A DNA stretch of 64,000 nt from an uncultured Actinomycetota bacterium (lineage in GTDB: Bacteria > Actinomycetota > Actinomycetes > Streptosporangiales > Streptosporangiaceae): contig CAWJLP010000005.1 in assembly GCA_963843745.1 (NCBI GenBank), positions 214,014-278,013 on the forward strand, in the 5' to 3' direction. The notes below the pieces were generated by a model. It was not told the origin of the DNA. It ran no database searches and saw nothing but the letters and a program-made list of their open reading frames with translations. Positions within the stretch are counted from its first letter, which is position 1. The number at the start of each line of letters is the position of its first letter. The translations under genes and the position numbers were made by a program. Shown piece after piece: positions 1 through 64,000 of this stretch.

Positions 1-212
1 TCGTCGGTGGCAAACGCCCCGACCAACCGGAAAATGCCGGAGATGATCAGCTGAATGCCGAACAGCACCGCCAGGACGAGCAGCGTCTCGCTGGGCCAGG
101 CCAGCACCGCGATGCCTGCTATCAGGGTGAGAAGGCCGTAAGCGAACAGCCAGCCCCAGTGCCGGCCGAGGCGGCCGACCATGTCCGCGGGTTCCTGCGC
201 CGTCTGGGTCAC
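1..212 (-). CDS. HdeD/DUF308-like membrane protein, N-terminal part (gene runs off the window start)
   Basis: My translation of the minus strand gives VTQTAQEPADMVGRLGRHWGWLFAYGLLTLIAGIAVLAWPSETLLVLAVLFGIQLIISGIFRLVGAFATD. These are Gly-rich hydrophobic helices as in DUF308. The start is GTG at 212 or ATG at 182. Confidence 0.5.
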   Translation of the reverse strand, partial: MTQTAQEPADMVGRLGRHWGWLFAYGLLTLIAGIAVLAWPSETLLVLAVLFGIQLIISGIFRLVGAFATD

Positions 213-358
213 AGCGATCTCCCACTCGTCACTGCCGGAAGGTGGCGTCTCACGCAGACTTTATCGTCACCATGCCTGGTCTTTAAACCTTCTTGACCTT
301 TAGTGGCGGCGCCACTGCCCGCGCGGTACTTTGTCGTAGACGTGAGGGGGTAAGGAAG

Positions 359-649
359 ATGCCCGTTTTCATGGTGGAACGCCGGTTCGCTGAAGATCTG
401 GAGGCCTCGGCGGAACAGGCCGACCAGATCAACAGGATCAACGAGTCAGAAGGGGTGCGCTGGCTGTACTCGTTCCTGTCGGCGGACAAGCGCAAGACGT
501 ACTGCCTGTACGAGGCGCCGTTCGCCGACGCGATCAAGCGGGCGGCGGAGCGCGCGGGACTGCCCGCCGACTCGATCGTCGAGGTCACCGGCGTGGTGCT
601 GCCCGACGGCTCGCGGGGCCGCATTCCCGAAGAGGTGTCCGCCGACTAG
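359..649 (+). CDS. DUF4242-like small protein
   Basis: Lies within ORF 293..649. The conserved-looking core starts MPVFMVERRF at ATG 359, preceded by AGGAAG. Codon usage is high in GC3. The family name is from memory. Confidence 0.65.
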   Translation: MPVFMVERRFAEDLEASAEQADQINRINESEGVRWLYSFLSADKRKTYCLYEAPFADAIKRAAERAGLPADSIVEVTGVVLPDGSRGRIPEEVSAD

Positions 650-3600
650 CGCGACGGGGCGGAAACCGGATCGGAGATCCAGCCCCTGGTCACGGCCAGC
701 GTGGCGGCCTGGGTCCGGTTAGCGGCGCCGGTCTTGAGGAGGATGCTGCGCACGTGGTTGGCGGCGGTGTTCTCGGCGATCTTGAGGCGGGAGGCGATCT
801 CCCTGTTGCTGCTTCCCGCGGCGAGCAGCCGGAGCACCGCGATCTCCCGCGGCGTCAGCCCGGCCGCGCCCGGGCCATCCTGGCCGCCGCGTTCGTCTGT
901 CCCGGCACCCGGTGCGGCGTCCAGCTGGTCGAGCAGCCGCAGCACCCGCTCCTGCCCGGTGCTGGCCGCCATCCGACGTGCCTCCGCCCGCATCTCGGTC
1001 ATCCGCGTCCGCGCATCAGCGTCCCCGGCGGCGGCGCCAAGATGGGCCGCCCACGCGGTGAGCGTCGAGGCCCGGTGGATCAGCGCGCCGAAGCCGGTCG
1101 CCTGCGCCAGCGCCGCCGCGAACAGCCTGTCCGCCGAGTCGCGGTCGCCAAGCAGCGAGTCGAGCGCGGCGAGATACGCGTCGGCCGGGCCGAACACCGC
1201 GACGAACTGCCCGGCAATCAACTGCTTCCCCGAATAGGGGGCGAGCAGCGGTCGAAGCCGCCGCGCCGCGGAGACGTCACCAAGCGCCAGCGCCGCCTCC
1301 ACGAGAAACACGAGCACCGCGGTCCACTGAGCCCACGGCGTCTGCCTGGCCGCCGCTTCGTCAATGCGGTCAAGCAACTGCCATAGCAGGTCGCGGGCAT
1401 CGTCGGCGAGCCCGAGTTCCGTGTACAGCGCGAGCAGTCCAGGCTCCCACGTGCCCGATGACTGGCGGATGGCGCCGAGCAGCGGCCGGACCTGCTCCAG
1501 GCCGCCGGTTTCCCGGCGGATCATGTACATCTGCAGCCCGTAGGTGCCCTCGGTGTCGTCAGGTCCGAACGACCGCCCGAGTTCCAGCAGGTCCTCCGCT
1601 ATCCGCCCGGCGGCGGCGAAGTCGCCGGCGAGGAACGCGTGCGCGTAGTCGCCGGAGCGGAGCATGAAGGTGATGAACGGCTGCCCGCTGCCGCGCACCG
1701 ACAGCTCCAGGTCCGCGGCCGCCTCCGTCCAGGCGGCCCGGTCGGCGTGAATGTAGGCGATCGCGCAGCGGAACACCGCCGCCGTGCCGAGCGCGAACCA
1801 GTCCTGGGCTTCTCTGGCGAGCGGCGTGAGCTCGGTGGCCAGCTTCAGGTGCCCGCCGACAGAGTCCGGCCTGGCGCGCTGCCACATCATCGTCCCCAGC
1901 GCGTGCCGCAGCAGCTGGCGGTCCCCCAGCCGGCGTGCCGCCCCGAGAGCAAGGTCGGCCAGGCGCCGGGAGCGCTCGGCGTCGCCGGTGAACGAGGTGG
2001 CGCGCCCGAGGCTGGCCAGCGCCCACACGTACCGCGGGTCGTCGAGGTCCTCGGGAACGCCCTCGAGCGCGTGGGCCAGCAGGGCGCGGGCCTGGGTGCC
2101 CGGCAGCCCAGGGCGCCAGGCCGCGTTCTCGTAGCCGATGGCGGCGCGGAGCCGCAGCCGGGGGTCGTGGGAGCCGGTCAGCCGCAGGTACTCGGTCCGC
2201 GCGCTGGCGAAGTCGCCAGCCCGGACGTAGGCGTCCGCGGCGTCGAACCACAGCTCCTCGCGATTGGGGTCCGATCCCCCTGCCAAGTCGGCCGCCTGCG
2301 TGTACCAGGCGGCCGCGTCTTCGAACGCCAGGCTCCGCTCGGCCTCTCTGGCCGCGAGCCGCAGGTAGCCCGCCGCGGTGTCGCCGTGGCCAAGGGCCGC
2401 GGCCCGCGCGAAATGGTGGGCGAGCTGCCTGATCACCATTGGCGACCCGGATCCTGAGGCCTGCAGCACCTCCCCCACCCGCGCGTGCAGCCCCGCCAGA
2501 CGGGAAGGATCGATCAGGTCGAGCACCGCCTGCCTGGTCAGCGTGTGCGGGAAGGCGATCCGGCCGCGGCCAAGCTCCCCGCCGTCCAGCAGCCCGAACC
2601 GCACGGCGGCGTCGAGCGCCGCCAGCACCGTCGCCGCGTCCACGGCGCACGCCCGGATCAGGACGCGCACCTCACCGCCGTCGCCGAGGACCGCCGCGGT
2701 CTCCGCCACGGCGCGCTCGGATGCCGCCAGCCGGGACAGCCGCCGCTGCAGCGTGTCCCGGACCGAGACCGGCGCCCTGGCGCCGAGGGCTCGCGTCGGC
2801 GGCCCGCCGGCACCCGCGCCGGTGAACGCGTCCGAGCCCGCCAGGTCCCGCCACAGCTCGCGCAGGAAGAACGGGTTCCCGCCGGTCTGGTCGCGCAGCA
2901 CGGTGGCGTACTCCCGCGCCCGGCGCTCGCTCAGCCTGCCCTCCGTCGCCAGGTACTGGGCGACCTCCTCGACGCTGAGCCCGGCCAGGTCGAGCCGGCG
3001 CACGCCGTCCAGCCGGTACAGGTCCGCGATCGCGAAGGTGAGGTCGTCGCTGCGGTCCGGCGCGGTCGTGCGGTGCGTGCACAGCACCAGCAGCCGCGTC
3101 GCGGTCCTGGCGGACCGCTGCGCCACGTGGTCGAGCAGCTGCAGGGTGGGCTGCCCGGCCCAGTGCAGGTCGTCGAGGACGCACACCACGGGCCGGTCCT
3201 CGCCGACGGCGTGCAGCAGCGCCGTGATCGCGTCGAACAGTTCCCGCCGGTGGTCCCCGCCGTCCACGGCGGGCGCGAGCAGCTCCGGCCGGTGCCGCCA
3301 GACCAGCGGCGTCAGCCGCAGCAGCTCCGCCGCCGAGTCAGGCAGGCAGTGGGCGAGCGCCCCGGACTGGGTGCCGCCGAGCAGCTGCTCGAGGCACTCG
3401 GCGAACGGCTGGTAGGGACCGCCAGGCTCGGGCGAGCAGGTCCCGAGCAGCACGACGGCGCCCTGGCGGTACACCGCCGAGGCGATCTCCGCCGCCAGCC
3501 GCGACTTGCCCGCGCCGGGCTCGCCGCCGATAAAGATGACCTGCCGCCCCCCGGCACGGACCGCCGCCCATGCCTCCTCCGCGGCGGACGTCTCGGCGGC

Positions 3601-3672
3601 GCGCCCCACGAACGCGGGAATCGCCGCCCCGGCTGCGCGGATCGGATACGGCGGCGCATCCCAAGCCGCCAT
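646..3672 (-). CDS. LAL-type (large ATP-binding LuxR family) transcriptional regulator
   Basis: 1008-aa ORF. It has an N-terminal P-loop (GGEPGAGKSRLA), a Walker B-like VLDDLHWA, a long TPR-like helical middle and a C-terminal LuxR HTH (LTPREIAVLRLLAAGSSNREIASRLKIAENTAANHVRSILLK). Confidence 0.9.
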   Translation of the reverse strand: MAAWDAPPYPIRAAGAAIPAFVGRAAETSAAEEAWAAVRAGGRQVIFIGGEPGAGKSRLAAEIASAVYRQGAVVLLGTCSPEPGGPYQPFAECLEQLLGGTQSGALAHCLPDSAAELLRLTPLVWRHRPELLAPAVDGGDHRRELFDAITALLHAVGEDRPVVCVLDDLHWAGQPTLQLLDHVAQRSARTATRLLVLCTHRTTAPDRSDDLTFAIADLYRLDGVRRLDLAGLSVEEVAQYLATEGRLSERRAREYATVLRDQTGGNPFFLRELWRDLAGSDAFTGAGAGGPPTRALGARAPVSVRDTLQRRLSRLAASERAVAETAAVLGDGGEVRVLIRACAVDAATVLAALDAAVRFGLLDGGELGRGRIAFPHTLTRQAVLDLIDPSRLAGLHARVGEVLQASGSGSPMVIRQLAHHFARAAALGHGDTAAGYLRLAAREAERSLAFEDAAAWYTQAADLAGGSDPNREELWFDAADAYVRAGDFASARTEYLRLTGSHDPRLRLRAAIGYENAAWRPGLPGTQARALLAHALEGVPEDLDDPRYVWALASLGRATSFTGDAERSRRLADLALGAARRLGDRQLLRHALGTMMWQRARPDSVGGHLKLATELTPLAREAQDWFALGTAAVFRCAIAYIHADRAAWTEAAADLELSVRGSGQPFITFMLRSGDYAHAFLAGDFAAAGRIAEDLLELGRSFGPDDTEGTYGLQMYMIRRETGGLEQVRPLLGAIRQSSGTWEPGLLALYTELGLADDARDLLWQLLDRIDEAAARQTPWAQWTAVLVFLVEAALALGDVSAARRLRPLLAPYSGKQLIAGQFVAVFGPADAYLAALDSLLGDRDSADRLFAAALAQATGFGALIHRASTLTAWAAHLGAAAGDADARTRMTEMRAEARRMAASTGQERVLRLLDQLDAAPGAGTDERGGQDGPGAAGLTPREIAVLRLLAAGSSNREIASRLKIAENTAANHVRSILLKTGAANRTQAATLAVTRGWISDPVSAPSR

Positions 3673-3827
3673 GCGCTCAATGTAACCGCGCAGGCCACAG
3701 CGGTCGATAGCCAGAATTGGCTACCCGGCCCCTGGCACGCGGTACCAGGACTGGTCATGACGCGGACCGGCGCCCGTCCTTAGCGTGAGCCCAAGTCACG
3801 GAAAGCATGACAAAGGGGGAACCTCTC

Positions 3828-5195
3828 ATGTCCACCACCGCACTGCGGAAGCTCGTCACCGGACCCGTCATCGGACCAGAAGACGCCGAGTACGAGGACG
3901 CCCGCCACGTGTACAACTTCATGATCGACGCCAGGCCGGACGCCATCGTCGGCTGCGCCACCGCCGAGGACGTGCAGGCCGCCGTGTCGCACGCCGTCGC
4001 CACCGGCCGTGCCGTCGCGGTCCGCGGCGGCGGGCACAGCGTGCCCGGGTTCGGCACCGCCGACGACGCGATCGTGGTCGACCTGTCCGGCCTGACCCGC
4101 ATCGAGGTCGACCCCGCGAGCCACACCGCGCGGGTGGGCGGCGGTGCCACCTGGGGCATGATGAACGACGCCACCATGGCTCACGGGCTGGCCACCACCG
4201 GGGGCATCGTCGCGAGCACCGGCGTCGGCGGCCTCACCCTCGGCGGCGGCATCGGCTACCTGACCCGGGCGCACGGCCTGTCCTGCGACAACCTAGTCTC
4301 CGCGCAGGTCGTGCTGGCCGACGGCAGGATCGTCACCGCCAGCGAGCGCGAGCACCCCGACCTGTTCTGGGCACTGCGCGGCGGCGGCGGCAACTTCGGC
4401 GTCGTCACCGAGTTCACCTTCCGGCTGCACCCGGTGCCTGAGAACATCTACGGCGGGCTGATCCTCTTCGAGCGGGAGGCGGCGGGCGACCTGTTCCGCT
4501 ACTTCGACCGGTTCATCGACGACGCGCCCCGCGAGTACGGCGGCTACCCGGCCTGGCACCTGGCGCCGCCGCTGCCGTTCATCCCCGAGGACCGGGTCGG
4601 CGAGCCGTTCCCCGTCCTGGTCTCCTGCTGGACCGGCGACCACGACGAGGGCGCGAAGGTGCTGCAGGGCTTCCGCGAGGTGGGCCCGGTCATGGCCGAG
4701 CACGTCGGCGCGATCCCCTACACCGTGCTGAACTCGCTGCTCGATCCGCTGCTGCCGCGCGGCCTGCAGCACTACTGGAAGGCGGTCTTCACCGGCGACC
4801 TCACCGACGAGGTGATCGCCGTGCACGCCGAGCACGCGCAGCGGATGCCGGCCGTCAACTGCGCGGTGCACCTGTACCCGGTCAACGGCGCCGTCCACGA
4901 CGTGGCCCCCGACGCGACCGCGTGGGGGCACCGGGACGCGAAATACGCCACCGTGCTCGCCGGGATGTGGCCCGACCCGGCGGACAACGCGGCGAACATC
5001 GCCTGGGTGAAGGACTACTACGCGGCGCTCGCGCCGCACTCGCTGGCCGGGGGCTACGTCAACTTCGCCTCAGGCGACGACCAGGCGAGGGTCCGCGACA
5101 ACTTCGGCGCCGGCTACGAGCAGCTCGCGCTGGTCAAGCGGGCCTATGACCCCGGCAACGTATTCCACCTCAACCAGAACATCATCCCCGCCTGA
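3828..5195 (+). CDS. FAD-binding (PCMH-type) oxidoreductase with BBE-like C-terminus
   Basis: Lies within ORF 3807..5195. ATG 3828 follows AAAGGGGGA. It has FAD_binding_4-like motifs (VAVRGGGHSVPG, GGLTLGGGIGYL) and a C-terminal YDPGNVFHLNQNI typical of the BBE domain. Confidence 0.85.
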   Translation: MSTTALRKLVTGPVIGPEDAEYEDARHVYNFMIDARPDAIVGCATAEDVQAAVSHAVATGRAVAVRGGGHSVPGFGTADDAIVVDLSGLTRIEVDPASHTARVGGGATWGMMNDATMAHGLATTGGIVASTGVGGLTLGGGIGYLTRAHGLSCDNLVSAQVVLADGRIVTASEREHPDLFWALRGGGGNFGVVTEFTFRLHPVPENIYGGLILFEREAAGDLFRYFDRFIDDAPREYGGYPAWHLAPPLPFIPEDRVGEPFPVLVSCWTGDHDEGAKVLQGFREVGPVMAEHVGAIPYTVLNSLLDPLLPRGLQHYWKAVFTGDLTDEVIAVHAEHAQRMPAVNCAVHLYPVNGAVHDVAPDATAWGHRDAKYATVLAGMWPDPADNAANIAWVKDYYAALAPHSLAGGYVNFASGDDQARVRDNFGAGYEQLALVKRAYDPGNVFHLNQNIIPA

Positions 5196-5198
5196 CCT

Positions 5199-5242
5199 GG
5201 GCCGCGGCCTGCTCTCCTGACGTCAGGCGAGCAGGCCGCGGC
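5199..5242. terminator. GC-rich hairpin between convergent genes (bidirectional terminator candidate)
   Basis: ggccgcggcctgctc / gagcaggccgcggcc form a 15-bp perfect stem around a loop that contains the palindrome cctgacgtcagg. The hairpin sits between the stop codons at 5195 (+) and 5286 (-). Confidence 0.6.
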
Positions 5243-5285
5243 CGTACCTCGCCGGCGATGTGACCGAGGCCACGTCGAGCGCGGT

Positions 5286-6188
5286 TCACTGGCTGAGAGA
5301 CTCGTCCCACCAGGCCTGATGCGCCATCGACTGGTCGGCCGCCGGGCCAAGCCCGGTGAGCGCCTTGGCGTACCGCTCGTCGGTCAGCGCGATCACCGGC
5401 ACGTCGGCGCCCGCCGCGGCGGCGACGCTCGCGGCGATGTGGACGTCCTTGGCCAGCAGCCCGAGCGCGAACCCGGTCCCGTAGCGGCCGGTCAGCACCT
5501 CCGTGTCGAAGATCCCGCTGACGAAGGACCGGCCGGTCGAGGCGTTGACGATATCGATCATGGTCCTGGGGTCCAGGCCGAACCGCTTGCCGACGACGAG
5601 GGCCTCGGCGGTCACGCAGGTCGTGGCGGCGGCGATGACGTTGTTCAGCGCCTTCATCGCGTGCCCGCTGCCCAGCCGGCCGGTCGCGAACTGCCTGGCC
5701 GGGTCGCCGAGAACGCGCAGCACGTACTGAGCCGCGGCCACGTCGGCCGGCGCGCCGCCGACCATGACGGCCAGCTCGCCGGTGACCGCCCGCGGCACGC
5801 CACCGGACACCGGCGCGTCCACCATCCGCACGCCGAGCGGTCCGAGGCCCGTGGCGAGCAACAGCGTGTCGGACGGGTCGGATGAGCTCATCTCGACCAG
5901 CAGCGCGCCGTCCGGCAGGGCGGCGGCGATCCCCCAGCCGAGCATCGCGTCCCGCACGATCGCGCCGTTGGGCAGCATCGTTATCACGAGGCCCGCGGGC
6001 GCGAACGCGTCAGGGGAGGCGGCGGCGACGGCGCCGGGATGCTCAGCGGCGAACCGGTCCTGCTTCGCGGCCTCGATGTCGCGGACGACCAGCCGGAAGC
6101 CGGCCGCGTGCAGGTTCCCCGCCATCGGCCAGCCCATGTTGCCCAGGCCCACGAAGCCCACGGTCACCTGCTGTTCCGGAACGCTCAT
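5286..6188 (-). CDS. NAD(P)-dependent oxidoreductase, 3-hydroxyisobutyrate dehydrogenase family
   Basis: 300-aa ORF with an N-terminal Rossmann motif (VGFVGLGNMGWPMAGNL) and HIBADH-like central and C-terminal regions. Confidence 0.85.
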   Translation of the reverse strand: MSVPEQQVTVGFVGLGNMGWPMAGNLHAAGFRLVVRDIEAAKQDRFAAEHPGAVAAASPDAFAPAGLVITMLPNGAIVRDAMLGWGIAAALPDGALLVEMSSSDPSDTLLLATGLGPLGVRMVDAPVSGGVPRAVTGELAVMVGGAPADVAAAQYVLRVLGDPARQFATGRLGSGHAMKALNNVIAAATTCVTAEALVVGKRFGLDPRTMIDIVNASTGRSFVSGIFDTEVLTGRYGTGFALGLLAKDVHIAASVAAAAGADVPVIALTDERYAKALTGLGPAADQSMAHQAWWDESLSQ

Positions 6189-6273
6189 CGCTACCGCCGT
6201 TCTCTTCCTTTTGCCGGTCTTTCGCCTCGATTGTGATCGCCGGCCGCGGGGTTGGCCAGCTACCGGAGATGGC

Positions 6274-6693
6274 TCACCCGAGGAATGACTCCACGTGGGA
6301 GACGAACGCCGCCTGGTCCTGGAACAGGAAGGCGTGCCCGGCGCCGGGGAACAGGGTGAGCCGCGCGCCGGGGATCAGTCCGGCGAGGGTGCGGCTGCTG
6401 ACGGCGGGATCGAGCTGGTCCGCCGCGCCGTCGGCGATGAGCGTGGGAGCGGTGATCAGCGCGCTGGCCTGGTTCGCCATGGCGTCGACGCCGGCCAGCG
6501 CCGGCAGCGCCGCCGTTCCGCCGAGGCCGGCGTTGTCGAAGATCACCACGCGATACCGCTGAGCCAGGCGTCGACCAGCCGCGGGTCCCAGGTCTCCATG
6601 GTGCCGCCGTAGCCCATGACCAGGACCAGCGGCAGTCCGCTGCCGACGGCGCGGTAGGCGACGGTGATCCCACGTCGGCGTGCGTGAGGTCAC
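6274..6693 (-). pseudogene. Decayed alpha/beta-hydrolase gene (frameshifts plus loss of the nucleophile-elbow segment)
   Basis: GLPLVLVMGYGGTMETWDPRLVDA reads in one minus frame. LAQRYRVVIFDNAGLGGT...APTLIADGAADQLDP...FPGAGHAFLFQDQAAFVSHVESFL reads in another, consistent with a 1-nt loss near gacgcc/tggctc. There is no GxSxG region between the FDNAG block and the C-terminal His block. Confidence 0.7.
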
Positions 6694-6709
6694 CCGCGTT
6701 CCGGTACGG

Positions 6710-9655
6710 CTAGCCCGGTACGGCTCGCACGAAATTCCTGATAAGCGCCGCGCCGTGCGTGGTGAGGATCGACTCCGGGTGGAACTGGACGCCCTCGACC
6801 GGGGCGCTGACGTGCCGCAGCCCCATTGGCAGGCCGTCGCTTCTTGCTGTTATCACAAGGTCGGCGGGCAGCGTGTGCTCGTCGACGATGAGCGAGTGGT
6901 AGCGGGTGGCCTGGAAGGGGCTGGGCAGGCCCGCCAGCACGCCCGCGCCGTCGTGGGTGACCGCGAAGGCCTGGCCGTGCACCGGGCGGGGCGCCTTGAC
7001 GATGTCCGCGCCGAACGCCGCCGCTATCGCCTGGTGCCCCAGGCAGATGCCGAGCAGCGGGACCACCCCGGCGCAGCTTCGGACCACGTCGATGCTGATC
7101 CCGGCCTCGGCGGGGGCGCAGGGGCCCGGCGAGATCACCACGCCCGCCGGGGCCGCCCCGGCGACCTGGGCGGCGGTCACCTCGTCGTTGCGGACGACCT
7201 CGACCAGGCAGCCCGCGCTGTCCAGCAGGTGGGCGAGGTTCCAGGTGAACGAGTCGTAGTTGTCGATGAGGATCACGAGCGGGCCCGCGGGCCGCTTCTT
7301 GCTGTTATCACCAGTCCGGATGGCGGCGCTATTGGCGGTGTGGCCCACAGCGCCAATAGATTCGCGGTTGTGGGCCACACCGCTAATCCGGTGTGGCGCT
7401 GGCGGCGACGGGGGCGTGGCTGGCGGGCCCATTGGTGCCGGCGGGGCGAACGGCGGGTCGAAGGGGCGGGCGGCGAGGGTGGCGGCCAGACGGCGGGCCA
7501 CCGGGCCGGGGGCCCAGGACATGGCGCCGTGGTCGACGGCCGGGATTCGTCCGGCGGCGACGGGCAGGGCGTCGGTGACCGGGAGGACGGCGGCGACGGG
7601 CAGGGCGTCGGCGACCGGGAGGACGGCGGTGACCGGGAGGACGGCGGTGACCGGGAGGACGGCGGCGACCGGGAGGACGGCGGTGACCGGGAGGACGGCG
7701 GCGACCGCGTTGGTCACGAAGACCTCGCTGGCCGCCTGGAGCTGGTCGAGGGTCAGCGGCTTGAAGCCGACCTTGATCCCGCTGTCGTGCGCGGCCTGGA
7801 TAATCGCGGCCCTCGTGGTGCCGGGCAGCAGGCGGCCGTCCGCTGGCGGGGTGAGCAGCACGCCGTCGGCGACCGCGAAGAGGTTCGCCCGGTCGGTTTC
7901 GAGCAGCTCGCCGGTGTCGTCGGTGAGCAGCAGCTGCTCGCCGGGGGCCAGGCGCGCCTGGCGGGTGAGCTCGGCGAGCAGCCGGCGGTCCCGGTACTTG
8001 TGCGCGCCGATGCCGCCTGAGACGGTCACCGGGCGCAGCGCAACCGCGTCCGGCGGCGGGGCGAGCGGGACGACCTCGACGGTGGCCTGCAGCGGGCCGC
8101 CGACCGGGCGGACGGTGATCCGCAGCCGGCCCGTCGGCCGCGCGGCCAGGCACCGGGCCAGGCCGGCGGGCAGCGAGACCGGCAGGTCCTTCGCGTACAG
8201 CCGCGCGACGCTGGCGGCCAGCCGGTCCAGGTGGGCGGCGAGCCCGCGGGTCCGGCCGTCGGTAACCACGAGCGAAGTGAACACGCCGGCGGTGGGGCGC
8301 GGCGCGAGGTCGGCGGCCGGTCCCGCGGCTTCGGTGTCCAAACGGGCGCCGAGCGCGGTGAGCAGCGGGGTGGCCTTGGTGAGGCACTCGGCGTATTCGG
8401 CCGCGTCGTCGGAGTCGGCGACGATGCCGCCGCCGGCGCCGAGCCAGACCCGGCCGGCCGCGAACTCGAAGGTGCGGATCGCGACGTTGAGCTCAAGGCC
8501 CGCGACCGGCGAGCGGTAACCGATCGCGCCGGTGTAGACCTCGCGCGGCGTGGCCTCCAGTTCGTCGACGACCTCGAGGGCGCGCACCTTCGGGGCGCCG
8601 GTGACCGAGCCGGGCGGGAAGGCCGCCCGGATCAGGTCGCCGTCGGTGGCGCCGGAGCGGAGCGTGCCGCGGACCGTGGAGACGAGGTGCCAGACGCCGG
8701 GGTGCGGCTCGGCGCCGAGCAGGCTGGGCACGGTGACGCTGCCCGGGACGCAGACCCGGCTGAGGTCGTTGCGCACCAGGTCGACGATCATCACGTTCTC
8801 CGCGCGGTTCTTCGCCGAGCGCTCCAGGGCGGCCCGCTGCGCTTCGGCCTGGGCGCGGTCGGCCTGGTCGCGGGGCGCCGTGCCCTTGATGGGCTTGGAC
8901 TCGACGGCCGTGCCGGCGCGGCGCAGGAACAGCTCGGGAGAAAGGCTCGCGACCGCGCCGCCGGCCGCGGCGAGGAACGCTGCGTACGGGGGCGCCAGGG
9001 CGGCCGCCGCCTGGCAGAACGCGTCGAGCGGGTCACCGCGGAAGCTCGCCTCCGCGCGCAGGCAGATGTTGGCCTGGAAGATGTCTCCCTGCCCGATGTA
9101 CTCGACCGCCGCGCGGACCGCCGCGCGGTGCCGCGCGGGGGACGGGACCAGCCGGAAGTCGCCGCACTCGAAGGCGCCGGGGTCGGCGGACGGTTCCGCG
9201 GCCCGCCGCGACAGATCCTCGAACCGCCGCTCCATGGCCTCGCCATCGGTGCACAGCGCCTCGAAGAACCACTCCCCCGTCGCCCGGTCCCGGCGCAGCA
9301 CGTGGTCGTACCAGCCGAACCACCACGCGGGCAGCCGCCGCGCGCCGGCCGGCGGCAGCGCCTCGCCCGCGGCGCTGTATCCCAGGTAGCCGATCCACCC
9401 GCCGCCGAACGCCGGGTCCGCGCCGGCACCCCGGTCCAGCGTCGGCGTCGCGGGGAGCGCCTCGTCGAGGACGTCGTCCAGCGGCCCGCTCGCGCTGCTG
9501 CGCACCAGCCGCGGCCGGGAACCGACGATGTCGCAGCCGCCTGCCCACGCGCCGAACAAGGCCACGGGATGCGGATCCGCCCGGACCAGGCGCAGCACCT
9601 GCACGGGCGTGAGATCCCAGTTGAGCGGCCTGCGGACCAGGCGGATGTCCGGCAT
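6710..9655 (-). CDS. pabB: Single ORF joining aminodeoxychorismate synthase component I (PabB), a class-IV aminotransferase/ADC-lyase-like module (PabC) and a glutamine amidotransferase (PabA/TrpG-like)
   Basis: Lies within ORF 6710..10345; the likely start is ATG 9655 (MPDIRLVRRPLNW).
- The PabB module spans about 8300..9655 (SKPIKGTAPRD, chorismate-binding C-terminus).
- The PabC-like module spans about 7400..8290 (FTSLVVTDGRTRGL...EVFVTNAV).
- The GATase module spans 6710..7276 (ILIDNYDSFTWNL, GICLGHQ, FHPES).
- There is no in-frame stop between modules.
- An internal GTG at 7276 would give a canonical MILIDNYDSF PabA start. Confidence 0.75.
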   Translation of the reverse strand: MPDIRLVRRPLNWDLTPVQVLRLVRADPHPVALFGAWAGGCDIVGSRPRLVRSSASGPLDDVLDEALPATPTLDRGAGADPAFGGGWIGYLGYSAAGEALPPAGARRLPAWWFGWYDHVLRRDRATGEWFFEALCTDGEAMERRFEDLSRRAAEPSADPGAFECGDFRLVPSPARHRAAVRAAVEYIGQGDIFQANICLRAEASFRGDPLDAFCQAAAALAPPYAAFLAAAGGAVASLSPELFLRRAGTAVESKPIKGTAPRDQADRAQAEAQRAALERSAKNRAENVMIVDLVRNDLSRVCVPGSVTVPSLLGAEPHPGVWHLVSTVRGTLRSGATDGDLIRAAFPPGSVTGAPKVRALEVVDELEATPREVYTGAIGYRSPVAGLELNVAIRTFEFAAGRVWLGAGGGIVADSDDAAEYAECLTKATPLLTALGARLDTEAAGPAADLAPRPTAGVFTSLVVTDGRTRGLAAHLDRLAASVARLYAKDLPVSLPAGLARCLAARPTGRLRITVRPVGGPLQATVEVVPLAPPPDAVALRPVTVSGGIGAHKYRDRRLLAELTRQARLAPGEQLLLTDDTGELLETDRANLFAVADGVLLTPPADGRLLPGTTRAAIIQAAHDSGIKVGFKPLTLDQLQAASEVFVTNAVAAVLPVTAVLPVAAVLPVTAVLPVTAVLPVADALPVAAVLPVTDALPVAAGRIPAVDHGAMSWAPGPVARRLAATLAARPFDPPFAPPAPMGPPATPPSPPAPHRISGVAHNRESIGAVGHTANSAAIRTGDNSKKRPAGPLVILIDNYDSFTWNLAHLLDSAGCLVEVVRNDEVTAAQVAGAAPAGVVISPGPCAPAEAGISIDVVRSCAGVVPLLGICLGHQAIAAAFGADIVKAPRPVHGQAFAVTHDGAGVLAGLPSPFQATRYHSLIVDEHTLPADLVITARSDGLPMGLRHVSAPVEGVQFHPESILTTHGAALIRNFVRAVPG
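7329..7387 (-). promoter_or_regulatory. Two tandem imperfect palindromes (about ATTGGCG-N-TGTGGSCCACA-N-CGCCAAT) in a locally lower-GC segment just upstream of the PabA module
   Basis: attggcggtgtggcccaca (7331..7349) is the reverse complement of tgtgggccacaccgctaat (7369..7387) with one mismatch. In addition, ctattggcg (7329..7337) pairs with cgccaatag (7351..7359). Either an operator or an alternative hairpin is possible. Confidence 0.4.
7559..7702 (-). repeat. In-frame 18-bp tandem repeat x8 (hexapeptide T/A-A/D-V/A-L-P-V) inside the PabC-like module
   Basis: The plus-strand units gaccgggaggacggcgg(t/c) and gacgggcagggcgtcgg(t/c) are contiguous from 7559 to 7702. They translate as AAVLPV TAVLPV AAVLPV TAVLPV TAVLPV ADALPV AAVLPV TDALPV. 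Confidence 0.95.
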
Positions 9656-9886
9656 GCGTAGACGATAACCGGCCCGGTCCACTGCCAGCCTTGGCCCGCA
9701 GGACAAAAAGCCAGATAGGGGGCGGCTGCCCACACACAACGCGGGCGGCCCGGCCGCCACCGGCCACAAGGTAATCGCCGCGCCCGTCGTGGCAGCCACA
9801 AGGGCACGGCGGGAGCCCGAGTCAGCGACGGCGCCGGAGCGTACCATTAAGGTCACGCAGGCGGAGCCGAAGCACCGGAGGCTGCG

Positions 9887-10408
9887 ATGGGACTGCGAGC
9901 GCGGCGGCGGACCGTTGTGGTGTGGCGCTCGTCCCGGGGCCCGGCCGGCAGGTACGGCCTGACGGCGCTCCCGCGGCCCGCGAGCACCCGGCGGCTGCAC
10001 AGGCTCCTTCGCGTCAGCGGCCTGCTCACGGCCATCGGGCTGGTCCGGCTGGGACACGCGCTGCGCTTGCGCTGGCGCCCCCTGCTGGCGGGCGGGGCGC
10101 TGACCGTGACCGGCGCCGTGCTGAACGACGGACCGGGCGCCCTGGCCTTCCTCGCCGGGTTCCTGTTCCTTTTTGCCGCGCTGATCATGCATGTCAGCCC
10201 GCCCGCGGACCGCCAGCGGCGGCTGGAGCTGGAGCGCGAGCTCGCGGACTACTCGACCCCTGCCGAGCGGCGCGACCTCGAAGCGATTTTCGACCGGTAC
10301 TCGGACGGCGACACGAGCGAGCTGCGTGACATCCTCACCCGGCAAGCCGCGGCCACCGATGACAACGGGGTGCCGGGCATCGGACGGCTCCCGGTCAACC
10401 TCCGGTGA
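9887..10408 (+). CDS. Hypothetical membrane protein
   Basis: 173-aa ORF with good GC3 codon usage. It has an Arg-rich N-terminus, two hydrophobic helices (LLTAIGLVRL, GALAFLAGFLFLFAALIM) and an acidic C-terminal tail. I recognise no family. Confidence 0.6.
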   Translation: MGLRARRRTVVVWRSSRGPAGRYGLTALPRPASTRRLHRLLRVSGLLTAIGLVRLGHALRLRWRPLLAGGALTVTGAVLNDGPGALAFLAGFLFLFAALIMHVSPPADRQRRLELERELADYSTPAERRDLEAIFDRYSDGDTSELRDILTRQAAATDDNGVPGIGRLPVNLR

Positions 10409-10925
10409 CCCGGCGGCCTGCCGGTATGGCAGCAGAGACCGGCGCGCCCAGCGTGACCGGACGGCACGCGACCTGCTGCGCGAGGGACTCGAGGACCGGC
10501 AGCGCGGCCTCGAGAGCGGCGAGGTCGTCAGGGCCGAGCGAGGCGACGCACGTCGCGAGCCGGGTGGCGCCGCCTTGCCGGACGGCGTCCAGCAGCGCCG
10601 AGCCCGCGCTGGTGATCGCGATGACGCAGGCCCGGTGGTCGGCCTCGTCGGGGCGGCGCTCCAGCCAGCCGGAGGCGGCCATGATGTCCACGATCCGCGA
10701 CATGGTGGACACCTGCACCCCGAGCCTGGACGCGAAGCCGCCGAGCCGCATCGGGCCCGCGTCGGCCAGCACGGCGAGGGCGGTGAGCCGGGTGGGCGTC
10801 AGCTCGCCTCGTCCGCCGCCCGCTTTCCCCGCGTCCCTGCCCGCCTGCTTCCCGGCATGGGCCAGCAGCTGCACCGCCACGCCGAGGCGGCCGGGCAGGT
10901 CTGGCGTTGCGTCCGCGTCACTCAT
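10395..10925 (-). CDS. MarR family transcriptional regulator
   Basis: The winged-HTH core is LTALAVLADAGPMRLGGFASRLGVQVSTMSRIVDIMAASGWLERRPDEADHRACVIAITSAG. Confidence 0.85.
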   Translation of the reverse strand: MSDADATPDLPGRLGVAVQLLAHAGKQAGRDAGKAGGGRGELTPTRLTALAVLADAGPMRLGGFASRLGVQVSTMSRIVDIMAASGWLERRPDEADHRACVIAITSAGSALLDAVRQGGATRLATCVASLGPDDLAALEAALPVLESLAQQVACRPVTLGAPVSAAIPAGRRVTGG

Positions 10926-11099
10926 CGCTACCGTCCAATATTTGCGTTACACAAACTAAACTTATCCGCGCCGCGCTGTGTTCCATAGTCAGCCGGCGGA
11001 TAACTCTGAAAAGCCGGATATCACACGGTTGTCCCGCATAGCATGCCGGATGGCGGAGAGCGATCGACCTACTGGCGTTCCCGAATTAGGAGGCCGGCC

Positions 11100-12158
11100 A
11101 TGAGCAGGCGCCGGCGAATGGCCCTGCGAGTCGGCTTGCCAGCCGTCGCCGTGGTCGTCGCGTTCACGATCTCGCTGGTTGTCGCGCTGTCCAGTTCGGC
11201 CGCGCCAGTGAGCCCGTCCGCGCGCCCCACGATCCCCCTGCACCCGCAGCCGGCGCCCACCCGGGTCGTCTCGACTCAACTGTACTCCCCGTTCACCGGC
11301 GAGCCGGTCCGCGCGCTCGAGCCGGTGCTGGCGGTGAAGATCGACAACATCGTGACCGCGCGGCCGCAGACCGGGCTCCAGTCCGCCAACATCGTCTACG
11401 TCGAACCGGTCGAGGGCGGCCTCACCCGGTTCATGGCGGTGTTCTCCTCCCGCGTCCCGACGACGGTCGGCCCGGTGCGCAGCGCCCGCGAGAGCGACCT
11501 GTACCTGCTGCCGCAGTTCGGCCGCCCCGCGTTCGCCTGGTCCGGCGCGACCCCGCACCTGGTGCCGTTCATCGAGCGGGCGCATATCGCCGACCTGTAC
11601 GCGCTCCAGGTGAACGGGTACTACCGGATCTCCTCCCGGGCCGCGCCTGAGAACCTGTACGCCAACCCGCGGACCTTGCTGACGGAGGCGCCGAAGGCCA
11701 GCAAGGCCCGCGACATCGGGTTCCGGTTCGGCGCGCAGCCGGCCGGCGGGCGGGCGGCCGGGTCGTATTCGGTGAAGTACCCGGCGGCGAGCTACACCTT
11801 CCGCTGGTCGGCGAAGGCGAAGCGGTGGCTGACCTGGATCGACGGCGCGCCGGCCATGGCCACCGAGGGCGGCCAGCTCGGCGGCGCGACCGTGATCATC
11901 CAGTACGTGTATATCGGCGAGTCGCGGTTCGAGGAGTACGGCGGCCTGCCGCCGCTGGCGCGGTCGATCGGCTCAGGCACCGCGGTCATCCTGCGCAACG
12001 GCCGGGCGTACACCGTGCACTGGTCGCGGCCCAGCCTGAACAGCGGCACGACGTACACGCTGCCGGGCGGCAAGCGGATGCAGTTCGCTCCCGGCCAGGT
12101 CTGGGTCGTGCTCGCGCCGGAGAGCCACGCCAGCTACGTAAACGCCGCGCGGGTCTGA
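11100..12158 (+). CDS. DUF3048 domain protein (secreted or membrane-anchored)
   Basis: Lies within ORF 11043..12158. ATG 11100 follows AGGAGG. It has an N-terminal signal/anchor (MSRRRRMALRVGLPAVAVVVAF) and conserved LAVKIDNIVTARPQTGLQSANIVYVEPVEGGLTRFMAVF. Confidence 0.8.
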   Translation: MSRRRRMALRVGLPAVAVVVAFTISLVVALSSSAAPVSPSARPTIPLHPQPAPTRVVSTQLYSPFTGEPVRALEPVLAVKIDNIVTARPQTGLQSANIVYVEPVEGGLTRFMAVFSSRVPTTVGPVRSARESDLYLLPQFGRPAFAWSGATPHLVPFIERAHIADLYALQVNGYYRISSRAAPENLYANPRTLLTEAPKASKARDIGFRFGAQPAGGRAAGSYSVKYPAASYTFRWSAKAKRWLTWIDGAPAMATEGGQLGGATVIIQYVYIGESRFEEYGGLPPLARSIGSGTAVILRNGRAYTVHWSRPSLNSGTTYTLPGGKRMQFAPGQVWVVLAPESHASYVNAARV

Positions 12159-12238
12159 GCGGGACGGCCGGGAGCCGCCACCTTACGTTCGGACAAAAAA
12201 GTTATATTGAACGCGATGGAAGTTCATATGGCGCGCGG

Positions 12239-13686
12239 ATGAGCCCGCCCCGCTCCCGGTGGCTGACCAGGCACATTCTCCTCGACCTCACGCCGCTGCG
12301 CCGCTCGGCGGACTTCCGTGCGCTGATAGCCGGGCTCGGGGTGTCCACCTTCGGCACCCAGCTGACCGCCGTCGCGGTGCCCTACCAGGTGTACGGGCTC
12401 ACGCGCTCGTCGCTGTACGTGGGGCTGGTGTCGCTCGCGCAGCTGTTCCCGCTGATCCTCGGGTCGCTGTTCGGCGGGTCGCTCGTCGACGCGGTGGACC
12501 GGCGGCGGATGCTGCTCGTGGTCGAGGCGCTTGGCGCGGTGTCGAGTGCCGGGCTGGCGCTGAACGCGGACTTCGGTCCCGTGCTGTGGCCGCTGTTCCT
12601 GTTCCCGGCCGTGACCGCGGCGCTGAGCGGGATGGACAGCTCGGCGCGCAACGCGATGGTGCCCGGCATGGTCGGGCTGGCGGCGGTTCCGGCGGCCAAC
12701 GCGATGTTCCAGGCGCTGTTCCAGACCGGCGGGATCGTCGGGCCCGCGCTGGCCGGGCTGCTGCTCGCGGGGCCGGCGTGCGGGCGGTGTACTGGATTGA
12801 CGTCTGTAGTTACCTGGTGGCCCTGGTGGCCGTGCTGGCGATTTCCCCGCAGCCGCCGGCCCGGGGCGCGGCGGGCGCGGCGCCCGTGCGGCCCGGGTGG
12901 CGGTCGACGATGGAGGGGCTGCGGTTCGTCCGGCGGTCCCAGCCTGTGCAGGGCGCTTACCTGATCGACTTGAACGCGATGGTGTTCGGGATGCCACGGG
13001 CGCTTTTCCCCGCGCTCGCGGCGAACGTGTTCGGGGGCGGCGCGACCACCGTCGGGCTGCTGTACGCGGCGCCCGGGACCGGCGCGCTGCTCGGCGCGCT
13101 GACCAGCGGCTGGGTCGGGCGGGTGCGCCGTCAGGGGCTCGCGGTGATCTGCGCGGTCATCGTGTGGGGGCTGGCGATCGCCGGCTTCGGGCTGGTGCGG
13201 TTCCTGCCGTTGGCACTGCTGCTGCTCGCCGTCGCGGGCCTCGCGGACGTCGTGTCCGCGGTATTCCGCAATACGATCATCCAGTTCGCCGCGCCCGACG
13301 CGATGCGCGGGCGGCTGCAGGGCGTGCAGATGGCGGTGGTAGCCGGCGGGCCGCGGCTTGGCGACCTAGAGGCCGGCGTGGTGGCGACGGCGTTCGGCGA
13401 CACGGTGTCCGTGGTGTCCGGAGGGCTGGCCTGCGTGGCCGGCGCGCTGGTCGTGGCGCGGCTGCTGCCGGGGTTCAGGCACGAGCGTTCGGCTGTGGGT
13501 ACCGTGGGGCATGATGGGGTCCTCGCTGCCGCTGGCGAGGCTGTTGTGGCGGCTGGGCCTGTTGCGCCGGTTGAGTTGTGGCTGATGCGGTTGAGTCGGC
13601 TGATGCGGTTGAGTCGGCTGATGCGGTTGATAGTGCGGAGCAGGAGGCGTAACCGGCGTCCTTGCGGTGTTTGCCTGGGGCGTTAG
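12239..13686 (+). pseudogene. MFS transporter (EntS/MFS_3-like) interrupted by a frameshift near 12770..12790
   Basis: The N-terminal half (MSPPRSRWLTRHILLDLTPLRRSADFRALIAGLGVSTFGTQL...GPALAGLLLAG) is in the frame of ORF 11825..12964. The continuation (VRAVYWIDVCSYLVALVAVL...RGRLQGVQMAV...) is in the frame of ORF 12259..13686. Confidence 0.7.
13563..13634 (+). repeat. 18-bp tandem repeat (gctgatgcggttgagtcg, about 4 copies, outer ones degenerate)
   Basis: Perfect copies lie at 13581..13598 and 13599..13616, with diverged copies on both sides. In the MFS frame it translates as LMRLSRLMRLSRLMRL. It lies in the tail between the MFS core and the convergent NAT gene. Confidence 0.85.
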
Positions 13687-14558
13687 CCCACGCCGCGCGG
13701 GGCGGCGACCAGCGTGGCCAGCTCCTCGTCGGTGAAGGTCAAGCCGAAGACATCACTGAGCGAGGTGGCGAATTCCTCGTCGGTCAGCGTGCGGCGGTTC
13801 TTGACGTGGCCGGGCGTGGTGATGGTGTACATCCGGCCGACCAGGGCATGGACGGCGTCCGGGTAGCGACGGGCCACGATCGGCTGCCAGGTGAACCACG
13901 ACTCCGGGTAGGTCGCCGTGAAGTGGTTCGACAGCACCACGTCCGCCGGGTACACCGGGCGGTCCTCGTACCTGTAGAGCGTGACCCACTCGCCGGCCTG
14001 CAGCTCGCGGACCTTCCAGGTTTCTTCGGCGTCGTCGGGGGCTATCTCGTAGGTCCAGCCGTCTAGTTCCTGCGGGTCGCTAAGGTTTCTGGCGCGTAGC
14101 GCCAGCGGGCCTGGGGGCGAGTTGCCGAAGCCGACGTCGGCGAGCCAGGTCCCGCCGTCCGCCTCGACGCGCAAGGTCAGGTGCGTACGCGGGCGCACCG
14201 GCTCGCCGTCCGGGCCGACCCGCGCGAGCAGCCGGTCCACCCGGTAGCCGAGACGTTCCAGGACCGCGCCGAACAGCTGGCCTTGCTCGTAGCAGTAGCC
14301 GCCCCGGTTCGCGTAGACGAGTTTGGCTTGGATCGAGTCGAAGTCCACGCGGACGCCGCGGCCGAGCATCAGGTCCAGGTTCTCGAACGGGATGGCCGCC
14401 AGGTGCGCGCGGTGCAGCGCCGCGAGGGTGGCGGGCGACGGGTCGAGCGCGCCGTCGTACCCGATGCGCCGCAGGTAGGCGTCGAGGTCAAGGTTACGGA
14501 CGGACCACTCGTCGGGCGCCGTCGCCTCGTCGGGTGTGGTTGGCCCGGTGGCCGCCAT
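13683..14558 (-). CDS. nat: Arylamine N-acetyltransferase
   Basis: The motifs are LDAYLRRIGYDG...PSPATLAALHRAHLAAIPFENLD and the catalytic-Cys block RGGYCYEQ. Its start overlaps the doxX-like stop by 1 nt. Confidence 0.9.
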   Translation of the reverse strand: MAATGPTTPDEATAPDEWSVRNLDLDAYLRRIGYDGALDPSPATLAALHRAHLAAIPFENLDLMLGRGVRVDFDSIQAKLVYANRGGYCYEQGQLFGAVLERLGYRVDRLLARVGPDGEPVRPRTHLTLRVEADGGTWLADVGFGNSPPGPLALRARNLSDPQELDGWTYEIAPDDAEETWKVRELQAGEWVTLYRYEDRPVYPADVVLSNHFTATYPESWFTWQPIVARRYPDAVHALVGRMYTITTPGHVKNRRTLTDEEFATSLSDVFGLTFTDEELATLVAAPRGVG

Positions 14559-15136
14559 CAGGTGGCGGGCTCGGCTGGCGTGGGTGGGGCGGCCTCGTCG
14601 GCGGCGGGGGCGGGCTCGGCGGCCTCGTCGGCGGCAGGCGGGACGGCGGTGACCATCCTGGCGATCAGCGCCCCGGCGAGCGCGCCGCCGGCGAGCGCGC
14701 CGACCGTGGTCAGCTTGGGGTGCAGCGACGGGCCGATCTTGTACTTGCCCGGGCCGATCGCGGCGAGGGTGAGCGCCAGCGTGACGTAGCTGACCGGAAG
14801 CTCGATGCCGCCGCGCGCCGCCATCAGGCCGCCCTTCCTGTTGTGCGCCGCGGCGACCGACATCGCGCCGGCCACGGCGAGCGGGCCAGCCGGGTACGCG
14901 ATCCCGGTGATCGTCAGCAGGCCGCCGGTGATCTCCGTGGCCGCGGCGCTCGCGGCCATCTGCTTGCCAGGCGCGAGGCCGTTCTTCTCAAACAGCGCGC
15001 CGGCGCCTTCAAGGCCCGGCCCGTGGAACTTCCCGAGTAGCTTCTGCGAGGCGTGGATCAGCATGTACCCGCCGAGCAGCATCCTGGCGCCGAGCAGCGC
15101 AACGTCGCGCATGATGTCCTCCGAGTCGATGGCCAC
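14558..15136 (-). CDS. DoxX family membrane protein
   Basis: LLGARMLLGGYMLIHASQKLLGKFHGPG... with four hydrophobic segments and an Ala/Pro-rich tail. The start is GTG at 15136 or ATG at 15112. Confidence 0.75.
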   Translation of the reverse strand: MAIDSEDIMRDVALLGARMLLGGYMLIHASQKLLGKFHGPGLEGAGALFEKNGLAPGKQMAASAAATEITGGLLTITGIAYPAGPLAVAGAMSVAAAHNRKGGLMAARGGIELPVSYVTLALTLAAIGPGKYKIGPSLHPKLTTVGALAGGALAGALIARMVTAVPPAADEAAEPAPAADEAAPPTPAEPAT

Positions 15137-15487
15137 GTGATATCCGTACTTTTATACCCACGAGGTCGCCAGTTGCCAGTGGGGTGCCCGCCTGCCGGTA
15201 AGCCGGGTTCGCTGACCGCTCTCGGTCGCGGGTCCAGCGGTGATCGGCGTCGCCGCCCAGGACGCCAAGGGCGGCCCGGGCGGTGATCTTGACCCACCTT
15301 CTCTGCGACCTCGCCAGCCTCGTTGGCCAGGCCAAGCATCGGATAGACGATGGGTGATCGAGGGCCGCGGAATTGACAAAAAATCTTGAGGACAGCTGTC
15401 CTTGGAGGCCTCGATTGTCGGACCTGCTCGATACGGTGTTCCTATAGAAAAGAATTGATGGAAGATCATCCGAACGGAGTAACGTAA

Positions 15488-17422
15488 GTGTCTGAGATCT
15501 CGTTCCCCGGTCCCGGGTCAGACGGCGAGCAGCCGCCGCCCGTCGGTCCGGCGCGGGACGAGGCCGCGGGCATGCCGGCCGGGGTGCCGGAGGATGACTG
15601 GGACGGCGACGCGGAGATGGCCGCCTATATCGCGGACCTGGACGCGGGCCGGGCCCGGATCCCCGAAGAATGGGAAATCGAGGGCCCGGCCGCGACCATC
15701 GGCCTCGGCGACGCCGCCGACGTCGACCTTGTAGAGCTGGCTGCCATGCTGGGGCCGGACGGGCTGGGCGGGGAGGTGTTCGCCCGGGACCGGTCCGCGG
15801 ACGCGATGCGGCCCGGGCCGGTGCTGGCCGCGCTGACCGAGCAGGCGACCGGGGACCTGGGCCGGCTGACCGATAACCAGGTCATCGGCGCGATGTCGGC
15901 GGCGCGGCGGCTGGCGGCCCGCGCCGCCTGGCTGGAACTGGCCGCGGTCGCGGAGTTCACCCGCCGCCGCGAGGCCCAGCTGGCTGACGCGACGGCGCGC
16001 GGGGTGCCGCGCGGCTGCCGGGACGGGGAGTTCCCCGACGCCGAGCTGGCATGGAGCTGGTCACCTCGCCGGGCGCCGCCCGCGACCAGATGGATCTGGC
16101 CACCGACCTGGAAACGCGGCTGCCGCGCACCTGGGCCGCGCTGGGCGCCGGGCTGATCGATGAGTACCGGGCCCGGCTGATCTGGCGGCCCACCCGGCAC
16201 CTGACCGACGCCGACGCCGCCTACGCCGATGAGATCCTCGCCGCGCTGGCGCCCGGGCTGCGCTATGACCGGCTGGCCCGCAAGGCGGTCGCGGTGGCGA
16301 TGAAACTCGACCCCGAGCGCGTTCCAGCGCGGCAAGGACCAGCAGCGGCGCGACCGGCAGCGGGTGGTGGCCGGGCGGGAAGAATCCGGCAACGCCTACC
16401 TGTCCGGCCGCGAGCTGGCCATCGAGGACGCGCTGGCGTCCAAGGCGCACATCGACGCGCTGGCGGTCGCGCTGCGCAAGGGCGGGCTGCCCGGCACCCT
16501 GCAGCAGCTGCGGGTGCTGGCGTTCAACGACCTGACCCAGGGCCGCGACCCCCGCGACCGGCTCACCAGCCCCGGGCCCGCTGACGAGGCCCGGCAGGAC
16601 AGCACCGCAGCAGGCGGTACACCCGGCGACGGCGACGGCGATGGCGACGGCGATGATGCCAGCTGGGACGGCTGCCCCGACCTGCCCGAATGGCAGCACG
16701 AACGCCGCGGCACCACCGAAGACGACGACCACCCGGACGATGCTCCCGGCGCCCCGGCCGGGCCGCCCGCGCCGTTCCCGGCGCTGATCAACCTCACCGT
16801 TCCCGCAGGCAATATCTTCGGCTGGTCCTCCGCCCCCGGCGAGGCCGGCAGCTGGGGACTGACCGACCCCGACGACACCCGCCGCCTGGTCCAGGCCGCC
16901 TCCGCCCATCCCCGCACCCGCTGGTGCTTCACCCTCCTCGGGCCCGACGGCACCGCGGTCGCGCACGGCTGCGCCCGCGGCCCCCACCCCTGGATACCCC
17001 CGCCGGCCAGCGCAGCACGAAACCGCGACGGACCCGACCAACAGCAGGCCGCGGCGCTCGCAGACTTCCTGCGCGGCCTCAACGTCACCTTCACCCCCAT
17101 CGCCAGCGGGACCTGCGACCACGCCGGCCGCGAAGACCGCTACACCCCCAGCAGGAAACTCCAGCACCTGGTCCGGGCCCGCACCGCCCGGTGCACCGCG
17201 CCCGGCTGCGGCGCCCAGGCCGTGCACTGCGACCTGGACCACACCCTCGCCTACCCCGCCGGGATCACCTGCCAGTGCGACCTGGCCCCCGCCTGCCGAC
17301 GGCACCACCGCGTCAAGCAAGCACCCGGCTGGACACTCACCCAGCCCCAGCCCGGCGTCATGACCTGGACCACGCCCGCCGGACGCAGCTACACCACCCG
17401 GCCCACCGTCTACGAGCAATGA
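15488..17422 (+). pseudogene. DUF222 / HNH endonuclease gene (13E12-repeat type) with two compensating frameshifts
   Basis: The N-terminus is in the frame of 15488..16156 up to ...GEFPDAELA. The middle part (MELVTSPGAARDQMDLATDLETRLPRTWAALGAGLIDEYRARLI...LDPER) is in the frame of 16051..16584. The C-terminal part is back in the first frame (16364..17422) and carries the HNH block CTAPGCGAQAVHCDLDHTLAYP...CRRHHRVK. Confidence 0.75.
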
Positions 17423-17444
17423 AGATCCTGCGTGCGCTTGCCTG

Positions 17445-17873
17445 CTAGCGGGAGCGCTTGCGGCATCGGGCTCGGGTCCTGGCCACGAGCCACGCGGCTG
17501 CCGCCATGACCAGTGAGAGCAGTGCGGCGAGCGCTGGGTGCTCCAGTACGGGCGCGAGGCCCGGACCGAGCGAGCGGCGGGACTTTGGGCCGGGGTGTGC
17601 CGGGCGCTCGTCGGGAGGCGTGTGCCGCTCGGTCGCGCGGCGGTCCGCTTCGGCCTGGGAAAGCAGGCCCACATGAACCCGGGCGCGGTCTTCCGCGTCC
17701 GCGGCAAGATTGGTCGCCTGCCGGAGGGCGTCCAGCATCCGCTGTGCCTCCGCCAGGGCCTCGGCGTCCCCCACGTCTACGCTCTCCAGCAACCTGGCCC
17801 GGGCGACTTCAGCGATCTTCCAGGCCTGCTGGACCTCCGGATCGCGCCGGACGGCCTCTTCCTGCTCGCCCAT
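17445..17873 (-). CDS. Hypothetical tail-anchored protein
   Basis: Lies within ORF 17445..17951; the likely start is ATG 17873 (MGEQEEAV). It has good GC3 usage, a helical acidic N-terminal part and one C-terminal TM helix (ALAALLSLVMAAAAWLVA). I recognise no family. Confidence 0.5.
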   Translation of the reverse strand: MGEQEEAVRRDPEVQQAWKIAEVARARLLESVDVGDAEALAEAQRMLDALRQATNLAADAEDRARVHVGLLSQAEADRRATERHTPPDERPAHPGPKSRRSLGPGLAPVLEHPALAALLSLVMAAAAWLVARTRARCRKRSR

Positions 17874-18146
17874 CACCACGTCCTCGGCTAGCAACGAACG
17901 CTGTAAGCCTGTCGGCTCCAGTCTTATTAAGAGACAAACCTTCGCAATCATAAGGACTCATACGGTCGGGTGGGTCGTGATGAGCCATCGCCATAGAACA
18001 GGAAACGCCCGTGTGACATCCCCTCTGTAAGGGGGTGCCGGGGAACGTGGTGGCTACGGTGGCCGTGATGAAGCTGACACTGAAGTCAGAGGGAACCCTG
18101 AGCAGTGCGCATCACCTGGAACTGCGCGCTCTACTAGCCTGGCCGC

Positions 18147-18632
18147 ATGCTCAATAGGGTCATGTCGCTCGTCCACCTCGACTTCGCGCCGAACCACGAG
18201 CAGCCGCAGGCGGGACGGGTTGCGCTGGCGACCATCGTGTCGCTCGTCGGCTCGCTTCTGGCCGACGCCGTCCTCGTAGTCATCGCGCAGGCCCTGATCC
18301 CCAGCACCAAGGGGTACGCGCACTTCCAGTTCGGCGATTACGCCAAGCTGACCGTGATCGGCGTGCTCATCGCGTGCGCTGCCTGGCCGGTCACGACCAG
18401 GATCACGTCACAGCCGCGGTGGATGTTCTTCCGGATGGCGGTCCTCGTCACGCTCGTCCTGTGGCTGCCGGACGTCTACATCCTCATGAAGGGACAGCCG
18501 GGGAAGGCGGTCGCCGTCCTGTTTGTTATGCATCTGGCGATCGCGGTCGTTACCTACAACGCGCTCGTGCGCCTCGCGCCGGTCCGCACGCGGGTACACC
18601 AGCCCCGGCACGCGCAGCCGGTTACCCGGTGA
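18147..18632 (+). CDS. Hypothetical integral membrane protein (four predicted helices)
   Basis: 161-aa ORF with four hydrophobic stretches (VALATIVSLVGSLLADAVLVVIA, LTVIGVLIACAAWPV, MFFRMAVLVTLVLWL, AVAVLFVMHLAIAVV). Confidence 0.6.
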   Translation: MLNRVMSLVHLDFAPNHEQPQAGRVALATIVSLVGSLLADAVLVVIAQALIPSTKGYAHFQFGDYAKLTVIGVLIACAAWPVTTRITSQPRWMFFRMAVLVTLVLWLPDVYILMKGQPGKAVAVLFVMHLAIAVVTYNALVRLAPVRTRVHQPRHAQPVTR

Positions 18633-18697
18633 GGGTAGACTTACGCAACAGTAGGTCGCTCGGTGAGCGAATCGGTTTCCACGGACGTGGCGCCACA

Positions 18698-18730
18698 GTC
18701 AACGTGACCGGACGAACGGTCAACGTGACC
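18698..18730 (+). promoter_or_regulatory. Direct repeat of a 12-nt box (GTCAACGTGACC x2, 21-nt period) upstream of the DEAD-box helicase gene
   Basis: The copies lie at 18698..18709 and 18719..18730. Each box has palindromic arms GTCA/TGAC. They sit 46-78 nt upstream of the ORF start. Confidence 0.35.
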
Positions 18731-18775
18731 ACCTGAGTTAATGCGGCCACCCCCGAGTCCTGGAGACGATTTCTT

Positions 18776-20593
18776 TTGACTGCCATGCCAGCAGAGAACT
18801 CTGCCGTGCGCCAAACCACCTTCGCGTCCCTCGGGGTACCAGCCTCGCTGGTTGCCGTGCTCGACGACGAGGGCATCACTACCCCGTTCCCGATCCAGGA
18901 GGCGACGCTCCCCGACGCTCTCGCCGGACGCGACATCCTGGGCCGGGCGCAGACCGGCTCAGGCAAGACGCTGGGCTTCGCGCTCCCGCTCGTCGCGCGG
19001 CTCGCCGGCGGCCGGACCGCGGCCGGGCGGCCGCGCGGGCTGATACTCGTGCCGACGCGTGAGCTCGCGACCCAGGTACACGGGGTGCTCAAGCCACTGA
19101 CCAAGGCAATGCGCCTGTGGGTGACGACCATCTACGGCGGGGTCTCGCAAGGCCCGCAGGTCAACGCACTGCAGCGGCGGACGGACATCATCGTCGCCAC
19201 CCCAGGCCGGCTCGCCGACCTGATCGGGCAGGGGCACTGCGACCTGTCGGACGTCGAGATCACCGTCATCGACGAGGCGGACCAGATGGCCGACCTGGGG
19301 TTCCTCCCCGTTGTCCGGCGGCTGCTCGAGGCCACGCCGTCCGACGGGCAGCGGCTGCTGTTTTCCGCGACGCTCGACAGTGCCATCGACGTGCTCGCCC
19401 GCCGGTTCCTCACCGACCCGGCGCGCCACTCGGTCGACGAGAACTCCTCCCCCGCCGAGATCGAGCACCACGTGATCACCGTCGCCCACGGAAACCGGGT
19501 GGAGGTCATCGCGGCGCTGGCCGGCGGTGACAAGCGATCGCTGGTCTTCACTCGCACGAAGCACGGCGCGGAGCGGCTTGCCCGGCAGCTCACCGCCGCC
19601 GGGATCCCCGCGGCCGAACTGCACGGCAACCTGAGGCAGGGCGCCAGGTCGCGGAACCTCGCCGCGTTCGGATCCGGGGCGGTGCGGGTCATGGTCGCTA
19701 CCGACATCGCCGCCCGCGGCATCCACGTCGACGGGATCAACCTGGTCATCCACGCCGATCCGCCCGCTGAGCACAAGGCCTACCTGCACCGCTCTGGCCG
19801 CACCGCGCGGGCTGGCGCCGACGGCGTGGTGGTAACCATGCAGACAGCCGCACAGGCCCGCGAAGTGCGCGACCTGATGCGGAAGGCAGGCGTGACCCCG
19901 CAGGTTGCCGACGCCGACCCGGATTCCGCGGTGGTGCGCGAGATCGCCGGCCCGCCCGCCCAGCGGGTAACGCTGCTCAACCGGGTGACCGACCTGGTGC
20001 AGCCCGAGGACCGGCTGTCCGAACAGCCCGGCGCGCGGCAGCCCGGTGCCGGCCGGCCCGGCAGGGGCAAGCCACGGCAGCGCCCCGCCCGTGCCAATGG
20101 CGCGGGGCGATCGTCACGTGCGCAATACGGGCCGCCGGACCGCGCGGCCCGGCAGTCCGGGGGCGAGCCGCGGTATGGCCAGCGTGACCGTGCCGACCAG
20201 GGGTCCGGCGACCGCGGCGAGCAGACCGTCCGGCAGTTCAGCGACCGCGGTGACCGGCCTGGACGTCGGTTCGACGACCGCGGCGACCGGCCCGCCCGGC
20301 AGTTCGAGGACCGCAATGACCGGCCTGCCCGGCAGTTCAATGACCGTGGTGAGCGGACCGCGCAGCGGTCCGACGATTCGGGTCAGCGCGGGCAGTGGGG
20401 CGGTCGCGAGCGCGGTGAGTGGGCGCCTGCGGGGCGTTCCTCTGGCGCTGCCGGCGGACGGTCGTGGCGCGGCAACGGAGCGGGCCCTGAGTCGGGGTCG
20501 CGCCGGGGCGGAGCAGGGGACCGTTCTGGGTATGCGGGGCGGCGGAGCGCGGGCGGCGACCGGCGGAACTCGGGGCAGGGACGGCATCCCTGA
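18776..20593 (+). CDS. DEAD-box ATP-dependent RNA helicase with an Arg/Gly/Asp-rich repetitive C-terminal tail
   Basis: It has a Q-motif region (FASLGVP...TPFPIQ), motif I AQTGSGKT, motif II DEAD (VIDEADQM), SAT, and HRSGRTARAG. The first ATG in frame is at 18785. Confidence 0.92.
   Translation: MTAMPAENSAVRQTTFASLGVPASLVAVLDDEGITTPFPIQEATLPDALAGRDILGRAQTGSGKTLGFALPLVARLAGGRTAAGRPRGLILVPTRELATQVHGVLKPLTKAMRLWVTTIYGGVSQGPQVNALQRRTDIIVATPGRLADLIGQGHCDLSDVEITVIDEADQMADLGFLPVVRRLLEATPSDGQRLLFSATLDSAIDVLARRFLTDPARHSVDENSSPAEIEHHVITVAHGNRVEVIAALAGGDKRSLVFTRTKHGAERLARQLTAAGIPAAELHGNLRQGARSRNLAAFGSGAVRVMVATDIAARGIHVDGINLVIHADPPAEHKAYLHRSGRTARAGADGVVVTMQTAAQAREVRDLMRKAGVTPQVADADPDSAVVREIAGPPAQRVTLLNRVTDLVQPEDRLSEQPGARQPGAGRPGRGKPRQRPARANGAGRSSRAQYGPPDRAARQSGGEPRYGQRDRADQGSGDRGEQTVRQFSDRGDRPGRRFDDRGDRPARQFEDRNDRPARQFNDRGERTAQRSDDSGQRGQWGGRERGEWAPAGRSSGAAGGRSWRGNGAGPESGSRRGGAGDRSGYAGRRSAGGDRRNSGQGRHP
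20231..20362 (+). repeat. 33-bp tandem repeat x4 encoding RQF-x-DRGDRPA units in the helicase tail
   Basis: The units are 20231..20263, 20264..20296, 20297..20329 and 20330..20362. They encode RQFSDRGDRPG, RRFDDRGDRPA, RQFEDRNDRPA and RQFNDRGERTA. Confidence 0.9.
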
Positions 20594-20784
20594 CCTGCAG
20601 TCGCGCAGTCGCGGCACCTTTCCGGTCTAGGACGCCGTTTGTTGCCGCCAGATAGGGTAGATTGGCGTTGGCTGTTGGCGGACTTAGTGATCGCACATAC
20701 AACTGCCGTTTAGCAGCGGGTATACCGCGCTGATCCGCGCGAAGTGCACGGATCTAGGCTCATCTCGAAGGACACGTAGGAAAA

Positions 20785-20988
20785 ATGGCTCAGGGGACCG
20801 TAAAGTGGTTCAACGCGGACAAGGGCTATGGTTTCATCGCCCCCGATGACGGTAGCGCGGACGTCTTCGTCCACTTCTCCGCGATCGAGGCGAATGGATA
20901 CCGCAGCCTCGAAGAAAACCAGAAGGTCGAGTACAGCGTGACCCAGGGCCCCAAGGGCCCGCAGGCCGCGCAGGTCCGCGCCGTCTGA
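20785..20988 (+). CDS. cspA: Cold-shock protein (CspA family)
   Basis: [34 protein letters not shown] carries the RNP1/RNP2 motifs. It is 67 aa long and is preceded by a roughly 190-nt lower-GC leader. Confidence 0.97.
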
Positions 20989-21032
20989 CGGGCGCTCGTC
21001 CGGTCGCCTAGGCGACCATTTCAGTTCACTTG

Positions 21033-21083
21033 ACAGGTGGCGGGTTAGCGCCAAGCGCGAAGCCCGCCACCTGTATTATTTCC
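21033..21083 (+). terminator. Intrinsic terminator candidate after cspA
   Basis: acaggtggcggg (21033..21044) pairs with cccgccacctgt (21063..21074), and the stem is followed by attatttcc. A second short palindrome, ggtcgcctaggcgacc, lies at 21002..21017. Confidence 0.65.
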
Positions 21084-21112
21084 GGTCGCGCCTTATGCGA
21101 TAGCATGTTCGC

Positions 21113-21787
21113 ATGACCGTCGTTACCGTGCAGGAGTCGCTGCTCGACTTGGCGGACGATCCGGCACCGGGTCCGCTGCGACCAGAGCGTGTACCGCTCG
21201 CGCACGGGGCTTGGGTGGACGTGCAGCGGGGGTGGCTGGCCGGATCCGGCGCGCTTTTCGCGGGGCTCGCGGAGCGGGTGCCGTGGCGGGCCGAGCGGCG
21301 CCGGATGTACGACCGCACGGTCGACGTGCCCCGGCTGCTGTGCTTCTACGGGGAAGACGCGGAACTGCCCGATCCCGTCCTTGCCGCGTGCCGCGACCGG
21401 CTCAGCGAGCACTATCGTGCCGAGCTGGGCGAGCCGTTCCGCACGGCGGGGCTGTGCCTGTACCGGGACGGGCGGGACAGCGTCGCGTGGCACGGCGACA
21501 CCATCGGACGCGGCAGCACCGAGGACACGATGGTCGCGATCGTGTCGCTGGGCACCGCGCGCCCGCTGCTGCTCCGGCCGCGCGCCGACGGCGGCGCCGG
21601 CATCGGCACCGGCACCGGCACCGGCACCGGCGGCAATGACGGCACACTGCGGTACAGCCTCGGGCACGGCGACCTGATCGTCATGGGCGGCAGCTGCCAG
21701 CGCACCTGGGAGCACGCCGTGCCCAAGTCCGCGCGGACGACGGGGCCACGGATCAGCATCCAGTTCCGCCCGCGCGGCGTCCGCTGA
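21113..21787 (+). CDS. alkB: AlkB-like 2OG/Fe(II) dioxygenase (alkylated DNA repair type)
   Basis: The motifs are VDVPRLLCFYG, LCLYRDGRDSVAWHGD (HxD) and HAVPK...RISIQFRP. The protein carries a Gly/Thr insertion (see the repeat at 21605). Confidence 0.8.
   Translation: MTVVTVQESLLDLADDPAPGPLRPERVPLAHGAWVDVQRGWLAGSGALFAGLAERVPWRAERRRMYDRTVDVPRLLCFYGEDAELPDPVLAACRDRLSEHYRAELGEPFRTAGLCLYRDGRDSVAWHGDTIGRGSTEDTMVAIVSLGTARPLLLRPRADGGAGIGTGTGTGTGGNDGTLRYSLGHGDLIVMGGSCQRTWEHAVPKSARTTGPRISIQFRPRGVR
21605..21628 (+). repeat. Hexanucleotide microsatellite (GGCACC)x4 inside alkB
   Basis: ggcaccggcaccggcaccggcacc encodes GTGTGTGT within ...ADGGAGIGTGTGTGTGGNDG... Confidence 0.95.
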
Positions 21788-21823
21788 CCCACGGCCCGTC
21801 AGGGCGCCCGCCGCCATTAGGCT

Positions 21824-23650
21824 CTAGGCATTGTGAACGCGTTCCCGTTGCTGGTGGCTAGCGACCTGGACGGGACCATTGTCCGCAGCGACGGGACGAT
21901 CTCGGCGCGCACCGTGGCGGCGTTCGCGCGGGTGGAGGCGGCGGGGGCACGGTTCGCGCTGGTCACCGGGCGGCCGCCACGGGTGATGCGGGGAATCGCG
22001 GAGACGTTCGGGCAGCGAGGGACGGCGATCTGCTCCAACGGGGCGGTCGAGTACGACATGCGCACCGGCACGGTCACCGCACGGCACCTGATCCAGCCGG
22101 AGCAGCTCGCCGCGGCGGCGCGGGCGCTGCGGGCCGCGATCCCCGGCATCGGGCTCGCCGTCGAGCGCCCGGACGGGCGCGCGGCCGACGACCTGTACCA
22201 GGCGGTCAGCTGGGACGCCAACGCGACCATCCCGCGCCCCGGTGACCGGGCGCTGTTCGGCGAGCCAGCCGCCAAGCTGCTCGCCAGGCACCTCGGCTAC
22301 AGCCCTGACGAACTGCTCGCGCTGGCCCTGCCGGTGCTCGACGGACTGGTCAGCGTCACGCACTCCAACGGCACGGGGCTCATCGAGGCCGCCGCCGCCG
22401 GGGTCAGCAAGGCCAGCGCGATCGCCGAGCTCGCGGCCGCCCGCGGCATCAGCGCGGCGCAGGTCATCGCGTTCGGCGACATGCCGAACGACCTGCCGCT
22501 GCTCACCTGGGCAGGCGTCTCCTGCGCGGTCGCCAACGCGCACCCGGCGGTGCTCGCCGCCGCGACCCGCGTCATCGGCGGCCACGACGACGACGGGGTG
22601 GCCGAGCACCTGGAGGGGTTGTACCCGTAACTGATTCATCAGATCATCGGGCGGGCGGCGCGGGGTGCTCGCCGCGGTGGCCGCGCGGCCGAACTGCAGC
22701 AGCATCTGCGGGTCGCCCGGCAGCCTCAGCTGATCGCAGATCAGCTCCCTGGTGAGCGGGTTCTCCAGCGGCTGGGTGTACAGGCTGGCGAACACCCACG
22801 CGCTCGCCGCGTGCAGCAGCAGGCGCTGCAGCGCCTGCCCGGCGCGCAGCCAGTCGGCGCGGTGGTCGCCGGCCGTCAGCAGGACCGCGGTCGCCGCCGG
22901 GGGCGCTCCGCCGCCAGGCAGCAGGCCCAGGTCCCTGCCGAGGTCGAAATCACGCTGCGGCAGCCGTCCGGGCTCCGCCGCGGCCGTCCCGGCGACCAGG
23001 GCGGTCGCGGGAAGGCCGTCCGCCGCCGGATTCCGCTGGCTTCTCGTCCACCGCCGTATCCCGGCGCGCTCGCCGGGATCCAGGTCCGCGCGGCGGGCGG
23101 CGGCGGCCAGCCTGGCCAGCCGGTCGGCGGGCAGGCCGTCGCCGACGAGCGCGAGCGTCGCGCCTTCGGTCAGCGCGTCGTTCTGCAGCCCCGCGAGCAG
23201 CCCTGGCGGCAGCGGCTCCGCCAGGAAGGGGCCGCGATGGGTGTGCCGGTGCGGCACGGCGGCGAGCATGCGCCGTTCCAGCTCGTTCAGCGCGATGGCA
23301 CGCGCGCCCGTCGCGACCCGCACCCGGGCCAGCAGCCTCAGCTGGGACGGATCCGGCAGCAGGTCGGTCACGGGCAGGTGCCCGAGAGACCGGACCGCCA
23401 GCCGCAGCCCGAACAGCGCCGCACCGCAGCTGATCAGCACCTCCCGGCCGATCGCGTCGTCCCGCGTCTTGCGGGCGGGATCGGCCCACAGCTCGACCGC
23501 GTCCGCGTCCACCCGGAACCGCCACGGCTGACTGTTATGGATCGACGGCGCCCGGGCCGCCGTGGCGATCAGGTAGCGGGCGTTGCTGGCCAGAAGCCGC
23601 GCTTGTTCCGCCGCGGCCGCCGGGGCCAGGCTGGGTTGCCGGTAGCTCAT
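21824..23650 (-). CDS. Acg-type nitroreductase-family protein. The homologous part is only about 22634..23650, and the ORF has no stop there and runs antisense through the HAD gene
   Basis: The N-terminal 338 aa (APSIHNSQPWRFRV...LLQFGRAATAASTPRRPPDDLMN) look like a complete tandem nitroreductase-fold protein. Downstream residues are antisense to a well-supported gene. A tandem TGA TGA sits one nucleotide out of frame at 22636..22641. Confidence 0.6.
   Translation of the reverse strand: MSYRQPSLAPAAAAEQARLLASNARYLIATAARAPSIHNSQPWRFRVDADAVELWADPARKTRDDAIGREVLISCGAALFGLRLAVRSLGHLPVTDLLPDPSQLRLLARVRVATGARAIALNELERRMLAAVPHRHTHRGPFLAEPLPPGLLAGLQNDALTEGATLALVGDGLPADRLARLAAAARRADLDPGERAGIRRWTRSQRNPAADGLPATALVAGTAAAEPGRLPQRDFDLGRDLGLLPGGGAPPAATAVLLTAGDHRADWLRAGQALQRLLLHAASAWVFASLYTQPLENPLTRELICDQLRLPGDPQMLLQFGRAATAASTPRRPPDDLMNQLRVQPLQVLGHPVVVVAADDAGRGGEHRRVRVGDRAGDACPGEQRQVVRHVAERDDLRRADAAGGRELGDRAGLADPGGGGLDEPRAVGVRDADQSVEHRQGQREQFVRAVAEVPGEQLGGWLAEQRPVTGARDGRVGVPADRLVQVVGRAPVRALDGEPDAGDRGPQRPRRRGELLRLDQVPCGDRAGAHVVLDRPVGADRRPSLPERLRDSPHHPWRPPGDQREPCPRRLHPRERRHGARRDRPVAADNGPVQVASHQQRERVHNA
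21833..22630 (+). CDS. HAD-superfamily hydrolase, Cof-type (subfamily IIB)
   Basis: The motifs are LVASDLDGTIV (motif I), VTGRPP and FGDMPNDLPLL (motif IV). Confidence 0.85.
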   Translation: MNAFPLLVASDLDGTIVRSDGTISARTVAAFARVEAAGARFALVTGRPPRVMRGIAETFGQRGTAICSNGAVEYDMRTGTVTARHLIQPEQLAAAARALRAAIPGIGLAVERPDGRAADDLYQAVSWDANATIPRPGDRALFGEPAAKLLARHLGYSPDELLALALPVLDGLVSVTHSNGTGLIEAAAAGVSKASAIAELAAARGISAAQVIAFGDMPNDLPLLTWAGVSCAVANAHPAVLAAATRVIGGHDDDGVAEHLEGLYP

Positions 23651-23707
23651 TCCCTGACGATCACGCGGCTCCCGGGACGGCGCCAGGGTCGTTGGCCGCG
23701 CGGCGGC

Positions 23708-23721
23708 GGGACGAAGGTCCC
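23708..23721. promoter_or_regulatory. DosR/DevR-like palindrome GGGAC-GAAG-GTCCC upstream of the nitroreductase gene
   Basis: gcGGGACGAAGGTCCCcg lies 58-71 nt upstream of ATG 23650. It matches the GGGAC-N4-GTCCC core of the mycobacterial DosR box TTSGGGACTWWAGTCCCSAA, quoted from memory. The flanks do not match. Confidence 0.3.
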
Positions 23722-23727
23722 CGGCGG

Positions 23728-24458
23728 CTAGCTGGTGGGACCGAAGCGCTCGGTCTTGACCGCCGCGGGGTCGTGGCCGGCGGCCACCAGCAGGTTGGCG
23801 GCGGCCTCCACGAAACCGGTCGGGCCGCAGACGAAGACGGCCGGCTTGCTGTCCGGCGGCCAGCCCGCCGCGGCGAGGATGTCCGTGTTGATGCGGCCGA
23901 CGGGCATGCCCGCGGGCGCGGCCCGGGTGTACAGGTAGGTGAGGGTGAGGGGTGAAACACGGGCCCGTTCTGACAACTCGGGACCGTACAGGATGTCGGC
24001 GGGAGAGCGGACCGAATAGATCAGCCGGACGGGAACCTTGTTCGTGTTCGCGCGGATCATGGCCATCAGCGGGACCACGCCGCTGCCGCCGGCCACCAGC
24101 AGGACCGGCGCCGGCGAGGACGGGTCCCAGACGAACCAGCCGCCGATCGGGCCGCGCAGCTCCAGCTTGTCGCCGGGCTGCAGATCCTCGGTCAGGTACG
24201 GGGAGACCTCGCCGTCGCCGATGCGCTGCACGGTGAGCTCGAGGCGGGTCCCGTCAGCCGCGGAGGCGACCGAGTACGAGCGCTCCACGGAGTAGCCGTC
24301 CTCGGCGGTCAGCTTCACGTCCACGTGCTGGCCGGCCAGGTGACCGGGCCAGCCGGGCACGTCGAGCACGAGGGTGCGCGCGGTCGCGGTCTCGTCTTTG
24401 GTCGCGTCGACGGTGGCGACGCGCCAGATCAGTCGCCCTGGTACCGCTGCTCGCGCCA
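23728..24458 (-). CDS. FNR-like ferredoxin reductase-type FAD/NAD(P)-binding oxidoreductase
   Basis: Lies within ORF 23728..24786; the likely GTG start is at 24458 (MARAAVPGRLIWRVATVD). The motifs are RSYSVAS (FAD RxYS), VLLVAGGSGVVPLMAM (NAD) and a CGP near the C-terminus. Confidence 0.8.
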
Positions 24459-25028
24459 CGGATCGCCGTAGTCGTTGTAGCCGAGCTGCTCCCAGAAGCC
24501 CTGCTGGTCGTGGAGCATCAGGGTTATGCCGTTGACCCACTTCGCGGACTTCCAGAAGTACAGGTGCGGCACCAGCATGCGGATCGGCCCGCCGTGCTCC
24601 GGGTGCAGCGGCTCGCCCTCGTACTCGTAGACCACCCACGCCTTCCCGTCGCGTATGTCGGGCAGCGGCAGGTTCGTGGTGTAGCCGCCGTAGGAGTGGG
24701 CCATCACGTAGCCGGCGTTCGTCTGGACGCCGTCGAGCAGTGTGTCGAGCGAGACACCGCGCCAGTGCGTGTCCAGCTTGGACCACTTCGTCACGCAGTG
24801 GATGTCGGTGGTGACGTCCACCTGCGGCAGGGCCATGAGCTGCTGCCAGTTCCAGCTGGCGGCCTTGTCACCGGTCTCGGTGGTGATCGTGAACTGCCAC
24901 GTGTCGGTGCTCACACGGGGCGTCGGGCCGGCGGACAGCACCGGGTAGCCGCGCTCCAGGTACTGGCCGGGAGGCAGCCGCACGTCGCCGCCCCTGCGGC
25001 CGTGGAAGCCGCGGGAGATAATGCTCAT
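24429..25028 (-). CDS. Sulfite-oxidase-like molybdopterin oxidoreductase (small YedY/MsrP-like catalytic domain)
   Basis: LPPGQYLERGYPVLSAGPTPRV...DIHCVTKWSKLDTHWRGVSL...PEHGGPIRMLVPHLYFWKSAKWV is the typical oxidoreductase molybdopterin-binding fold signature. Confidence 0.8.
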   Translation of the reverse strand: MSIISRGFHGRRGGDVRLPPGQYLERGYPVLSAGPTPRVSTDTWQFTITTETGDKAASWNWQQLMALPQVDVTTDIHCVTKWSKLDTHWRGVSLDTLLDGVQTNAGYVMAHSYGGYTTNLPLPDIRDGKAWVVYEYEGEPLHPEHGGPIRMLVPHLYFWKSAKWVNGITLMLHDQQGFWEQLGYNDYGDPWREQRYQGD

Positions 25029-25378
25029 GGGTTGAGCTTAGCCCGCCAGTCCCGCGGCACCCGGCCGGCCGGGCCGGGGACCGGCTGGTCCATCGGGTGG
25101 TGCTCCGGCGGGGCGAGCGCCGGGCCGGATTCGTAGAAGTCCTCGTCCGGGTAGGACCAGAACCAGACCTCGCCAGGCTCAAAGCTGCGGATCACCGGGT
25201 GACCGGTCTCCTTCGCGTGGTTGGTCGCGTGCTGGGACGGCGAGTTGTCGCAGCAGCCGATGTGGCCGCACTGCGCGCACCGGCGCAGGTGCAGCCACCA
25301 GCCTTGAGCCGCTTCGCACTCGACGCAGCCGGTGCCGCTCGGCGGCACGGACGGGTCGACGCCCTGCATCTCGGTCAT
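25025..25378 (-). CDS. UBP-type zinc-finger protein
   Basis: The Cys/His pattern is CVECEAAQGWWLHLRRCAQCGHIGCCDNSPSQHATNHAKETGHPV. Confidence 0.8.
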   Translation of the reverse strand: MTEMQGVDPSVPPSGTGCVECEAAQGWWLHLRRCAQCGHIGCCDNSPSQHATNHAKETGHPVIRSFEPGEVWFWSYPDEDFYESGPALAPPEHHPMDQPVPGPAGRVPRDWRAKLNP

Positions 25379-25381
25379 CGG

Positions 25382-26875
25382 TTACGCCTCCTGCGGTTGC
25401 TGTTGCGGCTGTTCCGGCTGTTCTTGCTCGATGGGGAGCCGGACCTGGAAGCGGGTGTCGCCGGGCCGCGACTCGACCCGCAGGTCGCCGTGGTGCTTTT
25501 TCACCACGATCCGCCAGGCGATGTCCAGGCCGAGCCCGGTGCCCTCGCCGACCGGCTTGGTGGTGAAGAACGGCTCGAAGATCCGGTCCTTGATGTCGTC
25601 AGGGATGCCGGGGCCGTTATCGCCCACCTCGACGAGCACGTTGCCGTCGTCGCGCGCCGTGCGGATGGTCAGCGTGCCCGCCCCGCCCATCGCCTGCACC
25701 GCGTTCTCGATCAGGTTCGTCCACACCTGGTTGAGCTCGGCGGCGTAGGCCGGGATCGGCGGCAGCGAGCGGTCGTAGTCCTTGACGATGTGCACTCCCT
25801 TGCCGATCTTCGCTGCCATCATCAGCAGGGTGCTGTCCAGCAGGTCGTGCACGTCGATGACCTGGAACGGCGCCCGGTCCAGCTGCGAGTACTGCTTGGC
25901 GGCGCCGACCAGGGTGGAGACCCGCGTCGTCGCGTCCTCGATCTCGTTCATCAGCAGTTCGGTCTCGATGGTGTAGTTCAGCCAGCGCAGCGCGGGCTCG
26001 AGCATGCCGTCACCAACCGTGTCCCGCACCTCGTCCAGCCACTGGGCGTCCAGGCCCGCCTGGACGAACGTGGGGGCGATCTGCCAGCCGTCGTGGCAGC
26101 CGTGGTCCTCCAGCCAGTCGCTGAGCTCGTCTTCCGCGTCGGACGTCTCGAGCGGGCTGAGCTTCGGCGCCTTGGAGACCTTCTCCACCGCCCGCGTCTG
26201 CAGGTCGATGATGGATTCCAGGCTCGCGCGCTCGAACTTGCCCGCCGCTATCATCCGCAGCTTGCCGCGCATCCCCGAGACCCGCTCGCGCAGGCTGGCG
26301 GTCGCCCGCACCGCCGCGGCGGCGGGGTTGTTGAGCTCGTGGGTCAGGCCCGCGGTCAGCGAGCCGAGCGCGAGCAGCCGCTCCCGCTGGCCGACCGCCT
26401 CGCGGGTCCGCTGGCCGCCGAAGAACAGCCCCTCGAGCAGGTGCACCGCCATCGGGAACCACTCGGACATGATCTGCGCGAAGCACTGCGCGCCGAGGAC
26501 GTAGAACGTGGACGGCTCGGTGACCCGCAGCGAGTTGGGGTAGACCTGCGGCACCCGGTCCCCGAGGTAGGCCTGGAACGAGCCGGCGTAGACGCCCCGC
26601 TGGCTGGTCCTGCTGATCTCAACGTCGTCCCCGCCGACGTTCCGCGACAGCACCACGGTGCCCTCGATGAGCACGTACAGGCACTCGGCGGGGTCGCCCT
26701 CGCGGAACACCTGGCCGGGCTCGATGATCTCCACGTGGCCTTCGGCGCAGAGCCGTTGCAGCTGCTCGTCCGTGAGCTTCTCGAACAGGAACAGCGTGCG
26801 CAGTTCCGCCGGGTTGCACTGGGTGATCGTGACGCGGGGGGCGTCGGGGACGCCGGTGGCTTCGGTGGCGGTCAT
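25382..26875 (-). CDS. Sensor histidine kinase with an N-terminal cyclic-nucleotide-binding domain (soluble)
   Basis: It has a cNMP-binding-like N-terminus (LFLFEKLTDEQLQRLCAEGHVEIIEPGQVFREGDPAECLYVLIEGTV), an H-box (LTHELNNPAAA), an N-box (NLIENAVQA) and a G-box (DNGPGIP...GTGLGLDIA). There are no TM segments. Confidence 0.88.
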   Translation of the reverse strand: MTATEATGVPDAPRVTITQCNPAELRTLFLFEKLTDEQLQRLCAEGHVEIIEPGQVFREGDPAECLYVLIEGTVVLSRNVGGDDVEISRTSQRGVYAGSFQAYLGDRVPQVYPNSLRVTEPSTFYVLGAQCFAQIMSEWFPMAVHLLEGLFFGGQRTREAVGQRERLLALGSLTAGLTHELNNPAAAAVRATASLRERVSGMRGKLRMIAAGKFERASLESIIDLQTRAVEKVSKAPKLSPLETSDAEDELSDWLEDHGCHDGWQIAPTFVQAGLDAQWLDEVRDTVGDGMLEPALRWLNYTIETELLMNEIEDATTRVSTLVGAAKQYSQLDRAPFQVIDVHDLLDSTLLMMAAKIGKGVHIVKDYDRSLPPIPAYAAELNQVWTNLIENAVQAMGGAGTLTIRTARDDGNVLVEVGDNGPGIPDDIKDRIFEPFFTTKPVGEGTGLGLDIAWRIVVKKHHGDLRVESRPGDTRFQVRLPIEQEQPEQPQQQPQEA

Positions 26876-28596
26876 TTTGGCTCCAGGTACCTGTGCACGA
26901 ACATCACTGCCATGGCTCCCTCTCCCACGGCGGACGCGACCCGCTTGGCGGACTCGGCCCGCACGTCACCCACGGCGAAGACCCCGGGGACGTTTGTCTC
27001 CAGGTGGAACGGCTGCCGGTCCAGCGGCCATTCGGCGAGGTGATCCTCGGTCAGGTCCAGCCCGGCCAGGACGAACCCGCGCTCGTCGCGGGCCACCACG
27101 CCGTCGAGCCAGCCGGTCCTCGGCGCCGCTCCGATGAATATGAACAACTGTCCGGCGTCGACTGTTTCCAGGCTCCCGGTGTTCAGGTCGCGCAGCTCGA
27201 GCCGTTCCAGGTGGCCGTCGCCCTGCACCTCGGCGACCTCGGTGCAGGTGCGGACGGTGATCTGGTCGATGTCCGCGATCTGCTGGATGAGGTAGTACGA
27301 CATCGACTGCTCGAGCGAGCCCGCGCGCACCAGCATCGTCACCGACCTCGCGTACCTGGCCAGGTAGACGGCGGCCTGCCCGGCCGAGTTCGCGCCGCCG
27401 ACCACGTACACGTCCTGGTCCTTGCAGCCCTCGGCCTCGGTGAGCGCCGCGCCGTAGAAGACGCCGGCGTTCTGCATCTGGTCGCAGCCCGGCGCGTTCA
27501 GCTGCCGGTAGGAGACGCCGGTGGCCAGGATGATCGACTTCGCGTCGACCGCGGACCCGTCGTTGAGCCGCACGGTCCTGGCCGGGCCGTTGATCTCCAG
27601 CCCGGTCGCCTCGCGGGTGGTCAGCAGCTCGGCGCCGAACTTGACGGCCTGCCGCCGAGCCCGGTCGGTGAGCTGGCCGCCGGACACCCCTTCAGGGAAG
27701 CCGAGGTAGTTCTCGATCCGCGAGCTCTGCCCCGCCTGCCCGCCGGTCGCGAACTTCTCGACGAGCAGCGTGCGCAGCCCCTCGGAGGCGCCGTAGACGG
27801 CGGCGCCGAGCCCGCCGGGCCCGCCGCCGACCACGACCAGGTCGTAGAAGTCGCGCTCCGGGGTGGTCGCCAGCCCCACCTTCGCCGCGACCTCGGCGCT
27901 GCTCGGCATGATGAGGGCCTCACCGTCGACCGTGATCAGCACCGGCAGGTGGTGGCCGTCCGTGCCGGCGGCATCGAGCAGGCGCTGTCCTTCCGGCTCG
28001 TCGCTCGAGAACCAGTGGTAAGGCACCTGGTTGCGGGCCAGGAAGTCGCGCAGCTGCGACGACGGCGCCGACCAGCGGTGCCCGACCAGCTTGGCCTCCC
28101 TGACCGGCTTCCTTTCCTCCCGGCGCCAGGCGCCGAGCAGTTCGTCCACCGGCGGGTAGAGCTTCTCCTCCGGCGGGTCCCAGGGCTTGAGCAGGTAGTA
28201 GTCGAGGTCGACGATGTTGATCGCGTCGATCGCCGCGTTGGTGTCCGCGTACGCGGTCAGCAGCACCCGTTTGGCGAACGGGTAGACGTCCATCGCCCGC
28301 TCGAGGAACTCGATGCCGTTCATGCCCGGCATCCGGTAGTCCGCCAGGATGACCGCGACCTGGTCGCCGCGGAGCTTCATCTGCCTCAGCGCGTCGAGGG
28401 CGTCCTGGCCCGACTCGGCGCGCACGATCCTGTTGTTCTCCCCGTACCGCCGCCGCAGGTCGCGCGCGACCGCGCGGGACACCTGCGGATCGTCGTCCAC
28501 GGTCACGATGACCGGGCGTGTCTCCTGGCTTGGCTGGCTGGGGGCCTGGGCGGCCGCGTCCGCCGCGGTCGTCGGTTCCGTGACCATGCCCCCCAT
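26872..28596 (-). CDS. Response-regulator receiver domain fused to a thioredoxin-reductase-like FAD/NAD(P) flavoprotein
   Basis: Lies within ORF 26872..29163; the likely start is ATG 28596 or 28587. REC: VIVTVDDDPQV...VILADYRMPGMNG...LLKP. Flavoprotein: DLVVVGGGPGGLGAA...VYVVGGANSAGQAA...GVFAVGDV. The position of the TrxR CATC disulfide reads YGAALTE. Confidence 0.88.
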   Translation of the reverse strand: MGGMVTEPTTAADAAAQAPSQPSQETRPVIVTVDDDPQVSRAVARDLRRRYGENNRIVRAESGQDALDALRQMKLRGDQVAVILADYRMPGMNGIEFLERAMDVYPFAKRVLLTAYADTNAAIDAINIVDLDYYLLKPWDPPEEKLYPPVDELLGAWRREERKPVREAKLVGHRWSAPSSQLRDFLARNQVPYHWFSSDEPEGQRLLDAAGTDGHHLPVLITVDGEALIMPSSAEVAAKVGLATTPERDFYDLVVVGGGPGGLGAAVYGASEGLRTLLVEKFATGGQAGQSSRIENYLGFPEGVSGGQLTDRARRQAVKFGAELLTTREATGLEINGPARTVRLNDGSAVDAKSIILATGVSYRQLNAPGCDQMQNAGVFYGAALTEAEGCKDQDVYVVGGANSAGQAAVYLARYARSVTMLVRAGSLEQSMSYYLIQQIADIDQITVRTCTEVAEVQGDGHLERLELRDLNTGSLETVDAGQLFIFIGAAPRTGWLDGVVARDERGFVLAGLDLTEDHLAEWPLDRQPFHLETNVPGVFAVGDVRAESAKRVASAVGEGAMAVMFVHRYLEPK

Positions 28597-28613
28597 CGTA
28601 AGCCGGGGTACAG

Positions 28614-29534
28614 CTAATATCCCCGGGGGCCGATGACGTTCCGCAGCGGTTCGCCAGCGGCGTAGCGGGCCAGCTGCTCCCTGACGACCGCGTAGGCGCG
28701 GTCGCGCGCCCCGGTGATGGCGCCGCCGACGTGCGGGGTGAGCAGCAAGCCGGGCGCCTGCCACAGCGGGTGGCCCGGCGGCAGCGGCTCGGGGTCCGTG
28801 ACGTCGAGCGCGGCCGTGATGCGCTGGGCGGTGAGCTCCTTCAGCAGCGCGTCGGTGTCCACGATCGGGCCGCGGGCCGCGTTCACCAGCAGCGCGCCGT
28901 CCTTCATGCTGCGCAGGAACTTCGCGTCGACGAGGTGCCTGGTCTCGTCGGTGACCGGGAGGAGTATGACGACGACGTCCGCCTGCTCGAGCGCCTCGTG
29001 CAGTTCCGTGATGGGCCGCACGCCTTCCCTGGCGTGCCGCGCGATCCGCTCGATCGTCACCTCCCAGCCGGCCAGCCGCCGCTCGACCGCGGCGCCGATC
29101 GAGCCGTAGCCGACGATCAGCACGCGCTTGCCGGCCACGGATTCGCTGACCGCGAAATCCCACTCCCCGGCTTCCTGCGCCCTGACGAAGCGAGGGAAGT
29201 TCCTGATGCTGGCCACGATGAGGCCCACCGTCAACTCCGCGGTCGCCGTGTCGTGCGCGCCGCGCGCGTTGCAGAGGGTGATGCCCGCGGGGATGTGGCC
29301 GACGATCTGCTCGGCGCCGGCGGACAAGAGCTGGATGACCTTCAGCTTGGGCAGGCCGGTGACCGCCGACAGCAGGGCCGGCCGCGAGCCCATGGGCAGG
29401 ACGATGAACTCGACCTCGTCCTTGCTGCCCGGCAGCGGCTCACCGCCGGCCCAGACGTCGGCTTCGATGCCGTCGGGCAGGGGTTGCAGGGATGCTACGG
29501 TCTCCGGTGGATCGGGCAGCCATACCCGCGTCAC
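28614..29534 (-). CDS. D-isomer-specific 2-hydroxyacid dehydrogenase family protein
   Basis: The motifs are an NAD-binding VLIVGYGSIGAAV, ...NAARG..VD... and the catalytic LLTPHVGG region. Confidence 0.85.
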   Translation of the reverse strand: MTRVWLPDPPETVASLQPLPDGIEADVWAGGEPLPGSKDEVEFIVLPMGSRPALLSAVTGLPKLKVIQLLSAGAEQIVGHIPAGITLCNARGAHDTATAELTVGLIVASIRNFPRFVRAQEAGEWDFAVSESVAGKRVLIVGYGSIGAAVERRLAGWEVTIERIARHAREGVRPITELHEALEQADVVVILLPVTDETRHLVDAKFLRSMKDGALLVNAARGPIVDTDALLKELTAQRITAALDVTDPEPLPPGHPLWQAPGLLLTPHVGGAITGARDRAYAVVREQLARYAAGEPLRNVIGPRGY

Positions 29535-29584
29535 GTCGCCTCCGCCTGATAGCTCGCTAGGCCCGTTGTTTGCCGGCTGCCAGT

Positions 29585-29926
29585 TTAGAGGCCGAACTCG
29601 GCCCGCCTGCCGTCCGGTACCAGGTCCGCGTATTCGGGGTGCTTGCGGATCCAGGAACGGATGTACGGGCAGGAGGGCAGCACGGCCAGGTCCCGCTTCC
29701 TGGCGTCGTCGAGGCTGAACCTGGCCAGGTGCGTGGCCAGCCCGGCGCCCTGGAACCGGGGATCGATCTCCGTGTGGATCAGGGTGATCTGCTGGCCGCG
29801 CAGGTGGTACCTGACGAAACCCGCGAGTTCGCCGCCAAGGTGCAGCTCGTACCTGGACTCCGCGGGGTTGTCGGTGGCAACCGGGGCGCTGTCCGCCGCG
29901 TCCCCGGCGGCGTCCGCTACCGCCAC
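29585..29926 (-). CDS. Small GNAT-fold acetyltransferase (YjdJ/acetyltransf_CG-like)
   Basis: Lies within ORF 29585..30046; the likely GTG start is at 29926. The core is RYELHLGGELAGFVRYHLRGQQITLIHTEIDPRFQGAGLATHLARFSLDDARKRDLAVLPSCPYI. Confidence 0.7.
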   Translation of the reverse strand: MAVADAAGDAADSAPVATDNPAESRYELHLGGELAGFVRYHLRGQQITLIHTEIDPRFQGAGLATHLARFSLDDARKRDLAVLPSCPYIRSWIRKHPEYADLVPDGRRAEFGL

Positions 29927-30399
29927 GCGCCCGCGGGAACGCGCGCTCCGGCGCCGACCGGGAGCGCCTCCTGCGCGACGCTGATCACGACCACCGGGCA
30001 CGGGGCGCGGCGCAGGCACGCGCGGATCACCGGGCCAGGCGACCATCCCGCGCCCGGCATGTCGCCAGCGGTCCCGAGGACCAGCATGTCCGCCCCCGCG
30101 CAGCTCTCGAGCAGCACGCGCGCGGTGAGCCCGTCGGCTACCTCGGTGCGGACCAGCACGCCCGCCGCGAGCTCAGGGAGCACTGACTTCCACATCATGT
30201 CCGCGTCCACGTCGCCCGGGTAACCCTGGCCGGGCATCGCGTAGCTGGCCATGCTGTAATACGGCGCCTCCCGGACATAGATCGCGTGCACTTCCGCGCG
30301 GCGCAGCGCTGCCTCACGGCAAGCCCAGCGGAGCGCGGCGGCGGATTCAGCAGAGCCGTCAACTCCGACCACAATGCGCCGCACCGCAGAAACCGACAT
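29917..30399 (-). CDS. Universal stress protein (UspA family)
   Basis: ATG 30399 follows AGGAGGGG. The motifs are RIVVGVDGSAESAAALRWA...MLVLGTAG...GPVIRACLRRAPCPVVVI. Confidence 0.85.
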   Translation of the reverse strand: MSVSAVRRIVVGVDGSAESAAALRWACREAALRRAEVHAIYVREAPYYSMASYAMPGQGYPGDVDADMMWKSVLPELAAGVLVRTEVADGLTARVLLESCAGADMLVLGTAGDMPGAGWSPGPVIRACLRRAPCPVVVISVAQEALPVGAGARVPAGAWR

Positions 30400-30694
30400 G
30401 CCGGAACCCCTCCTGCCGATAGCCGCCTGACGCTGCCTGTCCGCTGTCCCCACCGCGGTTAGTCAGGGGTTTCGTTCGTTTTTGTAGCCTCCCAAGGACC
30501 GATGGTAAACCGGGGACCGGGATAGCACGAGACCCCCCCGGGGTTATTTTCCCAGGTGGCCACCGGGCAATCGAGCGCTATGTAACGACTCCATGCACAT
30601 TGCGTTAAATATGATTTCGGTCTCCTGAACGGGCCCGTGGCGTCTCCCGGCCGCCATGGTTCGCCCGCGGCGGATGTCCCCGGTTAGCCCGCTG

Positions 30695-33600
30695 CTAGCC
30701 CGCGGTGACCGTGACGTGGCTGCCGTGGTGGCCCTTGCGGACGTGCACCTGGGCGGGGATGCGCTGGCGGAGTTCGGCGACGTGGCTGACGATGCCCACG
30801 ATCCGGCCGCCGGCCCGCAGGCCGTCGAGGACGTTCATCACCTCGTCGAGCGTGTCCTCGTCCAGGGTGCCGAAGCCCTCGTCCACGAACAGCGCCTCCA
30901 TCGGGGTGCCCGCCGCCTCGGCGGTCACCACGTCGGCAAGGCCGAGCGCGAGCGCGAGGCTGGCCAGGAACGTCTCGCCGCCGGACAGCGTGCTCGTGTC
31001 GCGGTCGACTCCGGTCCACGCGTCGCAGGCCAGCAGCCCGAGCCCCGCCTTGCCGCCGCCGCGGCGGGTGTCGGTGTGCACCAGGGTGAAACGGCCCGCG
31101 GTCATGGTCCGCAGGCGCTCGCTCGCGGCCTTGGCGACCTCCTCGAGGCGTGCGGCGAGGACGAAGCTGGACAGGGTCATGCGGTACTGGTTGGCGCCGA
31201 GGCCGGCGGCGAGGTCGGCCAGCTGGCGCGCCTCCTCGGCGCGCTCGCGGAGCGGCGCGAGGGCGGCGAGCGCGTCCTCGAGCTGCGGCTTGAGCCCGGC
31301 GAGTTGCACGGCGGTGTGGCTGGCGGTGCCGTGCGCGCTGTTGGCGGCGTCGTGCTCCCGCTGCGCCTGGCCGGCCGCTTCCGTCGTCTCGGCGACGGGC
31401 GCGGGCGGGTCGAGCTCGACGTCAAGTGCGGGGTCGGCGAGCAGCACGGCGACGGCCTCGGCTTCCGCCTCGTGCCGGGCGACGCGGTCGGCCGCGTCGC
31501 GGCGCCACGCGGCGTCCTTGAACGCGGCCCTGGCGGCGTCGGGTGCGCCGAAACCCGCCTCGGCCGTGGCCTTGACCGCGCGTTCGGCCGCCTCGTGCGC
31601 CTCGGCGGCGGCGCGCGCGGCCTCGTCGGCCGCGTCGGCGGCCGCGGCGAGCGACTCGGCGAGCAGGCGGGTGCTCCGTACGGCCGCGTCCAGGTCGGGG
31701 GCGGCGCCGAGCTGGGCGCGGATCTTGGCCCGGTGCTCCCCGGCGCGGGCGGCCGCGCCCGCGGCCTCCGCATGGGCGGCGGCGTGCTTCTCGGTCAGCT
31801 CGGCCAGCCTGGCGTTACCGGCAGCGATGGCGGCGTCGAGGGCCTCCAGCTCGCGCTGGCGGACAGGGTGGGTCCCGGCATGCGCTGCGAGGGCGGCGGC
31901 GTCCGTTTCGAGCCGGCCAGCGTCGGCCGCCGCCTGGCGGGCGGCGGCGGCGAGGGCCGCGGAGCCGGCGACCTGGGCGGCCTCCGCCGAGAACGGGCCA
32001 GCCGGCAGCAGGGCGAGCGCGCCGTCGTCGGTGGCGAGCGAGCCGGGAAAGCCCGCGTCCGCCAGGCGCTGCGCGAGGTCGCCGATCCGCGCGTCGGCCG
32101 CTGCCACGTGCCTGCCGAGCTCGTCGGCCTCGGCCGACGCCGCTTCCGCGCGCACGGTGGCGGCGTCCTCCTGGTCGCGGCTGACCGGCTCGAAGGTGGG
32201 CTCGACCGGGTCCGGGTGATCGAGCGAGCCGCACACCGGGCACGGCGAGCCGTCGGTCATCGTCGCTGCCAGTTCGGCGCGCATGCCATCGATGCGCGCC
32301 TCCCGCACGGCGCTGGCCTCCTCGCGGCGGGTCACGGCCCGCTCGCGGGCGCCCAGGTGCGCCTCGTGCACCCGGTCCCTGTCGGCACGCTCGGCCGCCA
32401 GGGCGGCCGAGTCGGCCGCGACGCGGCGGGCGGTATCGGCCGCGGCCTGCGCGGCCGGCAGCGCGGCAACCGCTTGGTCGGCGTCGTCGCGGGCCTGGGC
32501 CGCCGCCGGGCGGGCGGCCCGGTGGCCGGCCGCCGCGGCCTGCGCCGCGGATAGCGCCAGCTCGAACTCGGCCACGTTGTCGAGCGCCGCCGCCGCGTTC
32601 TCCTCTTCGTCCGCGGCCTGGCTGGCGTCGGCGCGCAGGCCGTCCAGCATGCCGAGCCGGGACTGCTGCTCCTGTCCCGCGGCCCGCAGCGCCCCCGGGC
32701 CGGCGTCCGGCGCCGCGGGGCTGTCGTCAGGGATCGCCGCGCGAGCCTGCTCCTCGGCGCGGCATGCCGCCGCGGCCGCGGCCGCGGCACGGCCGGCCTC
32801 GGCGAGCACCGGGGCGACCTCGGCGGCGCGCGAAGCGGCGTCGGCCGCGGCGCGCAGCAGGTCGGTCTCACCGGCGGCGGCTTCGAGTTCCGCTTGCCGG
32901 TGGAGGGTGTCCCGGCGGCGGCGCTGGCGCTCGGCGAGCTGCTCGGCCAGGCTCTTGGCGGCCAGTGCCGTGTCGAGCTGGGCCTTGGCCGCCGCGACGA
33001 CCGTCGCGGCGGCGTCCCGTTCGGCGGCGGCGGAGACCGCCAGGTCCGCCACCCACACCGCCTGCCACGGGTCAGGCGCGCCGGCCGGCGCGTCCATCGT
33101 CTCGGGGACCGCGACGCCGGCGGCCTGGGCGACCTGGGCCACCAGGAGATTCACCCGGTCGGCGGCGACCGTCACCTCGGCGGTCGTGGCGCGGCGGCGC
33201 TCTGCCAGCCAGTCTTCGACGGCGCGGAACCTGTCGGTGCCGAACAGCTTCTGCAGCAGCCGCGCCCTGGCCTCGGCGTCGGCGTGCAGGAACTGCGCGA
33301 ACTGGCCCTGCGGGAGGAGCACTACCTGGAAGAACTGCTCGGCGGACATGCCCATCAGGTCCGCGATCTCGGTGTCGGCCTCGCCGATGCGGGTGGATTT
33401 GACCTCCCAGTCCCCGGCCGGGGTCAGCTCGGCGAGCAGCACCGACGCCTGCTCCTTGGTCACGCCGGTGCCCGACTTCTTCGGGCGCTCCTGTTCCGGC
33501 TTGCGGGTGATCCGCAGTCGCCGGCCGCCGATCGTGGCCTCGAGCTCCACCTCGGTACGGACGCCGGCCGGCGCGTGGTCGGACCTGAGCCTGCGCGTCT

Positions 33601-33778
33601 TGCCGCGCTCCCCGGGCACCCGGCCGTAGAGCGCGAACGCGATCGCGTCGAGCAGCGTCGTCTTCCCCGCGCCCGTCTCGCCGTGCAGGAGGAACAGGCC
33701 CTCGAGGTCGTCGAAGCTGACCTCTTCGGTGGCGGCGAACGCGCCGAAGGCCTGGACGCGGAGCCGGTGCGGGCGCAT
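30695..33778 (-). CDS. sbcC: SbcC-type SMC-family ATPase (exonuclease SbcCD subunit C)
   Basis: It has an N-terminal Walker A (HGETGAGKTTLLDAIAFALYG), a very long Ala-rich coiled coil with a zinc hook (CPVCGS), a C-terminal signature (LSGGETF) and Walker B (LFVDEGFG). Confidence 0.92.
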   Translation of the reverse strand: MRPHRLRVQAFGAFAATEEVSFDDLEGLFLLHGETGAGKTTLLDAIAFALYGRVPGERGKTRRLRSDHAPAGVRTEVELEATIGGRRLRITRKPEQERPKKSGTGVTKEQASVLLAELTPAGDWEVKSTRIGEADTEIADLMGMSAEQFFQVVLLPQGQFAQFLHADAEARARLLQKLFGTDRFRAVEDWLAERRRATTAEVTVAADRVNLLVAQVAQAAGVAVPETMDAPAGAPDPWQAVWVADLAVSAAAERDAAATVVAAAKAQLDTALAAKSLAEQLAERQRRRRDTLHRQAELEAAAGETDLLRAAADAASRAAEVAPVLAEAGRAAAAAAAACRAEEQARAAIPDDSPAAPDAGPGALRAAGQEQQSRLGMLDGLRADASQAADEEENAAAALDNVAEFELALSAAQAAAAGHRAARPAAAQARDDADQAVAALPAAQAAADTARRVAADSAALAAERADRDRVHEAHLGARERAVTRREEASAVREARIDGMRAELAATMTDGSPCPVCGSLDHPDPVEPTFEPVSRDQEDAATVRAEAASAEADELGRHVAAADARIGDLAQRLADAGFPGSLATDDGALALLPAGPFSAEAAQVAGSAALAAAARQAAADAGRLETDAAALAAHAGTHPVRQRELEALDAAIAAGNARLAELTEKHAAAHAEAAGAAARAGEHRAKIRAQLGAAPDLDAAVRSTRLLAESLAAAADAADEAARAAAEAHEAAERAVKATAEAGFGAPDAARAAFKDAAWRRDAADRVARHEAEAEAVAVLLADPALDVELDPPAPVAETTEAAGQAQREHDAANSAHGTASHTAVQLAGLKPQLEDALAALAPLRERAEEARQLADLAAGLGANQYRMTLSSFVLAARLEEVAKAASERLRTMTAGRFTLVHTDTRRGGGKAGLGLLACDAWTGVDRDTSTLSGGETFLASLALALGLADVVTAEAAGTPMEALFVDEGFGTLDEDTLDEVMNVLDGLRAGGRIVGIVSHVAELRQRIPAQVHVRKGHHGSHVTVTAG

Positions 33779-34915
33779 TCAGCACGCTCCTTCGCGGACG
33801 GACTCGAACGCGGCGGTCAGCAGCTCGTTCTCGGCCTCGCTGGCCGGAGCGTTCCGCACGTGCTTGACGAACTCGGCGGCGATCGCAAGGTCGTCCCGGC
33901 CCTTGACCCGCTCGCCGTAGCTGCGGGTGTCGCCGGTCACCCCCTCGGGCTTGAACTCCAGCGTAAGGATGTGCGGGAACCGCTTCCTGAGCCGGTCCAT
34001 CGCGGCCTCGGGGCGGGCCGTGTCGGTGATCGTGACGGCGACGAAGTCGCCTTCGCGGTCGGTGAATTCTGGTGCGGTGAGGAGATCCTCGATATGGCCG
34101 CGGAGCACGGTGAGCTTCCTGTAGACCGGCGCGGGTACCCGTTCGGCGCGCGTCGTGCCGTCGGCGCCGACCTCGACCAGCCAGCTGCCCTTCTTGTGAT
34201 GCGCCTCGGAGAACGAGTACGGCAGCGGCGAGCCGCTGTAGCGCATGTGCTCCGCGATCGTCTGCTGGCCGTGCAGGTGGCCGAGCGCCACGTAGCTGAA
34301 TCCGTCGAACAGGCTCGCCGGGACGTAGCCGACGCCGCCGACCGAGATGTCCCGCTCGGAGTCGCTGGCCCCTCCCCCGGCCACCCAGGCGTGCGCCGTC
34401 ACGACCGTGCGCCGCACGCCGCGCGACGCGGCGTCGGCCCGGATACGCGCCGCCGCCTCGCCGAGGACGGCCGAGTGAGCGCGCGGCCCGTCGAAGCCGG
34501 GCAGGCCGACCGCCGGCTCCAGGTACGGCACGCCGTAGACGGCCACCGGGCCGTGATCGTCGCGCAGCATGACCGGCTCGGCGAGCGTCGCGGGCCGGGT
34601 GCGCAGGTGCACGCCGGAGGCGTCGATGAGCGCGCTGCTGAACCCGAGGCGGCGCGCGGAGTCGTGGTTGCCGCTGATCACGACCACGCGGGCGCCGGTG
34701 TCGCGCAGCCGCACGAGCGCCTGCTCGCAGAGAGCCACCGCGTCCACCGGCGGCACCGCGCGGTCGTAGACGTCGCCCGCGATGAGCACCGCGTCCACTC
34801 GCTCCCGGCGCGCCGTCTCCACGAGGTCATCGAGGAACCGCTCCTGCGCCTCGCGCAGGTCGGCCTTATGCAGTGAGCGCCCGAGATGCCAGTCGGACGT
34901 GTGCAGGAGCCTCAT
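33779..34915 (-). CDS. sbcD: SbcD/Mre11-type nuclease (exonuclease SbcCD subunit D)
   Basis: Lies within ORF 33779..34963; the start is ATG 34915. The motifs are MRLLHTSDWHLG, AGDVYDR, ISGNHD and ALGHLH. It lies directly upstream of and abuts sbcC. Confidence 0.92.
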   Translation of the reverse strand: MRLLHTSDWHLGRSLHKADLREAQERFLDDLVETARRERVDAVLIAGDVYDRAVPPVDAVALCEQALVRLRDTGARVVVISGNHDSARRLGFSSALIDASGVHLRTRPATLAEPVMLRDDHGPVAVYGVPYLEPAVGLPGFDGPRAHSAVLGEAAARIRADAASRGVRRTVVTAHAWVAGGGASDSERDISVGGVGYVPASLFDGFSYVALGHLHGQQTIAEHMRYSGSPLPYSFSEAHHKKGSWLVEVGADGTTRAERVPAPVYRKLTVLRGHIEDLLTAPEFTDREGDFVAVTITDTARPEAAMDRLRKRFPHILTLEFKPEGVTGDTRSYGERVKGRDDLAIAAEFVKHVRNAPASEAENELLTAAFESVREGAC

Positions 34916-35380
34916 GGCACGGACCATAGCGAACCCCCCCGACATTCGAGCGGATGTCGCCAAGTCCCGGCCCGGCGGTCCTGGCGGGTGAGGCCCTGTG
35001 GATCATCTCGTGACAGGCAGCTTCGGTTAATGGCATCGGGCCATGATCACGGAAAGGAAGCACGCGTATAGGGTGCGGAACTTCCGTGATCATGAAAAAC
35101 CGAGCGTGGGCGTTGCCAATGGCAATGAGGTGCGACTTTGCCAGGGTTCAGGCGGTCTTCGATAGCAATTAAATGCCATTGCGGCCACCCGGCGTCTTCC
35201 CCGCTGGAATGTCGGTGGGTGGTGCTAGCTTGCGGATGAATATTCATTGGGCGGGCGGCGACGCCAGCCATACGGTGGGAGTGCGGAGATGGCTCGCGCG
35301 TCGCCAGGGACCTGCGGGTGCGGTGTGATGCCGCGGGGAGCAAGGCTACGGTGGTCGACTGCTGACGGTGGGGGACGACG

Positions 35381-35423
35381 CCCCCGCCCGTGCCCGCACC
35401 AGGGGCGCGGGCACGGGCGGGGG
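35381..35423. other. Perfect 17-bp GC-rich hairpin in the long leader upstream of the ABC exporter
   Basis: cccccgcccgtgcccgc (35381..35397) pairs with gcgggcacgggcggggg (35407..35423) across a 9-nt loop. There is no U-tract on either strand. Confidence 0.6.
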
Positions 35424-35519
35424 TAGGCCTATTGGCGTAGGTCGTTAGTTTGGGAAATGAAAATTCGTGGTTGGTTGTTGCAGGTCTTGGTTATGGGGCG
35501 TCTATACGGTCGGGGATGG

Positions 35520-38500
35520 ATGAAGGACAACGGCAGCCAGCAGAGCAATGAGGCTCGCTGGATCAGGAGACTGGCCGGCTACTCCTGGCGGTTCCGGCGG
35601 GACGTTCTTATCGCGCTGGCGGGGTCGGTGCTTTATGTCGCGGCGACGCTGACGATTCCGCTGCTGCAGCGGGGCATCATCGACAACGTCATCGTCACGT
35701 CCAAGGAGTCGGTCTGGCCGCTGGCGATCGGGCTGCTCATCGCCGCGGCGGCCAACTTCATCGGCATCTACCTGCGGCGGTACCGCGGCGGCAAGATGGC
35801 GCTCGACGTGCAGCACGCCATGCGGACCGAGCTGTTCGGCTCGCTGTCCCGGCTGGACGGCACCCGGCAGGACGAGATCCACACCGGCCAGCTCGTCGGC
35901 CGGTCGATCTCCGACCTCAACATGGTGCAGGGCCTGATCCAGTGGATGCCGCTGACCCTGGGCAGCCTCATGCTGTTCGTCTTCTCGCTGGTCATCATGA
36001 TCGCGCTGTCGCCGCTGCTCTCGCTGGTGGCGGTCGCGGTCGCGCCGGCGCTCTGGCTGATCTCCACGGCGGCGCGCAAGAAGCTGTTCCCGGCCAGCTG
36101 GCACGCGCAGCAGCAGGTTGGCGAGGTCGCCGGGATCGTCGACGAGGCGATCGGCGGGGTCCGCGTCGTCAAGGGGTTCGGCCAGGAAGAGCAGGAGATG
36201 GAGCGGATGGAGGCCGCGAGCGAGGACCTGTACGGGTCCCGGCTGCGGATGCTCCGGTTCACCGCCAGGTACAACCCCGCGCTCACCGCGATCCCGTCGC
36301 TCGGGCTCGTCGGCGTGCTCTTGCTGGGCGGCTGGCTGGCGATCCACGGCCAGGTCACGCTCGGCACCTTCCTCGCGTTCTCCAGCTACCTGGCGCAGCT
36401 GACCGGCCCGGTGCGGGTGCTTACCAGCCTCGTGACGATCGGCCAGGAGGCCCGCGCCAGCGTCATCAGGGTCTTCGAGGTCATCGACTCGCGGCCGACG
36501 ATCACCGACAAGCCGGACGCGATCGAGCTGCCCGCGGACGCGAACGGGATCACGTTCGACGACGTGCAGTTCGGCTACGTGCCGTCGCAGCCGGTGCTGC
36601 GCGGGCTGTCGCTCGAGGTCAGGGCCGGCGAGACCGTCGCGGTCATCGGGCCATCAGGATCCGGCAAGTCCACGCTCAGCCTGCTGCTCCCCCGGTTCTA
36701 CGACGTGCGCGGCGGCGCGGTACGGGTCGGCGGGTACGACGTGCGCGACGTGACGCAGCAGTCGCTGCGGTCCGCCATGGGCATGGTGATGGAAGAGAGC
36801 TTCCTGTTCTCTGACTCGGTGCGCGCCAACATCGCCTACGGGCGGCCGGACGCGACGTTCGAGCAGGTCGTGGCCGCCGCGCGGGCCGCGGAGGCCGACG
36901 AGTTCATCCGCGACCTGCCGGACGGGTACGACACGGTGATCGGCGAGCAGGGGCTCACGCTGTCCGGCGGGCAGCGCCAGCGCGTCGCGCTCGCCCGCGC
37001 GCTGATCACCGACCCGCGGCTGCTGCTGCTCGACGACGCGACGTCCGCGGTCGACCCGCGCATCGAGGCCGAGATCCACGCCACCCTGCACCGGGTGATG
37101 GCCGGCCGGACCACGCTGCTGATCGCGCACCGCCGGTCCACGCTGAACCTGGCCGACCGGATCGCGGTGATGACCGCCGAGGGCCGGCTCGCCGACATCG
37201 GCACCCAGGCGGAGCTTCAGGAGCGGTCGGAACTGTACCGGCTGCTCATCTCCGGGCCAGGCGACGACGCCGAGGGCACCGACGCGGGGGAGCTGCCCGC
37301 CCCAGCGGACGCTGTGGCGGGCGGTGCGGCGGGCGGGGCGGCGGGCACCGGTAACGGCCATGAGGCGGCTGGGGCGGAGACACGGGCCCGTTCCGGAAAC
37401 TCGGGACGGGGAGCGGGGGCGGCCCGCACGGGGGCAGCCCGCGCCACCCACATGGACGGGATGATCGGCAGCGTGCCGCCGAGCCCTGAGCTGATTGCCA
37501 AGGTCGAGGCGCTGCCGCCGATCAAGGACGAGCCGAAGGTGGACGCGGCGCAGGCGCGGGCCGCGGACACGCACTTCACGCTGCGCAAGCTGCTGCGGCC
37601 GATCGCGGTCGCGCTGATCGCCGGGCTCGTGCTCGACGGACTCGACGCCGCCGCCAACCTGGCGCTGCCCGCGCTGGTGCGCGGCGGGATCGACTCCGGC
37701 GTGGAGGCGCAGGCGTTCGGCACGGTGGCGCTGCTGGCGCTGGCCGGGCTGGCGATCGTGTTCGGCGACTGGCTGGTGAACATCGCCGAGACGATGGTCG
37801 TCGGGCGCAACGGCGAGCGGCTGCTGTACACGCTGCGGGTGAAGATCTTCGCGCAGCTGCAGCGGCTCGGCCTCGACTTCTACGAGCGCGAGCTGTCCGG
37901 GCGGATCATGACCCGCATGACGACCGACGTGGACGCGCTGTCCACGTTCCTGCAGACGGGGCTGGTCACGATGATCAGCTCGGTGCTCACGTTCGTCGGG
38001 GTGCTCGCCGCGATGCTCATCATCAACGTGCGGCTGGGGCTGCTCGTGCTGGCGATCATGCCGTTCCTGATCGCGGCGACCGTGGTGTTCCGGATGAAGT
38101 CGTCGCAGGCCTACACCGAGGCGCGGGAGCGGGTCAGCGTGGTCAACGCCGACCTGGCGGAGAACGTGGCGGGGCTGCGGGTCACCCAGGCGTTCCGGCG
38201 GGAGGGCGAGAACCGGGCGCGGTTCGCCGGCCGCTCGTTCGCCTACCGGCAGTCCCGGCTCCGGGCGCAGCGGTACATCGCGCTGTACTTCCCGTTCGTG
38301 CAGACGCTGTCCACCGTGGCGTCCGCCCTGGTGCTCGTGGTCGCGGTGGGCCAGGTGCACTCCGGCGCGCTGAGCGTCGGCGCGCTGATCGCGTACCTGC
38401 TCTACATCGACATGGTGTTCTCGCCCATCCAGCAGCTGTCCCAGGTGTTCGACGGGTACCAGCAGGCGGCGGTCGGCGTGTCGCGGATCAAGGACCTGAT

Positions 38501-39353
38501 GCGGATCCAGACCTCGGTGCCGGAGCCGAAGTCGCCGCTGCCGGTGCCCGCGGCCGGGCTCGACGGCCTGATCGAGCTGCGCGACGTGCGGTTCAGCTAC
38601 GGGGCCGGGCCATCGCTGTCGGGTCCTGCCGACGCCGCCGAGGCGCCGCCGAAGGCCGGCGAGGCGATCGCCGGGGTGTCGTTCACGGTAACGCCGGGCG
38701 AGACCGTCGCCCTGGTGGGGCAGACCGGCGCGGGCAAGTCCACCGTCGTCAAGCTGATCGCGCGGTTCTACGACGTCACGTCCGGGTCGGTGCTCGTGGA
38801 CGGGGTCGACGTGCGGGACTACGACCTCACCGAGTTCAGGCACCGGCTGGGCGTGGTGCCGCAGGAGGCGTACCTGTTCAGCGGCACGGTCGCGGAGGCG
38901 ATCGCGTACGCGCGGCCGTCCGCCTCCGACGCGGAGATCGAGGCGGCGGCGCGGGCCGTGGGCGCGCACGAGATGATCATCCGGCTGCCTGACGGGTACT
39001 CGCAGCAGGTGGGTGAGCGCGGGCGCAGCCTGTCGGCCGGGCAGCGCCAGCTCATCGCGCTGGCGCGGGCGGAACTGGCCGATCCCGACATCCTGCTGCT
39101 CGACGAGGCCACCGCCGCGCTGGACCTGGCGTCCGAGGCCGCGGTGACGCGGGCGACGCGGTCGCTGGCGGCCTCGCGGACCACGATCGTGGTGGCGCAC
39201 CGGCTGACCACCGCGGCGCGCGCGGACCGGATCGTGGTCCTCGACCACGGGCGGGTCGCCGAGATCGGGTCGCACGAGGAGCTGCTCGAGCGCGGCGGCG
39301 TGTACGCCGGGCTGTGGGACGCGTTCGTCGGGGAGACCGAGTACGCGGCCTAG
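35520..39353 (+). CDS. Fused double ABC exporter (TMD-NBD-TMD-NBD in one polypeptide)
   Basis: Lies within ORF 35457..39353; the likely start is ATG 35520 (MKDNGSQQSNEARWIRRL). The first half has GPSGSGKST / LSGGQRQR / LLLDDATSAVD. An Ala/Gly-rich linker spans about 37260..37450. The second half has GQTGAGKST / LSAGQRQL / LLLDEATAALD. Confidence 0.85.
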   Translation: MKDNGSQQSNEARWIRRLAGYSWRFRRDVLIALAGSVLYVAATLTIPLLQRGIIDNVIVTSKESVWPLAIGLLIAAAANFIGIYLRRYRGGKMALDVQHAMRTELFGSLSRLDGTRQDEIHTGQLVGRSISDLNMVQGLIQWMPLTLGSLMLFVFSLVIMIALSPLLSLVAVAVAPALWLISTAARKKLFPASWHAQQQVGEVAGIVDEAIGGVRVVKGFGQEEQEMERMEAASEDLYGSRLRMLRFTARYNPALTAIPSLGLVGVLLLGGWLAIHGQVTLGTFLAFSSYLAQLTGPVRVLTSLVTIGQEARASVIRVFEVIDSRPTITDKPDAIELPADANGITFDDVQFGYVPSQPVLRGLSLEVRAGETVAVIGPSGSGKSTLSLLLPRFYDVRGGAVRVGGYDVRDVTQQSLRSAMGMVMEESFLFSDSVRANIAYGRPDATFEQVVAAARAAEADEFIRDLPDGYDTVIGEQGLTLSGGQRQRVALARALITDPRLLLLDDATSAVDPRIEAEIHATLHRVMAGRTTLLIAHRRSTLNLADRIAVMTAEGRLADIGTQAELQERSELYRLLISGPGDDAEGTDAGELPAPADAVAGGAAGGAAGTGNGHEAAGAETRARSGNSGRGAGAARTGAARATHMDGMIGSVPPSPELIAKVEALPPIKDEPKVDAAQARAADTHFTLRKLLRPIAVALIAGLVLDGLDAAANLALPALVRGGIDSGVEAQAFGTVALLALAGLAIVFGDWLVNIAETMVVGRNGERLLYTLRVKIFAQLQRLGLDFYERELSGRIMTRMTTDVDALSTFLQTGLVTMISSVLTFVGVLAAMLIINVRLGLLVLAIMPFLIAATVVFRMKSSQAYTEARERVSVVNADLAENVAGLRVTQAFRREGENRARFAGRSFAYRQSRLRAQRYIALYFPFVQTLSTVASALVLVVAVGQVHSGALSVGALIAYLLYIDMVFSPIQQLSQVFDGYQQAAVGVSRIKDLMRIQTSVPEPKSPLPVPAAGLDGLIELRDVRFSYGAGPSLSGPADAAEAPPKAGEAIAGVSFTVTPGETVALVGQTGAGKSTVVKLIARFYDVTSGSVLVDGVDVRDYDLTEFRHRLGVVPQEAYLFSGTVAEAIAYARPSASDAEIEAAARAVGAHEMIIRLPDGYSQQVGERGRSLSAGQRQLIALARAELADPDILLLDEATAALDLASEAAVTRATRSLAASRTTIVVAHRLTTAARADRIVVLDHGRVAEIGSHEELLERGGVYAGLWDAFVGETEYAA

Positions 39354-39363
39354 GGCCACGGTC

Positions 39364-39867
39364 CTAACGGCTCAGCGGCCCGAGCCTGTCCCGGCGCTGC
39401 GGCCCGGCCGGCGTGCTCGTGCCGCGGCGCCCCGGCGTCGCCATGCTCGCGAGCACGAGCACGGCCAGGATGGTGACGATGCCCTCGGTGAACAGCGCCG
39501 CCACGCCGAGCGGCTCCAGCCAGTTGCCGCGGTCGCCCGTGTCGCCGGGCACCGGGACGCTGCGGGTGAGGATGTACCCCGCCGCGGCGAGGAAGCAGAC
39601 CAGCCCGCTGAACCCCCAGGCGGCCGAGGACGGCCGGGCCAGCAGCCACAAGCCGGCGACCGGCGCGCAGGCAGCGAGCAGGACGAATCCCGCCGTCAGC
39701 CAGGCGGCGCCGCTGAGCTGGCCCTGGATCTCCAGGACGTGGATGATGCCGACCGTGATGAGCCCGATCGCGGCTGAGGCGCGCACCGCGGGATCAAGCG
39801 GCAGGGCCGGCCGCTGGAGTTCGGCGGTCAGGCGTGCGGGAACCCTGGGCAGCGTGAGGCCAGGCAT
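39364..39867 (-). CDS. Hypothetical membrane protein (four helices)
   Basis: 167-aa ORF with good GC3 usage and hydrophobic segments AIGLITVGIIHVL, AWLTAGFVLLAACAPVAGLWLL, GFSGLVCFLAAAGYIL and LGVAALFTEGIVTILAVLVLA. Confidence 0.6.
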   Translation of the reverse strand: MPGLTLPRVPARLTAELQRPALPLDPAVRASAAIGLITVGIIHVLEIQGQLSGAAWLTAGFVLLAACAPVAGLWLLARPSSAAWGFSGLVCFLAAAGYILTRSVPVPGDTGDRGNWLEPLGVAALFTEGIVTILAVLVLASMATPGRRGTSTPAGPQRRDRLGPLSR

Positions 39868-40060
39868 GCGCTAACTCCCTTTCGGTACTGGCGGGTGACG
39901 TGCACCGCTCTCGCGCACCTCGGGGAGCGCGCGGCTGACTTGCTCCTGACCAGGTCTACGGCCGGCGGCGGCAAAGGGATTGATGATCGCCAATGCTCTT
40001 GCGGTCGCGGTCCTGGCCGGCACCGACGCACCGCCATCTCACATCGTGAGATGATCACGT

Positions 40061-40127
40061 CTTAGGAGCAGAACCCTGCGCTTTTCTTGCTGTTATCAGC
40101 GTTTTGGCGTAGTTTTCTGCTCCTAAG
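40061..40127. repeat. Low-GC inverted-repeat element (13-bp perfect arms, 41-nt loop) carrying the recurring motif TTCTTGCTGTTATCA
   Basis: cttaggagcagaa (40061..40073) pairs with ttctgctcctaag (40115..40127). A second small hairpin, atctcac-atc-gtgagat, lies at 40036..40052. Confidence 0.6.
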
Positions 40128-40181
40128 TGGCGGGGCCAGAGCGCGCTCCGGGGGCCACCACGCCCCTGGCAAGATGGCGGC

Positions 40182-40535
40182 ATGGAACGTGTGCTTGGAG
40201 TTGGCGGGTACTTCATGCGGGCCGCCGACCCGGTGGCCCTGGGGGCGTGGTACCGCGATTGCCTGGGTCTGGACGCTGACGAGAACGGCGTGTGGCATCA
40301 GGAAGCCGGGGTGACAGTGTTCGCGACTTTCGAGTCCGGGACCGAGTACTTCGGCTCCCGCGCTCAGCAGACGATGCTCAACTTCCGTGTCCGCGACCTG
40401 GACGCGATGCTCGCGCAGTTGCGCGCCAAGGGAGCGGACGTGGCCGAGGAGACTCAGGACATGGAGGGCGTCGGCCGGTTCGGCTGGGTCACCGATCCTG
40501 AGGGCAACCGCGTCGAGCTGTGGCAGCCTGGCTGA
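40182..40535 (+). CDS. VOC (glyoxalase/bleomycin-resistance/dioxygenase) family protein
   Basis: The 117-aa ORF ends in ...GRFGWVTDPEGNRVELWQP, a typical VOC C-terminal beta-strand motif. Confidence 0.8.
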   Translation: MERVLGVGGYFMRAADPVALGAWYRDCLGLDADENGVWHQEAGVTVFATFESGTEYFGSRAQQTMLNFRVRDLDAMLAQLRAKGADVAEETQDMEGVGRFGWVTDPEGNRVELWQPG

Positions 40536-40599
40536 CAGTACAGGCCGGCCCGGGCCATGGCGATGGCGTATGGCGGCGGCGTCAGTCATGCTGGGCGTC

Positions 40600-41688
40600 A
40601 TGATCACCACGCTCGAGGAGCTGTACCGCGGGTTCGAGAAGGAACAGCTGGTGCCGCTGTGGACCGAGATCGGCGACCTGATGCCCGTCAGCCCCCGGTC
40701 GGCGGCCGTCCCCCACCTGTGGCGGTGGGAGCAGCTGCGGGTGCTGGCCGCGCAGGCCGGCGAGCTCGTTCCCGTCGGCCGCGGCGGGGAGCGCCGCGCT
40801 ATCGCGCTGGCCAACCCGGGGCTCGGCGGCAGGCCGTTCGCGACGCCGACGCTGTGGGCCGCGATCCAGTACCTGATGCCCGGCGAAGACGCCCCGGAGC
40901 ACCGGCACACGCAGCACGCGTTCCGGTTCGTGGTCGAGGGCGAAGGCGTGTGGACCGTGGTCAACGGCGATCCGGTGGCGATGCGGCGCGGCGACTTCCT
41001 GCCGCAGGCGGGCTGGAACTGGCATGCCCACCACAACGCGACGGCCGAGCCGATGGCGTGGCTCGACGGACTGGATATCCCGTTCCAGTACCTGACCGAG
41101 GCGCAGTTCTTCGAGCCGGGACGGGATCAGGTCGGCGAGGCCGAGCGGGGCACGCCCGACCGGTCACGCGCGGAGCGCCTCTGGGGGCACCCGGGGCTGC
41201 GGCCGGTGGCGGCCGGCGGGCAGCCGGGCGCGCCGGGCTCGCCGTTGCTGGCGTACCGGTGGGAGCACACGGACCGGGCGCTGGCCGACCAGCTCGCCAT
41301 CGAGGCCGAGGGCTACGGCGGCACGGTCGAGCCCGGGCACGCGGCCGTCCGGTTCACCAGCCCCGCCACCGGCGGCGACGTGCTGCCGACCATCCGCGCC
41401 GAGATGCACCGGATCGCGCGCGGGGCGCGGACCGCGCCGGCCCGTGAGACGGGATCGTCGGTCTACCTGGTCTTCGACGGCTCGGGTACGGTCACCGTCG
41501 GGGACAGGTCGTGGGCGGTGACGCGGGGCGACCTGTTCGTGGTGCCGTCGTGGCAGGCGTTCGCGGCGCGTTCGGAAGCGGGCGCCAGCGACTCGGACTC
41601 CGGTGCCCTTGACTTGTTCCGGTTCAGTGACGCGCCGGTCTTCGAAGCCCTCCGGCTCAACCGCGCTCAGGTGGAGAGGGCGCCCTGA
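40600..41688 (+). CDS. Gentisate 1,2-dioxygenase (bicupin)
   Basis: Lies within ORF 40387..41688; the start is ATG 40600 (or 40588). The motifs are LYRGFEKEQLVPLWTEIGDLMP... and the cupin His cluster APEHRHTQHAFRFVVEGEG...NWHAHHN. Confidence 0.88.
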   Translation: MITTLEELYRGFEKEQLVPLWTEIGDLMPVSPRSAAVPHLWRWEQLRVLAAQAGELVPVGRGGERRAIALANPGLGGRPFATPTLWAAIQYLMPGEDAPEHRHTQHAFRFVVEGEGVWTVVNGDPVAMRRGDFLPQAGWNWHAHHNATAEPMAWLDGLDIPFQYLTEAQFFEPGRDQVGEAERGTPDRSRAERLWGHPGLRPVAAGGQPGAPGSPLLAYRWEHTDRALADQLAIEAEGYGGTVEPGHAAVRFTSPATGGDVLPTIRAEMHRIARGARTAPARETGSSVYLVFDGSGTVTVGDRSWAVTRGDLFVVPSWQAFAARSEAGASDSDSGALDLFRFSDAPVFEALRLNRAQVERAP

Positions 41689-42401
41689 TGCCCGCCGATC
41701 TCACCGACGCGCGCCGGTGGACGCGGGACGGAACGACGCTCTTCCTCGCGGAGGCGAACCTCGACGAGGCGGCGCTCGGCGCGCCGAGCGCGCTGCCCGG
41801 CTGGACGCGCAGGCACTTGCTCGCGCACGTCGCGGCGAACGCCGGGGCGCTGGGCAACCTCGTGCACTGGGCCGCCACCGGAGAGCCGACGCCGATGTAC
41901 TCCTCGCCAGGCGCCCGTGCGGCCGGCATCGAGGGCGGCGCTCAGCTGCCTGACGCCGAGCTCGGCGCGTGGGTGCGCCGGGCCGCGCGGGCGCTGGATG
42001 ACGCCATGGCGGCGCTGAGTGACGAGCAGTGGCAGGCGCCGGTGCAGACCGCCCAGGGCCGGACGGTGCCCGCGACCGAGGTGCCGTGGCTGCGGGCACG
42101 CGAGGTGTACGTGCACGCCGTGGACCTGGCGACCGGGCTTTCTTTCGCGGAGCTGCCGGCCGGCTTCTGCGCCGCGCTGTGCGCTGACGTCGTCGCGAAA
42201 CGCGCTTCCGCTCAGCCCTCCGGCCCGGCGCTGGCCCTGGAGGCTCTTGACACGGGCGGGCGCTGGGAGCTGCCGGGCGACAGTGAGCCAGTCGCGCTGT
42301 CCGGCCCGCTGGCCGAGATCACCGCGTACCTGACCGGGCGCGCGCACAAGCTCACCACCGCCGGCGGGGAGCCGGCGCCTGTCCTGGGGCCGTGGCTATG
42401 A
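41688..42401 (+). CDS. Mycothiol-dependent maleylpyruvate isomerase family protein
   Basis: The N-terminal MDMPI/DinB-like domain reads LPGWTRRHLLAHVAANAGALGNLVHWAATGE. The start is coupled to the GDO stop through a shared TGATG. Confidence 0.82.
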   Translation: MPADLTDARRWTRDGTTLFLAEANLDEAALGAPSALPGWTRRHLLAHVAANAGALGNLVHWAATGEPTPMYSSPGARAAGIEGGAQLPDAELGAWVRRAARALDDAMAALSDEQWQAPVQTAQGRTVPATEVPWLRAREVYVHAVDLATGLSFAELPAGFCAALCADVVAKRASAQPSGPALALEALDTGGRWELPGDSEPVALSGPLAEITAYLTGRAHKLTTAGGEPAPVLGPWL

Positions 42402-43651
42402 GAAACCGGGACGTGATCGTCGTCGGCGGAGGGATCGGCGGCCTGTCCGCCGCGCTCGCGCTGGCCCGCCAGGGGCTGCGGGTGCGCGTGCTGGAACGCG
42501 CCAGGGAGTTCGGCGAGGTCGGGGCGGGAATCCAGATCGCGCCGAACTGCACCCGGCTGCTGCACGAGTACGGCCTGCTGACCGAGGCCACGGCGCTCGG
42601 CGTGCTGCCGGACAGCATTGTCATGCGGGACGCGCTCGACGGCAGCGAGCTGACCCGCCTGGACCTGGCCGGCCTGCGGCGCCGGTACGGCTTCCCTTAC
42701 ATGGTCATCCACCGCAGCGACCTGCACGGCATCTTCCTGCGCGCCTGCGCCGCGGAAGGCGCGGAGCTGCTCACCAGCCAGCTCGTGACGTCCTACGAGA
42801 ACACGGGCACTGGCGCCCGGGTCGTCCTCGCGGACGGCGGCAGCCAGGACGCGGACCTGGTCATCGCCGCCGACGGCTTGCACTCGGTGGCGCGCCAGCA
42901 GCTCATCGGCGACGCCACGGTCAACTCCGCCTACGTCGCCTACCGGGCGGCGCTGCCGATCGACCAGGTCCTCGGCAACGGGATCGCGCGCACCAACGTC
43001 GTCGTCTACATCGGGCCGCGCTGCCACTTCGTGCAGTATCCGCTGCGCGGCGGCCAGATGCTCAACCAGGTCGCCGTGTTCCAGTCGCCCAAGGCGCGCG
43101 ACGGCCGCGAGGACTGGGGCACCCCTGACGAGCTCGACGCGGCCTTCGAGACCACGTGCGAGAACGTACGCAAGGGCATCCCGCTGATGTGGCGGGACCG
43201 CTGGTGGCGAATGTTCGACAGGGACCCCATCGACAACTGGGTGCACGGCCGCGTCGCGCTGCTGGGGGACGCGGCGCATCCGCCGCTGCAGTACATGGCG
43301 CAGGGCGCGATCATGGCGATCGAGGACGGCTGGGTGCTGGCCACGCACGTCTCGCGCGGCGACGACTGGGACGCGGCGCTGGCCGCGTATCAGGCGGTGC
43401 GCGCCGAGCACTGCCGGCGGGTGGTGCTCACCTCGCGCAAGTGGGGCGACCTGTGGCACCACGACGGGACCAGGCGGCTGCAGCGGAACGCCATCCTGCG
43501 GGCGCGGGACACCGACGACTACAGCTTCACCGACTGGATCTACGGGCCGACCGCGCTGACGCCGGACCAGGAGCCGCCGCTGTACCCCGACATCCCGCTC
43601 GATTCGGTCGACGCGCAGGGCCCGGGAGTCAGCCGCGTACGTTCGGGATAA
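42398..43651 (+). CDS. FAD-dependent aromatic-ring hydroxylase, 3-hydroxybenzoate 6-hydroxylase-like
   Basis: The motifs are DVIVVGGGIGGLSAALALARQG, ...ADGLHSVAR... and LLGDAAHPPLQYMAQGAIMAIEDG. An ATGA overlaps the upstream stop. Confidence 0.85.
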   Translation: MRNRDVIVVGGGIGGLSAALALARQGLRVRVLERAREFGEVGAGIQIAPNCTRLLHEYGLLTEATALGVLPDSIVMRDALDGSELTRLDLAGLRRRYGFPYMVIHRSDLHGIFLRACAAEGAELLTSQLVTSYENTGTGARVVLADGGSQDADLVIAADGLHSVARQQLIGDATVNSAYVAYRAALPIDQVLGNGIARTNVVVYIGPRCHFVQYPLRGGQMLNQVAVFQSPKARDGREDWGTPDELDAAFETTCENVRKGIPLMWRDRWWRMFDRDPIDNWVHGRVALLGDAAHPPLQYMAQGAIMAIEDGWVLATHVSRGDDWDAALAAYQAVRAEHCRRVVLTSRKWGDLWHHDGTRRLQRNAILRARDTDDYSFTDWIYGPTALTPDQEPPLYPDIPLDSVDAQGPGVSRVRSG

Positions 43652-43661
43652 AAAAGACTGC

Positions 43662-44477
43662 TCAGCCGGCGGGCGGGAGCGACGGGCCCTGCAGCAGCGC
43701 GCCGCCGTCGATCGGGTAGACGCCGCCGGTCATGAAGCTCCCGGCCGGGGATGCCAGCAGCAGCGCCAGGCCGCGGATCTCTGACGGGTCGCCCATCCGG
43801 CCGAGCGGGATCACCGAATTCCAGCGCGCCTCGGCCTCCGGCGGCATCGGGCCGCCGCCGCCCAGGTTCGTCTTGAACGGGCCCGGCGCGATCGCGTTCA
43901 CCCGGACGTTCCACCGCGCCAGGTCGTGCGCGGCCTGCTTGGTGAAGTTGACGACGCCGGCCTTCGCGATCGCGTAGGAGTACGGGGTGAACGGGTCGTT
44001 GCGCAGGCCCGCCGTTGACGCCGTCGTGATGATCGAGCCCGACCGCTGCCGCTTCATGTGCCTCGCCGCCGCCTGTACGGTGTAGACGACACCGTGCAGG
44101 TTGACGTCGATGAGCGCGCTGTAGTCGGTCATCGACATGTCGTCCAGCCACCCTTCGGGCAGCAGCGGCGGGCGGCCGCGCGCCACGCCCGCGTTGGCGA
44201 AGGCGATGTCGATGCTCTTGTACTCGGCGACGATCGAGTCCACGCACGCGCGGACCGCCGGCGCGTCGGTGACGTCTAGCGGATAGCCGACGACGCGGCC
44301 GTGGGAGGACAGGCCCCGCAGTTCCTTCTCCAGCCGCTCGCCGTTCCAGTCGGCGACCACGACGGTCGCGCCGGCGTCAGCGAGGATCGAGGCGAACGCG
44401 TAGCCGAGGCCTGACGCTCCCCCGGTGACCAGGGCCACCTGGTCGCTGACGTCAAACAGGTCGTCAACGACGCTCAT
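43662..44477 (-). CDS. SDR family oxidoreductase
   Basis: It has the motif VALVTGGASGLGYA, with catalytic Y..K in YSYAIAK. Confidence 0.85.
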   Translation of the reverse strand: MSVVDDLFDVSDQVALVTGGASGLGYAFASILADAGATVVVADWNGERLEKELRGLSSHGRVVGYPLDVTDAPAVRACVDSIVAEYKSIDIAFANAGVARGRPPLLPEGWLDDMSMTDYSALIDVNLHGVVYTVQAAARHMKRQRSGSIITTASTAGLRNDPFTPYSYAIAKAGVVNFTKQAAHDLARWNVRVNAIAPGPFKTNLGGGGPMPPEAEARWNSVIPLGRMGDPSEIRGLALLLASPAGSFMTGGVYPIDGGALLQGPSLPPAG

Positions 44478-45523
44478 CAGGCGGCCCGCCGCCTCTTGAA
44501 GATGCGCTCGCGGTTCACCTTCGGGATCGTGATGGCCACGACCAGTGCGGCGCCGTAGAAGATCTGCTGGATATAGCTCTGCGCGCCCAGCAGTTCGAGT
44601 CCCGCCGTACCCGTCGCGAGGAAGTAGACCGCGACCAGGGCGCCGAGCGCGTTGATGCGGCCTGGCTTGATGGCGGTCGCCCCGAGGAAGACCGCCGCGT
44701 AGGCCGGGAGGATCAGAGCGCTGCCCGCCGTCGGGTCGACCGTGCCGTTGGTCGCCGCGTACGCGATCCCCGCGATGCCGGCGATGGCCGCGCCGATGAT
44801 GAAGGCCCAGGAGCGCTGGCGGTTGACCCGCACGCCGGTCAGCCGCGCCACCTCGCGCGACTGGCCGATCACGAGCGCCTTCTGCCCGACCGGCGTGAAG
44901 CTGAGCACGTACCAGACGACGAGGAAGATGGCCAGGCCGTAGTAGAACTCGAGCGGAATCGACAGGAACTCGTTCGAGAAGACCCAGTTCGACAGGCTCG
45001 TCGAGACGATGCCGACGCTGTTGTTCCCTGAGACGATGTAGATGATGCCCTGCACGATCGTCATCGTGCCGAGCGTCACGATGAACGGGTCGTTGTCGAA
45101 ATACACGACGAAGAACACGTTGAACAGGCCAACGATGACCGCCGCGGCGATTCCCGCCAGGCAGGCGAGCAGCACGTTCGTATGGTGCTGCACGTTGAGC
45201 ACGGCCAGGACCATCGCGGACAGGCCCAGCGAGGAGCCCAGCGAAAGGTCGACGAAGTCGCCCATGATCGTCGGCAGCAGCACCGCCATCACGAGGATGA
45301 ACAGCACCGCCTGGGAACCGAGGATGTTGGAGAGGTTGCCGATCGAGAGGAAGGTCGACGGTATGTCCACCCCGAACGCCACGATCATGGCGACGAGCAC
45401 GATCACGATCGCGTAGCGCTCGAGTCCCAGGCGCCGGATCGCCGACGGCCGGTCCCGCTCCGCGGGCCTCTCGTCGCGGCCGCCGGTTTCCACGGGAGCG
45501 GGTGCTCCCGGTGAGGCGCTCAT
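44477..45523 (-). CDS. Sugar-type ABC transporter permease (RbsC/AraH-like)
   Basis: 348-aa ORF, polytopic with about 9-10 hydrophobic segments. It is translationally coupled to the upstream ATPase and the downstream SDR. Confidence 0.85.
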   Translation of the reverse strand: MSASPGAPAPVETGGRDERPAERDRPSAIRRLGLERYAIVIVLVAMIVAFGVDIPSTFLSIGNLSNILGSQAVLFILVMAVLLPTIMGDFVDLSLGSSLGLSAMVLAVLNVQHHTNVLLACLAGIAAAVIVGLFNVFFVVYFDNDPFIVTLGTMTIVQGIIYIVSGNNSVGIVSTSLSNWVFSNEFLSIPLEFYYGLAIFLVVWYVLSFTPVGQKALVIGQSREVARLTGVRVNRQRSWAFIIGAAIAGIAGIAYAATNGTVDPTAGSALILPAYAAVFLGATAIKPGRINALGALVAVYFLATGTAGLELLGAQSYIQQIFYGAALVVAITIPKVNRERIFKRRRAA

Positions 45524-47151
45524 CTGACCTCCCTGATCTGCCGCAGCGCGGCTGCGGTGATTGCGTCGTCGCTTAGTTCTTCGCCGGCCAGCGTGTCGGT
45601 CGTCCGGCCTTCCGACAGGATGATCACCCGGTCGCAGACCTCGGCGAGCTCACCGAAGTCCGTCGTCACCCACAGCACCGACGTCTGATTCAGGGTGGCG
45701 GCTGATCTCACGAACCGGTAGATGTCCCGCCTGGCGCCGACGTCGACACCCTGCGTCGGCTCGTGCAGCAGCAGCAGCCGCGGCCCGGCGATCAGCCACT
45801 TCGCGAGCAGCGCCTTCTGCTGGTTGCCGCCGGAGAACGTCGCGGTGACGGCGTGCGTCTGCGGCGGCCGGATCTCGAACCGCTGGACGGCTTCGCGGGC
45901 GAGCTCCACGAGCTCGCCGCGGTGGAAGACACCGCCCCGGTAGTGCTCGTCTTCCACGAGCATGACGATGTTCTCCCACAGGGTGAGTCGTTCGGCCAGC
46001 CCCAGCAGCTGGCGGTCCGCGGGGACGAGGGCGATGCGCTGCCGCACGCTGCGCTGCGGGCTGAGCGCGGCGATGTCGAGTTTCTCTGACCCGAGGCGCA
46101 GCGTGCCGCTGAGGGCCGGGTGCGCACCGAACAGCAGGTACGGCAGGTCCTCGGCGCCCGAGCCGATGAGGCCGGCCACCCCGAGGATCTCCCCGGCGCC
46201 GATCTCGAACGACAGGTCCTTCAGCCGCCCGTCGCTCAGGTGCTCGACCGCGACGTGCTGGCCGGGCCCGGGCCCCGGCGCGTCTTCCGCGCCCGCGGGC
46301 CCGGCGGGGGCCAGCGTCACCTCGACGGGACGCGCCTCATCCGCGGCGGCGCTCCCGCCCTCCCGCGCCGACGTGCCGACGATGAGGTCGACCAGCGCCT
46401 GTTCCTCGATCTCGCCCGCGGGCACCTCGGCGACGACCCGCCCGTCCCTGAGCACGACGACGCGGTCGGCGATGGAGCGGACCGCGACCAGGTCGTGCGA
46501 GATGAACAGCACGGCCGCGCCCTCGGCCTTGACGGTCCGGATGAGGTCGAAAAGCTGCTCGACGTCCTCTTCCGGCAAGAACACGGTCGGCTCGTCGAGG
46601 ACGAGCACCGAGTGCTTGTAGCCGCTGCGCGTGCGGTACCTGTTGAGGTCTTCGGCGGCGCGGACGATCGCGAGCCGCGCCTGATCGACCGGCGGCAGCT
46701 CGCCGGTGCGCTGGTCGAGGTTGAGCCGGACGCCGTACCTGGCAAGCACGGCCGCGCCCCTCCGCTTCTCGCCGAGCCAGTTGATCGGCGCCCACGCCGC
46801 CCGCGCGCCGGCGGCGACTCGCTGACCGAGGGTCAGGTTCTCCAGGACGGTCAGACCTGGCGCCAGCGCCAGGTTCTGGTAGACGAAGCTGAGCCCGATC
46901 TGGCTCGCCTGGCCGGGCGCCAAGGGCAGCGGCACCTCCTCACCGCTCACGAAAAGGCGGCCGCCTGGCTCCGGCACGTGGACCCCGGACAGGATCTTGA
47001 CCAGCGTCGACTTGCCCGAGCCGTTCTGCCCGACGAGCCCCACCACCTCGCCGTGGCCGATGGTGAGGTCCACGTGGTCCAGCGCCCGGTTGCTGCCGAA
47101 GTCCTTGGAGATGTCGCGCAGCTCGACCGCTGGGGGAGCCGGTGCCTCCAC
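45520..47151 (-). CDS. Sugar ABC transporter ATP-binding protein (duplicated NBD, RbsA/MglA-like)
   Basis: The first NBD has GQNGSGKST and VLVLDEPT. The second, degenerate NBD has FSGGNQQK and LLLHEPTQGVD. Confidence 0.9.
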   Translation of the reverse strand: MEAPAPPAVELRDISKDFGSNRALDHVDLTIGHGEVVGLVGQNGSGKSTLVKILSGVHVPEPGGRLFVSGEEVPLPLAPGQASQIGLSFVYQNLALAPGLTVLENLTLGQRVAAGARAAWAPINWLGEKRRGAAVLARYGVRLNLDQRTGELPPVDQARLAIVRAAEDLNRYRTRSGYKHSVLVLDEPTVFLPEEDVEQLFDLIRTVKAEGAAVLFISHDLVAVRSIADRVVVLRDGRVVAEVPAGEIEEQALVDLIVGTSAREGGSAAADEARPVEVTLAPAGPAGAEDAPGPGPGQHVAVEHLSDGRLKDLSFEIGAGEILGVAGLIGSGAEDLPYLLFGAHPALSGTLRLGSEKLDIAALSPQRSVRQRIALVPADRQLLGLAERLTLWENIVMLVEDEHYRGGVFHRGELVELAREAVQRFEIRPPQTHAVTATFSGGNQQKALLAKWLIAGPRLLLLHEPTQGVDVGARRDIYRFVRSAATLNQTSVLWVTTDFGELAEVCDRVIILSEGRTTDTLAGEELSDDAITAAALRQIREVR

Positions 47152-47273
47152 CTACGCCTCCTTTTCCGCTCGTTGGCTTCCGCTCGTTGACGATGTCCGT
47201 GGAGCAGGGCAGCAGCCCGGTGCGGAATCACCCGCCCGGGCTACTGCCCGCTCGCATAACCGGCGTATCAGCG

Positions 47274-48536
47274 TCAGGGCTGGCCGGTCATCGCGCCGTT
47301 CAGCGTTGACGCGGCGTGCAGCGCGCTGCCCGACAGGGCCGGCAGCCCCAGCAGTTCGCGGAAGCCGTTGACCCACTGATCTCCGAAGCCGCCGGTGGCG
47401 AGGACGCTGTCGGCGTTATCCGGGGTGATCATCAGGTCCGGGCCGATGGCCTGGTTGTACGGGATGGGAGCCAGCTTCTCCAGCCCGCGGGCGGCCTGCA
47501 GGAACAGCAGGTAGCCCGTCCACGGCGGGGACTCGCTGACATCGCTCTGGATGATGTCCTTGCCCGGGCTGACGGTTTGCAGCTGCACGAACGGCGTGCC
47601 GCCGCCGAAGGCCAGGTACGTCTTCACGCCGGTGCGGTGCGCGGCCTGGATGCCCGCGAGCACGTAGGTCAGCTCGCCCGCGTAGTCGGGGAACAGGACG
47701 CTGACGTTCGGGTGCTGCAGCAGCTGGGAAGTCACGGTGCTGGCGACCTGCGTCTGCCACTGGGGCACCTCGACGTTCACCGCGGTCAGCGTGCACTTCG
47801 GGCAGTCCTTCGCCAGCTCGGCCTGGATCGCGTCCTCCTCGATCACCGTGGCAGGCCCGGTCGCGGTCGACGTGATCGCGATGGCGTTGAACGGCTGGCC
47901 GTTGTGCTGCTCGATCGCCTGCTCGGTCGCCAGCTTCGCGTCCTGCGCGTAGGGGTCATCGGTGTTGTAGGTGGTGTTGGCCCGCTGGTCCATGTCCGGG
48001 GTTCCGCCGTAGACGCCCACCACGATGCCGGCCTTCTGGGCCTGGGAGATCGCGGGCGCGCTGGTCGACGGATCCATCGCGCACCCCATGATGATCGCCG
48101 CATACCCCTGATGGATCGCGTCCTCGATCGCGGTGTTGTGCTCGGCCGTCGTGCCCGTGTTGTTGAAGATCGTCGGCACCATGCCAGAGGCCTTGGCGAT
48201 GTTGGAGGCGGCCTGCGCGATCTCCTCGCACGCGGCCAGCGCGCTGACGCCCGGGATGATCATGATCTTCTTCCCGGCCAGGTTCGCGATGCTGGGGATC
48301 TTGCCGCCGTAGGTGCTCCCGTAGTCGCTGAAGCTCGGCGTCGCCGCGGCCTTGGCGACGTCGGCCTGCAGCGCGGCGACGTTCGCGCTGCTCGAGCTGC
48401 CGGATGATGACGATCCCGCGCTCGACGTGCCGGAACTTGAACTGGAGCCGCTGGACGAGCAGCCCGCCAGGGCGAGGCCGCCGACTACGAGCACCGGGAT
48501 CACATTCAGGCGCAGGAATCTAGCTGTGCGCACCAT
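47274..48536 (-). CDS. Sugar ABC transporter substrate-binding lipoprotein
   Basis: Lies within ORF 47274..48551; the likely start is ATG 48536, after GAGGGGGAG. It has a lipobox (LALAGCSS), a long Ser/Gly linker and then a periplasmic-binding-protein type I-like fold. Confidence 0.82.
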   Translation of the reverse strand: MVRTARFLRLNVIPVLVVGGLALAGCSSSGSSSSSGTSSAGSSSSGSSSSANVAALQADVAKAAATPSFSDYGSTYGGKIPSIANLAGKKIMIIPGVSALAACEEIAQAASNIAKASGMVPTIFNNTGTTAEHNTAIEDAIHQGYAAIIMGCAMDPSTSAPAISQAQKAGIVVGVYGGTPDMDQRANTTYNTDDPYAQDAKLATEQAIEQHNGQPFNAIAITSTATGPATVIEEDAIQAELAKDCPKCTLTAVNVEVPQWQTQVASTVTSQLLQHPNVSVLFPDYAGELTYVLAGIQAAHRTGVKTYLAFGGGTPFVQLQTVSPGKDIIQSDVSESPPWTGYLLFLQAARGLEKLAPIPYNQAIGPDLMITPDNADSVLATGGFGDQWVNGFRELLGLPALSGSALHAASTLNGAMTGQP

Positions 48537-48952
48537 CTCCCCCTCTCGCATCCATCTCTATGGTCATGTTTGCTCACTTCTGTGATGCGCCAAGGGATGC
48601 ACGTGCACCGCATGCGCACGCTCAAAAATCACCGTGCCCAGCGGCAATGTCAACAGCGTGGTCATCGAGTTCGCGTATCGCTTCAGTTACTATCGCCAGA
48701 CCAGTAGTGGCGACCACGGAAAATTGTCGTCGCAGCACATAGCCTGGGCGCGTCGGTCGAATGTGGATTCAAAGACCGCCAATATTCATGGGTTTTATGC
48801 ACGAAATAAGTGATTCCTATTAAATCGGCAGGTTACCCGCCGGTATGCCGCCTGGTCCGATGCCGGCGCTTGTGCGCGAGCACAGCGCTGCCCCGTCGAC
48901 GCTGATCATCGCGCATATTGTCAACAAGTTAGGCCGAATTTAGGCTGGCCTC

Positions 48953-49837
48953 ATGCCAGAAGACATCACCCTGGAGCGCGGGCGGCCGGCTTCCGATACC
49001 GAGCTCGCCAGGCGGGCGGACTGGATCCGGCTGCAGACGATCGACCTGATCGCGCAGGCCGGGCTCGGCCACTATTCCTCCACCTTCTCCTGCGCGGAGA
49101 TCGTCGCGACGCTGTATTACCACGCGCTGCGGCTGCGGCCGGGCGAGCCGCGCTGGGCCGACCGGGACAGGTTCCTGCTCGGCAAGGGCCACGCGGCGAC
49201 CGGGCTCTGGCCCGTCCTCGCCGACCTCGGCTTCTACGACAAGACGCTGCTCAAGCAGTTCGGCAAGGTCGGCTCGCCGCTCAACGACCACCCGAACATG
49301 AAGCTCGCTCCCGGCATCGACTTCTCCTCCGGCTCCCTCGGGCACAACCTCAGCGTCGGCACCGGGATGGCGCTGGCCGGGCGGCTGTCCGGCCGGGACT
49401 ACCGGACGTTCGTGCTGACCGGCGACGGCGAGCTGCAGGAAGGGCAGGTCTGGGAGGCCGCGATGGCGGCGTCGCACTACAAGCTGGGCAACCTGGTCGC
49501 CATCGTGGACGCCAACGGGTTCTCGGGATCCGGCCCGACCTCGCTGGCGATGAACATCGAGCCGCTCGGCAAGCGGTTCGAGGCCTTCGGCTGGCGGGTC
49601 CAGGAGATCGACGGGCACGACATCGCCACGCTCAAGACGACGTTCGACGAGCTGCCTGACGCCGCGGCAAGCGAGCAGCCGACGGCGGTCATCGCCAGGA
49701 CGCGCAAGGGGCACGGCGTCGAGTTCATGGAGAAGCAGCCGCAGGCCTGGCACCTCGGCCTGCTCAACCCCGAGCAGTACGCCAACGTGGTCGCCGAGAT
49801 CACCGCCCGGATGGAACTCGAAGGGAGCGCGCGGTGA
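48953..49837 (+). CDS. Transketolase-family protein, N-terminal (TPP-binding) subunit
   Basis: The motifs are GHYSSTFSCAEIVATLYY, GKGHAA and the TPP motif LTGDGELQEGQVWEAAMAASHYKLGNLVAIVDAN. Confidence 0.9.
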   Translation: MPEDITLERGRPASDTELARRADWIRLQTIDLIAQAGLGHYSSTFSCAEIVATLYYHALRLRPGEPRWADRDRFLLGKGHAATGLWPVLADLGFYDKTLLKQFGKVGSPLNDHPNMKLAPGIDFSSGSLGHNLSVGTGMALAGRLSGRDYRTFVLTGDGELQEGQVWEAAMAASHYKLGNLVAIVDANGFSGSGPTSLAMNIEPLGKRFEAFGWRVQEIDGHDIATLKTTFDELPDAAASEQPTAVIARTRKGHGVEFMEKQPQAWHLGLLNPEQYANVVAEITARMELEGSAR

Positions 49838-50823
49838 GCCAGTCGCCCGAGCCGGCCGAGCGGAAGATGGTCGACGTCTTCTCCGACATCGACAGGGACA
49901 CCGCGCTCAAGGCCAACCCGTCCGGCTACGCGGTCACCGAGATCGCCGCCACCGACGACCGCGTGCTGACCATGACCGCGGACCTGTCCAATACGCTGGC
50001 CGAGTTCCGCGAGGCGTTCCCTGACAGGTACATCGAGCTCGGCATCGCGGAGACCAACTCGGTCTCGGTCGCCGCCGGCCTCGCGGCCTGCGGGTACGTG
50101 CCGTACATCTTCTCCATGTCGCCGTTCGGCATGCTGAAGACGGCCGAGCAGTGGCGCACCGACGCCGACTACAACCACCTGCCGGTCCGCCTCGTCGGGC
50201 GGCTGTCCGGCCTGGCCATGGGCTACTTCGGCACGAGCCACTACGCCGTCGAGGACATCGCGATCGCGCGGACATTCGCCAACACCACGGTGGTCTCCCC
50301 CGCCGACCAGAACGCGGTGCTCGCGCTGATGCGGTCCACGGCGGACTGCGAGGGCCCGGTCTACATCAGGATCGCCGAGGCGGTCGACCCGGTCTACGAC
50401 ACGGTGCCGGACATCACGCGCGGCATGTGGCCGCGGCTGCGGGAGGGCGGCGACCTCACGCTCGCCGCGCACGGCATGGGCGTCGGCCTCGCCGTGCAGG
50501 CCGCGGAGGTCCTGGCGTCCGAGCACGGCATCAGCGCCGACGTCTACGACGGCGGCTACCTCAAGCCGTTCGACGAGGCCGCGATCACCGGCACCGCCGC
50601 CAGGACGGGCAAGGTGCTCACGATCGAGGACCACACCGTGAACGGCGGCATCGGCGCCATCGTCGCGGAGACCGTCGCCCGGCACAAGATCGTCGCGGAC
50701 CTCGCGCAGTGCGCGCTGCCGGACGTGGACCTCGAGGTGGGCGTGCCCGCCGAGCTGTATGAGTACTACGGGCTGACGGTGGCGGGCGTGGTCGCCAGGG
50801 CCCTGGACCTCGTGAAGGGATAA
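49834..50823 (+). CDS. Transketolase-family protein, C-terminal (pyrimidine-binding) subunit
   Basis: It has ELGIAETNSVSVAAGLAACGYVPY and a C-terminal transketolase-like domain. A GTGA overlaps the upstream stop. Confidence 0.9.
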   Translation: MSQSPEPAERKMVDVFSDIDRDTALKANPSGYAVTEIAATDDRVLTMTADLSNTLAEFREAFPDRYIELGIAETNSVSVAAGLAACGYVPYIFSMSPFGMLKTAEQWRTDADYNHLPVRLVGRLSGLAMGYFGTSHYAVEDIAIARTFANTTVVSPADQNAVLALMRSTADCEGPVYIRIAEAVDPVYDTVPDITRGMWPRLREGGDLTLAAHGMGVGLAVQAAEVLASEHGISADVYDGGYLKPFDEAAITGTAARTGKVLTIEDHTVNGGIGAIVAETVARHKIVADLAQCALPDVDLEVGVPAELYEYYGLTVAGVVARALDLVKG

Positions 50824-50827
50824 CCGC

Positions 50828-51385
50828 ATGCCAGAACCGCTACTCGACCCCACCGGCGACAGCGACCGCAGCACCAACACGACGCTGGCGCCGCGGCCCC
50901 AGATGCTGAAGGGCCTGGTCGTCGGCCTGCTCGACAACACCAAGCCGAACGGCGCCGTCATCCTCCGGGCCGTCGGCCGCGAACTGCAGGAGAAGTACGG
51001 CGTCCGGGAGATCCGGATGTTCCAGAAGGGCTACTTCGGCACGCCCGTCGAGGAGTCCGTCGTCCAGCAGATGCTGCACAACTGCGATTTCGCGGTCGCC
51101 GCGATCGGTGATTGAGGCTCGTGCAGCGCGGCCAGTTTGGCCGATGGGATCGTGCTGGAGCGGGCCGGCATCCCCGCTGTCAGCCTGTGCACGGATGCCT
51201 TCAGGATCACCGCCGAGGCGATGGCGAACCAGATGGGGTTCCCCGGCTACCAGTACGTGGCCGTGCCGCACCCGGTCGCCAGCCGCACAGAAAAGGAGAT
51301 CGACGAGATGGCGCGCGACGCGCTGCCTGACGTCATCAAGGTGCTTGGCGCCGGGCTGACCTACCTGGCGGTGACACGAGCGTGA
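50828..51385 (+). CDS. UGSC-motif protein; candidate selenoprotein with in-frame TGA at 51113..51115 (otherwise a gene split into two)
   Basis: ORFs 50828..51115 and 51137..51385 are in the same frame, separated only by TGA. Read-through gives ...CDFAVAAIGD-U-GSCSAASLADGIVLERAGIPAVSLCTDAF..., 185 aa in total. The gene is tightly coupled to both flanking genes. Confidence 0.6.
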
Positions 51386-52467
51386 CAGACATCGACGCCG
51401 CTGAGGCACGCCGGGCGATCGACTATTACTACTCCCGCGGCTGGACCGACGGGCTGCCCGTCGTCCCGGTCACCGAGTCCTACCTCGCGGAGTTCCTGGC
51501 CACGACCGGCCGCGACCCTGACGAGGTGCTCATCCCCATGCCGCACCTCAACAAGAACCTCACCGTCCGGCTGGCCGCGATCAACGCGGCGCTCGCCGGC
51601 TGCCTGCCGGAGTACTTCCCCGTCGTGCTGGCCGCGTGGGACTCGTTCCTGCGCGACGGCATGGTCACCAGGTCGATCTGGCAGTCCACGACAGGGACCG
51701 CCCCGTTCGTCGTGGTCTACGGGCCGGCCAGGCAGCGGCTCGGGCTGAACTCCCGCGGCAACGTGTGGGGATCGGGGTTCCGCGCCAACGCGACGATCGG
51801 CCGGGCGATCAGGCTCGGCGCGATCAACGGCCTCGGCCTCAAGCCGCACGTGTTCGACCAGGCCACCCAGGGCACGCCCGCCAAGTACTCCTGCTGCATC
51901 GCGGAGAACGAGGAGGACTCCCCCTGGCCAAGCCTGGCCACGGACAACGACATCGGCCCTGACGACAGCGCCGTCTCCGCGACCGTTATCCGCTCGGTGC
52001 TGCACATCGAGGCCAGGCACACCACGGCTCCCGAGCAGCTCGCGGCGGACTTCGCCGACTCGCTGTGCCGCACCGGCGCGCTGGTGCGGGCCAGGGCCAG
52101 CGGCTACGTCGTGCTGAACCCGGAACACGCCCGGCTCTTCGACAAGCACGGCTGGTCCAAGGCCGACGTGCGCGCCGCCATCGCGGAGCAGGGCTGGCGC
52201 ACCTACCGGGACCTCGCGAGCGCGGGCAAGGAGGCCGTCGCGGGCGGCACCGGCTGGCGGCTGCCCGCCGACCACCCGGACGCCGTGCCGCAGGAAGCGC
52301 CTGACGATCCGGATACCCCGGTCCAGCTGATCACGTCCGTCGACGCGGTGCAGATCGTGGTGGCCGGCGCCCCCAACGCCGGCGTGTCCTCGATCGTCGA
52401 GACGTTCGGCCCGTCCGACCGCGGGCCGGCGATCACGAAGGTCGAGGAGAAACAGCTCCCGAGCTAG
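51382..52467 (+). CDS. Hypothetical protein, 361 aa; I recognise no family
   Basis: It has good GC3 usage, and its GTGA start overlaps the stop of the UGSC gene. Notable strings are GWTDGLPVVPVT, WQSTTGTAPFVVV and AKYSCCIAENEE. Confidence 0.7.
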   Translation: MTDIDAAEARRAIDYYYSRGWTDGLPVVPVTESYLAEFLATTGRDPDEVLIPMPHLNKNLTVRLAAINAALAGCLPEYFPVVLAAWDSFLRDGMVTRSIWQSTTGTAPFVVVYGPARQRLGLNSRGNVWGSGFRANATIGRAIRLGAINGLGLKPHVFDQATQGTPAKYSCCIAENEEDSPWPSLATDNDIGPDDSAVSATVIRSVLHIEARHTTAPEQLAADFADSLCRTGALVRARASGYVVLNPEHARLFDKHGWSKADVRAAIAEQGWRTYRDLASAGKEAVAGGTGWRLPADHPDAVPQEAPDDPDTPVQLITSVDAVQIVVAGAPNAGVSSIVETFGPSDRGPAITKVEEKQLPS

Positions 52468-53396
52468 GCATGCCCGGGCATCGGGTACTCGCCGGCGTTG
52501 AGCACCCATCCCGGTTGCCGGGAGAAGTCGGTGCGCGGCGGCGAGAAGATGTCGATGAGCTGGTTGACGCCGCTTCCCATCGCCTGTGACGTGTGAATAG
52601 CGGGAGGCGGGATGACAGTCAGTGAAGGGCTGCCGCACGCCTGATGATCGTCGGCGCGCCAGGTGCGCCGGTTGGTGGTCCACGGCCACCGGATGTGGTG
52701 GACGTACGAGCCTTGCAGGGCCAGGGATCCCTGCTCGAAATCGGCGTGGGAATGCGGGGAGAGCCTGGTCTCGTCGCGCGGCCCGTCCTGCGGATAGAGG
52801 ACGTTAAGCATCAGGGTCGAACAGCGAAAGATGCGCCCGAACCTGCCTTCCCGCGGGGCGATGTCCAGGCTGTAGACGCGCACCCGAGGGCCGTCCGCCG
52901 CCGTCGGCCAGGCGGCCAGCGGGGCGACGTTGAGATGGTCCTCGAGGTACGAATCGGCGTTAACCGCCTGGGCACACAGATCGGCGGCGTTCCGGCTGAA
53001 GACGCGGACGGCCTGCCCGCTCCCGGCAAGGGTGATCTCGCTATCGCCTGGCGGAATCACGGCGAGGGTGCGGCCGGGGATCTTCGTCGTCTGGCCGGCG
53101 GAAGTGACGCGCGCGCTGACGTCCTTGCCAGGCAGCAGCAGCATCCACTCGTCCGGCTGCGCCGTTCTGCCGAACGTGACCGACCCGTCGCAATCGGAAT
53201 AGCCCACGACGAAGTTCTGGGCCCGCGCGTACCAGTGCCGGCCGCTGTCGTCCTGCTGTGCGGGCGGGCATTGCCTGAAGACGATGTAGTCAGCGGGGTA
53301 GCTCACCGGACTCGGCACGGCGCTGGCCGCCGCGGCCGGGCCCAGCGCGGTGCGTGGATCAGTGCGGTCGTACATGCTCTCCTCCGGTGTCCGCAA
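52464..53396 (-). CDS. Cupin-like hypothetical protein
   Basis: 310-aa ORF with the HxH...E pattern SPHSHADFEQG in its C-terminal half. It is convergent with the preceding operon and overlaps it by 4 nt. Confidence 0.55.
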   Translation of the reverse strand: MRTPEESMYDRTDPRTALGPAAAASAVPSPVSYPADYIVFRQCPPAQQDDSGRHWYARAQNFVVGYSDCDGSVTFGRTAQPDEWMLLLPGKDVSARVTSAGQTTKIPGRTLAVIPPGDSEITLAGSGQAVRVFSRNAADLCAQAVNADSYLEDHLNVAPLAAWPTAADGPRVRVYSLDIAPREGRFGRIFRCSTLMLNVLYPQDGPRDETRLSPHSHADFEQGSLALQGSYVHHIRWPWTTNRRTWRADDHQACGSPSLTVIPPPAIHTSQAMGSGVNQLIDIFSPPRTDFSRQPGWVLNAGEYPMPGHA

Positions 53397-53440
53397 GCTA
53401 GCGTTTGCCTTAGAACATCGTCAAGAGATCGGATGCACCC

Positions 53441-53923
53441 ATGGCTGACGAGCCCGCCGATGAGCCGCTTGTCGACGACGCGCGGCTCGTCACCTGGGCG
53501 GGCCCGGCGTTCATCCTGTTCTCCATCGTGCTGATCCCGTGGACCGTTTACCTGGGCCTCGACCTGCCGGACAGGCAGGAGTCCTCGCACTACAACATCG
53601 CCTGGGTCGGGTTCGACGTCATGCTCCTCATGGTGCTGGCCGCCACCGGGTTCTTCGCGCTGCGCCGGTCCCGCTTCCTGGCCGTGGGCGCCACCGCGGC
53701 CGCGACCCTGCTCGTGGTCGACGCCTGGTTCGACGTGATGACCTCGCCGCCGGGCAGCCAGTTCCTCCAGTCGCTCGCCTCCGCCATCCTCATCGAGCTG
53801 CCGCTGGCGGCCGTCTGCGGCTGGCTGGCCTACCACACCGAGCACCTCGAACAGGAGCGGGTCATCCTGCTGCTCAGGCGGGACTCCTGGCGGCGACGGC
53901 TGACCCCACGGGGCAGCCGATGA
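53441..53923 (+). CDS. Hypothetical membrane protein (four helices)
   Basis: 160-aa ORF with the hydrophobic segments PAFILFSIVLIPWTVYL, VGFDVMLLMVLAATGFFAL, AVGATAAATLLVV and ILIELPLAAVCGWLA. Confidence 0.6.
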   Translation: MADEPADEPLVDDARLVTWAGPAFILFSIVLIPWTVYLGLDLPDRQESSHYNIAWVGFDVMLLMVLAATGFFALRRSRFLAVGATAAATLLVVDAWFDVMTSPPGSQFLQSLASAILIELPLAAVCGWLAYHTEHLEQERVILLLRRDSWRRRLTPRGSR

Positions 53924-54276
53924 CGACGGTGCGGGCCCGCCGGGTGTACGAGGCGCCGGATGTGGCGGACGGCAGGCGGGTCCTCGTCGACCGGCTGTGG
54001 CCGCGCGGGCTGGCCAAGGCCGCCGCGCAGATCGACGAGTGGCTCAAGGCGGTCGCGCCGTCCGACGAGCTGCGCCGCTGGTACGGCCACGACCCGGCCA
54101 AGTTCGAGGAGTTCCGCCGCCGCTACGGCGACGAGCTGCGCGATCCTGAGCGCGCCGCGGCGCTCGCGCACCTGCGCGAGCTGGCCGCCGCGGGACCGGT
54201 CACGCTGCTGACCGCGACCAGGGACCTGGAGCACAGCCAGGCGGCGGACCTGGCGGAGCGACTGCGGGAGAATTAG
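53920..54276 (+). CDS. DUF488 (YeaO-like) protein
   Basis: MTTVRARRVYEAP...RVLVDRLWPRGLAKAAAQIDEWLKAVAPSDELRRWYGHDPAKFEEFRRRY. An ATGA overlaps the upstream gene. Confidence 0.8.
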   Translation: MTTVRARRVYEAPDVADGRRVLVDRLWPRGLAKAAAQIDEWLKAVAPSDELRRWYGHDPAKFEEFRRRYGDELRDPERAAALAHLRELAAAGPVTLLTATRDLEHSQAADLAERLREN

Positions 54277-54320
54277 GGCGCGCGGCAGACTGCCGGCGCG
54301 TAAGGCTGTCCCCTGCCCCC

Positions 54321-55721
54321 TTGCCCTGGCACGAGAAGCTGGCTCAAGCTCGGTACGTGAGCAGCGCAACGATTATCGAGCCGGGCAGGCAGACACCGGT
54401 GTACGGGGAGTTCGATGTCGTCGTGGTCGGCGGCGGACCGGCCGGCATCATGACGGCGACGGCGGCGGCGCGGACCGGGTGCTCGACGCTGCTGATCGAG
54501 CGGTACGGGTTCCTCGGCGGGGCCGGCACGGCCGGCGGGCTGTCCACGTTCTGCGGGCTGCACGCACGGACCCACGGCGAGGACGTGCGGATCATCAGGG
54601 GACTCGCCGACGAGCTGCTTGACCGGCTGGTCAAGCTGGACGGGCTGAACACGCCGCACCTGACGATCGCCGACGGGATCGCGGCGCAGGCATTCGACAT
54701 CTCCGCCTACAAGATCGCCGCGGACGAGCTCGTCACTGGCGCCGGCGCGCGGATCTTGTTTCACGCGATGGCGGTCGGCGTGGTCATGACCGGCGAGCAC
54801 GCGATCGACGCCGTACTGATCGAGTCCAAGTCCGGCAGGCACGCGGTCCGTGGCCGGTTCTTCATCGACGCGTCGGGCGACGGCGACCTCGCCGCCTGGG
54901 CCGGGGTGCCGTGGGAGAAGGCACCGCCGGTCAACGGGCTGATGTACCCGTCGCTCATGTTCCGCATCAACGGCGTGGACGTCGCCAAGGCGGGCCCGGC
55001 TCCGTGGCGCACCGTCGAGCGCCTGATGGACGAGGCGGAGCGGGCGGGCACCCACACGTTCCCGCGCAAGAAGCCGATCGTGCGCCCGCAGCGCAACCCC
55101 CTGGAATGGCGGGCCAACCTGACGCAGCTGCGCACCGAAGACGGCGGCGCCATCGACGGCACCAGCGTGGACGAGCTGACCCGCGGCGAGCTCATCGGCC
55201 GCCAGCAGGTGCTGGACGCGTTCACGTTCATCAGGGACCGCACGCCGGGCTTCGAGGACTCCTACATCGTAGACATCGCCCCGCAGATCGGCATCCGCGA
55301 GACCCGCAGGATCGTCGGCGCCTACCAGCTCACTGAGGACGATGTGCTCGGCTGCGCTGACTTCGGCGACACCATCGGGGTCAACGGCTGGCCGGTCGAG
55401 GCGCACGTGGCGGGCACCGTGGAGTTCCGCTGGCAGACGAAGCCGCGCGGGTTCAACCAGCTCCCGTTCCGGATGATCCTGCCAGGCACCGTCGACAACC
55501 TGTACGTCACCGGCCGGTGCGCGTCGATGACCCACGGCGCGCAGTCCGCCGCCCGGGTCACCGGACCCTGCTTCGCCATGGGCGAGGCGGCCGGCACGGC
55601 CGCCGGCATGGCCCTGGGCGCGGGGCTGGCCGGCGACAGGATCGACGTCACCGAGCTGCAGCGCCGCCTGGAAGACCAGGGCGCCTACCTCGGCCGCACC
55701 ACACCCGAGGTGATCCTCTGA
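54321..55721 (+). CDS. FAD-dependent oxidoreductase (FAD_oxidored-type)
   Basis: It has the dinucleotide fold FDVVVVGGGPAGIMTATAAARTG and a C-terminal GRCASMTHGAQSAARVTGPCFAMGEAAG. The start is TTG 54321 or GTG 54357. Confidence 0.8.
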   Translation: MPWHEKLAQARYVSSATIIEPGRQTPVYGEFDVVVVGGGPAGIMTATAAARTGCSTLLIERYGFLGGAGTAGGLSTFCGLHARTHGEDVRIIRGLADELLDRLVKLDGLNTPHLTIADGIAAQAFDISAYKIAADELVTGAGARILFHAMAVGVVMTGEHAIDAVLIESKSGRHAVRGRFFIDASGDGDLAAWAGVPWEKAPPVNGLMYPSLMFRINGVDVAKAGPAPWRTVERLMDEAERAGTHTFPRKKPIVRPQRNPLEWRANLTQLRTEDGGAIDGTSVDELTRGELIGRQQVLDAFTFIRDRTPGFEDSYIVDIAPQIGIRETRRIVGAYQLTEDDVLGCADFGDTIGVNGWPVEAHVAGTVEFRWQTKPRGFNQLPFRMILPGTVDNLYVTGRCASMTHGAQSAARVTGPCFAMGEAAGTAAGMALGAGLAGDRIDVTELQRRLEDQGAYLGRTTPEVIL

Positions 55722-55770
55722 GGCAAGTTGCAACGCTATGGTGCGAGTACGCCGACGAAAACCTCGTCTG

Positions 55771-55995
55771 CTATCCCAGATGAGTCATGAGGTCATCCGC
55801 GCTCCAGCCAGCCTGGCGCAGTATCGATCGGAGAGTGCCTACAGCGAGGCTCCGGTGGAGCGGGACGATGACCGTGCGATCGTTGCTGCGGTACTTAGCA
55901 TGGCTGCCTCGCGTCGAGACGTGCGCAAATCCCGCGCGCTCCAGAGCCTTGGCGACCTCCGCGCCCGACAGGCCCGAAGGCAGCGCCGGGCTCAC
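55771..55995 (-). CDS. hicA: HicA-family type II toxin (mRNA interferase)
   Basis: LSGAEVAKALERAGFAHVSTRGSHAKYRSNDRTVIVPLHRSLAVGTLRSILRQAG is the canonical HicA length and motif. Confidence 0.85.
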   Translation of the reverse strand: MSPALPSGLSGAEVAKALERAGFAHVSTRGSHAKYRSNDRTVIVPLHRSLAVGTLRSILRQAGWSADDLMTHLG

Positions 55996-56204
55996 GCGAC
56001 TAGGACCTCGATAGGGGCCGTGATGACGTCGGTGACCTCGGGAGCGGGGGCATCCTCGAAATACAGCTCAAGGGCCTCGCGAAGGTTATCGAGGGCTTCC
56101 TCGATTGTTTCACCTTGGCTAGTGACCTCAACCTGGAGACACCTGGCCACATACCACTCGCCCTCGTGCGTGACGGCGGCGGTCAGATGCAGTGCGTGCG
56201 TCAT
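55992..56204 (-). CDS. hicB: HicB-family antitoxin (short, no obvious DNA-binding extension)
   Basis: Lies within ORF 55992..56246; the likely start is ATG 56204. The core is MTHALHLTAAVTHEGEWYVARCLQVEVTSQGETIEEALDNLREALELYFE. It overlaps hicA by 4 nt. Confidence 0.8.
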   Translation of the reverse strand: MTHALHLTAAVTHEGEWYVARCLQVEVTSQGETIEEALDNLREALELYFEDAPAPEVTDVITAPIEVLVA

Positions 56205-56316
56205 AGCTCCAGTTTGGCATGCCGACGCTGATCCGTGGCGGGCCACAACGGGGCGGCGGGTTTTGGCGGGTCACACCCTCTTGCCCGTACGCCACCGGCG
56301 TATCAGGCTCTGGGGT

Positions 56317-58008
56317 GTGGCAGATCGCAAGCTCCGGTCTAACTTCACCCCGGGAACGACGCCGTGGGCGATGCGCCGCGCGCAGTGGTCCGCGCTCGGG
56401 CTGACCGACGAGGACCTGGAGAAGCCCAAGATCGCGATCGTCAACTCCTCGTCGCAGCTGGCGTCCTGCTTCAGTCACCTGGACGAGATCGTCGCCCCGC
56501 TCAAGGCGGCCATCGAAGCGGCCGGTGGCGTCGCATTCGAGGTGCGTACCGCCGCCCCGTCCGACGCGATCACCAGCGCCGGCGCGGCCGGGCAGTACAT
56601 CCTGCCGAGCCGCGACCTCATCGCCAGCGACATCGAGGTCGCCGTCGAGGGCGCGCTGCTCGACGGCATGGTCTGCCTGGCGTCGTGCGACAAGACCACG
56701 CCCGGCCAGCTCATGGCCGCGGGCCGGCTCAACATCCCGACGATCATCGTGGCCTGCGGCTACCAGCCGTCCGGCGTCTACAAGGGCGAGTCCGTCGACT
56801 TCGAGGACATCTTCAGGTTCGCCGGGCACGTGAACGCCGGCCGGATGACCGTCGACGAGCTCGCGGAGATGTCACGCTGCGCGGTCACGGGGCCCGGCGT
56901 CTGCGCCGGGATGGGCACGGCGAACTCCATGCACCTGGCCGCCGAGGCGCTCGGCATGGCGCTGCCAGGCACCACCCCGGTGCTCGCTCGCGGGCGGCGG
57001 ATGTGGGACGCGGTGGCGCAGGCCGGCGCTCGCATCGTGGCGCTGGTCGACGAAGACATCCGCCCTCGGTCGGTCCTGACGAGCGCGGCCTTCGCCAACG
57101 CCGTCACCGCGATCCTGGCGGTCAGCGGGTCCGTGAACTGCCTCAAGCACCTGCAGGCCATCGCCGTCGAGGCCGGCTGCGACGCGGACGTGTACCGGCT
57201 GTTCGAGGACCTCGCGCCGAAGGTGCCGCTGCTCACCGACGTCAAGCCCAACGGCGACACCCAGATCACCCAGTTCGACGCGGCGGGCGGCACCCGCGCG
57301 CTGCTGCGGCAGCTCGCCCCGCTGCTCGACCTGTCGGCCAGGACCGTCGCCGGGGTCACGCTCGGCGAGGCGATCGCCGCGGCGCCGGCCGACGGCGCGG
57401 TGATCAGGCCGCTGACGGCGCCGCTCGCCACGCACCCCGCCATCGTGGTGATGCGCGGCTCGCTGGCGCCCGACGGGGCCGTGCTGAAGCGGACGGTCGC
57501 CGACGACGCGCCGCTCACGTTCCGCGGGCCCGCCAAGGTCGTGCACTCCCGGGAGGAAGGCGTCGCGGCGGCGCGGGCCGGCCGCTTCACGGCCGGCGAC
57601 GTCGTGGTGCTCACCGGGCTCGGGCTGCGCGGCTCCCCCGGCATGGGGCTGACGTCGGCGCTGATGTTCGCCATCGACGGGGCCGGGCTGTCGACATCGG
57701 TCGCGGTGATCACCGACGGGCAGATGTCCGGGCTCGTCAACGGCGGCCTGGTGGTCGCCGAGGTGGCGCCTGAGGGCGCGGCGGGCGGCCCGCTCGGCCT
57801 GGTCCGCGACGGCGACATGATCTCCATCGACGTGAACGCCAGGACGATCGACCTCGAGGCCGATCCCGGCGAGCTGGACCGGCGGCGGGCGGCTCTGCCG
57901 CCGCTGGCGGCGCCGGCCGGGTGCGGCTGGCTGTCGGTCTACGCGCGGACCGTCGCGCCGCTCGGCCGCGGCGCGACCCTCAGTGGTATTGCCTCAACGA
58001 AGAGCTAA
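56317..58008 (+). CDS. IlvD/Edd-family dehydratase (dihydroxy-acid or sugar-acid dehydratase)
   Basis: Lies within ORF 55738..58008; the likely GTG start is at 56317. The upstream part of that ORF is antisense to hicBA. The motifs are KPKIAIVNSSS, LASCDKTTPG and ITDGQMSG. Confidence 0.88.
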   Translation: MADRKLRSNFTPGTTPWAMRRAQWSALGLTDEDLEKPKIAIVNSSSQLASCFSHLDEIVAPLKAAIEAAGGVAFEVRTAAPSDAITSAGAAGQYILPSRDLIASDIEVAVEGALLDGMVCLASCDKTTPGQLMAAGRLNIPTIIVACGYQPSGVYKGESVDFEDIFRFAGHVNAGRMTVDELAEMSRCAVTGPGVCAGMGTANSMHLAAEALGMALPGTTPVLARGRRMWDAVAQAGARIVALVDEDIRPRSVLTSAAFANAVTAILAVSGSVNCLKHLQAIAVEAGCDADVYRLFEDLAPKVPLLTDVKPNGDTQITQFDAAGGTRALLRQLAPLLDLSARTVAGVTLGEAIAAAPADGAVIRPLTAPLATHPAIVVMRGSLAPDGAVLKRTVADDAPLTFRGPAKVVHSREEGVAAARAGRFTAGDVVVLTGLGLRGSPGMGLTSALMFAIDGAGLSTSVAVITDGQMSGLVNGGLVVAEVAPEGAAGGPLGLVRDGDMISIDVNARTIDLEADPGELDRRRAALPPLAAPAGCGWLSVYARTVAPLGRGATLSGIASTKS

Positions 58009-58026
58009 TGAAAGGGCGGGAGCCAC

Positions 58027-59040
58027 GTGCGGGCCGTTCTGTATATCGATAAAGAAGAGGGGACGGCCGTCAGCGACGTGCCGGACCCCAGCCCGGGACC
58101 CGATGATGTCGTCGTCTCCGTCGACGCGTGCGGGCTGTGCGGCTCGGACGTGCACTCCGTGCAGAACGGGCAGTGCGCGCCCGGGCAGATCCTCGGGCAC
58201 GAGTTCAGCGGGCGGATCGTGGCGCTCGGCGGCAACGTGACCGGCTGGTCCGAGGGGCAGGCGGTGGCCGCCTCCCCGCTCGGGTCGTGCGGCAAGTGCA
58301 GGATCTGCGCGCGGGGCCTCGCGTTCCGCTGCCCGGTCGCGCCGAACATCGGGATCACCGCCCAGGGCGCGTACGCGCAGTACGTCTCGGTCCCCGCCAG
58401 GCAGCTGGTGGCGCTGCCGCCGGAGCTGCCGCTGGAGATGGGGTCGCACGCCGAGCCGCTGTCGGTCGGGTCGCAGGCGGTCAAGCTGTCGGGGGCCGGG
58501 CCCGGCGACCCGGTACTCGTCTACGGGGCCGGGCCGATCGGGCTGTACTCGATCATGGCGCTGCGGCTGGCCGGGGCCGGGCCGATCGTCGCGGCCGGGC
58601 GGTCGGCGGGGCGGCGTGAGGCGGCGGCCGACGTCGGGGCCGACGTGGTCATCGACACTCGCGAGATCTCGGTCGAGGAGTACGCCATGCAGTCGGGCAC
58701 GCGGTTCGCGGCCGTGCTCGAGTGCTCGGCCGCGCCCGGCGCGTTCACCGAAGGGCTCGCGGTGCTCGAGCCTGGCGGCACCTGCGTCGAGGTGGCGCTG
58801 ACGCCTGAGGTGGCGTCGCTGCCGCTGTTCGGGATGCTGAGCGAGGGACTGCACATCGCCGGCGCCTGCGCGTTCTCCGACGAGACGTACCGGGAGTCGG
58901 TGGCGCACCTCGCGGCGGGGCGGGTCCCGGTGGAACGACTGGTGTCGGAGCGGGTGACGCTGGATGACACGCCGTCCGCGCTGAAACGGCTGCAGACGCC
59001 AGGCTCGCTGGTGCGGATCCTGTCCAGGCCCTGGGGCTGA
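58027..59040 (+). CDS. Zinc-dependent medium-chain alcohol/polyol dehydrogenase
   Basis: The motifs are CGLCGSDVH, GHEFSG, a structural-zinc Cys cluster (CGKCRICARGLAFRC) and VLVYGAGPIG. Confidence 0.88.
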   Translation: MRAVLYIDKEEGTAVSDVPDPSPGPDDVVVSVDACGLCGSDVHSVQNGQCAPGQILGHEFSGRIVALGGNVTGWSEGQAVAASPLGSCGKCRICARGLAFRCPVAPNIGITAQGAYAQYVSVPARQLVALPPELPLEMGSHAEPLSVGSQAVKLSGAGPGDPVLVYGAGPIGLYSIMALRLAGAGPIVAAGRSAGRREAAADVGADVVIDTREISVEEYAMQSGTRFAAVLECSAAPGAFTEGLAVLEPGGTCVEVALTPEVASLPLFGMLSEGLHIAGACAFSDETYRESVAHLAAGRVPVERLVSERVTLDDTPSALKRLQTPGSLVRILSRPWG

Positions 59041-59060
59041 CGAGCAAAGGAGCTTTGTGC

Positions 59061-59924
59061 ATGGAAGAGTTCGCGGGCAAGACCGCCGTCATCACCGGGG
59101 CGGGCAGCGGCATGGGCAAGGCCTTCGCGACGCGCTGGGGCGCGGAGGGCATGAACATCGTGATCGGCGACATCCAGCAGGACGCGCTGGATGCGACGGT
59201 CGCTGAGCTGTCGGCGGCCGGGGTCCCCGTGCTCGGGCTGCGCACCGACGTGTCGAAGCTGCCCGACATCGAGGCGCTGGCCGACGCGGCCGAGGCGCGG
59301 TTCGGGAAGATCCACCTCGTGCACAACAACGCCGGCGTCGAGGGCTACCTGGACGGGCCGATCTGGGCGGCAACCGCCAAGGACTGGGACTGGACGCTGT
59401 TGGTCAACCTGATGTCGGTGGTCTACGGAATCAGGACGTTCGTGCCGCGGATGCTCGCGCACGGCGAGGACGGGCACGTGGTCAACACCTGCTCGATGAC
59501 CTCGGTGATCGCGGCGGCCAACATGTACGGGATCTGCAAGCACGCGATCCTCGCCATGACCGAGGTGCTCGCCGCGGACCTGGAGGCGGCGGACGCCAAC
59601 ATCGCGGCGACCGGGATCTGCCCGGGGATCATCGCGACCAACCTGTTCCACGGGTCACGGAACCGGCCGGCCGCGCTGGCCAACGACGGCGGCATGTCGT
59701 CGTCCGGCGCGTCGCTGCGCGACCACATGCACTCCGTGCTGTCCAAGGGCATGCCGCCGTCCGAGGTCGCGGACAAGGTGGTCACGGCGGTGCGGGAGAA
59801 GAAGCTGTACCTGCTCACCGACCACGAGTGGGACAGCAGGATCGTCGCCAGGCACGAGGCCATCATGGCCGGGGCGGTCGGCCCGGCCGCAACCGGGATG
59901 CTAGACGCGGAGGGTGTCCGATGA
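59061..59924 (+). CDS. SDR family oxidoreductase
   Basis: ATG 59061 lies 8 nt after AAAGGAG. The motifs are AVITGAGSGMGKA, NNAG and YGICK. Confidence 0.85.
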   Translation: MEEFAGKTAVITGAGSGMGKAFATRWGAEGMNIVIGDIQQDALDATVAELSAAGVPVLGLRTDVSKLPDIEALADAAEARFGKIHLVHNNAGVEGYLDGPIWAATAKDWDWTLLVNLMSVVYGIRTFVPRMLAHGEDGHVVNTCSMTSVIAAANMYGICKHAILAMTEVLAADLEAADANIAATGICPGIIATNLFHGSRNRPAALANDGGMSSSGASLRDHMHSVLSKGMPPSEVADKVVTAVREKKLYLLTDHEWDSRIVARHEAIMAGAVGPAATGMLDAEGVR

Positions 59925-60691
59925 GCGTGCGGTACGGGCTGGATGGACAGGTCGCGGTCATCACCGGCGCGGCCAACGGGTTCGGGCTGGCGGTCGCACA
60001 GCGGCTGGCGGACGAGGGCGCTCGCCTGGTGCTGGTAGACAGGGACGCCGACGGACTCCGGGCGGCCGCGGAGAAGCTCGGCGGGCTGGCGGTCGTCGCG
60101 GACGTCTCGCAGGAGTCCGATGTGGACGGGTACGTGCAGGAGGCGGTCAACGCGCACGGGCGGATCGACCTGTTCTTCAACAACGCGGGCATCGAGGGCC
60201 GGATGGCGCCGATGACCGAGCTGTCGGTCGAGGACTTCGACCGGGTCTGGCGGGTCAACGGACGCGGCGTGTTCATGGGACTGCGCGCGGTGCTGAAGGT
60301 CATGAAGCCGCAGGGGTCGGGCGTGATCGTCAACACCGCGTCGATGGCGGCGATCAAGGGCGCGGCGACGTTCTCCCCGTACATCGCCTCCAAGCACGCG
60401 GTGCTCGGGCTGACGAAATCGGCGGCGCTGGAAGCGGCGCCGTACGGCATCCGGATCAACTGCGTGGCGCCCGGGCACTTCGACACCCGGATGGGCCGCG
60501 ACCTTACTCACCAGATCAACCCGGACGATCCCGACGGGGTGTTCCGTGCGGTGTCCGAGTCGGTGCCCTACGGCAAGCGCTACGGCACGGCCGCCGAGGT
60601 CGCGAACGTCGTGCTGTGGCTGTTTTCCGATGAGTCGGAGTACGTCTCCGGCGCGCTGCACCTGATCGACGGGGCACTCAACGCGGGCTGA
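59921..60691 (+). CDS. SDR family oxidoreductase
   Basis: ATG 59921 overlaps the upstream stop as ATGA. The motifs are VAVITGAANGFGLA, NNAG and YIASK. Confidence 0.88.
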   Translation: MSVRYGLDGQVAVITGAANGFGLAVAQRLADEGARLVLVDRDADGLRAAAEKLGGLAVVADVSQESDVDGYVQEAVNAHGRIDLFFNNAGIEGRMAPMTELSVEDFDRVWRVNGRGVFMGLRAVLKVMKPQGSGVIVNTASMAAIKGAATFSPYIASKHAVLGLTKSAALEAAPYGIRINCVAPGHFDTRMGRDLTHQINPDDPDGVFRAVSESVPYGKRYGTAAEVANVVLWLFSDESEYVSGALHLIDGALNAG

Positions 60692-60721
60692 GCGGTCCCC
60701 GCCTGAGTAGGCTCTCTGCAC

Positions 60722-61828
60722 GTGGGAGGCGTGTACCAGGCGGTGTACCGCGTCGTGCTGCGGCGGCTGCCGCCGGAGGCGGCGCACGCCGCGGGGTTCT
60801 GGCTGATCAGGGCGGCGGCCGCCGTTCCTGGTGGCGTCTGGGTGCTGCGGCGTTTTCTCGCGCCGCGGGACCCCGTTCTGCGGGTGCGGGCGCTCGGGCT
60901 GGACTTTCCCGGGCCGCTCGGGCTGGCGGCGGGGTTCGACAAGGACGGGCACGGCGTGGCCGGGCTGGCGGCGCTCGGGTTCGGTTTCGTCGAGGTCGGC
61001 ACGGTGACCGCGCGGCCGCAGCCGGGCAACGCGAAGCCGCGGATGTTCCGGTTCCCTGCCGAACGTGCCCTGGTCAACCGGATGGGCTTCAACAACGCCG
61101 GGGCGGCGGCGCTCGCGGCGCGGCTGCGCGCGCTGCGCGGCGCGCCGGGGCCGCGGCCGGTCGTCGGCGTCAACATCGGCAAGACCAAGGCGGCGGCTGA
61201 CGACGCGGCGATCGCCGACTACGTGAGCAGCGCCCGCCTGGTCGCGGACGTCGCCGACTACGTGGTCGTCAACGTCAGCTCCCCCAACACGCCTGGCCTG
61301 CGCGACCTGCAGGCGGCGGACAAACTGAAGCCACTGCTTGGCGCGGTGCGCTCGGCGCTGGACGAGGCGTCCCCTAGGCGCCGGGTGCCGCTGCTGGTGA
61401 AGATCGCCCCGGACCTGGCCGACGCTGACATCGACGCGGTGGCCGATCTCGCGCTCGGCCTAGGGCTCGACGGCATCATCGCCACGAACACCACGATCTC
61501 CCGCGCTGGGCTGCGCGATAGCGCAGCTGTCGCCGACGCGGGCCCTGGCGGCATGTCCGGCGTGCCGTTGCGCGGGCGCGCCCTCGAGGTGCTGCGCCGC
61601 CTGCACGCCCGCACCGGCGGCCGCCTGGTCCTCATCGCGGCGGGCGGCATCGAGAGCGCCGACGACGCGTATGAGCGGCTCGCGGCGGGCGCGACGCTGC
61701 TGCAGGCCTACACGGCATTCATCTACGAGGGCCCGCTATGGCCGCATCGCGTCCAGGCGGCGCTGGCCGGCCGTCTCCGCGCAGCGTCGCTGGCGGTGAA
61801 AGGCGGGTTATCGTATGTTTACGGCTGA
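60722..61828 (+). CDS. pyrD: Quinone-dependent (class 2) dihydroorotate dehydrogenase
   Basis: The motifs are [28 protein letters not shown]...LVNRMGFNN and [11 protein letters not shown]. Confidence 0.92.
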
Positions 61829-61848
61829 CTGGCCCGGCAAGCTGGGAC

Positions 61849-62205
61849 ATGATGTTGGGGGGGCGAAGGGGGAGAACAGGCGGTGGAGCGTTCGGCAGGT
61901 GCCGAGCCAGCGTCGGGCCGGCCGGGTTGTTCGCCGCTGATGCGGAGATCGGCCGTGATCTGGCCGCGGTGGACTGGGCCGCCACCCCGCTCGGGCTGCC
62001 GATGTCATGGCCCCAGAGCCTGCAGACCGCGGTGGACATCCTGCTGTCGTCCCGCTTCTCGATGTGGATGGCCTGGGGGCCGCGGCTGACGTTCTTCTGC
62101 AACGCCGCCTACCGGCGCGACAGCCGCCCCCTCAGGGATGCGGCGGCCCGGCCCGCAGGCGCCGCTACCAGGTCTGCTCGGCGGCGCGGACGAGCATCTC
62201 GTTGA
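61849..62205 (+). pseudogene. N-terminal fragment of a PAS-type sensor (as found at the start of SpoIIE phosphatases/kinases), truncated
   Basis: FAADAEIGRDLAAVDWAATPLGLPMSWPQSLQTAVDILLSSRFSMWMAWGPRLTFFCNAAYRRD matches my memory of that N-terminal PAS signature. Similarity stops near 62120, and the ORF then runs antisense into the convergent SDR gene. Confidence 0.4.
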
Positions 62206-62929
62206 CCGCCACCCGGCGGTCCCTGGTCACGATGTAGGCCACCGTGTCGGCGATGTCGTCCGGCCGTAGCGGTTCGATCGAGGCCGTCTGGCTCCGCGCC
62301 GCCTCCCGGATGTCCTCGCGGAGGTGGGTGGCGAGCTCGGTGTCCACCGTGCCGGGCTCGATCACGCTCACCCGCACCCGGCGGCTGATCAACTCCTGGC
62401 GGAGCGCCTCGCTGAACGCCGCCGCGCCGAACTTGGTCAGGTTGTACACGGCGCTGCCCGGCCGGGCCACCCGCCCGGCGGTGGAGGTGATGGTGACCAG
62501 GTCCGCCACCTGACGGGGCGAGTCCGCCGCGGCGCGGACCAGATGCGGCAGCGCCGCGTGGGTGACATACAGCATGCCTTGCACGTTCAGGGCCACCATC
62601 TGGTCCCACTCGCCGATCGGGGCGTCCAGGGCTGGCCCCAGGAGCATGATCCCGGCGTTGTTGACCACGGTGTCCAGCCGGCCCAGCTCGGCGACGGTCG
62701 TCTCGACCGCGCCCGCGGCTTCCCGCTGGCTGGTTACGTCCGCTTGCACGACGAGCGCTATCCCGCCGTCCGCCCGGATCGCGGCGGCGAGGCCGTCCAG
62801 CCGGTCCCGGCGCCGCGCCACCAGGGCGACGGCGGCGCCCTCGGCGGCCAGCCGCCGGGCCGTCGCCGCGCCGATCCCGCTGCTCGAACCGGTAACCAGG
62901 GCGACCGTGTTCTTCAGGTGACTCGTCAT
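62165..62929 (-). CDS. SDR family oxidoreductase
   Basis: The motifs are VALVTGSSSGIGAA, NNAG and YNLTK. Confidence 0.88.
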   Translation of the reverse strand: MTSHLKNTVALVTGSSSGIGAATARRLAAEGAAVALVARRRDRLDGLAAAIRADGGIALVVQADVTSQREAAGAVETTVAELGRLDTVVNNAGIMLLGPALDAPIGEWDQMVALNVQGMLYVTHAALPHLVRAAADSPRQVADLVTITSTAGRVARPGSAVYNLTKFGAAAFSEALRQELISRRVRVSVIEPGTVDTELATHLREDIREAARSQTASIEPLRPDDIADTVAYIVTRDRRVAVNEMLVRAAEQTW

Positions 62930-63052
62930 GCGGTAATCATCGCGCGCTGATCTCTAGACCGTGATCAGGGCGGGGTCTACTACGGGACGCTGCTGCGGTG
63001 CGAGCCGCGGCCGCACCGCGCCCCGCTTGACCTGGCCGCGGCCGCCCGGGTT

Positions 63053-63364
63053 ATGTCAGGTCTTCCGCTCGACCGCGACGCGGTCCGCGCGGTGCTCGAC
63101 GCCGCCGGCGCGCCGACGGCCGCCCTGCCCGCGCTCCCGGCTGGCCTGACCGAACGGGAACTCGAGATCCTGCGGCTGCTCGCCGCGGGCAGCACGAAAC
63201 GTCAGATCGCCGCCGATCTGGTGATCTCGCAGTCGACTGTGCACACGCACACCGTGCACATCTACGCCAAGTGCGGCGTCTCGACCCGGGCGGGCCTGGC
63301 GATGTTCGCGATGCGGCACGGTCTCGCGGCCAGGGCCGGGGCGGCCGCCGCCAATATCGACTGA
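63053..63364 (+). CDS. Short LuxR-type HTH protein (possibly the C-terminal remnant of a larger regulator)
   Basis: It has the LuxR C-terminal HTH LTERELEILRLLAAGSTKRQIAADLVISQSTVHTHTVHIYAKCGV. It is only 103 aa and has no receiver or ligand domain. Confidence 0.6.
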   Translation: MSGLPLDRDAVRAVLDAAGAPTAALPALPAGLTERELEILRLLAAGSTKRQIAADLVISQSTVHTHTVHIYAKCGVSTRAGLAMFAMRHGLAARAGAAAANID

Positions 63365-63456
63365 ACAGTCGATAGCCCGGGCCTGCGCCGCGGCCTACGG
63401 TTCCAGCAGGCAGCCAGCGAAGGAGCCGGCATGACCGTGAGCACGAGGAGCAGAGC

Positions 63457-63864
63457 ATGAGCGCAGAGCAGAACATCGAGACGGCCAGGCAGCTGTACCA
63501 GGCGTTCGGCAGCGGAGACGTCCAGGCCATCCTGGACCGGGTCACCGACGACGTTGACTGGTCCACCGACGCGGCGATCGAGTCCGCGCCGTGGTACGGC
63601 CCCAGGCACGGGAAAGACGGAGTGGCCGACTTCTTCGAGGCCATCGGGAAGACGGGCCCGGTCACGGAATTCACCCCGCTGGCCTTCGCGGGCAACGACG
63701 ACGGGGACGTCATGGTATTCATCCGCTATGCCTTCACGGTCAGCGCGACCGGCAAGCAGGTCACGATGAACATGCACCACTACTGGAGGTTCCGCGACGG
63801 CAGGGTTTACTTCGTCCGCAGCTCCGAGGACACCGCACAGGTCGCCGCCGCGCTGACGCCCTGA
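63457..63864 (+). CDS. NTF2-like (SnoaL-type) protein
   Basis: The motifs are NIETARQLYQAFGSGDVQAILDRVTDDVDW and ...HYWRFRDGRV. Confidence 0.8.
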   Translation: MSAEQNIETARQLYQAFGSGDVQAILDRVTDDVDWSTDAAIESAPWYGPRHGKDGVADFFEAIGKTGPVTEFTPLAFAGNDDGDVMVFIRYAFTVSATGKQVTMNMHHYWRFRDGRVYFVRSSEDTAQVAAALTP

Positions 63865-63874
63865 CCGGATGTCC

Positions 63875-64000
63875 TCACTTCCTGGCTTTCGCGTCGACGA
63901 TGGTGGTCACCAGGCCGGTGCCGACGTCGTAGACGTGCCCGGAGACGTGGACATTCTGCGGGATTTCCTCCGCCCACAGGACCCGCTCGACGTCGGTCCG
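63875..64000 (-). CDS. Probable beta-class carbonic anhydrase, C-terminal end (gene runs off the window end)
   Basis: My translation of the minus strand gives ...RTDVERVLWAEEIPQNVHVSGHVYDVGTGLVTTIVDAKARK*. The VxGxVYDVxTGxV ending is typical of beta-CAs. Only 41 codons are visible. Confidence 0.45.
   Translation of the reverse strand, partial: RTDVERVLWAEEIPQNVHVSGHVYDVGTGLVTTIVDAKARK

Follow-up and report, generated by a model that had tools for sequence, protein, structure and literature searches.

A probable single-chain p-aminobenzoate synthase with the domain order PabB-PabC-PabA and dispersed repeats within its coding sequence

The window, a 64,000-nucleotide stretch of DNA from an uncultured actinobacterium of the family Streptosporangiaceae, carries on its minus strand a stop-free frame of 981 codons (9655 to 6710), whose translation is a 981-aa protein. 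The frame stays open further 5', up to a TTG at 10345, and the homologues begin with MPDIRLV, which corresponds to the ATG at 9655. Pfam placed Chorismate_bind at aa 174-427, Aminotran_4 at aa 457-660 and GATase at aa 796-977. An earlier reading made from the letters alone (the sequence-only reading) had described a single frame from this ATG to 6710 that passes through PabB, PabC-like and PabA modules (B-C-A order), and translation, Pfam and NCBIfam bore it out. A scan of 6500-10000 for consensus promoters and terminators found none, and actinobacterial promoters may escape the consensus used. Rfam searches of 6400-10400, which includes the hairpin element of the linker, and of the hairpin element at 39850-40300 gave chance-level matches only and no known RNA family. 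The features of the locus are collected in Table 1.

Table 1. Features of the pab locus, with positions numbered from the first letter of the window
Feature	Position	Strand	Remarks
Whole pabB-pabC-pabA gene	6710..9655	-	981 codons, stop at 6710-6712; B-C-A architecture common to relatives
PabB module, aminodeoxychorismate synthase component I	8321..9655 (aa 1-445)	-	NCBIfam equivalogs passed
PabC-like class-IV PLP module	7457..8320 (aa 446-733)	-	Pfam Aminotran_4 114.7 bits (cut-off 28.5)
18-bp x 8.7 in-frame tandem repeat	7552..7707	-	TRF score 228; encodes (AVLPVT/A)n
Interdomain linker	7280..7456 (aa 734-792)	-	Pro-rich part, then repeat-derived DNA
REP-like ~58-bp palindromic element	7330..7388	-	In-frame translation ...ISGVAHNRESIGAVGHTANS...
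Polar 15-mer TGATAACAGCAAGAA, linker copy	7296..7310	-	Read G-D-N-S-K-K
GTG codon 794, putative internal start	7274..7276	-	Yields canonical PabA N-terminus
PabA/TrpG-type glutamine amidotransferase module	6713..7279 (aa 793-981)	-	TIGR00566, Pfam GATase
Second 15-mer copy, inside PabA coding sequence	6841..6855	-	Read V-I-T-A-R-S

The N-terminal module scored 420.3 bits with NF004530 (cut-off 383) and 340 bits with TIGR00553 (cut-off 328.4). Its catalytic Lys257, encoded at 8887-8885 on the minus strand, lies in a PIKGT motif and was invariant in 80 aligned sequences; in the alignment with E. coli PabB (1K0E), KPIKGT stands opposite RPIKGT. The PIKGT lysine (E. coli Lys274) distinguishes PabB from TrpE, which has PIAGT. 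At the other end of the protein, the PabA module scored 206-211 bits with TIGR00566 (cut-off 121) and 185 bits with Pfam GATase. Its Cys871 (in GICLGHQ), His959 and Glu961 (in HPES) are encoded at 7045, 6781 and 6775 on the minus strand. These residues, presumably the Cys-His-Glu catalytic triad of the amidotransferase, were likewise invariant across 80 aligned sequences.

The middle module is a putative ADC lyase, which would remove pyruvate to give PABA. Its Lys553 (codon at 7999-7997, minus strand) was invariant in the module alignments, as were the positions matching E. coli PabC K140, R45 and E173 (alignment A3), which are presumably the Schiff-base lysine and the PLP-binding Arg and Glu. 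The AF2 model showed good confidence across the module, including the tail at aa 711-733. Since the module reached no NCBIfam PabC equivalog cut-off (50-67 bits against cut-offs of 177-273; best scores, NF004761 66.8 against 260 and TIGR03461 65 against 176.85), its lyase role rests on context. We weighed the possibility that the gene is fused but its middle module has another class-IV activity or acts as a dimerising spacer, PABA being released by another enzyme or spontaneously, and we consider it unlikely. The low PabC scores would agree with it, as would the PDB sequence search, in which transaminases came out on top and E. coli PabC appeared only at E = 3e-6. The N-terminal subdomain is also shortened, a Gln stands opposite E. 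coli PabC Tyr109, and the genome holds a second class-IV gene, which is BCAT/DAAT-like. However, the residues aligned to K140, E173 and R45 are invariant, and no protein in this genome (94% complete) passes any PabC equivalog cut-off. In addition, the fusion of a class-IV module to PabB is well established among ADC lyases, and lyase activity has been measured for DIP1790 (PMC1971073).

A loop of the PabC-like module, after the 'VLPVT' strand, is enlarged by the 18-bp tandem repeat, of which the relatives have 1 to about 4 units. The repeat has an in-frame GC3 of 0.98, and the corresponding stretch of the AF2 model (aa 670-708) has a pLDDT <50. The sequence-only reading did not mention this repeat.

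The same genome was searched for other chorismate enzymes and for a use of PABA. Pterin-binding (FolP-type) genes are present, and PABA therefore has a consumer. The anthranilate synthase is a 752-aa TrpE-TrpG fusion that passes its own equivalog cut-off (NCBIfam TrpE-clade3), and the remaining chorismate enzyme of the three is an isochorismate synthase. No stand-alone TrpG was found in the genome (94% complete). Because TrpE carries its own amidotransferase, a free PabA is unneeded. That the fused PabA serves a free TrpE was rejected on the identity of the two other enzymes.

We compared the locus with its relatives. The B-C-A frame was found in >100 metagenomic proteins named Trebonia sp., at 58-91% identity. 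Ten species genomes of the genus carry it, nine as a complete open frame and one truncated by a contig end, and so do five genomes from 4 further genera of the family. A further 8 clusters at 50% identity contain it as well, with named members from Mumia and Aeromicrobium at 44-51% identity; Mumia WP_163695280.1, for example, is a B-C-A protein of 906 aa. The distance between PabC and PabA anchors ranged from 147 to 252 nt in 12 genomes, with 10 distinct lengths that were all multiples of 3, and the linker was free of stops in 11 of them. Short linkers without the REP-like element occur in the B-C-A fusions of other genera and orders. The frame in the window also encodes the conserved PabC tail (SW.PGPV.RRLAA). 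An outgroup genome (G031) has the PabA-PabB order, and an A-B-C triple fusion exists (P0186). Within the family, the B-C-A fusion is probably the ancestral state of one clade.

The sequence-only reading had offered two alternatives, a tri-functional PABA synthase or a lost pabC stop or assembly indel, and had proposed the comparison of orthologous loci. The relatives are mostly fused. Several genera retain the fused frame (44-91% identity), with linkers that differ in length and all stay in frame, which supports the first alternative and argues against the second. In the closest species genome, G019, -2 and -1 nt indels flank the REP-like element and bring its TAG in frame; the gene is split, and a GTG lies downstream. 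Frameshifts were seen in further pab loci (P0016, P0030, G021, G023 and G016), and the contigs of G112, G165 and G001 end just upstream of PabA. The indels and frameshifts in G019 and other relatives may be real or assembly errors. NCBI holds a 189-aa Mumia entry named 'anthranilate synthase component II', which clusters with the 906-aa protein, indicating that gene callers sometimes split the ORF.

The Pro-rich, lower-GC spacer of about 60 codons that the sequence-only reading had noticed is present at aa 734-792. GC drops to 0.63 at 7225-7374 against 0.72-0.81 on the surrounding sequence, and the linker GC3 is 0.67-0.81 against 0.94-0.98 in the enzyme modules. The AF2 model of the full-length protein (pLDDT 68, pTM 0.48) was read for local order and disorder only and is silent on docking; with a pLDDT <50 at aa 743-788, the linker is predicted to be a disordered tether of ~57 residues. 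The REP-like hairpin within it has a folding energy of -41.9 kcal/mol (z = -4.7), and its ~58-bp element was found by nhmmer at about 20 loci genome-wide. Of the full-length copies, the pab copy alone lies within a frame whose GC3 is coding-like on either flank; all the others sit outside coding-like frames. The many dispersed copies, the stable hairpin and the extragenic site place the family in the REP-like class, the pab copy being the exception as to site. The peptide encoded in frame by the element recurs in five independent assemblies. The relaxed GC3 of the linker, a strong hairpin within coding sequence and the split in G019 count against a single chain.

The palindromes and the out-of-frame TGATAA (7310-7305, part of the linker copy of the 15-mer) had been taken to mark an intergenic spacer. 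The features are real, and most of the linker DNA consists of elements that are mostly or wholly intergenic elsewhere, but they stem from dispersed elements and not from a gene boundary. The sequence-only reading had not recognised that both the palindromes and the AT-rich stretch with TGATAA recur genome-wide. A conserved regulatory structure was rejected for the hairpin, as the linkers of G010, G014, G009, G008 and G017 fold no more stably than expected (z from -0.2 to +1.4) and the REP-like element is missing from several relatives. The view of the palindromes as an operator pair was rejected in favour of a dispersed repeat.

Ogata et al. reportedly described, in 2000, Rickettsia palindromic elements inserted in frame within protein-coding genes. 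Like those elements and like REP/BIME, the pab element is a dispersed palindrome translated within a tolerant protein region. Its family differs from the Rickettsia elements in sequence, has only about 20 copies, and keeps its remaining full-length copies outside coding-like frames.

Given these properties of the linker, we asked how well two functional genes would explain the locus, with pabBC ending or being processed in the spacer, PabA made from the internal GTG (7276) or following cleavage at the hairpin, and the open frame incidental. This is improbable in our judgement, although several observations fit it. The GTG gives a canonical PabA N-terminus, the spacer is made of largely intergenic elements with relaxed GC3, the ORF of G019 is split by the TAG of the element, which a GTG follows, and the 189-aa Mumia entry exists. 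By our own calculation, the chance of 60 stop-free codons at 75% GC is about 44%. However, GTG 7276, which had been put forward as a sign of a separate pabA, is not conserved as a start: 7 of the 11 relatives in the genus have a codon other than GTG or ATG there (TTG in two), most relatives have GTC, and other genera vary at this site. Inspection of the linker sequence revealed no Shine-Dalgarno-like sequence upstream of the GTG. Furthermore, all 12 linker lengths keep the frame in 10 distinct sizes, the fusion also exists with short, REP-free linkers in other genera and orders, and a separate PabA has no TrpE to serve in this genome. Still less probable is an assembly or sequencing artefact, in which an indel in the repeat-rich 7280-7710 erased a real pabC stop or frameshift: the 18-bp tandem array and the strong hairpin are error-prone and relatives' contigs break or frameshift just upstream of PabA, but the frame gives the conserved PabC tail and a REP-coded peptide shared with five independent assemblies, and the fused frame recurs across genera.

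We conclude that the region is likely one gene, encoding one polypeptide of ~102 kDa that would perform complete p-aminobenzoate synthesis. In such a protein, the C-terminal PabA module would hydrolyse glutamine and hand ammonia to the N-terminal PabB, which, via Lys257, would convert chorismate to 4-amino-4-deoxychorismate as the substrate of the central PLP module (Lys553). The sequence-only reading had objected that the B-C-A order places the amidotransferase far from its synthase partner. The lyase does intervene, but the Pro-rich linker, predicted to be disordered, may answer this worry, because it would allow PabA to fold back and reach PabB. PabA and PabB could meet in the same polypeptide or, should the PabC-like modules dimerise, in different ones. 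The TrpE-TrpG fusion of the same genome shows that an arrangement with a C-terminal amidotransferase works. In the Trebonia lineage, the linker would later have acquired the REP-like hairpin and the polar 15-mer in frame, and the PabC loop its 18-bp repeat expansion.

Several known fusions resemble parts of this protein. PabA-PabB fusions occur in fungi, plants, apicomplexans and Streptomyces; they too join synthase and amidotransferase in one chain, but the amidotransferase comes first and the lyase is absent. Bifunctional PabB-PabC (pabBC) fusions are present in Lactococcus, Listeria and many other bacteria, where pabA/trpG is separate. Their order matches the N-terminal two thirds of the B-C-A protein, which in addition appends the amidotransferase via a disordered linker. 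In TrpE-TrpG, as in the B-C-A protein, a class-I amidotransferase forms the C-terminal part, behind a synthase that uses chorismate, but no lyase lies between the modules and the product differs. PhzE also has a synthase followed by a C-terminal class-I amidotransferase, without an intervening lyase and with another product.

The sequence-only reading had known of PabA-PabB and PabB-PabC fusions; both exist, but a trifunctional enzyme was validated as well in 2007, the PabAa-PabAb-PabAc protein DIP1790 of C. diphtheriae (de Crecy-Lagard et al., PMC1971073). Complementation and assay established that it has both ADC synthase and ADC lyase activity, and the synthase-lyase fusion was called common (PMC1971073). 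DIP1790 and the B-C-A protein both join all three PABA-synthesis modules in one polypeptide. The domain order of DIP1790 is given neither in the text nor in the supplement of PMC1971073; the corynebacterial pabAB-pabC arrangement makes A-B-C the probable order. In the B-C-A protein, the amidotransferase comes last, after the lyase, unlike in A-B-C forms such as P0186, and this order suggests an independent fusion event. The B-C-A protein is a new domain-order variant of an already known trifunctional PABA synthase. A literature search for a B-C-A PABA fusion found no paper in the collection searched.

PABA synthesis would thus have been packed into a single polypeptide more than once and in permuted form, with the amidotransferase last. 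Current annotation conceals the fusion under names such as 'chorismate-binding protein'. The protein may serve as a natural test case for the way in which an ammonia-channelling pair copes with an intervening domain and a long tether that is disordered. It also illustrates clearly that repeats of intergenic type (REP-like hairpin, polar 15-mer and 18-bp repeat) can be translated within an enzyme of an essential pathway. In a sister species, a change of 3 nt in total near the repeat would revert the fusion to two ORFs. The warning for annotation runs both ways: the repeats break or frameshift the gene in many metagenome assemblies, and callers sometimes split it.

The 15-mer TGATAACAGCAAGAA has 117 exact copies in the genome, in a single orientation per contig (strictly strand-polar), and was found in all 24 genus genomes examined and in none of the 16 outgroup genomes. 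The pab gene holds two sense-strand copies. The one inside PabA is written with the rare codons ATA ACA GCA AGA; the site is exact in G019 and G009 and has 1 mismatch in G010, and GC-rich codons encode the V-I-T-A-R-S peptide in other species. Tentatively, and with more doubt than confidence, the 15-mer may be under selection as a signal for chromosome orientation or one linked to replication, like KOPS or Ter. GC skew was too weak for orienting the contigs relative to replication, and a literature search on the 15-mer sequence found no paper in the collection searched. If the proposal is true, Actinobacteria would have a novel type of long polar motif, and the pab linker would be a site that tolerates the arrival of such DNA-level signals. 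Most copies of the 15-mer are followed by GCGG; the linker copy is followed by a GC palindrome at 7295-7279.

The minus strand holds a stop-free frame of 981 codons, which starts with the ATG at 9655, ends with the stop codon 6712-6710 and encodes a proposed trifunctional p-aminobenzoate (PABA) synthase. The reading frame is open upstream of the ATG as far as 10345; we placed the start at 9655 because all homologues begin at MPDIRLV. The PabB part scored above two NCBIfam equivalog cut-offs and the amidotransferase part above the TrpG/PabA subfamily cut-off. The matches of the middle module were class-IV PLP enzymes, and it reached none of the PabC equivalog cut-offs. Since the open frame, the modules, the Pro-rich low-GC spacer, the GTG and the TGATAA were all found again, the sequence-only reading described the locus correctly, but it had left out an 18-bp tandem repeat.

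Features of the pab frame and coordinates of the associated repeats in the genome under study (G000)
Feature	Position	Strand	Remarks
Chorismate_bind	aa 174-427	minus	Pfam
Aminotran_4	aa 457-660	minus	Pfam
GATase	aa 796-977	minus	Pfam
Spacer	aa 734-792	minus	Pro-rich; GC down to 0.63
Putative internal start GTG	7276 (codon 794)	minus
TGATAA	7310-7305	minus	out of frame
Tandem repeat, 18-bp x 8.7	7552-7707	minus	codes (AVLPVT)n within the PabC module
15-mer TGATAACAGCAAGAA	7296-7310		AT-rich, beside the REP element
15-mer	6841-6855		within PabA
15-mer	40083-40097
~58-bp REP-like element	7330-7388		pab copy
~58-bp element	C21:499921-499978
~58-bp element	C20:152235-152292
~58-bp element	C7:1392944-1393002

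From a database of 5.8 billion proteins we recovered at least 120 three-domain homologues of about 890-1040 aa (58-91% identity), the organism-named members of which were from Trebonia sp. MAGs. PabB, PabC and PabA shared one open frame in nine species-representative genomes of the genus, and in a tenth the pab locus was cut by a contig end. Outside the genus, the single B-C-A frame recurred at 59-70% identity in five genomes, which represent four more genera within the GTDB family; in most of the remaining genera of that family, PabA stood alone (~50% identity). In addition, when representatives at 50% identity were searched exhaustively with HMMER and the hits then annotated with Pfam, eight further B-C-A clusters emerged (44-51% identity), with Mumia (RefSeq WP_163695280.1, 906 aa) and Aeromicrobium as named members. 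The unpublished genomes G025, G030, G036 and G165 entered only the outgroup and contig-edge tallies and carry none of the main conclusions.

The linker was measured in 12 genomes as the distance in nt between W..GP, in the conserved tail of PabC, and the PabA motif DNYDSFT. Ten different values were obtained (147-252 nt). All were multiples of three and 11 of the 12 linkers were stop-free, which does not support a lost pabC stop between two ordinary genes. Such all-in-frame lengths are very unlikely under unconstrained intergenic spacers. The GTG had been put forward as the canonical start of a separate PabA, but it is not conserved: the codon was neither GTG nor ATG in 7 of 11 genus relatives (mostly GTC or ATC), was TTG in two of the 11, and varied in other genera too.

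The spacer palindromes and the TGATAA had also been taken as intergenic signs. Both are real, but they derive from dispersed-repeat DNA in a tolerant linker, not from an intergenic region. About 20 loci in G000 hold a ~58-bp element of which the palindromes are a copy; this element comprises two 30-bp units around GTGGSCCAC framed by CTATTGGCG / CGCCAATAG and often lies 20-150 nt from the 15-mer. No Rfam match was obtained for the element. The pab copy can form a hairpin (15-bp stem, -41.9 kcal/mol) and is the only full-length one spanned by a coding-like frame (flanking GC3 0.90 and 0.96); all others lie outside such frames. Its encoded peptide, ISGVAHNRESIGAVGHTANS, was in the same reading frame in five independent assemblies. 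With the element and a 15-mer copy, the linker DNA past the Pro-rich part is thus mostly dispersed repeat, which accounts for its low GC and relaxed GC3 (0.67-0.81 vs 0.94-0.98 in the modules). The pab palindrome behaves like a REP-type insertion into a tolerant linker. We rejected a conserved regulator, since the element is absent from some close relatives and diverged in more distant ones. Diverged palindromes of relatives were seen in, e.g., the linkers of G003 and G007. AlphaFold2 (pLDDT 68, pTM 0.48) predicted disorder in the tandem-repeat loop (aa 670-708) and the linker (aa 743-788), and modelled the PabC tail after the tandem repeat with confidence.

Some copies were frameshifted. In the closest species genome (G019, 89% identity), 2-nt and 1-nt deletions flank the REP element and shift the frame in which it is read, so that the CAATAG within it introduces a stop; the PabA frame resumes past the element. 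The repeat region of G019 is likewise not in frame. Frameshifts were also present in the homologous proteins P0016 and P0030 and in the genomes G021, G023 and G016. Misassembly at the repeats could explain all of these, as could genuine decay or fission. Contigs broke just upstream of PabA in several relatives. In G000, identical dnaA matches occurred on two contigs (C6:595663-596148 and C16:10421-10906), as did class-IV aminotransferase copies differing by at least one residue (C15:13622-14296 and C13:144097-144645; one at a contig end). These pairs suggest that contig ends of the assembly overlap or are duplicated.

PabB Lys257 lies within PIKGT, aligned with the E. coli PabB motif, and PabA Cys871, His959 and Glu961 were invariant in 80 homologues. 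In the PabC module, Lys553, Glu586 and the Arg of H..RL aligned with K140, E173 and R45 of E. coli PabC. Given that Gln occupies the position of E. coli Tyr109 and that the N-terminal subdomain is shortened relative to E. coli PabC, support for the middle module as a putative ADC lyase comes from context and from the known PabB-PabC and triple fusions.

No stand-alone TrpG was found in G000 (94% complete). Its other chorismate-utilising enzymes were an isochorismate synthase and a 752-aa TrpE-TrpG fusion, which passes its own equivalog cut-off. Every glutamine-dependent synthase therefore has its own C-terminal amidotransferase, and a free PabA would not be required. No other class-IV protein of G000 passed a PabC cut-off; FolP-type pterin-binding genes were found. 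The genes neighbouring pab have no relation to folate. PABA is an arylamine, and an arylamine N-acetyltransferase (PF00797, 199 bits) lies ~4 kb away (13683-14558, minus strand). Directly downstream of pab, a 139-aa ORF (6274-6693, minus strand) showed similarity to alpha/beta-hydrolase profiles in their C-terminal part only and may be a truncated gene or have a mis-set start.

A trifunctional PABA synthase, DIP1790 of C. diphtheriae, was predicted and validated in 2007, and A-B and B-C fusions were called common (PMC1971073). The predicted pab protein likewise has three modules. The triple fusion P0186 has the order A-B-C, whereas pab is B-C-A, with the amidotransferase last. B-C-A proteins are already in public databases, annotated only generically, and no paper in the literature searched mentions this order. 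Given the trifunctional precedent, the fusion appears to represent a known kind of enzyme with its domains in a new order. Some Trebonia genomes carried a second PabB-type protein, ~38-42% identical (P0237 / P0294, 985-986 aa; G021:C30, G001:C148), possibly a paralogue that serves secondary metabolism. The match of P0237 to PabB-PabC starts at about residue 446, which would fit the order A-B-C.

The 15-mer had 117 exact copies in G000 and 170 at up to two mismatches, vs 0 and 0-1 for the reversed control. All 24 genomes of the genus contained it, and none of the 16 outgroup genomes did. Copies occupied one strand per contig in G000 (C7 42/0, C21 39/0, C5 0/9), a rule followed by all 82 copies on 27 contigs of G019. 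The dnaA contig of G000 has two copies in the direction of dnaA, and density along C7 and C21 increases in the motif's pointing direction. The 15-mer is mostly intergenic, often in the loop of a ~100-nt hairpin or ahead of a GC palindrome. GCGG follows most copies; in the pab linker, the copy is followed by a GC palindrome. The copy within PabA encodes V-I-T-A-R-S with rare codons and is common to G019 and G009, and to G010 with one mismatch; other species encode the unchanged peptide with GC-rich codons. This rare-codon copy suggests that selection may act on the DNA motif itself. The 15-mer matched no Rfam family, and no mention of its sequence was found in the literature searched. It may act as a polar signal of the KOPS or Ter kind; alternatively, it may be a remnant left by single-strand transposition.

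Follow-up and report, generated by a model that had tools for sequence, protein, structure and literature searches.

The gene at positions 26872 to 28596 of the window (the whole 64,000-nucleotide stretch of DNA that was analysed) codes for a protein of three parts, namely, a canonical receiver, a glutaredoxin/mycoredoxin-like domain, and a low-Mr thioredoxin reductase (TrxR)-like FAD/NAD(P)H module, and the redox disulfides of the latter two are absent. With a probability of about 0.6, it is a response regulator whose output is a phosphorylation-gated NAD(P)H flavin oxidoreductase that passes electrons to a non-disulfide acceptor. The domain make-up, the loss of both CxxC motifs, and the conservation of the cofactor motifs on which this reading draws are seen directly in the following features.

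26872..28596, minus strand: whole gene, receiver plus glutaredoxin-like plus TrxR-like flavoprotein, 574 aa (open reading frame, domain searches)
28171..28509, minus strand: receiver (REC) domain, aa 30-142 (Pfam PF00072, Response_reg, E 4.5e-14)
27877..28101, minus strand: glutaredoxin/mycoredoxin-like Trx-fold domain, aa ~166-240 (profile match, AF2 secondary structure, alignment with relative L077)
28060..28074, minus strand: W175-S-A-P-S179 at the glutaredoxin W-C-x-x-C position, both Cys replaced by Ser (alignments with WCGYC and WCPDC)
26875..27852, minus strand: low-Mr TrxR-like two-dinucleotide-fold module, aa 249-574 (Pyr_redox_2, E 1.1e-31)
27811..27828, minus strand: FAD-binding GxGxxG, here GGGPGG, aa 257-262 (G257, G259, P260, and G262 invariant in 60 diverse sequences)
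27424..27465, minus strand: G378-V-F-Y-G-A-A-L-T-E-A-E-G-C391 in place of G-V-S-x-C-A-T-C-D-G (alignments)
27370..27399, minus strand: second dinucleotide NAD(P)H motif G-G-A-N-S-A-G-Q-A-A, aa 400-409 (sequence conservation)
27289..27333, minus strand: L-V-R-A-G-S-L-E-Q-S-M-S-Y-Y-L, aa 422-436, in place of the TrxR HRRxxxR (alignment)
27016..27066, minus strand: family-specific insertion of ~17 aa, aa 511-527, with conserved W523 and R527 (alignments)

The reading frame is intact, with 574 codons and a stop, and the strings quoted in the preliminary description are all located in the protein: VILADYRMPGMNG (with D86), GGGPGG (257-262), GGANSAGQAA (400-409), GVFAVGDV (538-545), and GVFYGAALTE (378-387). 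The matches to Response_reg and Pyr_redox_2 are far above chance. Translation probably starts at the second ATG (M4, nt 28587) rather than the first, as a GGGGG stretch precedes M4 and homologues with 97% identity are 571 aa long. Near-identical homologues carry the JGI label 'thioredoxin reductase (NADPH)'.

The TrxR-like output that had been proposed from the letters is borne out by sequence (PDB TrxRs at E 1e-45) and by the AF2 fold (TM 0.95 to Lactococcus lactis TrxR). The closest solved TrxRs found with phmmer are those of M. smegmatis (5uth, E 1.5e-45) and M. tuberculosis (2a87, E 1.3e-43), and the AF2 model (pLDDT 93.1, pTM 0.86) superposes best on TrxRs in the flavin-reducing (FR) state (L. 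lactis 5mh4, TM 0.95; 3cty, TM 0.94); for the same enzyme in its flavin-oxidising state (5mjk), the TM is only 0.64. With low-Mr TrxR (TrxB, EC 1.8.1.9; 2a87, 5uth, 5mh4) the protein shares the two-domain FAD/NAD(P)H fold at ~31% identity, the FAD GxGxxG, GGQ, and GD motifs, the second Rossmann motif, and an acidic residue at the position of Asp139. Unlike TrxB, it has no CxxC, a one-residue insertion, the Y-G-A...E-A replacement, the 17-aa insertion, a single HRRxxxR arginine, and N-terminal receiver and glutaredoxin-like domains; its TIGR01292 (thioredoxin-disulfide reductase) score of 215.2 bits is under the curated equivalog cutoff of 343.45. The top Foldseek match of the model is full-length AhpF, over 436 columns. 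Identity as an AhpF was rejected, as there is a single Trx-fold domain rather than a double one, no Cys in either module, and a TIGR03140 score of 166 bits versus a cutoff of 503.

The phmmer alignment sets GVFYGAALTEAEGC of this protein against GVS(T)-CATCDGFFF of the solved TrxRs, and with the one-residue insertion the TrxR Cys columns fall on A383 and T386. The preliminary description had them one column away, at G382 and L385, and its central observation stands, since neither register has a Cys; both cysteines are absent in the alignments to solved TrxRs as well as in that to L077, where CATCD lies over AALTE. The cysteines are missing throughout the family, in 102 representatives (<50% mutual identity) and in 77 genomic loci from many phyla. 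A canonical thioredoxin-disulfide reductase role, denied from the outset, is thus excluded, as both disulfides are removed and the reductase site is rebuilt as Y-G-A...E-A.

A search by alignment for an alternative active-site Cys pair in APGCDQ or EGCKDQ found none. Thiol-disulfide reduction through a non-canonical cysteine, in which C391 would work with a Cys of the other protomer, of a neighbouring zf-UBP protein, or of a low-molecular-weight thiol in the manner of the single-Cys CoA-disulfide reductase, is quite improbable. The lone Cys of EGCKDQ, C391, is kept by 80% of the canonical-REC clade and by 62% of other members, the zf-UBP protein is Cys-rich, and Streptomyces coelicolor sco7298 ('trxB3'), a putative orthologue, is induced by sulfane sulfur (PMC9952706); against this, many members have Tyr, Thr, Met, or Val in place of C391, C371 (in APGCDQ) is Cys in just 4 to 10% of relatives, and the glutaredoxin-like domain likewise lacks both cysteines. 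Position also argues against C391, which closes helix 384-391 at its C terminus, eight residues beyond the first Cys column and five beyond the second, and thus would lie away from the helix N terminus, which in TrxR faces the flavin; the placement of Y381, E387, and C391 relative to the flavin is deduced from the alignment and the secondary structure.

The replacement motif, G-V-[FY]-Y-G-A-x-x-x-E-A, is conserved in at least nine phyla, so that, judged by its sequence, the CxxC site is remodelled rather than decayed. Among sequences 37 to 54% identical to this one, Y381, G382, G400, N403, G257, G259, and G543-D544 are invariant and conservation reaches 90% or more at E387, A388, and R424, with E387 occupying the column of the TrxR acid catalyst Asp139. 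A TrxR paralogue on its way to losing its function would fit the missing catalytic residues and a TIGR01292 score well under cutoff, but the open reading frame is intact, the family numbers thousands of members in at least nine phyla and has invariant motifs of its own, its operon with a kinase is conserved, and the AF2 model is of high confidence; these conservation data effectively refute a decaying relic.

In the second dinucleotide motif, G400 and N403 are invariant and S404 to A409 are at least 90% conserved in 60 diverse sequences, with the third glycine of GxGxxA being Ala in this protein. The HRRxxxR site for the NADPH 2'-phosphate reads V-R-A-G-S-L-E, where R424 is the sole arginine retained of three, and a family motif, M-S-x-Y-L, follows. 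With the 2'-phosphate site and GxGxxA altered, use of NAD(P)H is putative. The 17-aa insertion, just beyond which lies a conserved P529, is missing in TrxR and in L077.

Between receiver and flavoprotein, the preliminary description had overlooked a glutaredoxin-like domain without cysteines. Residues 168 to 239 adopt the Trx-fold topology (beta-alpha-beta-alpha-beta-beta-alpha) in the AF2 model, P218 of the cis-Pro loop is at least 90% conserved, the family profile matches M. tuberculosis mycoredoxin-1 (2lqo, E 7e-9), and aa ~166-240 can be aligned to the Pfam-confirmed Glutaredoxin domain of L077. The catalytic CxxC or CxxS at the N terminus of helix 1 is absent, with WSAPS aligned to WCGYC of 2lqo and WCPDC of L077. 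L077, from a Dehalococcoidia MAG, is 39% identical to the protein over residues 169 to 574 (E 1e-86) and retains both CxxC motifs, with WCPDC over WSAPS and CATCD over AALTE; by its scores (PF00462, E 3e-11; TIGR01292, 342 bits; TIGR02200 mycoredoxin, 79 bits) it is a genuine Glutaredoxin plus TrxR protein, and it likely marks the ancestral type of the family. The protein is collinear in its Trx-fold domain and TrxR-like module with L077 and, more distantly, with AhpF (4o5q, 1hyu), and shares the signatures GGQAG..RIENY.GFPEG and GD.RA.S.K.VASAVGEGA with L077. However, both redox disulfides persist in L077 and AhpF, neither of which has a sensor domain, whereas this protein has neither disulfide and carries a receiver.

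This relationship bears on whether the protein belongs to the known TrxR-like ferredoxin/flavodoxin-NAD(P)+ reductases (YumC/TRLF) with a receiver added, which we regard as improbable. Those enzymes likewise have a TrxR fold without CxxC, with electrons leaving directly from the flavin, were historically misannotated as thioredoxin reductase, and are detectable homologues (3ab1, E 9e-18; 3lzw, E 6e-12). However, at E 1e-12 to 1e-18 they are far more distant than TrxR (E 1e-45) and AhpF (1e-39), and they have no glutaredoxin-like or sensor domain; as the nearest Cys-containing relative is a glutaredoxin-TrxR fusion, the cysteines were lost independently of the FNR lineage. The protein also stops after the last TrxR helix, leaving ~30 C-terminal FNR residues unmatched (3ab1 residues 8 to 329 of 360), and it is this C-terminal extension of FNRs that bears a flavin-stacking aromatic residue.

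In the receiver, the acidic pocket D34-D36, the phospho-acceptor D86 (nt 28339-28341), T114, and K137 are all in place, as expected of the complete REC domain first described, and all are invariant among close relatives. Downstream lie the cognate kinase and three further genes.

25382..26875, minus strand: cognate soluble histidine kinase with an N-terminal CAP/cNMP-binding-like domain, H-box (THELNNP), and HATPase_c (domain searches, operon)
25025..25378, minus strand: small zf-UBP zinc-finger protein, 117 aa (PF02148, E 7e-16)
24429..25028, minus strand: molybdopterin oxidoreductase domain protein, same operon by an ATGA overlap (domain search)
23728..24432, minus strand: FNR-like FAD_binding_6/NAD_binding_1 reductase, which closes the local operon, start uncertain (domain search)

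The kinase start overlaps the regulator stop by 4 bp (ATGA), placing both in one operon. Across the family, kinase linkage is observed to follow the state of the receiver: a homologous kinase with a CAP-like sensor domain stands next to the family gene at 39 of the 40 loci whose receiver is canonical, versus 2 of the 37 where it is not (Fisher p 2e-18). Because of this linkage, gating of the flavin chemistry by phosphorylation, as the preliminary description proposed, is a well-supported prediction. D86 is retained in 28 of 59 diverse REC-type representatives, and with about half of these having degenerate receivers, phosphorylation control is not universal in the family. Sensor swapping is likewise observed: in all seven relatives tested for this, a directly fused cNMP_binding (CAP-like) domain takes the place of REC, and one relative carries both, which marks the flavoprotein as the regulated output. 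The CAP-like domain of the kinase lacks the Glu and Arg that bind cyclic phosphate, so its ligand is probably not cAMP.

In the mechanism we favour, the gene product would serve a cytoplasmic two-component system as its response regulator, with an FAD- and NAD(P)H-binding output descended from a mycoredoxin-TrxR fusion. The ancestral route would have run from NAD(P)H through FAD to the Cys-Cys of the reductase and then that of the redoxin; both disulfides would then have been removed, the site rebuilt as a conserved Y-G-A...E-A, and a conserved insertion gained. We infer that flavin turnover persists, with hydride transfer from NAD(P)H to FAD kept and electrons passing straight from the flavin to a non-disulfide acceptor. 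The adjacent kinase would sense an intracellular ligand, probably not cAMP, through its CAP-like domain and then phosphorylate D86. The signal from the receiver may travel by way of the helical linker and the redoxin-like domain, which has no cysteines and would now serve as an adaptor, and so allow or prevent the geometry of NAD(P)H and FAD domains required for turnover.

The same architecture could instead belong to a redox- or nucleotide-sensing pseudo-enzyme that binds FAD and/or NAD(P)H without turnover, a conformational signalling domain bound by a partner (the zf-UBP protein or the kinase itself) according to phosphorylation and redox state. The loss of both catalytic disulfides, the eroded NADPH 2'-phosphate site, a model predicted in a single, FR-like state, the many pseudo-receivers in the family, and the small, non-enzymatic zinc-finger protein as the only conserved non-kinase neighbour are all consistent with this. 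We nonetheless consider it unlikely, as the site replacing CxxC is strongly conserved and resembles a working active site (Y381 invariant, E387 in the acid-catalyst column), both dinucleotide motifs are tightly constrained, and the CxxC-less FNRs provide a precedent of fully catalytic TrxR-like enzymes (PMC10294844, PMC4626851).

The zf-UBP gene adjoins the family gene in 24 of 80 loci, with both sensor types, and the nearest solved structure to its product is a bacterial hypothetical protein (2ida, E 2e-24). This Cys/His metalloprotein is no more than a candidate partner; the molybdopterin oxidoreductase gene, which is not conserved along with the family, was added in this lineage, and the FNR-like reductase gene is also lineage-specific. 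A larger proposal is speculative: that the family is an unrecognised class in which a mycoredoxin-TrxR relay became a thiol-free flavin switch, set by a receiver (through a CAP-domain kinase) or by a fused CAP-like domain, with zf-UBP as the physiological partner. If true, bacteria of at least nine phyla would route electrons from NAD(P)H under ligand-controlled, post-translational regulation, and bacterial zf-UBP proteins would gain a first function; the family provides a genomic handle on these proteins.

The family is large and widespread and is wrongly called thioredoxin reductase in databases and papers. There are 3,693 representatives at E<=1e-30, a count that includes canonical TrxR-type relatives, and the Y-G motif is present in all of the best 150 of these; phyla include Actinomycetota, Chloroflexota, Cyanobacteria, Pseudomonadota, Acidobacteriota, Bacteroidota, Gemmatimonadota, Verrucomicrobiota, and Myxococcota. 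The label thioredoxin reductase is attached to thousands of genes of soil and aquatic bacteria, and redox-network reconstructions that count family members as such are wrong, since these lack its defining chemistry. With one flavoprotein core driven by a receiver, a CAP-like domain, or both, the family is also a natural experiment in which the allosteric control of a flavoenzyme with two domains can be tested directly.

'REC-TrxB' or 'TrxB-type' response regulators with the same architecture and regulator-kinase pairing are already catalogued in two-component censuses (Galperin; P2CS; S. coelicolor SCO7298-SCO7297) (PMC5847659, PMC9739842), which give the architecture only and do not mention the cysteine loss or the glutaredoxin-like domain; sco7298 has been treated as the thioredoxin reductase trxB3 (PMC9952706). 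A literature search found no biochemical study of any REC-TrxB family member. The preliminary description had overlooked both this cataloguing and the existing CxxC-less TrxR-like enzymes of the FNR type. Structures of NADPH-independent TrxR-like enzymes (cyanobacterial DDOR 5jri and DTR 5j60, and clostridial FFTR 6gnc/6gnd), which are relatives of low-Mr TrxR that have diverged and changed their electron donors, are also among the PDB matches. These enzymes keep CxxC and lose the NADPH motifs, and the present family, in which CxxC is lost, is their opposite.

The 574-codon ORF at window positions 26872-28596 (minus strand) is intact, in DNA of ~71% G+C, and it contains all of the sequence strings that the preliminary description quoted for it. 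Its closest homologues, at 97% identity, are in Trebonia sp. metagenome-assembled genomes (order Streptosporangiales), and translation probably begins at the second ATG (M4, nt 28587), judging from the GGGGG stretch before it and the 571-aa length of the near-identical homologues. In Pfam, residues 30-142 match Response_reg (E 4.5e-14) and residues 251-560 match Pyr_redox_2 (E 1.1e-31). The NCBIfam thioredoxin-disulfide reductase equivalog TIGR01292 aligns end to end but scores 215 bits, short of its curated cutoff, 343. The protein classifies as a receiver-containing response regulator, and it falls outside the TrxB, AhpF, glutaredoxin and YumC-type ferredoxin/flavodoxin-NAD(P)+ reductase (FNR) families as these are defined.

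The flavoprotein part is closest among solved structures to low-Mr thioredoxin reductases (TrxRs), those of M. smegmatis (5uth, E 1.5e-45) and M. tuberculosis (2a87, E 1.3e-43; phmmer), and the alignment sets G-V-F-Y-G-A-A-L-T-E-A-E-G-C against G-V-S-(T)-gap-C-A-T-C-D-G-F-F-F of TrxR. There is one extra residue in this region of the regulator, and the columns of the active-site cysteines are occupied by A383 and T386, one position from the G382 and L385 assigned previously; the absence of both cysteines itself stands, as no register supplies a Cys. These column assignments rest on tool-derived alignments to solved TrxRs and to a Cys-retaining relative, L077. In the alignment to solved TrxRs, E387 stands where TrxR has its acid catalyst, Asp139 in E. 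coli numbering.

An active site rebuilt from another pair, C371 (in APGCDQ) and C391 (in EGCKDQ), had been named as the finding that would overturn this reading, and alignment reveals no such alternative pair. C371 is poorly conserved, being Cys in 4% of representative proteins and, among genomic loci, in 10% of the canonical-receiver group and 0% of the remaining loci. C391 (codon 27424-27426, minus strand) is a single, distal residue. Cys occupies this position in 80% of members of the canonical-receiver clade, in 62% of other genomic loci and in only 24% of a more divergent representative set, with Tyr, Thr, Met or Val, mostly Tyr, elsewhere. It forms the C-terminal end of a predicted helix (384-391; AF2), five residues past the second Cys column, and by analogy with TrxR structures would therefore point away from the helix N-terminus, which faces the flavin.

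The two-part layout proposed initially, a receiver (REC) and a flavoprotein, is incomplete, as it overlooks a glutaredoxin-like domain at residues ~166-240. The single sequence of this segment gives no meaningful match in Pfam or the PDB, and the kinship is seen only with a profile of 43 family members, which matches M. tuberculosis mycoredoxin-1 (Rv3198.1, 2lqo; E 7e-9) and, more weakly, glutaredoxins, NrdH and GST N-domains. A family W-S-x-x-S motif (W175-S-A-P-S179 in the regulator) aligns on the mycoredoxin W-C-G-Y-C, and AlphaFold predicts a beta-alpha-beta-alpha-beta-beta-alpha topology with high confidence. On the strength of this profile match, motif alignment and topology, the output of the regulator joins a glutaredoxin-like domain to a TrxR-like module, and neither has its redox disulfide.

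One among 80 related loci, L077, retains both cysteine pairs:

8001-9161 of Dehalococcoidia MAG OZ220672.1, L077 protein: Glutaredoxin (W-C-P-D-C) fused to TrxR with C-A-T-C-D-G

This protein is collinear with residues 169-574 of the regulator (39% identity, E 1e-86), with W-C-P-D-C opposite W-S-A-P-S and C-A-T-C-D opposite A-A-L-T-E. It matches Pfam Glutaredoxin (E 3e-11), mycoredoxin TIGR02200 (79 bits) and, as a near-threshold TrxR, TIGR01292 (342 bits), and it has family signatures that ordinary TrxRs lack. L077 thus appears by sequence to be a redox-competent relative of the Cys-less family, whose ancestral type is likely a mycoredoxin-TrxR disulfide relay, of which L077 is the best available picture.

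The family to which the regulator belongs, as an ordinary member, is very large. Among 1.84 billion cluster representatives searched, 3,693 proteins match at E<=1e-30, a total that includes canonical TrxR-type relatives, and the best 150 of these share the middle domain and flavoprotein module. Where TrxR has CxxC, 77 genomic loci and 102 well-aligned representatives with <50% mutual identity read G-x-G-V-[FY]-Y-G-[AS]-x-x-x-E-A. Among 60 sequences 37-54% identical to the regulator, there is no variation at Y381, G382, G400, N403 or the FAD glycines, and E387, A388 and R424 are kept in at least 90%. The HRRxxxR 2'-phosphate site of TrxR is cut to a single Arg, followed by an M-S-x-Y-L family motif, and a ~17-residue insertion (511-527) with a conserved Trp and Arg inside, and a conserved P529 just past it, is present in neither TrxR nor L077. 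Judged by these conservation patterns, the absence of the cysteines is a selected feature of the family and not a sign of decay, and the family would derive from a redoxin-TrxR fusion that lost both Cys pairs and came under sensor control.

An AF2 model built from 54 close homologues (80-97% identity) reached pLDDT 60 and was discarded; one from 60 diverse sequences has pLDDT 93.1 and pTM 0.86. For this second model Foldseek ranks E. coli AhpF first, at full length, with 436 aligned columns spanning the Trx-fold and reductase. The best rigid superpositions are with TrxRs in the flavin-reducing (FR) conformation, from L. lactis (5mh4, TM 0.95) and T. acidophilum (3cty, TM 0.94), whereas TM falls to 0.64 for 5mjk, the same L. 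lactis enzyme in its flavin-oxidising form. As a prediction, the model is no more than suggestive of an FR-like state, the one that brings NAD(P)H to the flavin and leaves the former disulfide helix exposed.

The genes that follow the regulator are as follows:

25382-26875, minus strand, soluble histidine kinase with an N-terminal cNMP_binding/CAP-like domain, H-box and HATPase_c; ATGA overlap with the regulator
25025-25378, minus strand, zf-UBP zinc-finger protein (117 aa; PF02148, E 7e-16), downstream of the kinase
23728-25028, minus strand, molybdopterin-domain oxidoreductase (199 aa; ATGA overlap with the zf-UBP gene) and FNR-like FAD_binding_6/NAD_binding_1 reductase, completing the operon

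A kinase homologue adjoins the flavoprotein in 42/80 loci, which span at least nine phyla, and this linkage follows the state of the receiver: the kinase is adjacent for 39/40 flavoproteins with canonical D86/T114/K137 versus 2/37 without (Fisher p 2e-18), those two being weak matches. Receivers are degenerate in about half of 59 diverse REC-type representatives (D86 is kept in 28/59, T114 in 11/59 and K137 in 28/59; alignment A2, representatives P0127-P0264). Such members, seen also at loci L039-L041, L055, L059 and L063-L064, have no adjacent kinase and so look like pseudo-receivers. Family members lacking REC have a directly fused cNMP_binding domain in 7/7 tested. One sensor class thus reaches the flavoprotein either by fusion or via a kinase-receiver relay, which points to the flavoprotein as the regulated output. 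Extra architectures occur in representatives P0142, P0145 and P0124 (SnoaL-like + REC + flavoprotein, and REC + flavoprotein + C-terminal cNMP_binding): a SnoaL-like domain is added in two members, and one combines REC with cNMP_binding at the C-terminus.

The CAP-like domain of the kinase (residues ~56-137) lacks, in the clade of the window, the Glu and Arg-Ser of the CRP cyclic-phosphate cassette. With these phosphate-binding residues missing, cAMP is a doubtful ligand, and one other than a cyclic nucleotide may apply.

In the mechanism proposed, the CAP-like domain of the kinase would sense a cytoplasmic ligand and the kinase would phosphorylate D86, and the receiver would then control the inter-domain geometry of the reductase by way of helix 142-161 and the redoxin-like adaptor that lacks cysteines. 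NAD(P)H would reduce FAD, and, because no dithiol is available, electrons are proposed to leave the flavin directly for a non-disulfide acceptor, as they do in TrxR-like ferredoxin/flavodoxin reductases (PMC10294844, PMC4626851). The initial observation of a receiver-fused protein without a redox disulfide is confirmed and its interpretation, flavin chemistry gated by phosphorylation, is supported; the architecture, both Cys losses, motif conservation, kinase linkage and sensor swapping are established directly.

The REC-thioredoxin reductase architecture has been listed in a two-component census as a "Mycobacterium-like combination" (PMC5847659), and two further censuses include TrxB-type regulators, one in S. 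coelicolor (SCO7298, with kinase SCO7297; PMC9739842) and one in a thermophilic cyanobacterium (PMC9953108). SCO7298 is the likely S. coelicolor counterpart of the regulator; one study counts sco7298 as the thioredoxin reductase trxB3 and reports its induction by sulfane sulfur (PMC9952706). In Streptomyces, the proteins at loci L002 and L003 share 71-72% identity with the regulator and have the same motifs. The literature searched holds census listings and one expression study, no biochemistry, and no mention of the missing cysteines in the REC-TrxB architecture. Near-identical homologues are named "thioredoxin reductase (NADPH)" by JGI and "FAD-dependent oxidoreductase" by NCBI; the family is uncharacterised and widely mis-annotated.

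Homologues of the zf-UBP protein lie beside the flavoprotein in 24/80 loci, mostly on the same strand and in both receiver-type and CAP-type contexts (including L001, L002, L003, L005, L006, L045, L046, L052, L054 and L078); the protein is only a candidate partner. Among solved structures it is nearest to 2ida (E 2e-24), a hypothetical protein from a bacterium, and next to the ZnF-UBP of eukaryotic USP5. The molybdopterin oxidoreductase, the FNR-like reductase and a 2-hydroxyacid dehydrogenase were rejected as conserved partners, as they are absent from all 80 loci bar one weak match and occur only in close (Trebonia-like) relatives; the order of the first two is repeated in L081, an 82%-identical relative, and not in the other 80 loci. 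Upstream, at 28614-30453 (minus strand), are the D-2-hydroxyacid dehydrogenase, 17 nt before the annotated start of the regulator, and small acetyltransferase-like and universal-stress-protein-like ORFs, an order also repeated in L081. Further upstream, a 1,027-aa SbcC/Rad50-like ATPase is encoded at 30695-33778 (minus strand).

Follow-up and report, generated by a model that had tools for sequence, protein, structure and literature searches.

Does the in-frame TGA at this locus end a protein, or is it read as selenocysteine (Sec)? The initial annotation proposed Sec after finding a U-G-S-C motif in the read-through frame. We followed this proposal through the 64-kb stretch of DNA in which the gene lies (the window) and through related loci from other genomes, which carry L numbers below.

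A single reading frame spans an in-frame TGA

The gene structure first described for the locus was confirmed from the sequence. The ORFs 50828..51115 and 51137..51385 share a common frame; a lone TGA at 51113-51115 closes the first, and seven sense codons lead from it to the start of the second. Reading through this codon gives a product of 185 aa, ...AVAAIGD-U-GSCSAASLADGIVLERAGIPAVSLCTDAF..., in which the peptide across the UGA is ...AAIGD-U-GSCSAASLADGIVLER and the motif D-U-G-S-C-S-A occupies residues 95-101. Translational coupling, also part of the original description, is present on both sides: the ATG lies 4 nt past the stop of the C-terminal transketolase gene (TAA 50821-50823), and at the other end GTGA (51382-51385) contains both the gene's own stop and the GTG with which the next gene begins. 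The two halves have GC3 values of 0.92 and 0.88, a coding-type composition in a window with a G+C content of 71.6%. When the whole window was scanned for a second TGA with strong coding signal on both sides, none was found apart from an ordinary junction between an sbcD stop and an sbcC start.

Existing gene calls cut this frame in two. The source annotations give a 95-aa 'hypothetical protein' ending at the TGA, and this N-terminal product falls in a 90%-identity cluster of 125 members, with ...AAIGD as the end of all 15 members listed. Other gene callers start the second half at an in-frame GTG at 51152, 13 codons past the TGA, and obtain a 77-aa product; the statement in the initial annotation that the second half has no ATG or GTG is therefore wrong. 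The features of the locus are collected in Table 1.

Table 1 Coordinates of the UGSC gene, its hairpin and neighbouring genes (window positions unless a locus is named)
Feature	Position	Strand	Basis or remark
Split transketolase, N-terminal subunit	48953-49837	+	Pfam Transketolase_N, Transket_pyr, Transketolase_C (both subunits)
Split transketolase, C-terminal subunit	49834-50823	+	as above
UGSC family selenoprotein gene (predicted)	50828..51385	+	185 codons plus stop, TGA read through; NF041046 and PF24696 matches
Predicted UGA-Sec codon, residue 96, first residue of U-G-S-C	51113..51115	+	Cys at aligned position in homologues
SECIS-type hairpin CGGCCA-GUU-UGGCCG	51127..51146	+	covariation; starts 11 nt after UGA
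Hairpin core stem	51129-51133 with 51139-51143	+	5 bp
Hairpin A-U closing pair	51134/51138	+	RNAalifold
Hairpin apical loop G-U-U	51135-51137	+	
Hairpin lower part, two pairs with bulged A	within 51127..51146	+	RNAalifold
Partner gene, 361 aa, no known family or fold	51382..52467	+	overlaps UGSC stop
PF12831 FAD-dependent oxidoreductase	54321-55721; L014 11212-12576; L081 2619-4118		

The read-through product belongs to the UGSC family

For profile searches, Cys was substituted for Sec in the read-through product. It matched the NCBIfam model NF041046, 'UGSC family (seleno)protein', from end to end with 157.1 bits against a cut-off of 125, and Pfam PF24696 with 210.3 bits against a cut-off of 25, covering profile positions 2-171 of 172 and running across the TGA. 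Both scores exceed the curated cut-offs, and the family named in the initial annotation is thus the correct one. In the protein database, C-G-S-C was aligned with U-G-S-C in 120 of the 120 best full-length homologues listed, and these Cys-form homologues came from Agromyces, Microbacterium, Nonomuraea, Actinomadura and others.

The 'UGSC-containing protein' is a published selenoprotein family with a UxxC motif (Zhang & Gladyshev 2008, PMC2398784). The same study found UGSC among the most abundant selenoprotein families in the GOS metagenomes, reported its fusion to an unknown domain and suggested a thioredoxin-like fold (PMC2398784), and the family also appears in later surveys and reviews (PMC5029168, PMC9312934, PMC13188914). 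The UGSC family and its Sec recoding have accordingly been known in the literature since 2008 (PMC2398784), and the window gene is an ordinary member of this curated, published Sec-recoded family. It resembles the published members in its U-G-S-C motif, its size, the existence of Sec/Cys pairs, the SECIS after the UGA and the association or fusion with an unknown second domain, and it shows no essential difference from them. The window copy does, however, come from the soil acidophilic actinomycete Trebonia, whereas the published ones come from aquatic metagenomes, and it is placed behind a split transketolase, which is a feature of the Trebonia lineage. A literature search for Trebonia together with selenium or selenoproteins gave nothing.

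The TGA is retained across independent genomes

By exact sequence matches, the window falls on a 347-kb contig of a metagenome-assembled genome, and the clusters that include its proteins are named Trebonia sp. We compared the codon in two sets of loci. The Trebonia-like set (L001-L015) takes in the genome of the T. kvetii isolate and a Logan assembly of that organism, together with 11 contigs from metagenomes, one other large assembly and a MAG that bears the label Nocardiopsaceae. All 15 loci carry the TGA followed by an intact conserved second half, and the NCBI record of T. kvetii gives a single 190-aa product in which the TGA is counted as a residue. In one of these loci (L001, ENA contig_57760) the transketolase, ABC transporter and ILVD genes are fragmented relative to the window and L002, likely by assembly frameshifts, and the UGSC gene is intact with its TGA.

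The second set came from a scan of one genome per species with the pattern G-D-TGA-G-S-C-S-A-x4-D-G, which returned at least 120 loci, all of them genuine UGSC genes with TGA. About 80 conserved codons follow the TGA wherever the DNA extends that far (L018, L050, L074, L108 and L110 end earlier). Hosts of the Sec form include Dehalococcoidia, Solirubrobacterales, Streptosporangiaceae, Micromonosporaceae, Acidobacteriota, Burkholderiales, Dormibacterota and Trebonia; Sec forms from Micromonosporaceae other than MAGs were found in Plantactinospora solaniradicis strain CGMCC 4.7284 (L079) and Micromonosporaceae bacterium B7E4 (L070). Among the matches listed, the window protein has Sec forms as its six closest relatives at species level (75-83% identity), and the Cys forms are more distant, the best being 62% identical. 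Several actinobacterial families commonly carry UGSC in its Sec form. The view expressed at the outset, that selenoproteins other than formate dehydrogenase are rare in aerobic actinomycetes, fails for UGSC, as the species genomes hold at least about 34 distinct Sec-form sequences of the actinobacterial type (SAASL subgroup).

These data bear directly on the possibility that the TGA arose by nonsense mutation or as part of pseudogene decay, or is a base-call error for TGC/TGT, in which case the gene would be dead or mis-sequenced. Such a lesion would agree with the 95-aa product of the source annotations and with the Cys in all of the 120 best full-length homologues. However, independent assemblies from many samples, one isolate genome and no fewer than 120 species share the TGA, each with a conserved and uninterrupted second half, and the nearest relatives are all TGA forms. 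Faulty sequencing, a nonsense mutation confined to this strain and a pseudogene are thereby excluded, and the TGA-specific covarying hairpin described below speaks against them as well. Judged on comparative sequence data, we consider a lesion or error to be already refuted and give it a negligible probability.

A TGA-specific hairpin with a covarying stem follows the codon

In E. coli fdhF, the minimal SECIS is an upper stem-loop situated 11 nt from the UGA, within the coding sequence, with a G-U in its apical loop and a bulged U on its 5' side. The initial annotation counted a missing SECIS among the signs of a nonsense mutation or pseudogene; here, a TGA-specific hairpin with covariation follows the UGA. 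The hairpin motif occurs once in the 64-kb window, and the 20-mer 51127-51146 folds at -9.9 kcal/mol (z -3.2). The minimum free energy fold of the 81 nt after the TGA is a wider stem-loop that is no stabler than shuffles (z -0.08), so that covariation was needed to define the hairpin.

For this we used alignment A1, which contains 68 distinct Sec-form sequences and in which columns 20-24 pair with 30-34, equivalent to 51129-51133 with 51139-51143. Standard pairs were present in 100% of the 340 cells of the 5-bp core, with compensatory double changes at three of the five pairs (62 cells) and pair types that vary as G-C/C-G/A-U, G-C/U-A/G-U and C-G/G-C. Not one of 500 shuffles equalled the observed covariation score, and when the 3' partner was slid by 1-3 columns as a control, pairing fell to 18-59%. 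In the RNAalifold consensus, an additional A-U pair closes the loop (G-U-N), and below the core come two further pairs and a bulged A. L014 does not conserve these lower pairs, and support is limited to the short apical hairpin.

Some of the pairing potential comes from the conserved amino acids A-A-x-x-A-D. In L030 and L067 (GCA...GCT), the compensatory changes are synonymous on both sides, and other compensatory changes alter the protein in a coordinated manner, giving A..A, C..H or G..L at positions +6 and +9. The +6 and +9 residues thus covary with the SECIS stem (51131-51142), which indicates that the RNA structure constrains the protein right after the active site.

As a further control, 114 distinct Cys-form genes from metagenomes were compared with 105 Sec forms, the latter without the SASAV subgroup. 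All five pairs could form in 100% of the Sec forms and in only 10% of the Cys forms. At the two pairs that involve wobble positions (21-33 and 24-30), pairing was 100% and 100% in the Sec forms compared to 52% and 47% in the Cys forms. The loop codon is AGT in 104 of the 105 Sec forms and in none of the 114 Cys forms. The Asp codon before the TGA or TGY (window 51110-51112) also differs, being GAT in 82% of the Sec forms and GAC in 96% of the Cys forms, and the U directly 5' of the UGA appears from this codon usage to be under selection. The SASAV subgroup, which is small and belongs to Solirubrobacterales, has a shifted hairpin, CGUCGGC-GGUC-GCCGACG. Within the Trebonia lineage, 11 distinct sequences show zero substitutions from -24 to +65 around the TGA, compared to 3-8 per 30 nt downstream, and the invariant stretch uses the codons GAT, AGT and TTG, which are rare at 93% GC3.

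By its position, size and G-U loop, the hairpin at 51127-51146 fits what would be expected of a bacterial SECIS. Like the fdhF element, it is a short hairpin 3' of the UGA in the coding sequence, with an offset of 11 nt and an apical G-U. Its sequence differs from that of fdhF, its bulge is a 3'-side A in place of the 5'-side U, and its loop is 3 nt long, or 5 nt with the A-U closing pair open. It is a putative SelB ligand.

Decoding of the UGA

A SECIS would require the machinery that reads it. In the 64-kb window, ARAGORN detected no tRNA of any kind, tRNA-Sec included, an Rfam search matched no family, and Pfam scans of the approximately 36 window ORFs gave no SelA, SelB or SelD. The same genes and tRNA-Sec were absent from the fetched flanks of all loci when these were searched by tblastn with E. 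coli SelA, SelB and SelD and by ARAGORN. SelB-like tblastn matches in the fetched loci were rejected, being CysN beside CysD. In Solirubrobacterales, the UGSC gene and its partner lie a few kb from cysN/cysD (sulfate adenylyltransferase) in three loci (L051 212-1507, L081 4183-6397 and L129). Because of the strong selection on the SECIS in the Trebonia lineage, we infer that Sec-insertion machinery is present.

We considered two other ways in which the UGA might be decoded. Translation could mostly stop there, with the halves made separately, the second from GTG 51152 or TTG 51137, to give a selenium-free split protein. The in-frame GTG used by gene callers would permit this, and the window in which no Sec machinery was seen is consistent with it. 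A restart at 51152, however, would lose the G-S-C motif and the first helix turns, which are invariant in the family, and there is no convincing ribosome-binding site before this GTG. Moreover, the Cys-form relatives are one chain, and a split protein would explain neither the TGA-specific hairpin nor the preference for the codons AGT and GAT. We think a split protein highly improbable.

Alternatively, the hairpin could assist a recoding of the UGA in which the residue is not Sec, for example Cys inserted by a UGA-reading tRNA, or Cys inserted when selenium is scarce. The inserted amino acid cannot be read from DNA, and Sec-synthesis genes were not observed within the 64-kb window. Some bacteria are known to have SelB-dependent tRNAs of Cys identity that decode UGA. 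Nevertheless, both the curated models and the literature treat UGSC as a Sec/Cys family, lineages with Cys at this position simply encode it with TGC, and a SECIS kept for the insertion of Cys would be costly with no obvious benefit. We consider insertion of a residue other than Sec to be improbable too, with a small share of the likelihood.

We conclude that the in-frame TGA very probably encodes selenocysteine. The recoding put forward in the initial annotation is supported by the family score, by the position of the codon in alignment with Cys, by the retention of the TGA and the frame across lineages, and by the TGA-specific covarying hairpin. A single explanation would cover these observations: 50828..51385 is one UGSC selenoprotein gene, with Sec at codon 96 and a SECIS at 51127-51146, and its product would act as a redox subunit with a partner protein. 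We estimate the probability of this explanation as a whole at close to nine in ten.

Fold and relationship to selenoprotein B

For the structure, we modelled a natural Cys homologue that is 62% identical to the window protein. The model (mean pLDDT 90.5) is a flavodoxin-like alpha/beta domain built of a beta-alpha repeat, and the U/C-G-S-C motif lies at the end of a beta-strand and the N-terminus of a helix. Taken from the model, this strand-end and helix-start location would be the usual position for a redox-active pair. The PDB matches of the model are flavodoxin-like or Rossmann-like, with TM scores of 0.3-0.5, in contrast to the thioredoxin-like fold suggested in 2008 (PMC2398784). A thioredoxin-fold oxidoreductase was rejected, as no thioredoxin was among the PDB matches listed for this model. 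PDB sequence, profile and fold searches for the UGSC and partner proteins gave no informative match.

The initial annotation also noted a resemblance to the active-site region of selenoprotein B (GrdB/PrdB), and part of this observation holds. Weak matches to TIGR01917 (GrdB) are real and recurrent, coming from 36 of 59 UGSC family members, and other members match GrdF, the general selenoprotein-B subfamily model or PrdB. In the window protein, residues 79-157 align with TIGR01917 positions 329-402 of 431, spanning the region of the Sec motif. These matches do not amount to membership, since the scores of the window protein are far under the cut-offs (TIGR01917, 19.3 vs 602 bits; TIGR01918, 16.1 vs 65.5 bits), none of the 59 UGSC members matches Pfam GRDB at E up to 1, and there is no grd or prd operon: grdA, grdC, grdD, grdE and prdA were all absent near the window UGSC gene. 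We therefore rejected membership in selenoprotein B. The weak but consistent pattern of profile matches suggests that UGSC is a remote relative of GrdB/PrdB rather than a member.

UGSC and selenoprotein B (GrdB, GrdF, GrdH, PrdB; TIGR01917, TIGR01918, TIGR04483) both have a UxxC motif with Sec first. We also count partnership with a second protein as a common feature, which for UGSC is read from the gene neighbourhood. The two differ in size, UGSC being a single domain of 185 aa and selenoprotein B approximately 430 aa.

UGSC and a conserved partner gene form a two-gene module

The gene that overlaps the UGSC stop is a near-constant companion of the family. In 71 of the 73 Cys-form loci it directly follows UGSC; among the Sec-form loci, 41 have the partner downstream and 43 have it directly upstream in the same orientation. 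In two Trebonia-like loci where the transketolase genes are absent (L010 and L011), the partner is kept with UGSC. In L035 (5022-6704), L056 and L093, the partner is fused in frame behind a Sec-containing UGSC domain, and L042 holds a UGSC-partner fusion too, cut by the end of the locus. The fusions come from a Micromonosporaceae MAG, a Dormibacterota MAG (two contigs) and a Terriglobales MAG, and their partner part is 45-60% identical to the window partner.

The partner has more than 5,000 homologues, with invariant Cys74 and Cys171, and searches of Pfam, NCBIfam and the PDB gave no match for it. Modelled with pLDDT 81 and pTM 0.84, it had no significant structural neighbour; a 'Toblerone fold' was rejected, the match not being significant (E 0.03, TM 0.2). 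We infer that the partner is probably the 'Unknown_1' fusion domain of the 2008 GOS paper (PMC2398784).

The best-supported reading of these data is that UGSC would be a Sec/Cys redox or nucleophilic subunit acting with the partner protein. For the redox role as for the tie to the partner, the evidence is the motif position in the model, the gene neighbourhood and the weak similarity to GrdB/PrdB.

Wider neighbourhood

The neighbours of the window UGSC gene are the transketolase subunits, the 361-aa protein, ABC sugar-transport genes and dehydrogenases. The split transketolase lies upstream of UGSC in the same operon. Of the loci compared, 5 of 90 Sec-form and 0 of 39 Cys-form ones have a transketolase upstream of UGSC; at this frequency, we rejected a link to transketolase as a general feature of UGSC and regard it as specific to the Trebonia lineage. 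L010 and L011 represent a Trebonia-like variant without the transketolase genes. On some Trebonia-like contigs, a remnant of the transketolase N-terminus stands in frame with the N-terminal half of UGSC, giving 180-aa products (P0131, P0133), and this in-frame fusion indicates a deletion.

After the module come two conserved ORFs without family assignment. One, of 310 aa (52464-53396, minus strand), is also present in L001-L003, and the other, of 160 aa (53441-53923, plus strand), is probably a membrane protein. A PF12831 FAD-dependent oxidoreductase lies near the UGSC-partner pair in 14 of 104 Sec-form loci and 1 of 40 Cys-form loci, and could possibly be the electron donor for the pair. Further downstream, the ORF at 55738-58008 encodes an ILVD/EDD-family dehydratase of 756 aa in which the domain begins at residue 229. 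Orthologues are called with 545-560 aa, so that the true start is probably well downstream of 55738.

Proposed mechanism and significance

We propose the following sequence of events for the window gene. With UGA at codon 96, the mRNA would fold into a short G+C-rich hairpin with a G-U loop eleven nt downstream. SelB-GTP carrying Sec-tRNA(Sec) would bind this hairpin while the ribosome stands at the UGA, so that selenocysteine is inserted and the 185-aa protein is made rather than the 95-aa fragment. In the folded protein, Sec96 and Cys99 would cycle between the selenol/thiol and selenenylsulfide states, and the protein may supply the redox or nucleophilic subunit of an enzyme whose other part is encoded at 51382-52467. 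The chemistry may be related to that of GrdB/PrdB, whose Sec region UGSC weakly resembles.

A broader and more tentative possibility is that UGSC and its ~360-aa partner form a widespread two-subunit selenoenzyme, sometimes fused, in Actinomycetota, Chloroflexota, Acidobacteriota, Dormibacterota and Burkholderiales. Its free-standing Sec domain might be distantly related to the catalytic domain of GrdB/PrdB, and the enzyme might carry out reductive bond cleavage in aerobic soil bacteria, in Trebonia maybe tied to the nearby transketolase and sugar-acid genes. We regard this larger scheme as speculative.

Nothing in the UGSC case changes what is known of recoding itself. Its added value lies in a corrected annotation, a clean, covariation-supported SECIS for the UGSC family and a documented UGSC-partner module. 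The 95-aa 'hypothetical protein' and the second fragment of the deposited records should be replaced by one selenoprotein CDS with a transl_except at 51113-51115. The pairing of UGSC with the 360-aa protein, together with their fusions, defines a two-gene module that is open to characterisation in the culturable T. kvetii. For the organism, the finding means that Trebonia, a lineage of aerobic, acidophilic soil actinomycetes, has very probably retained, under selection, a selenoprotein that is not formate dehydrogenase.
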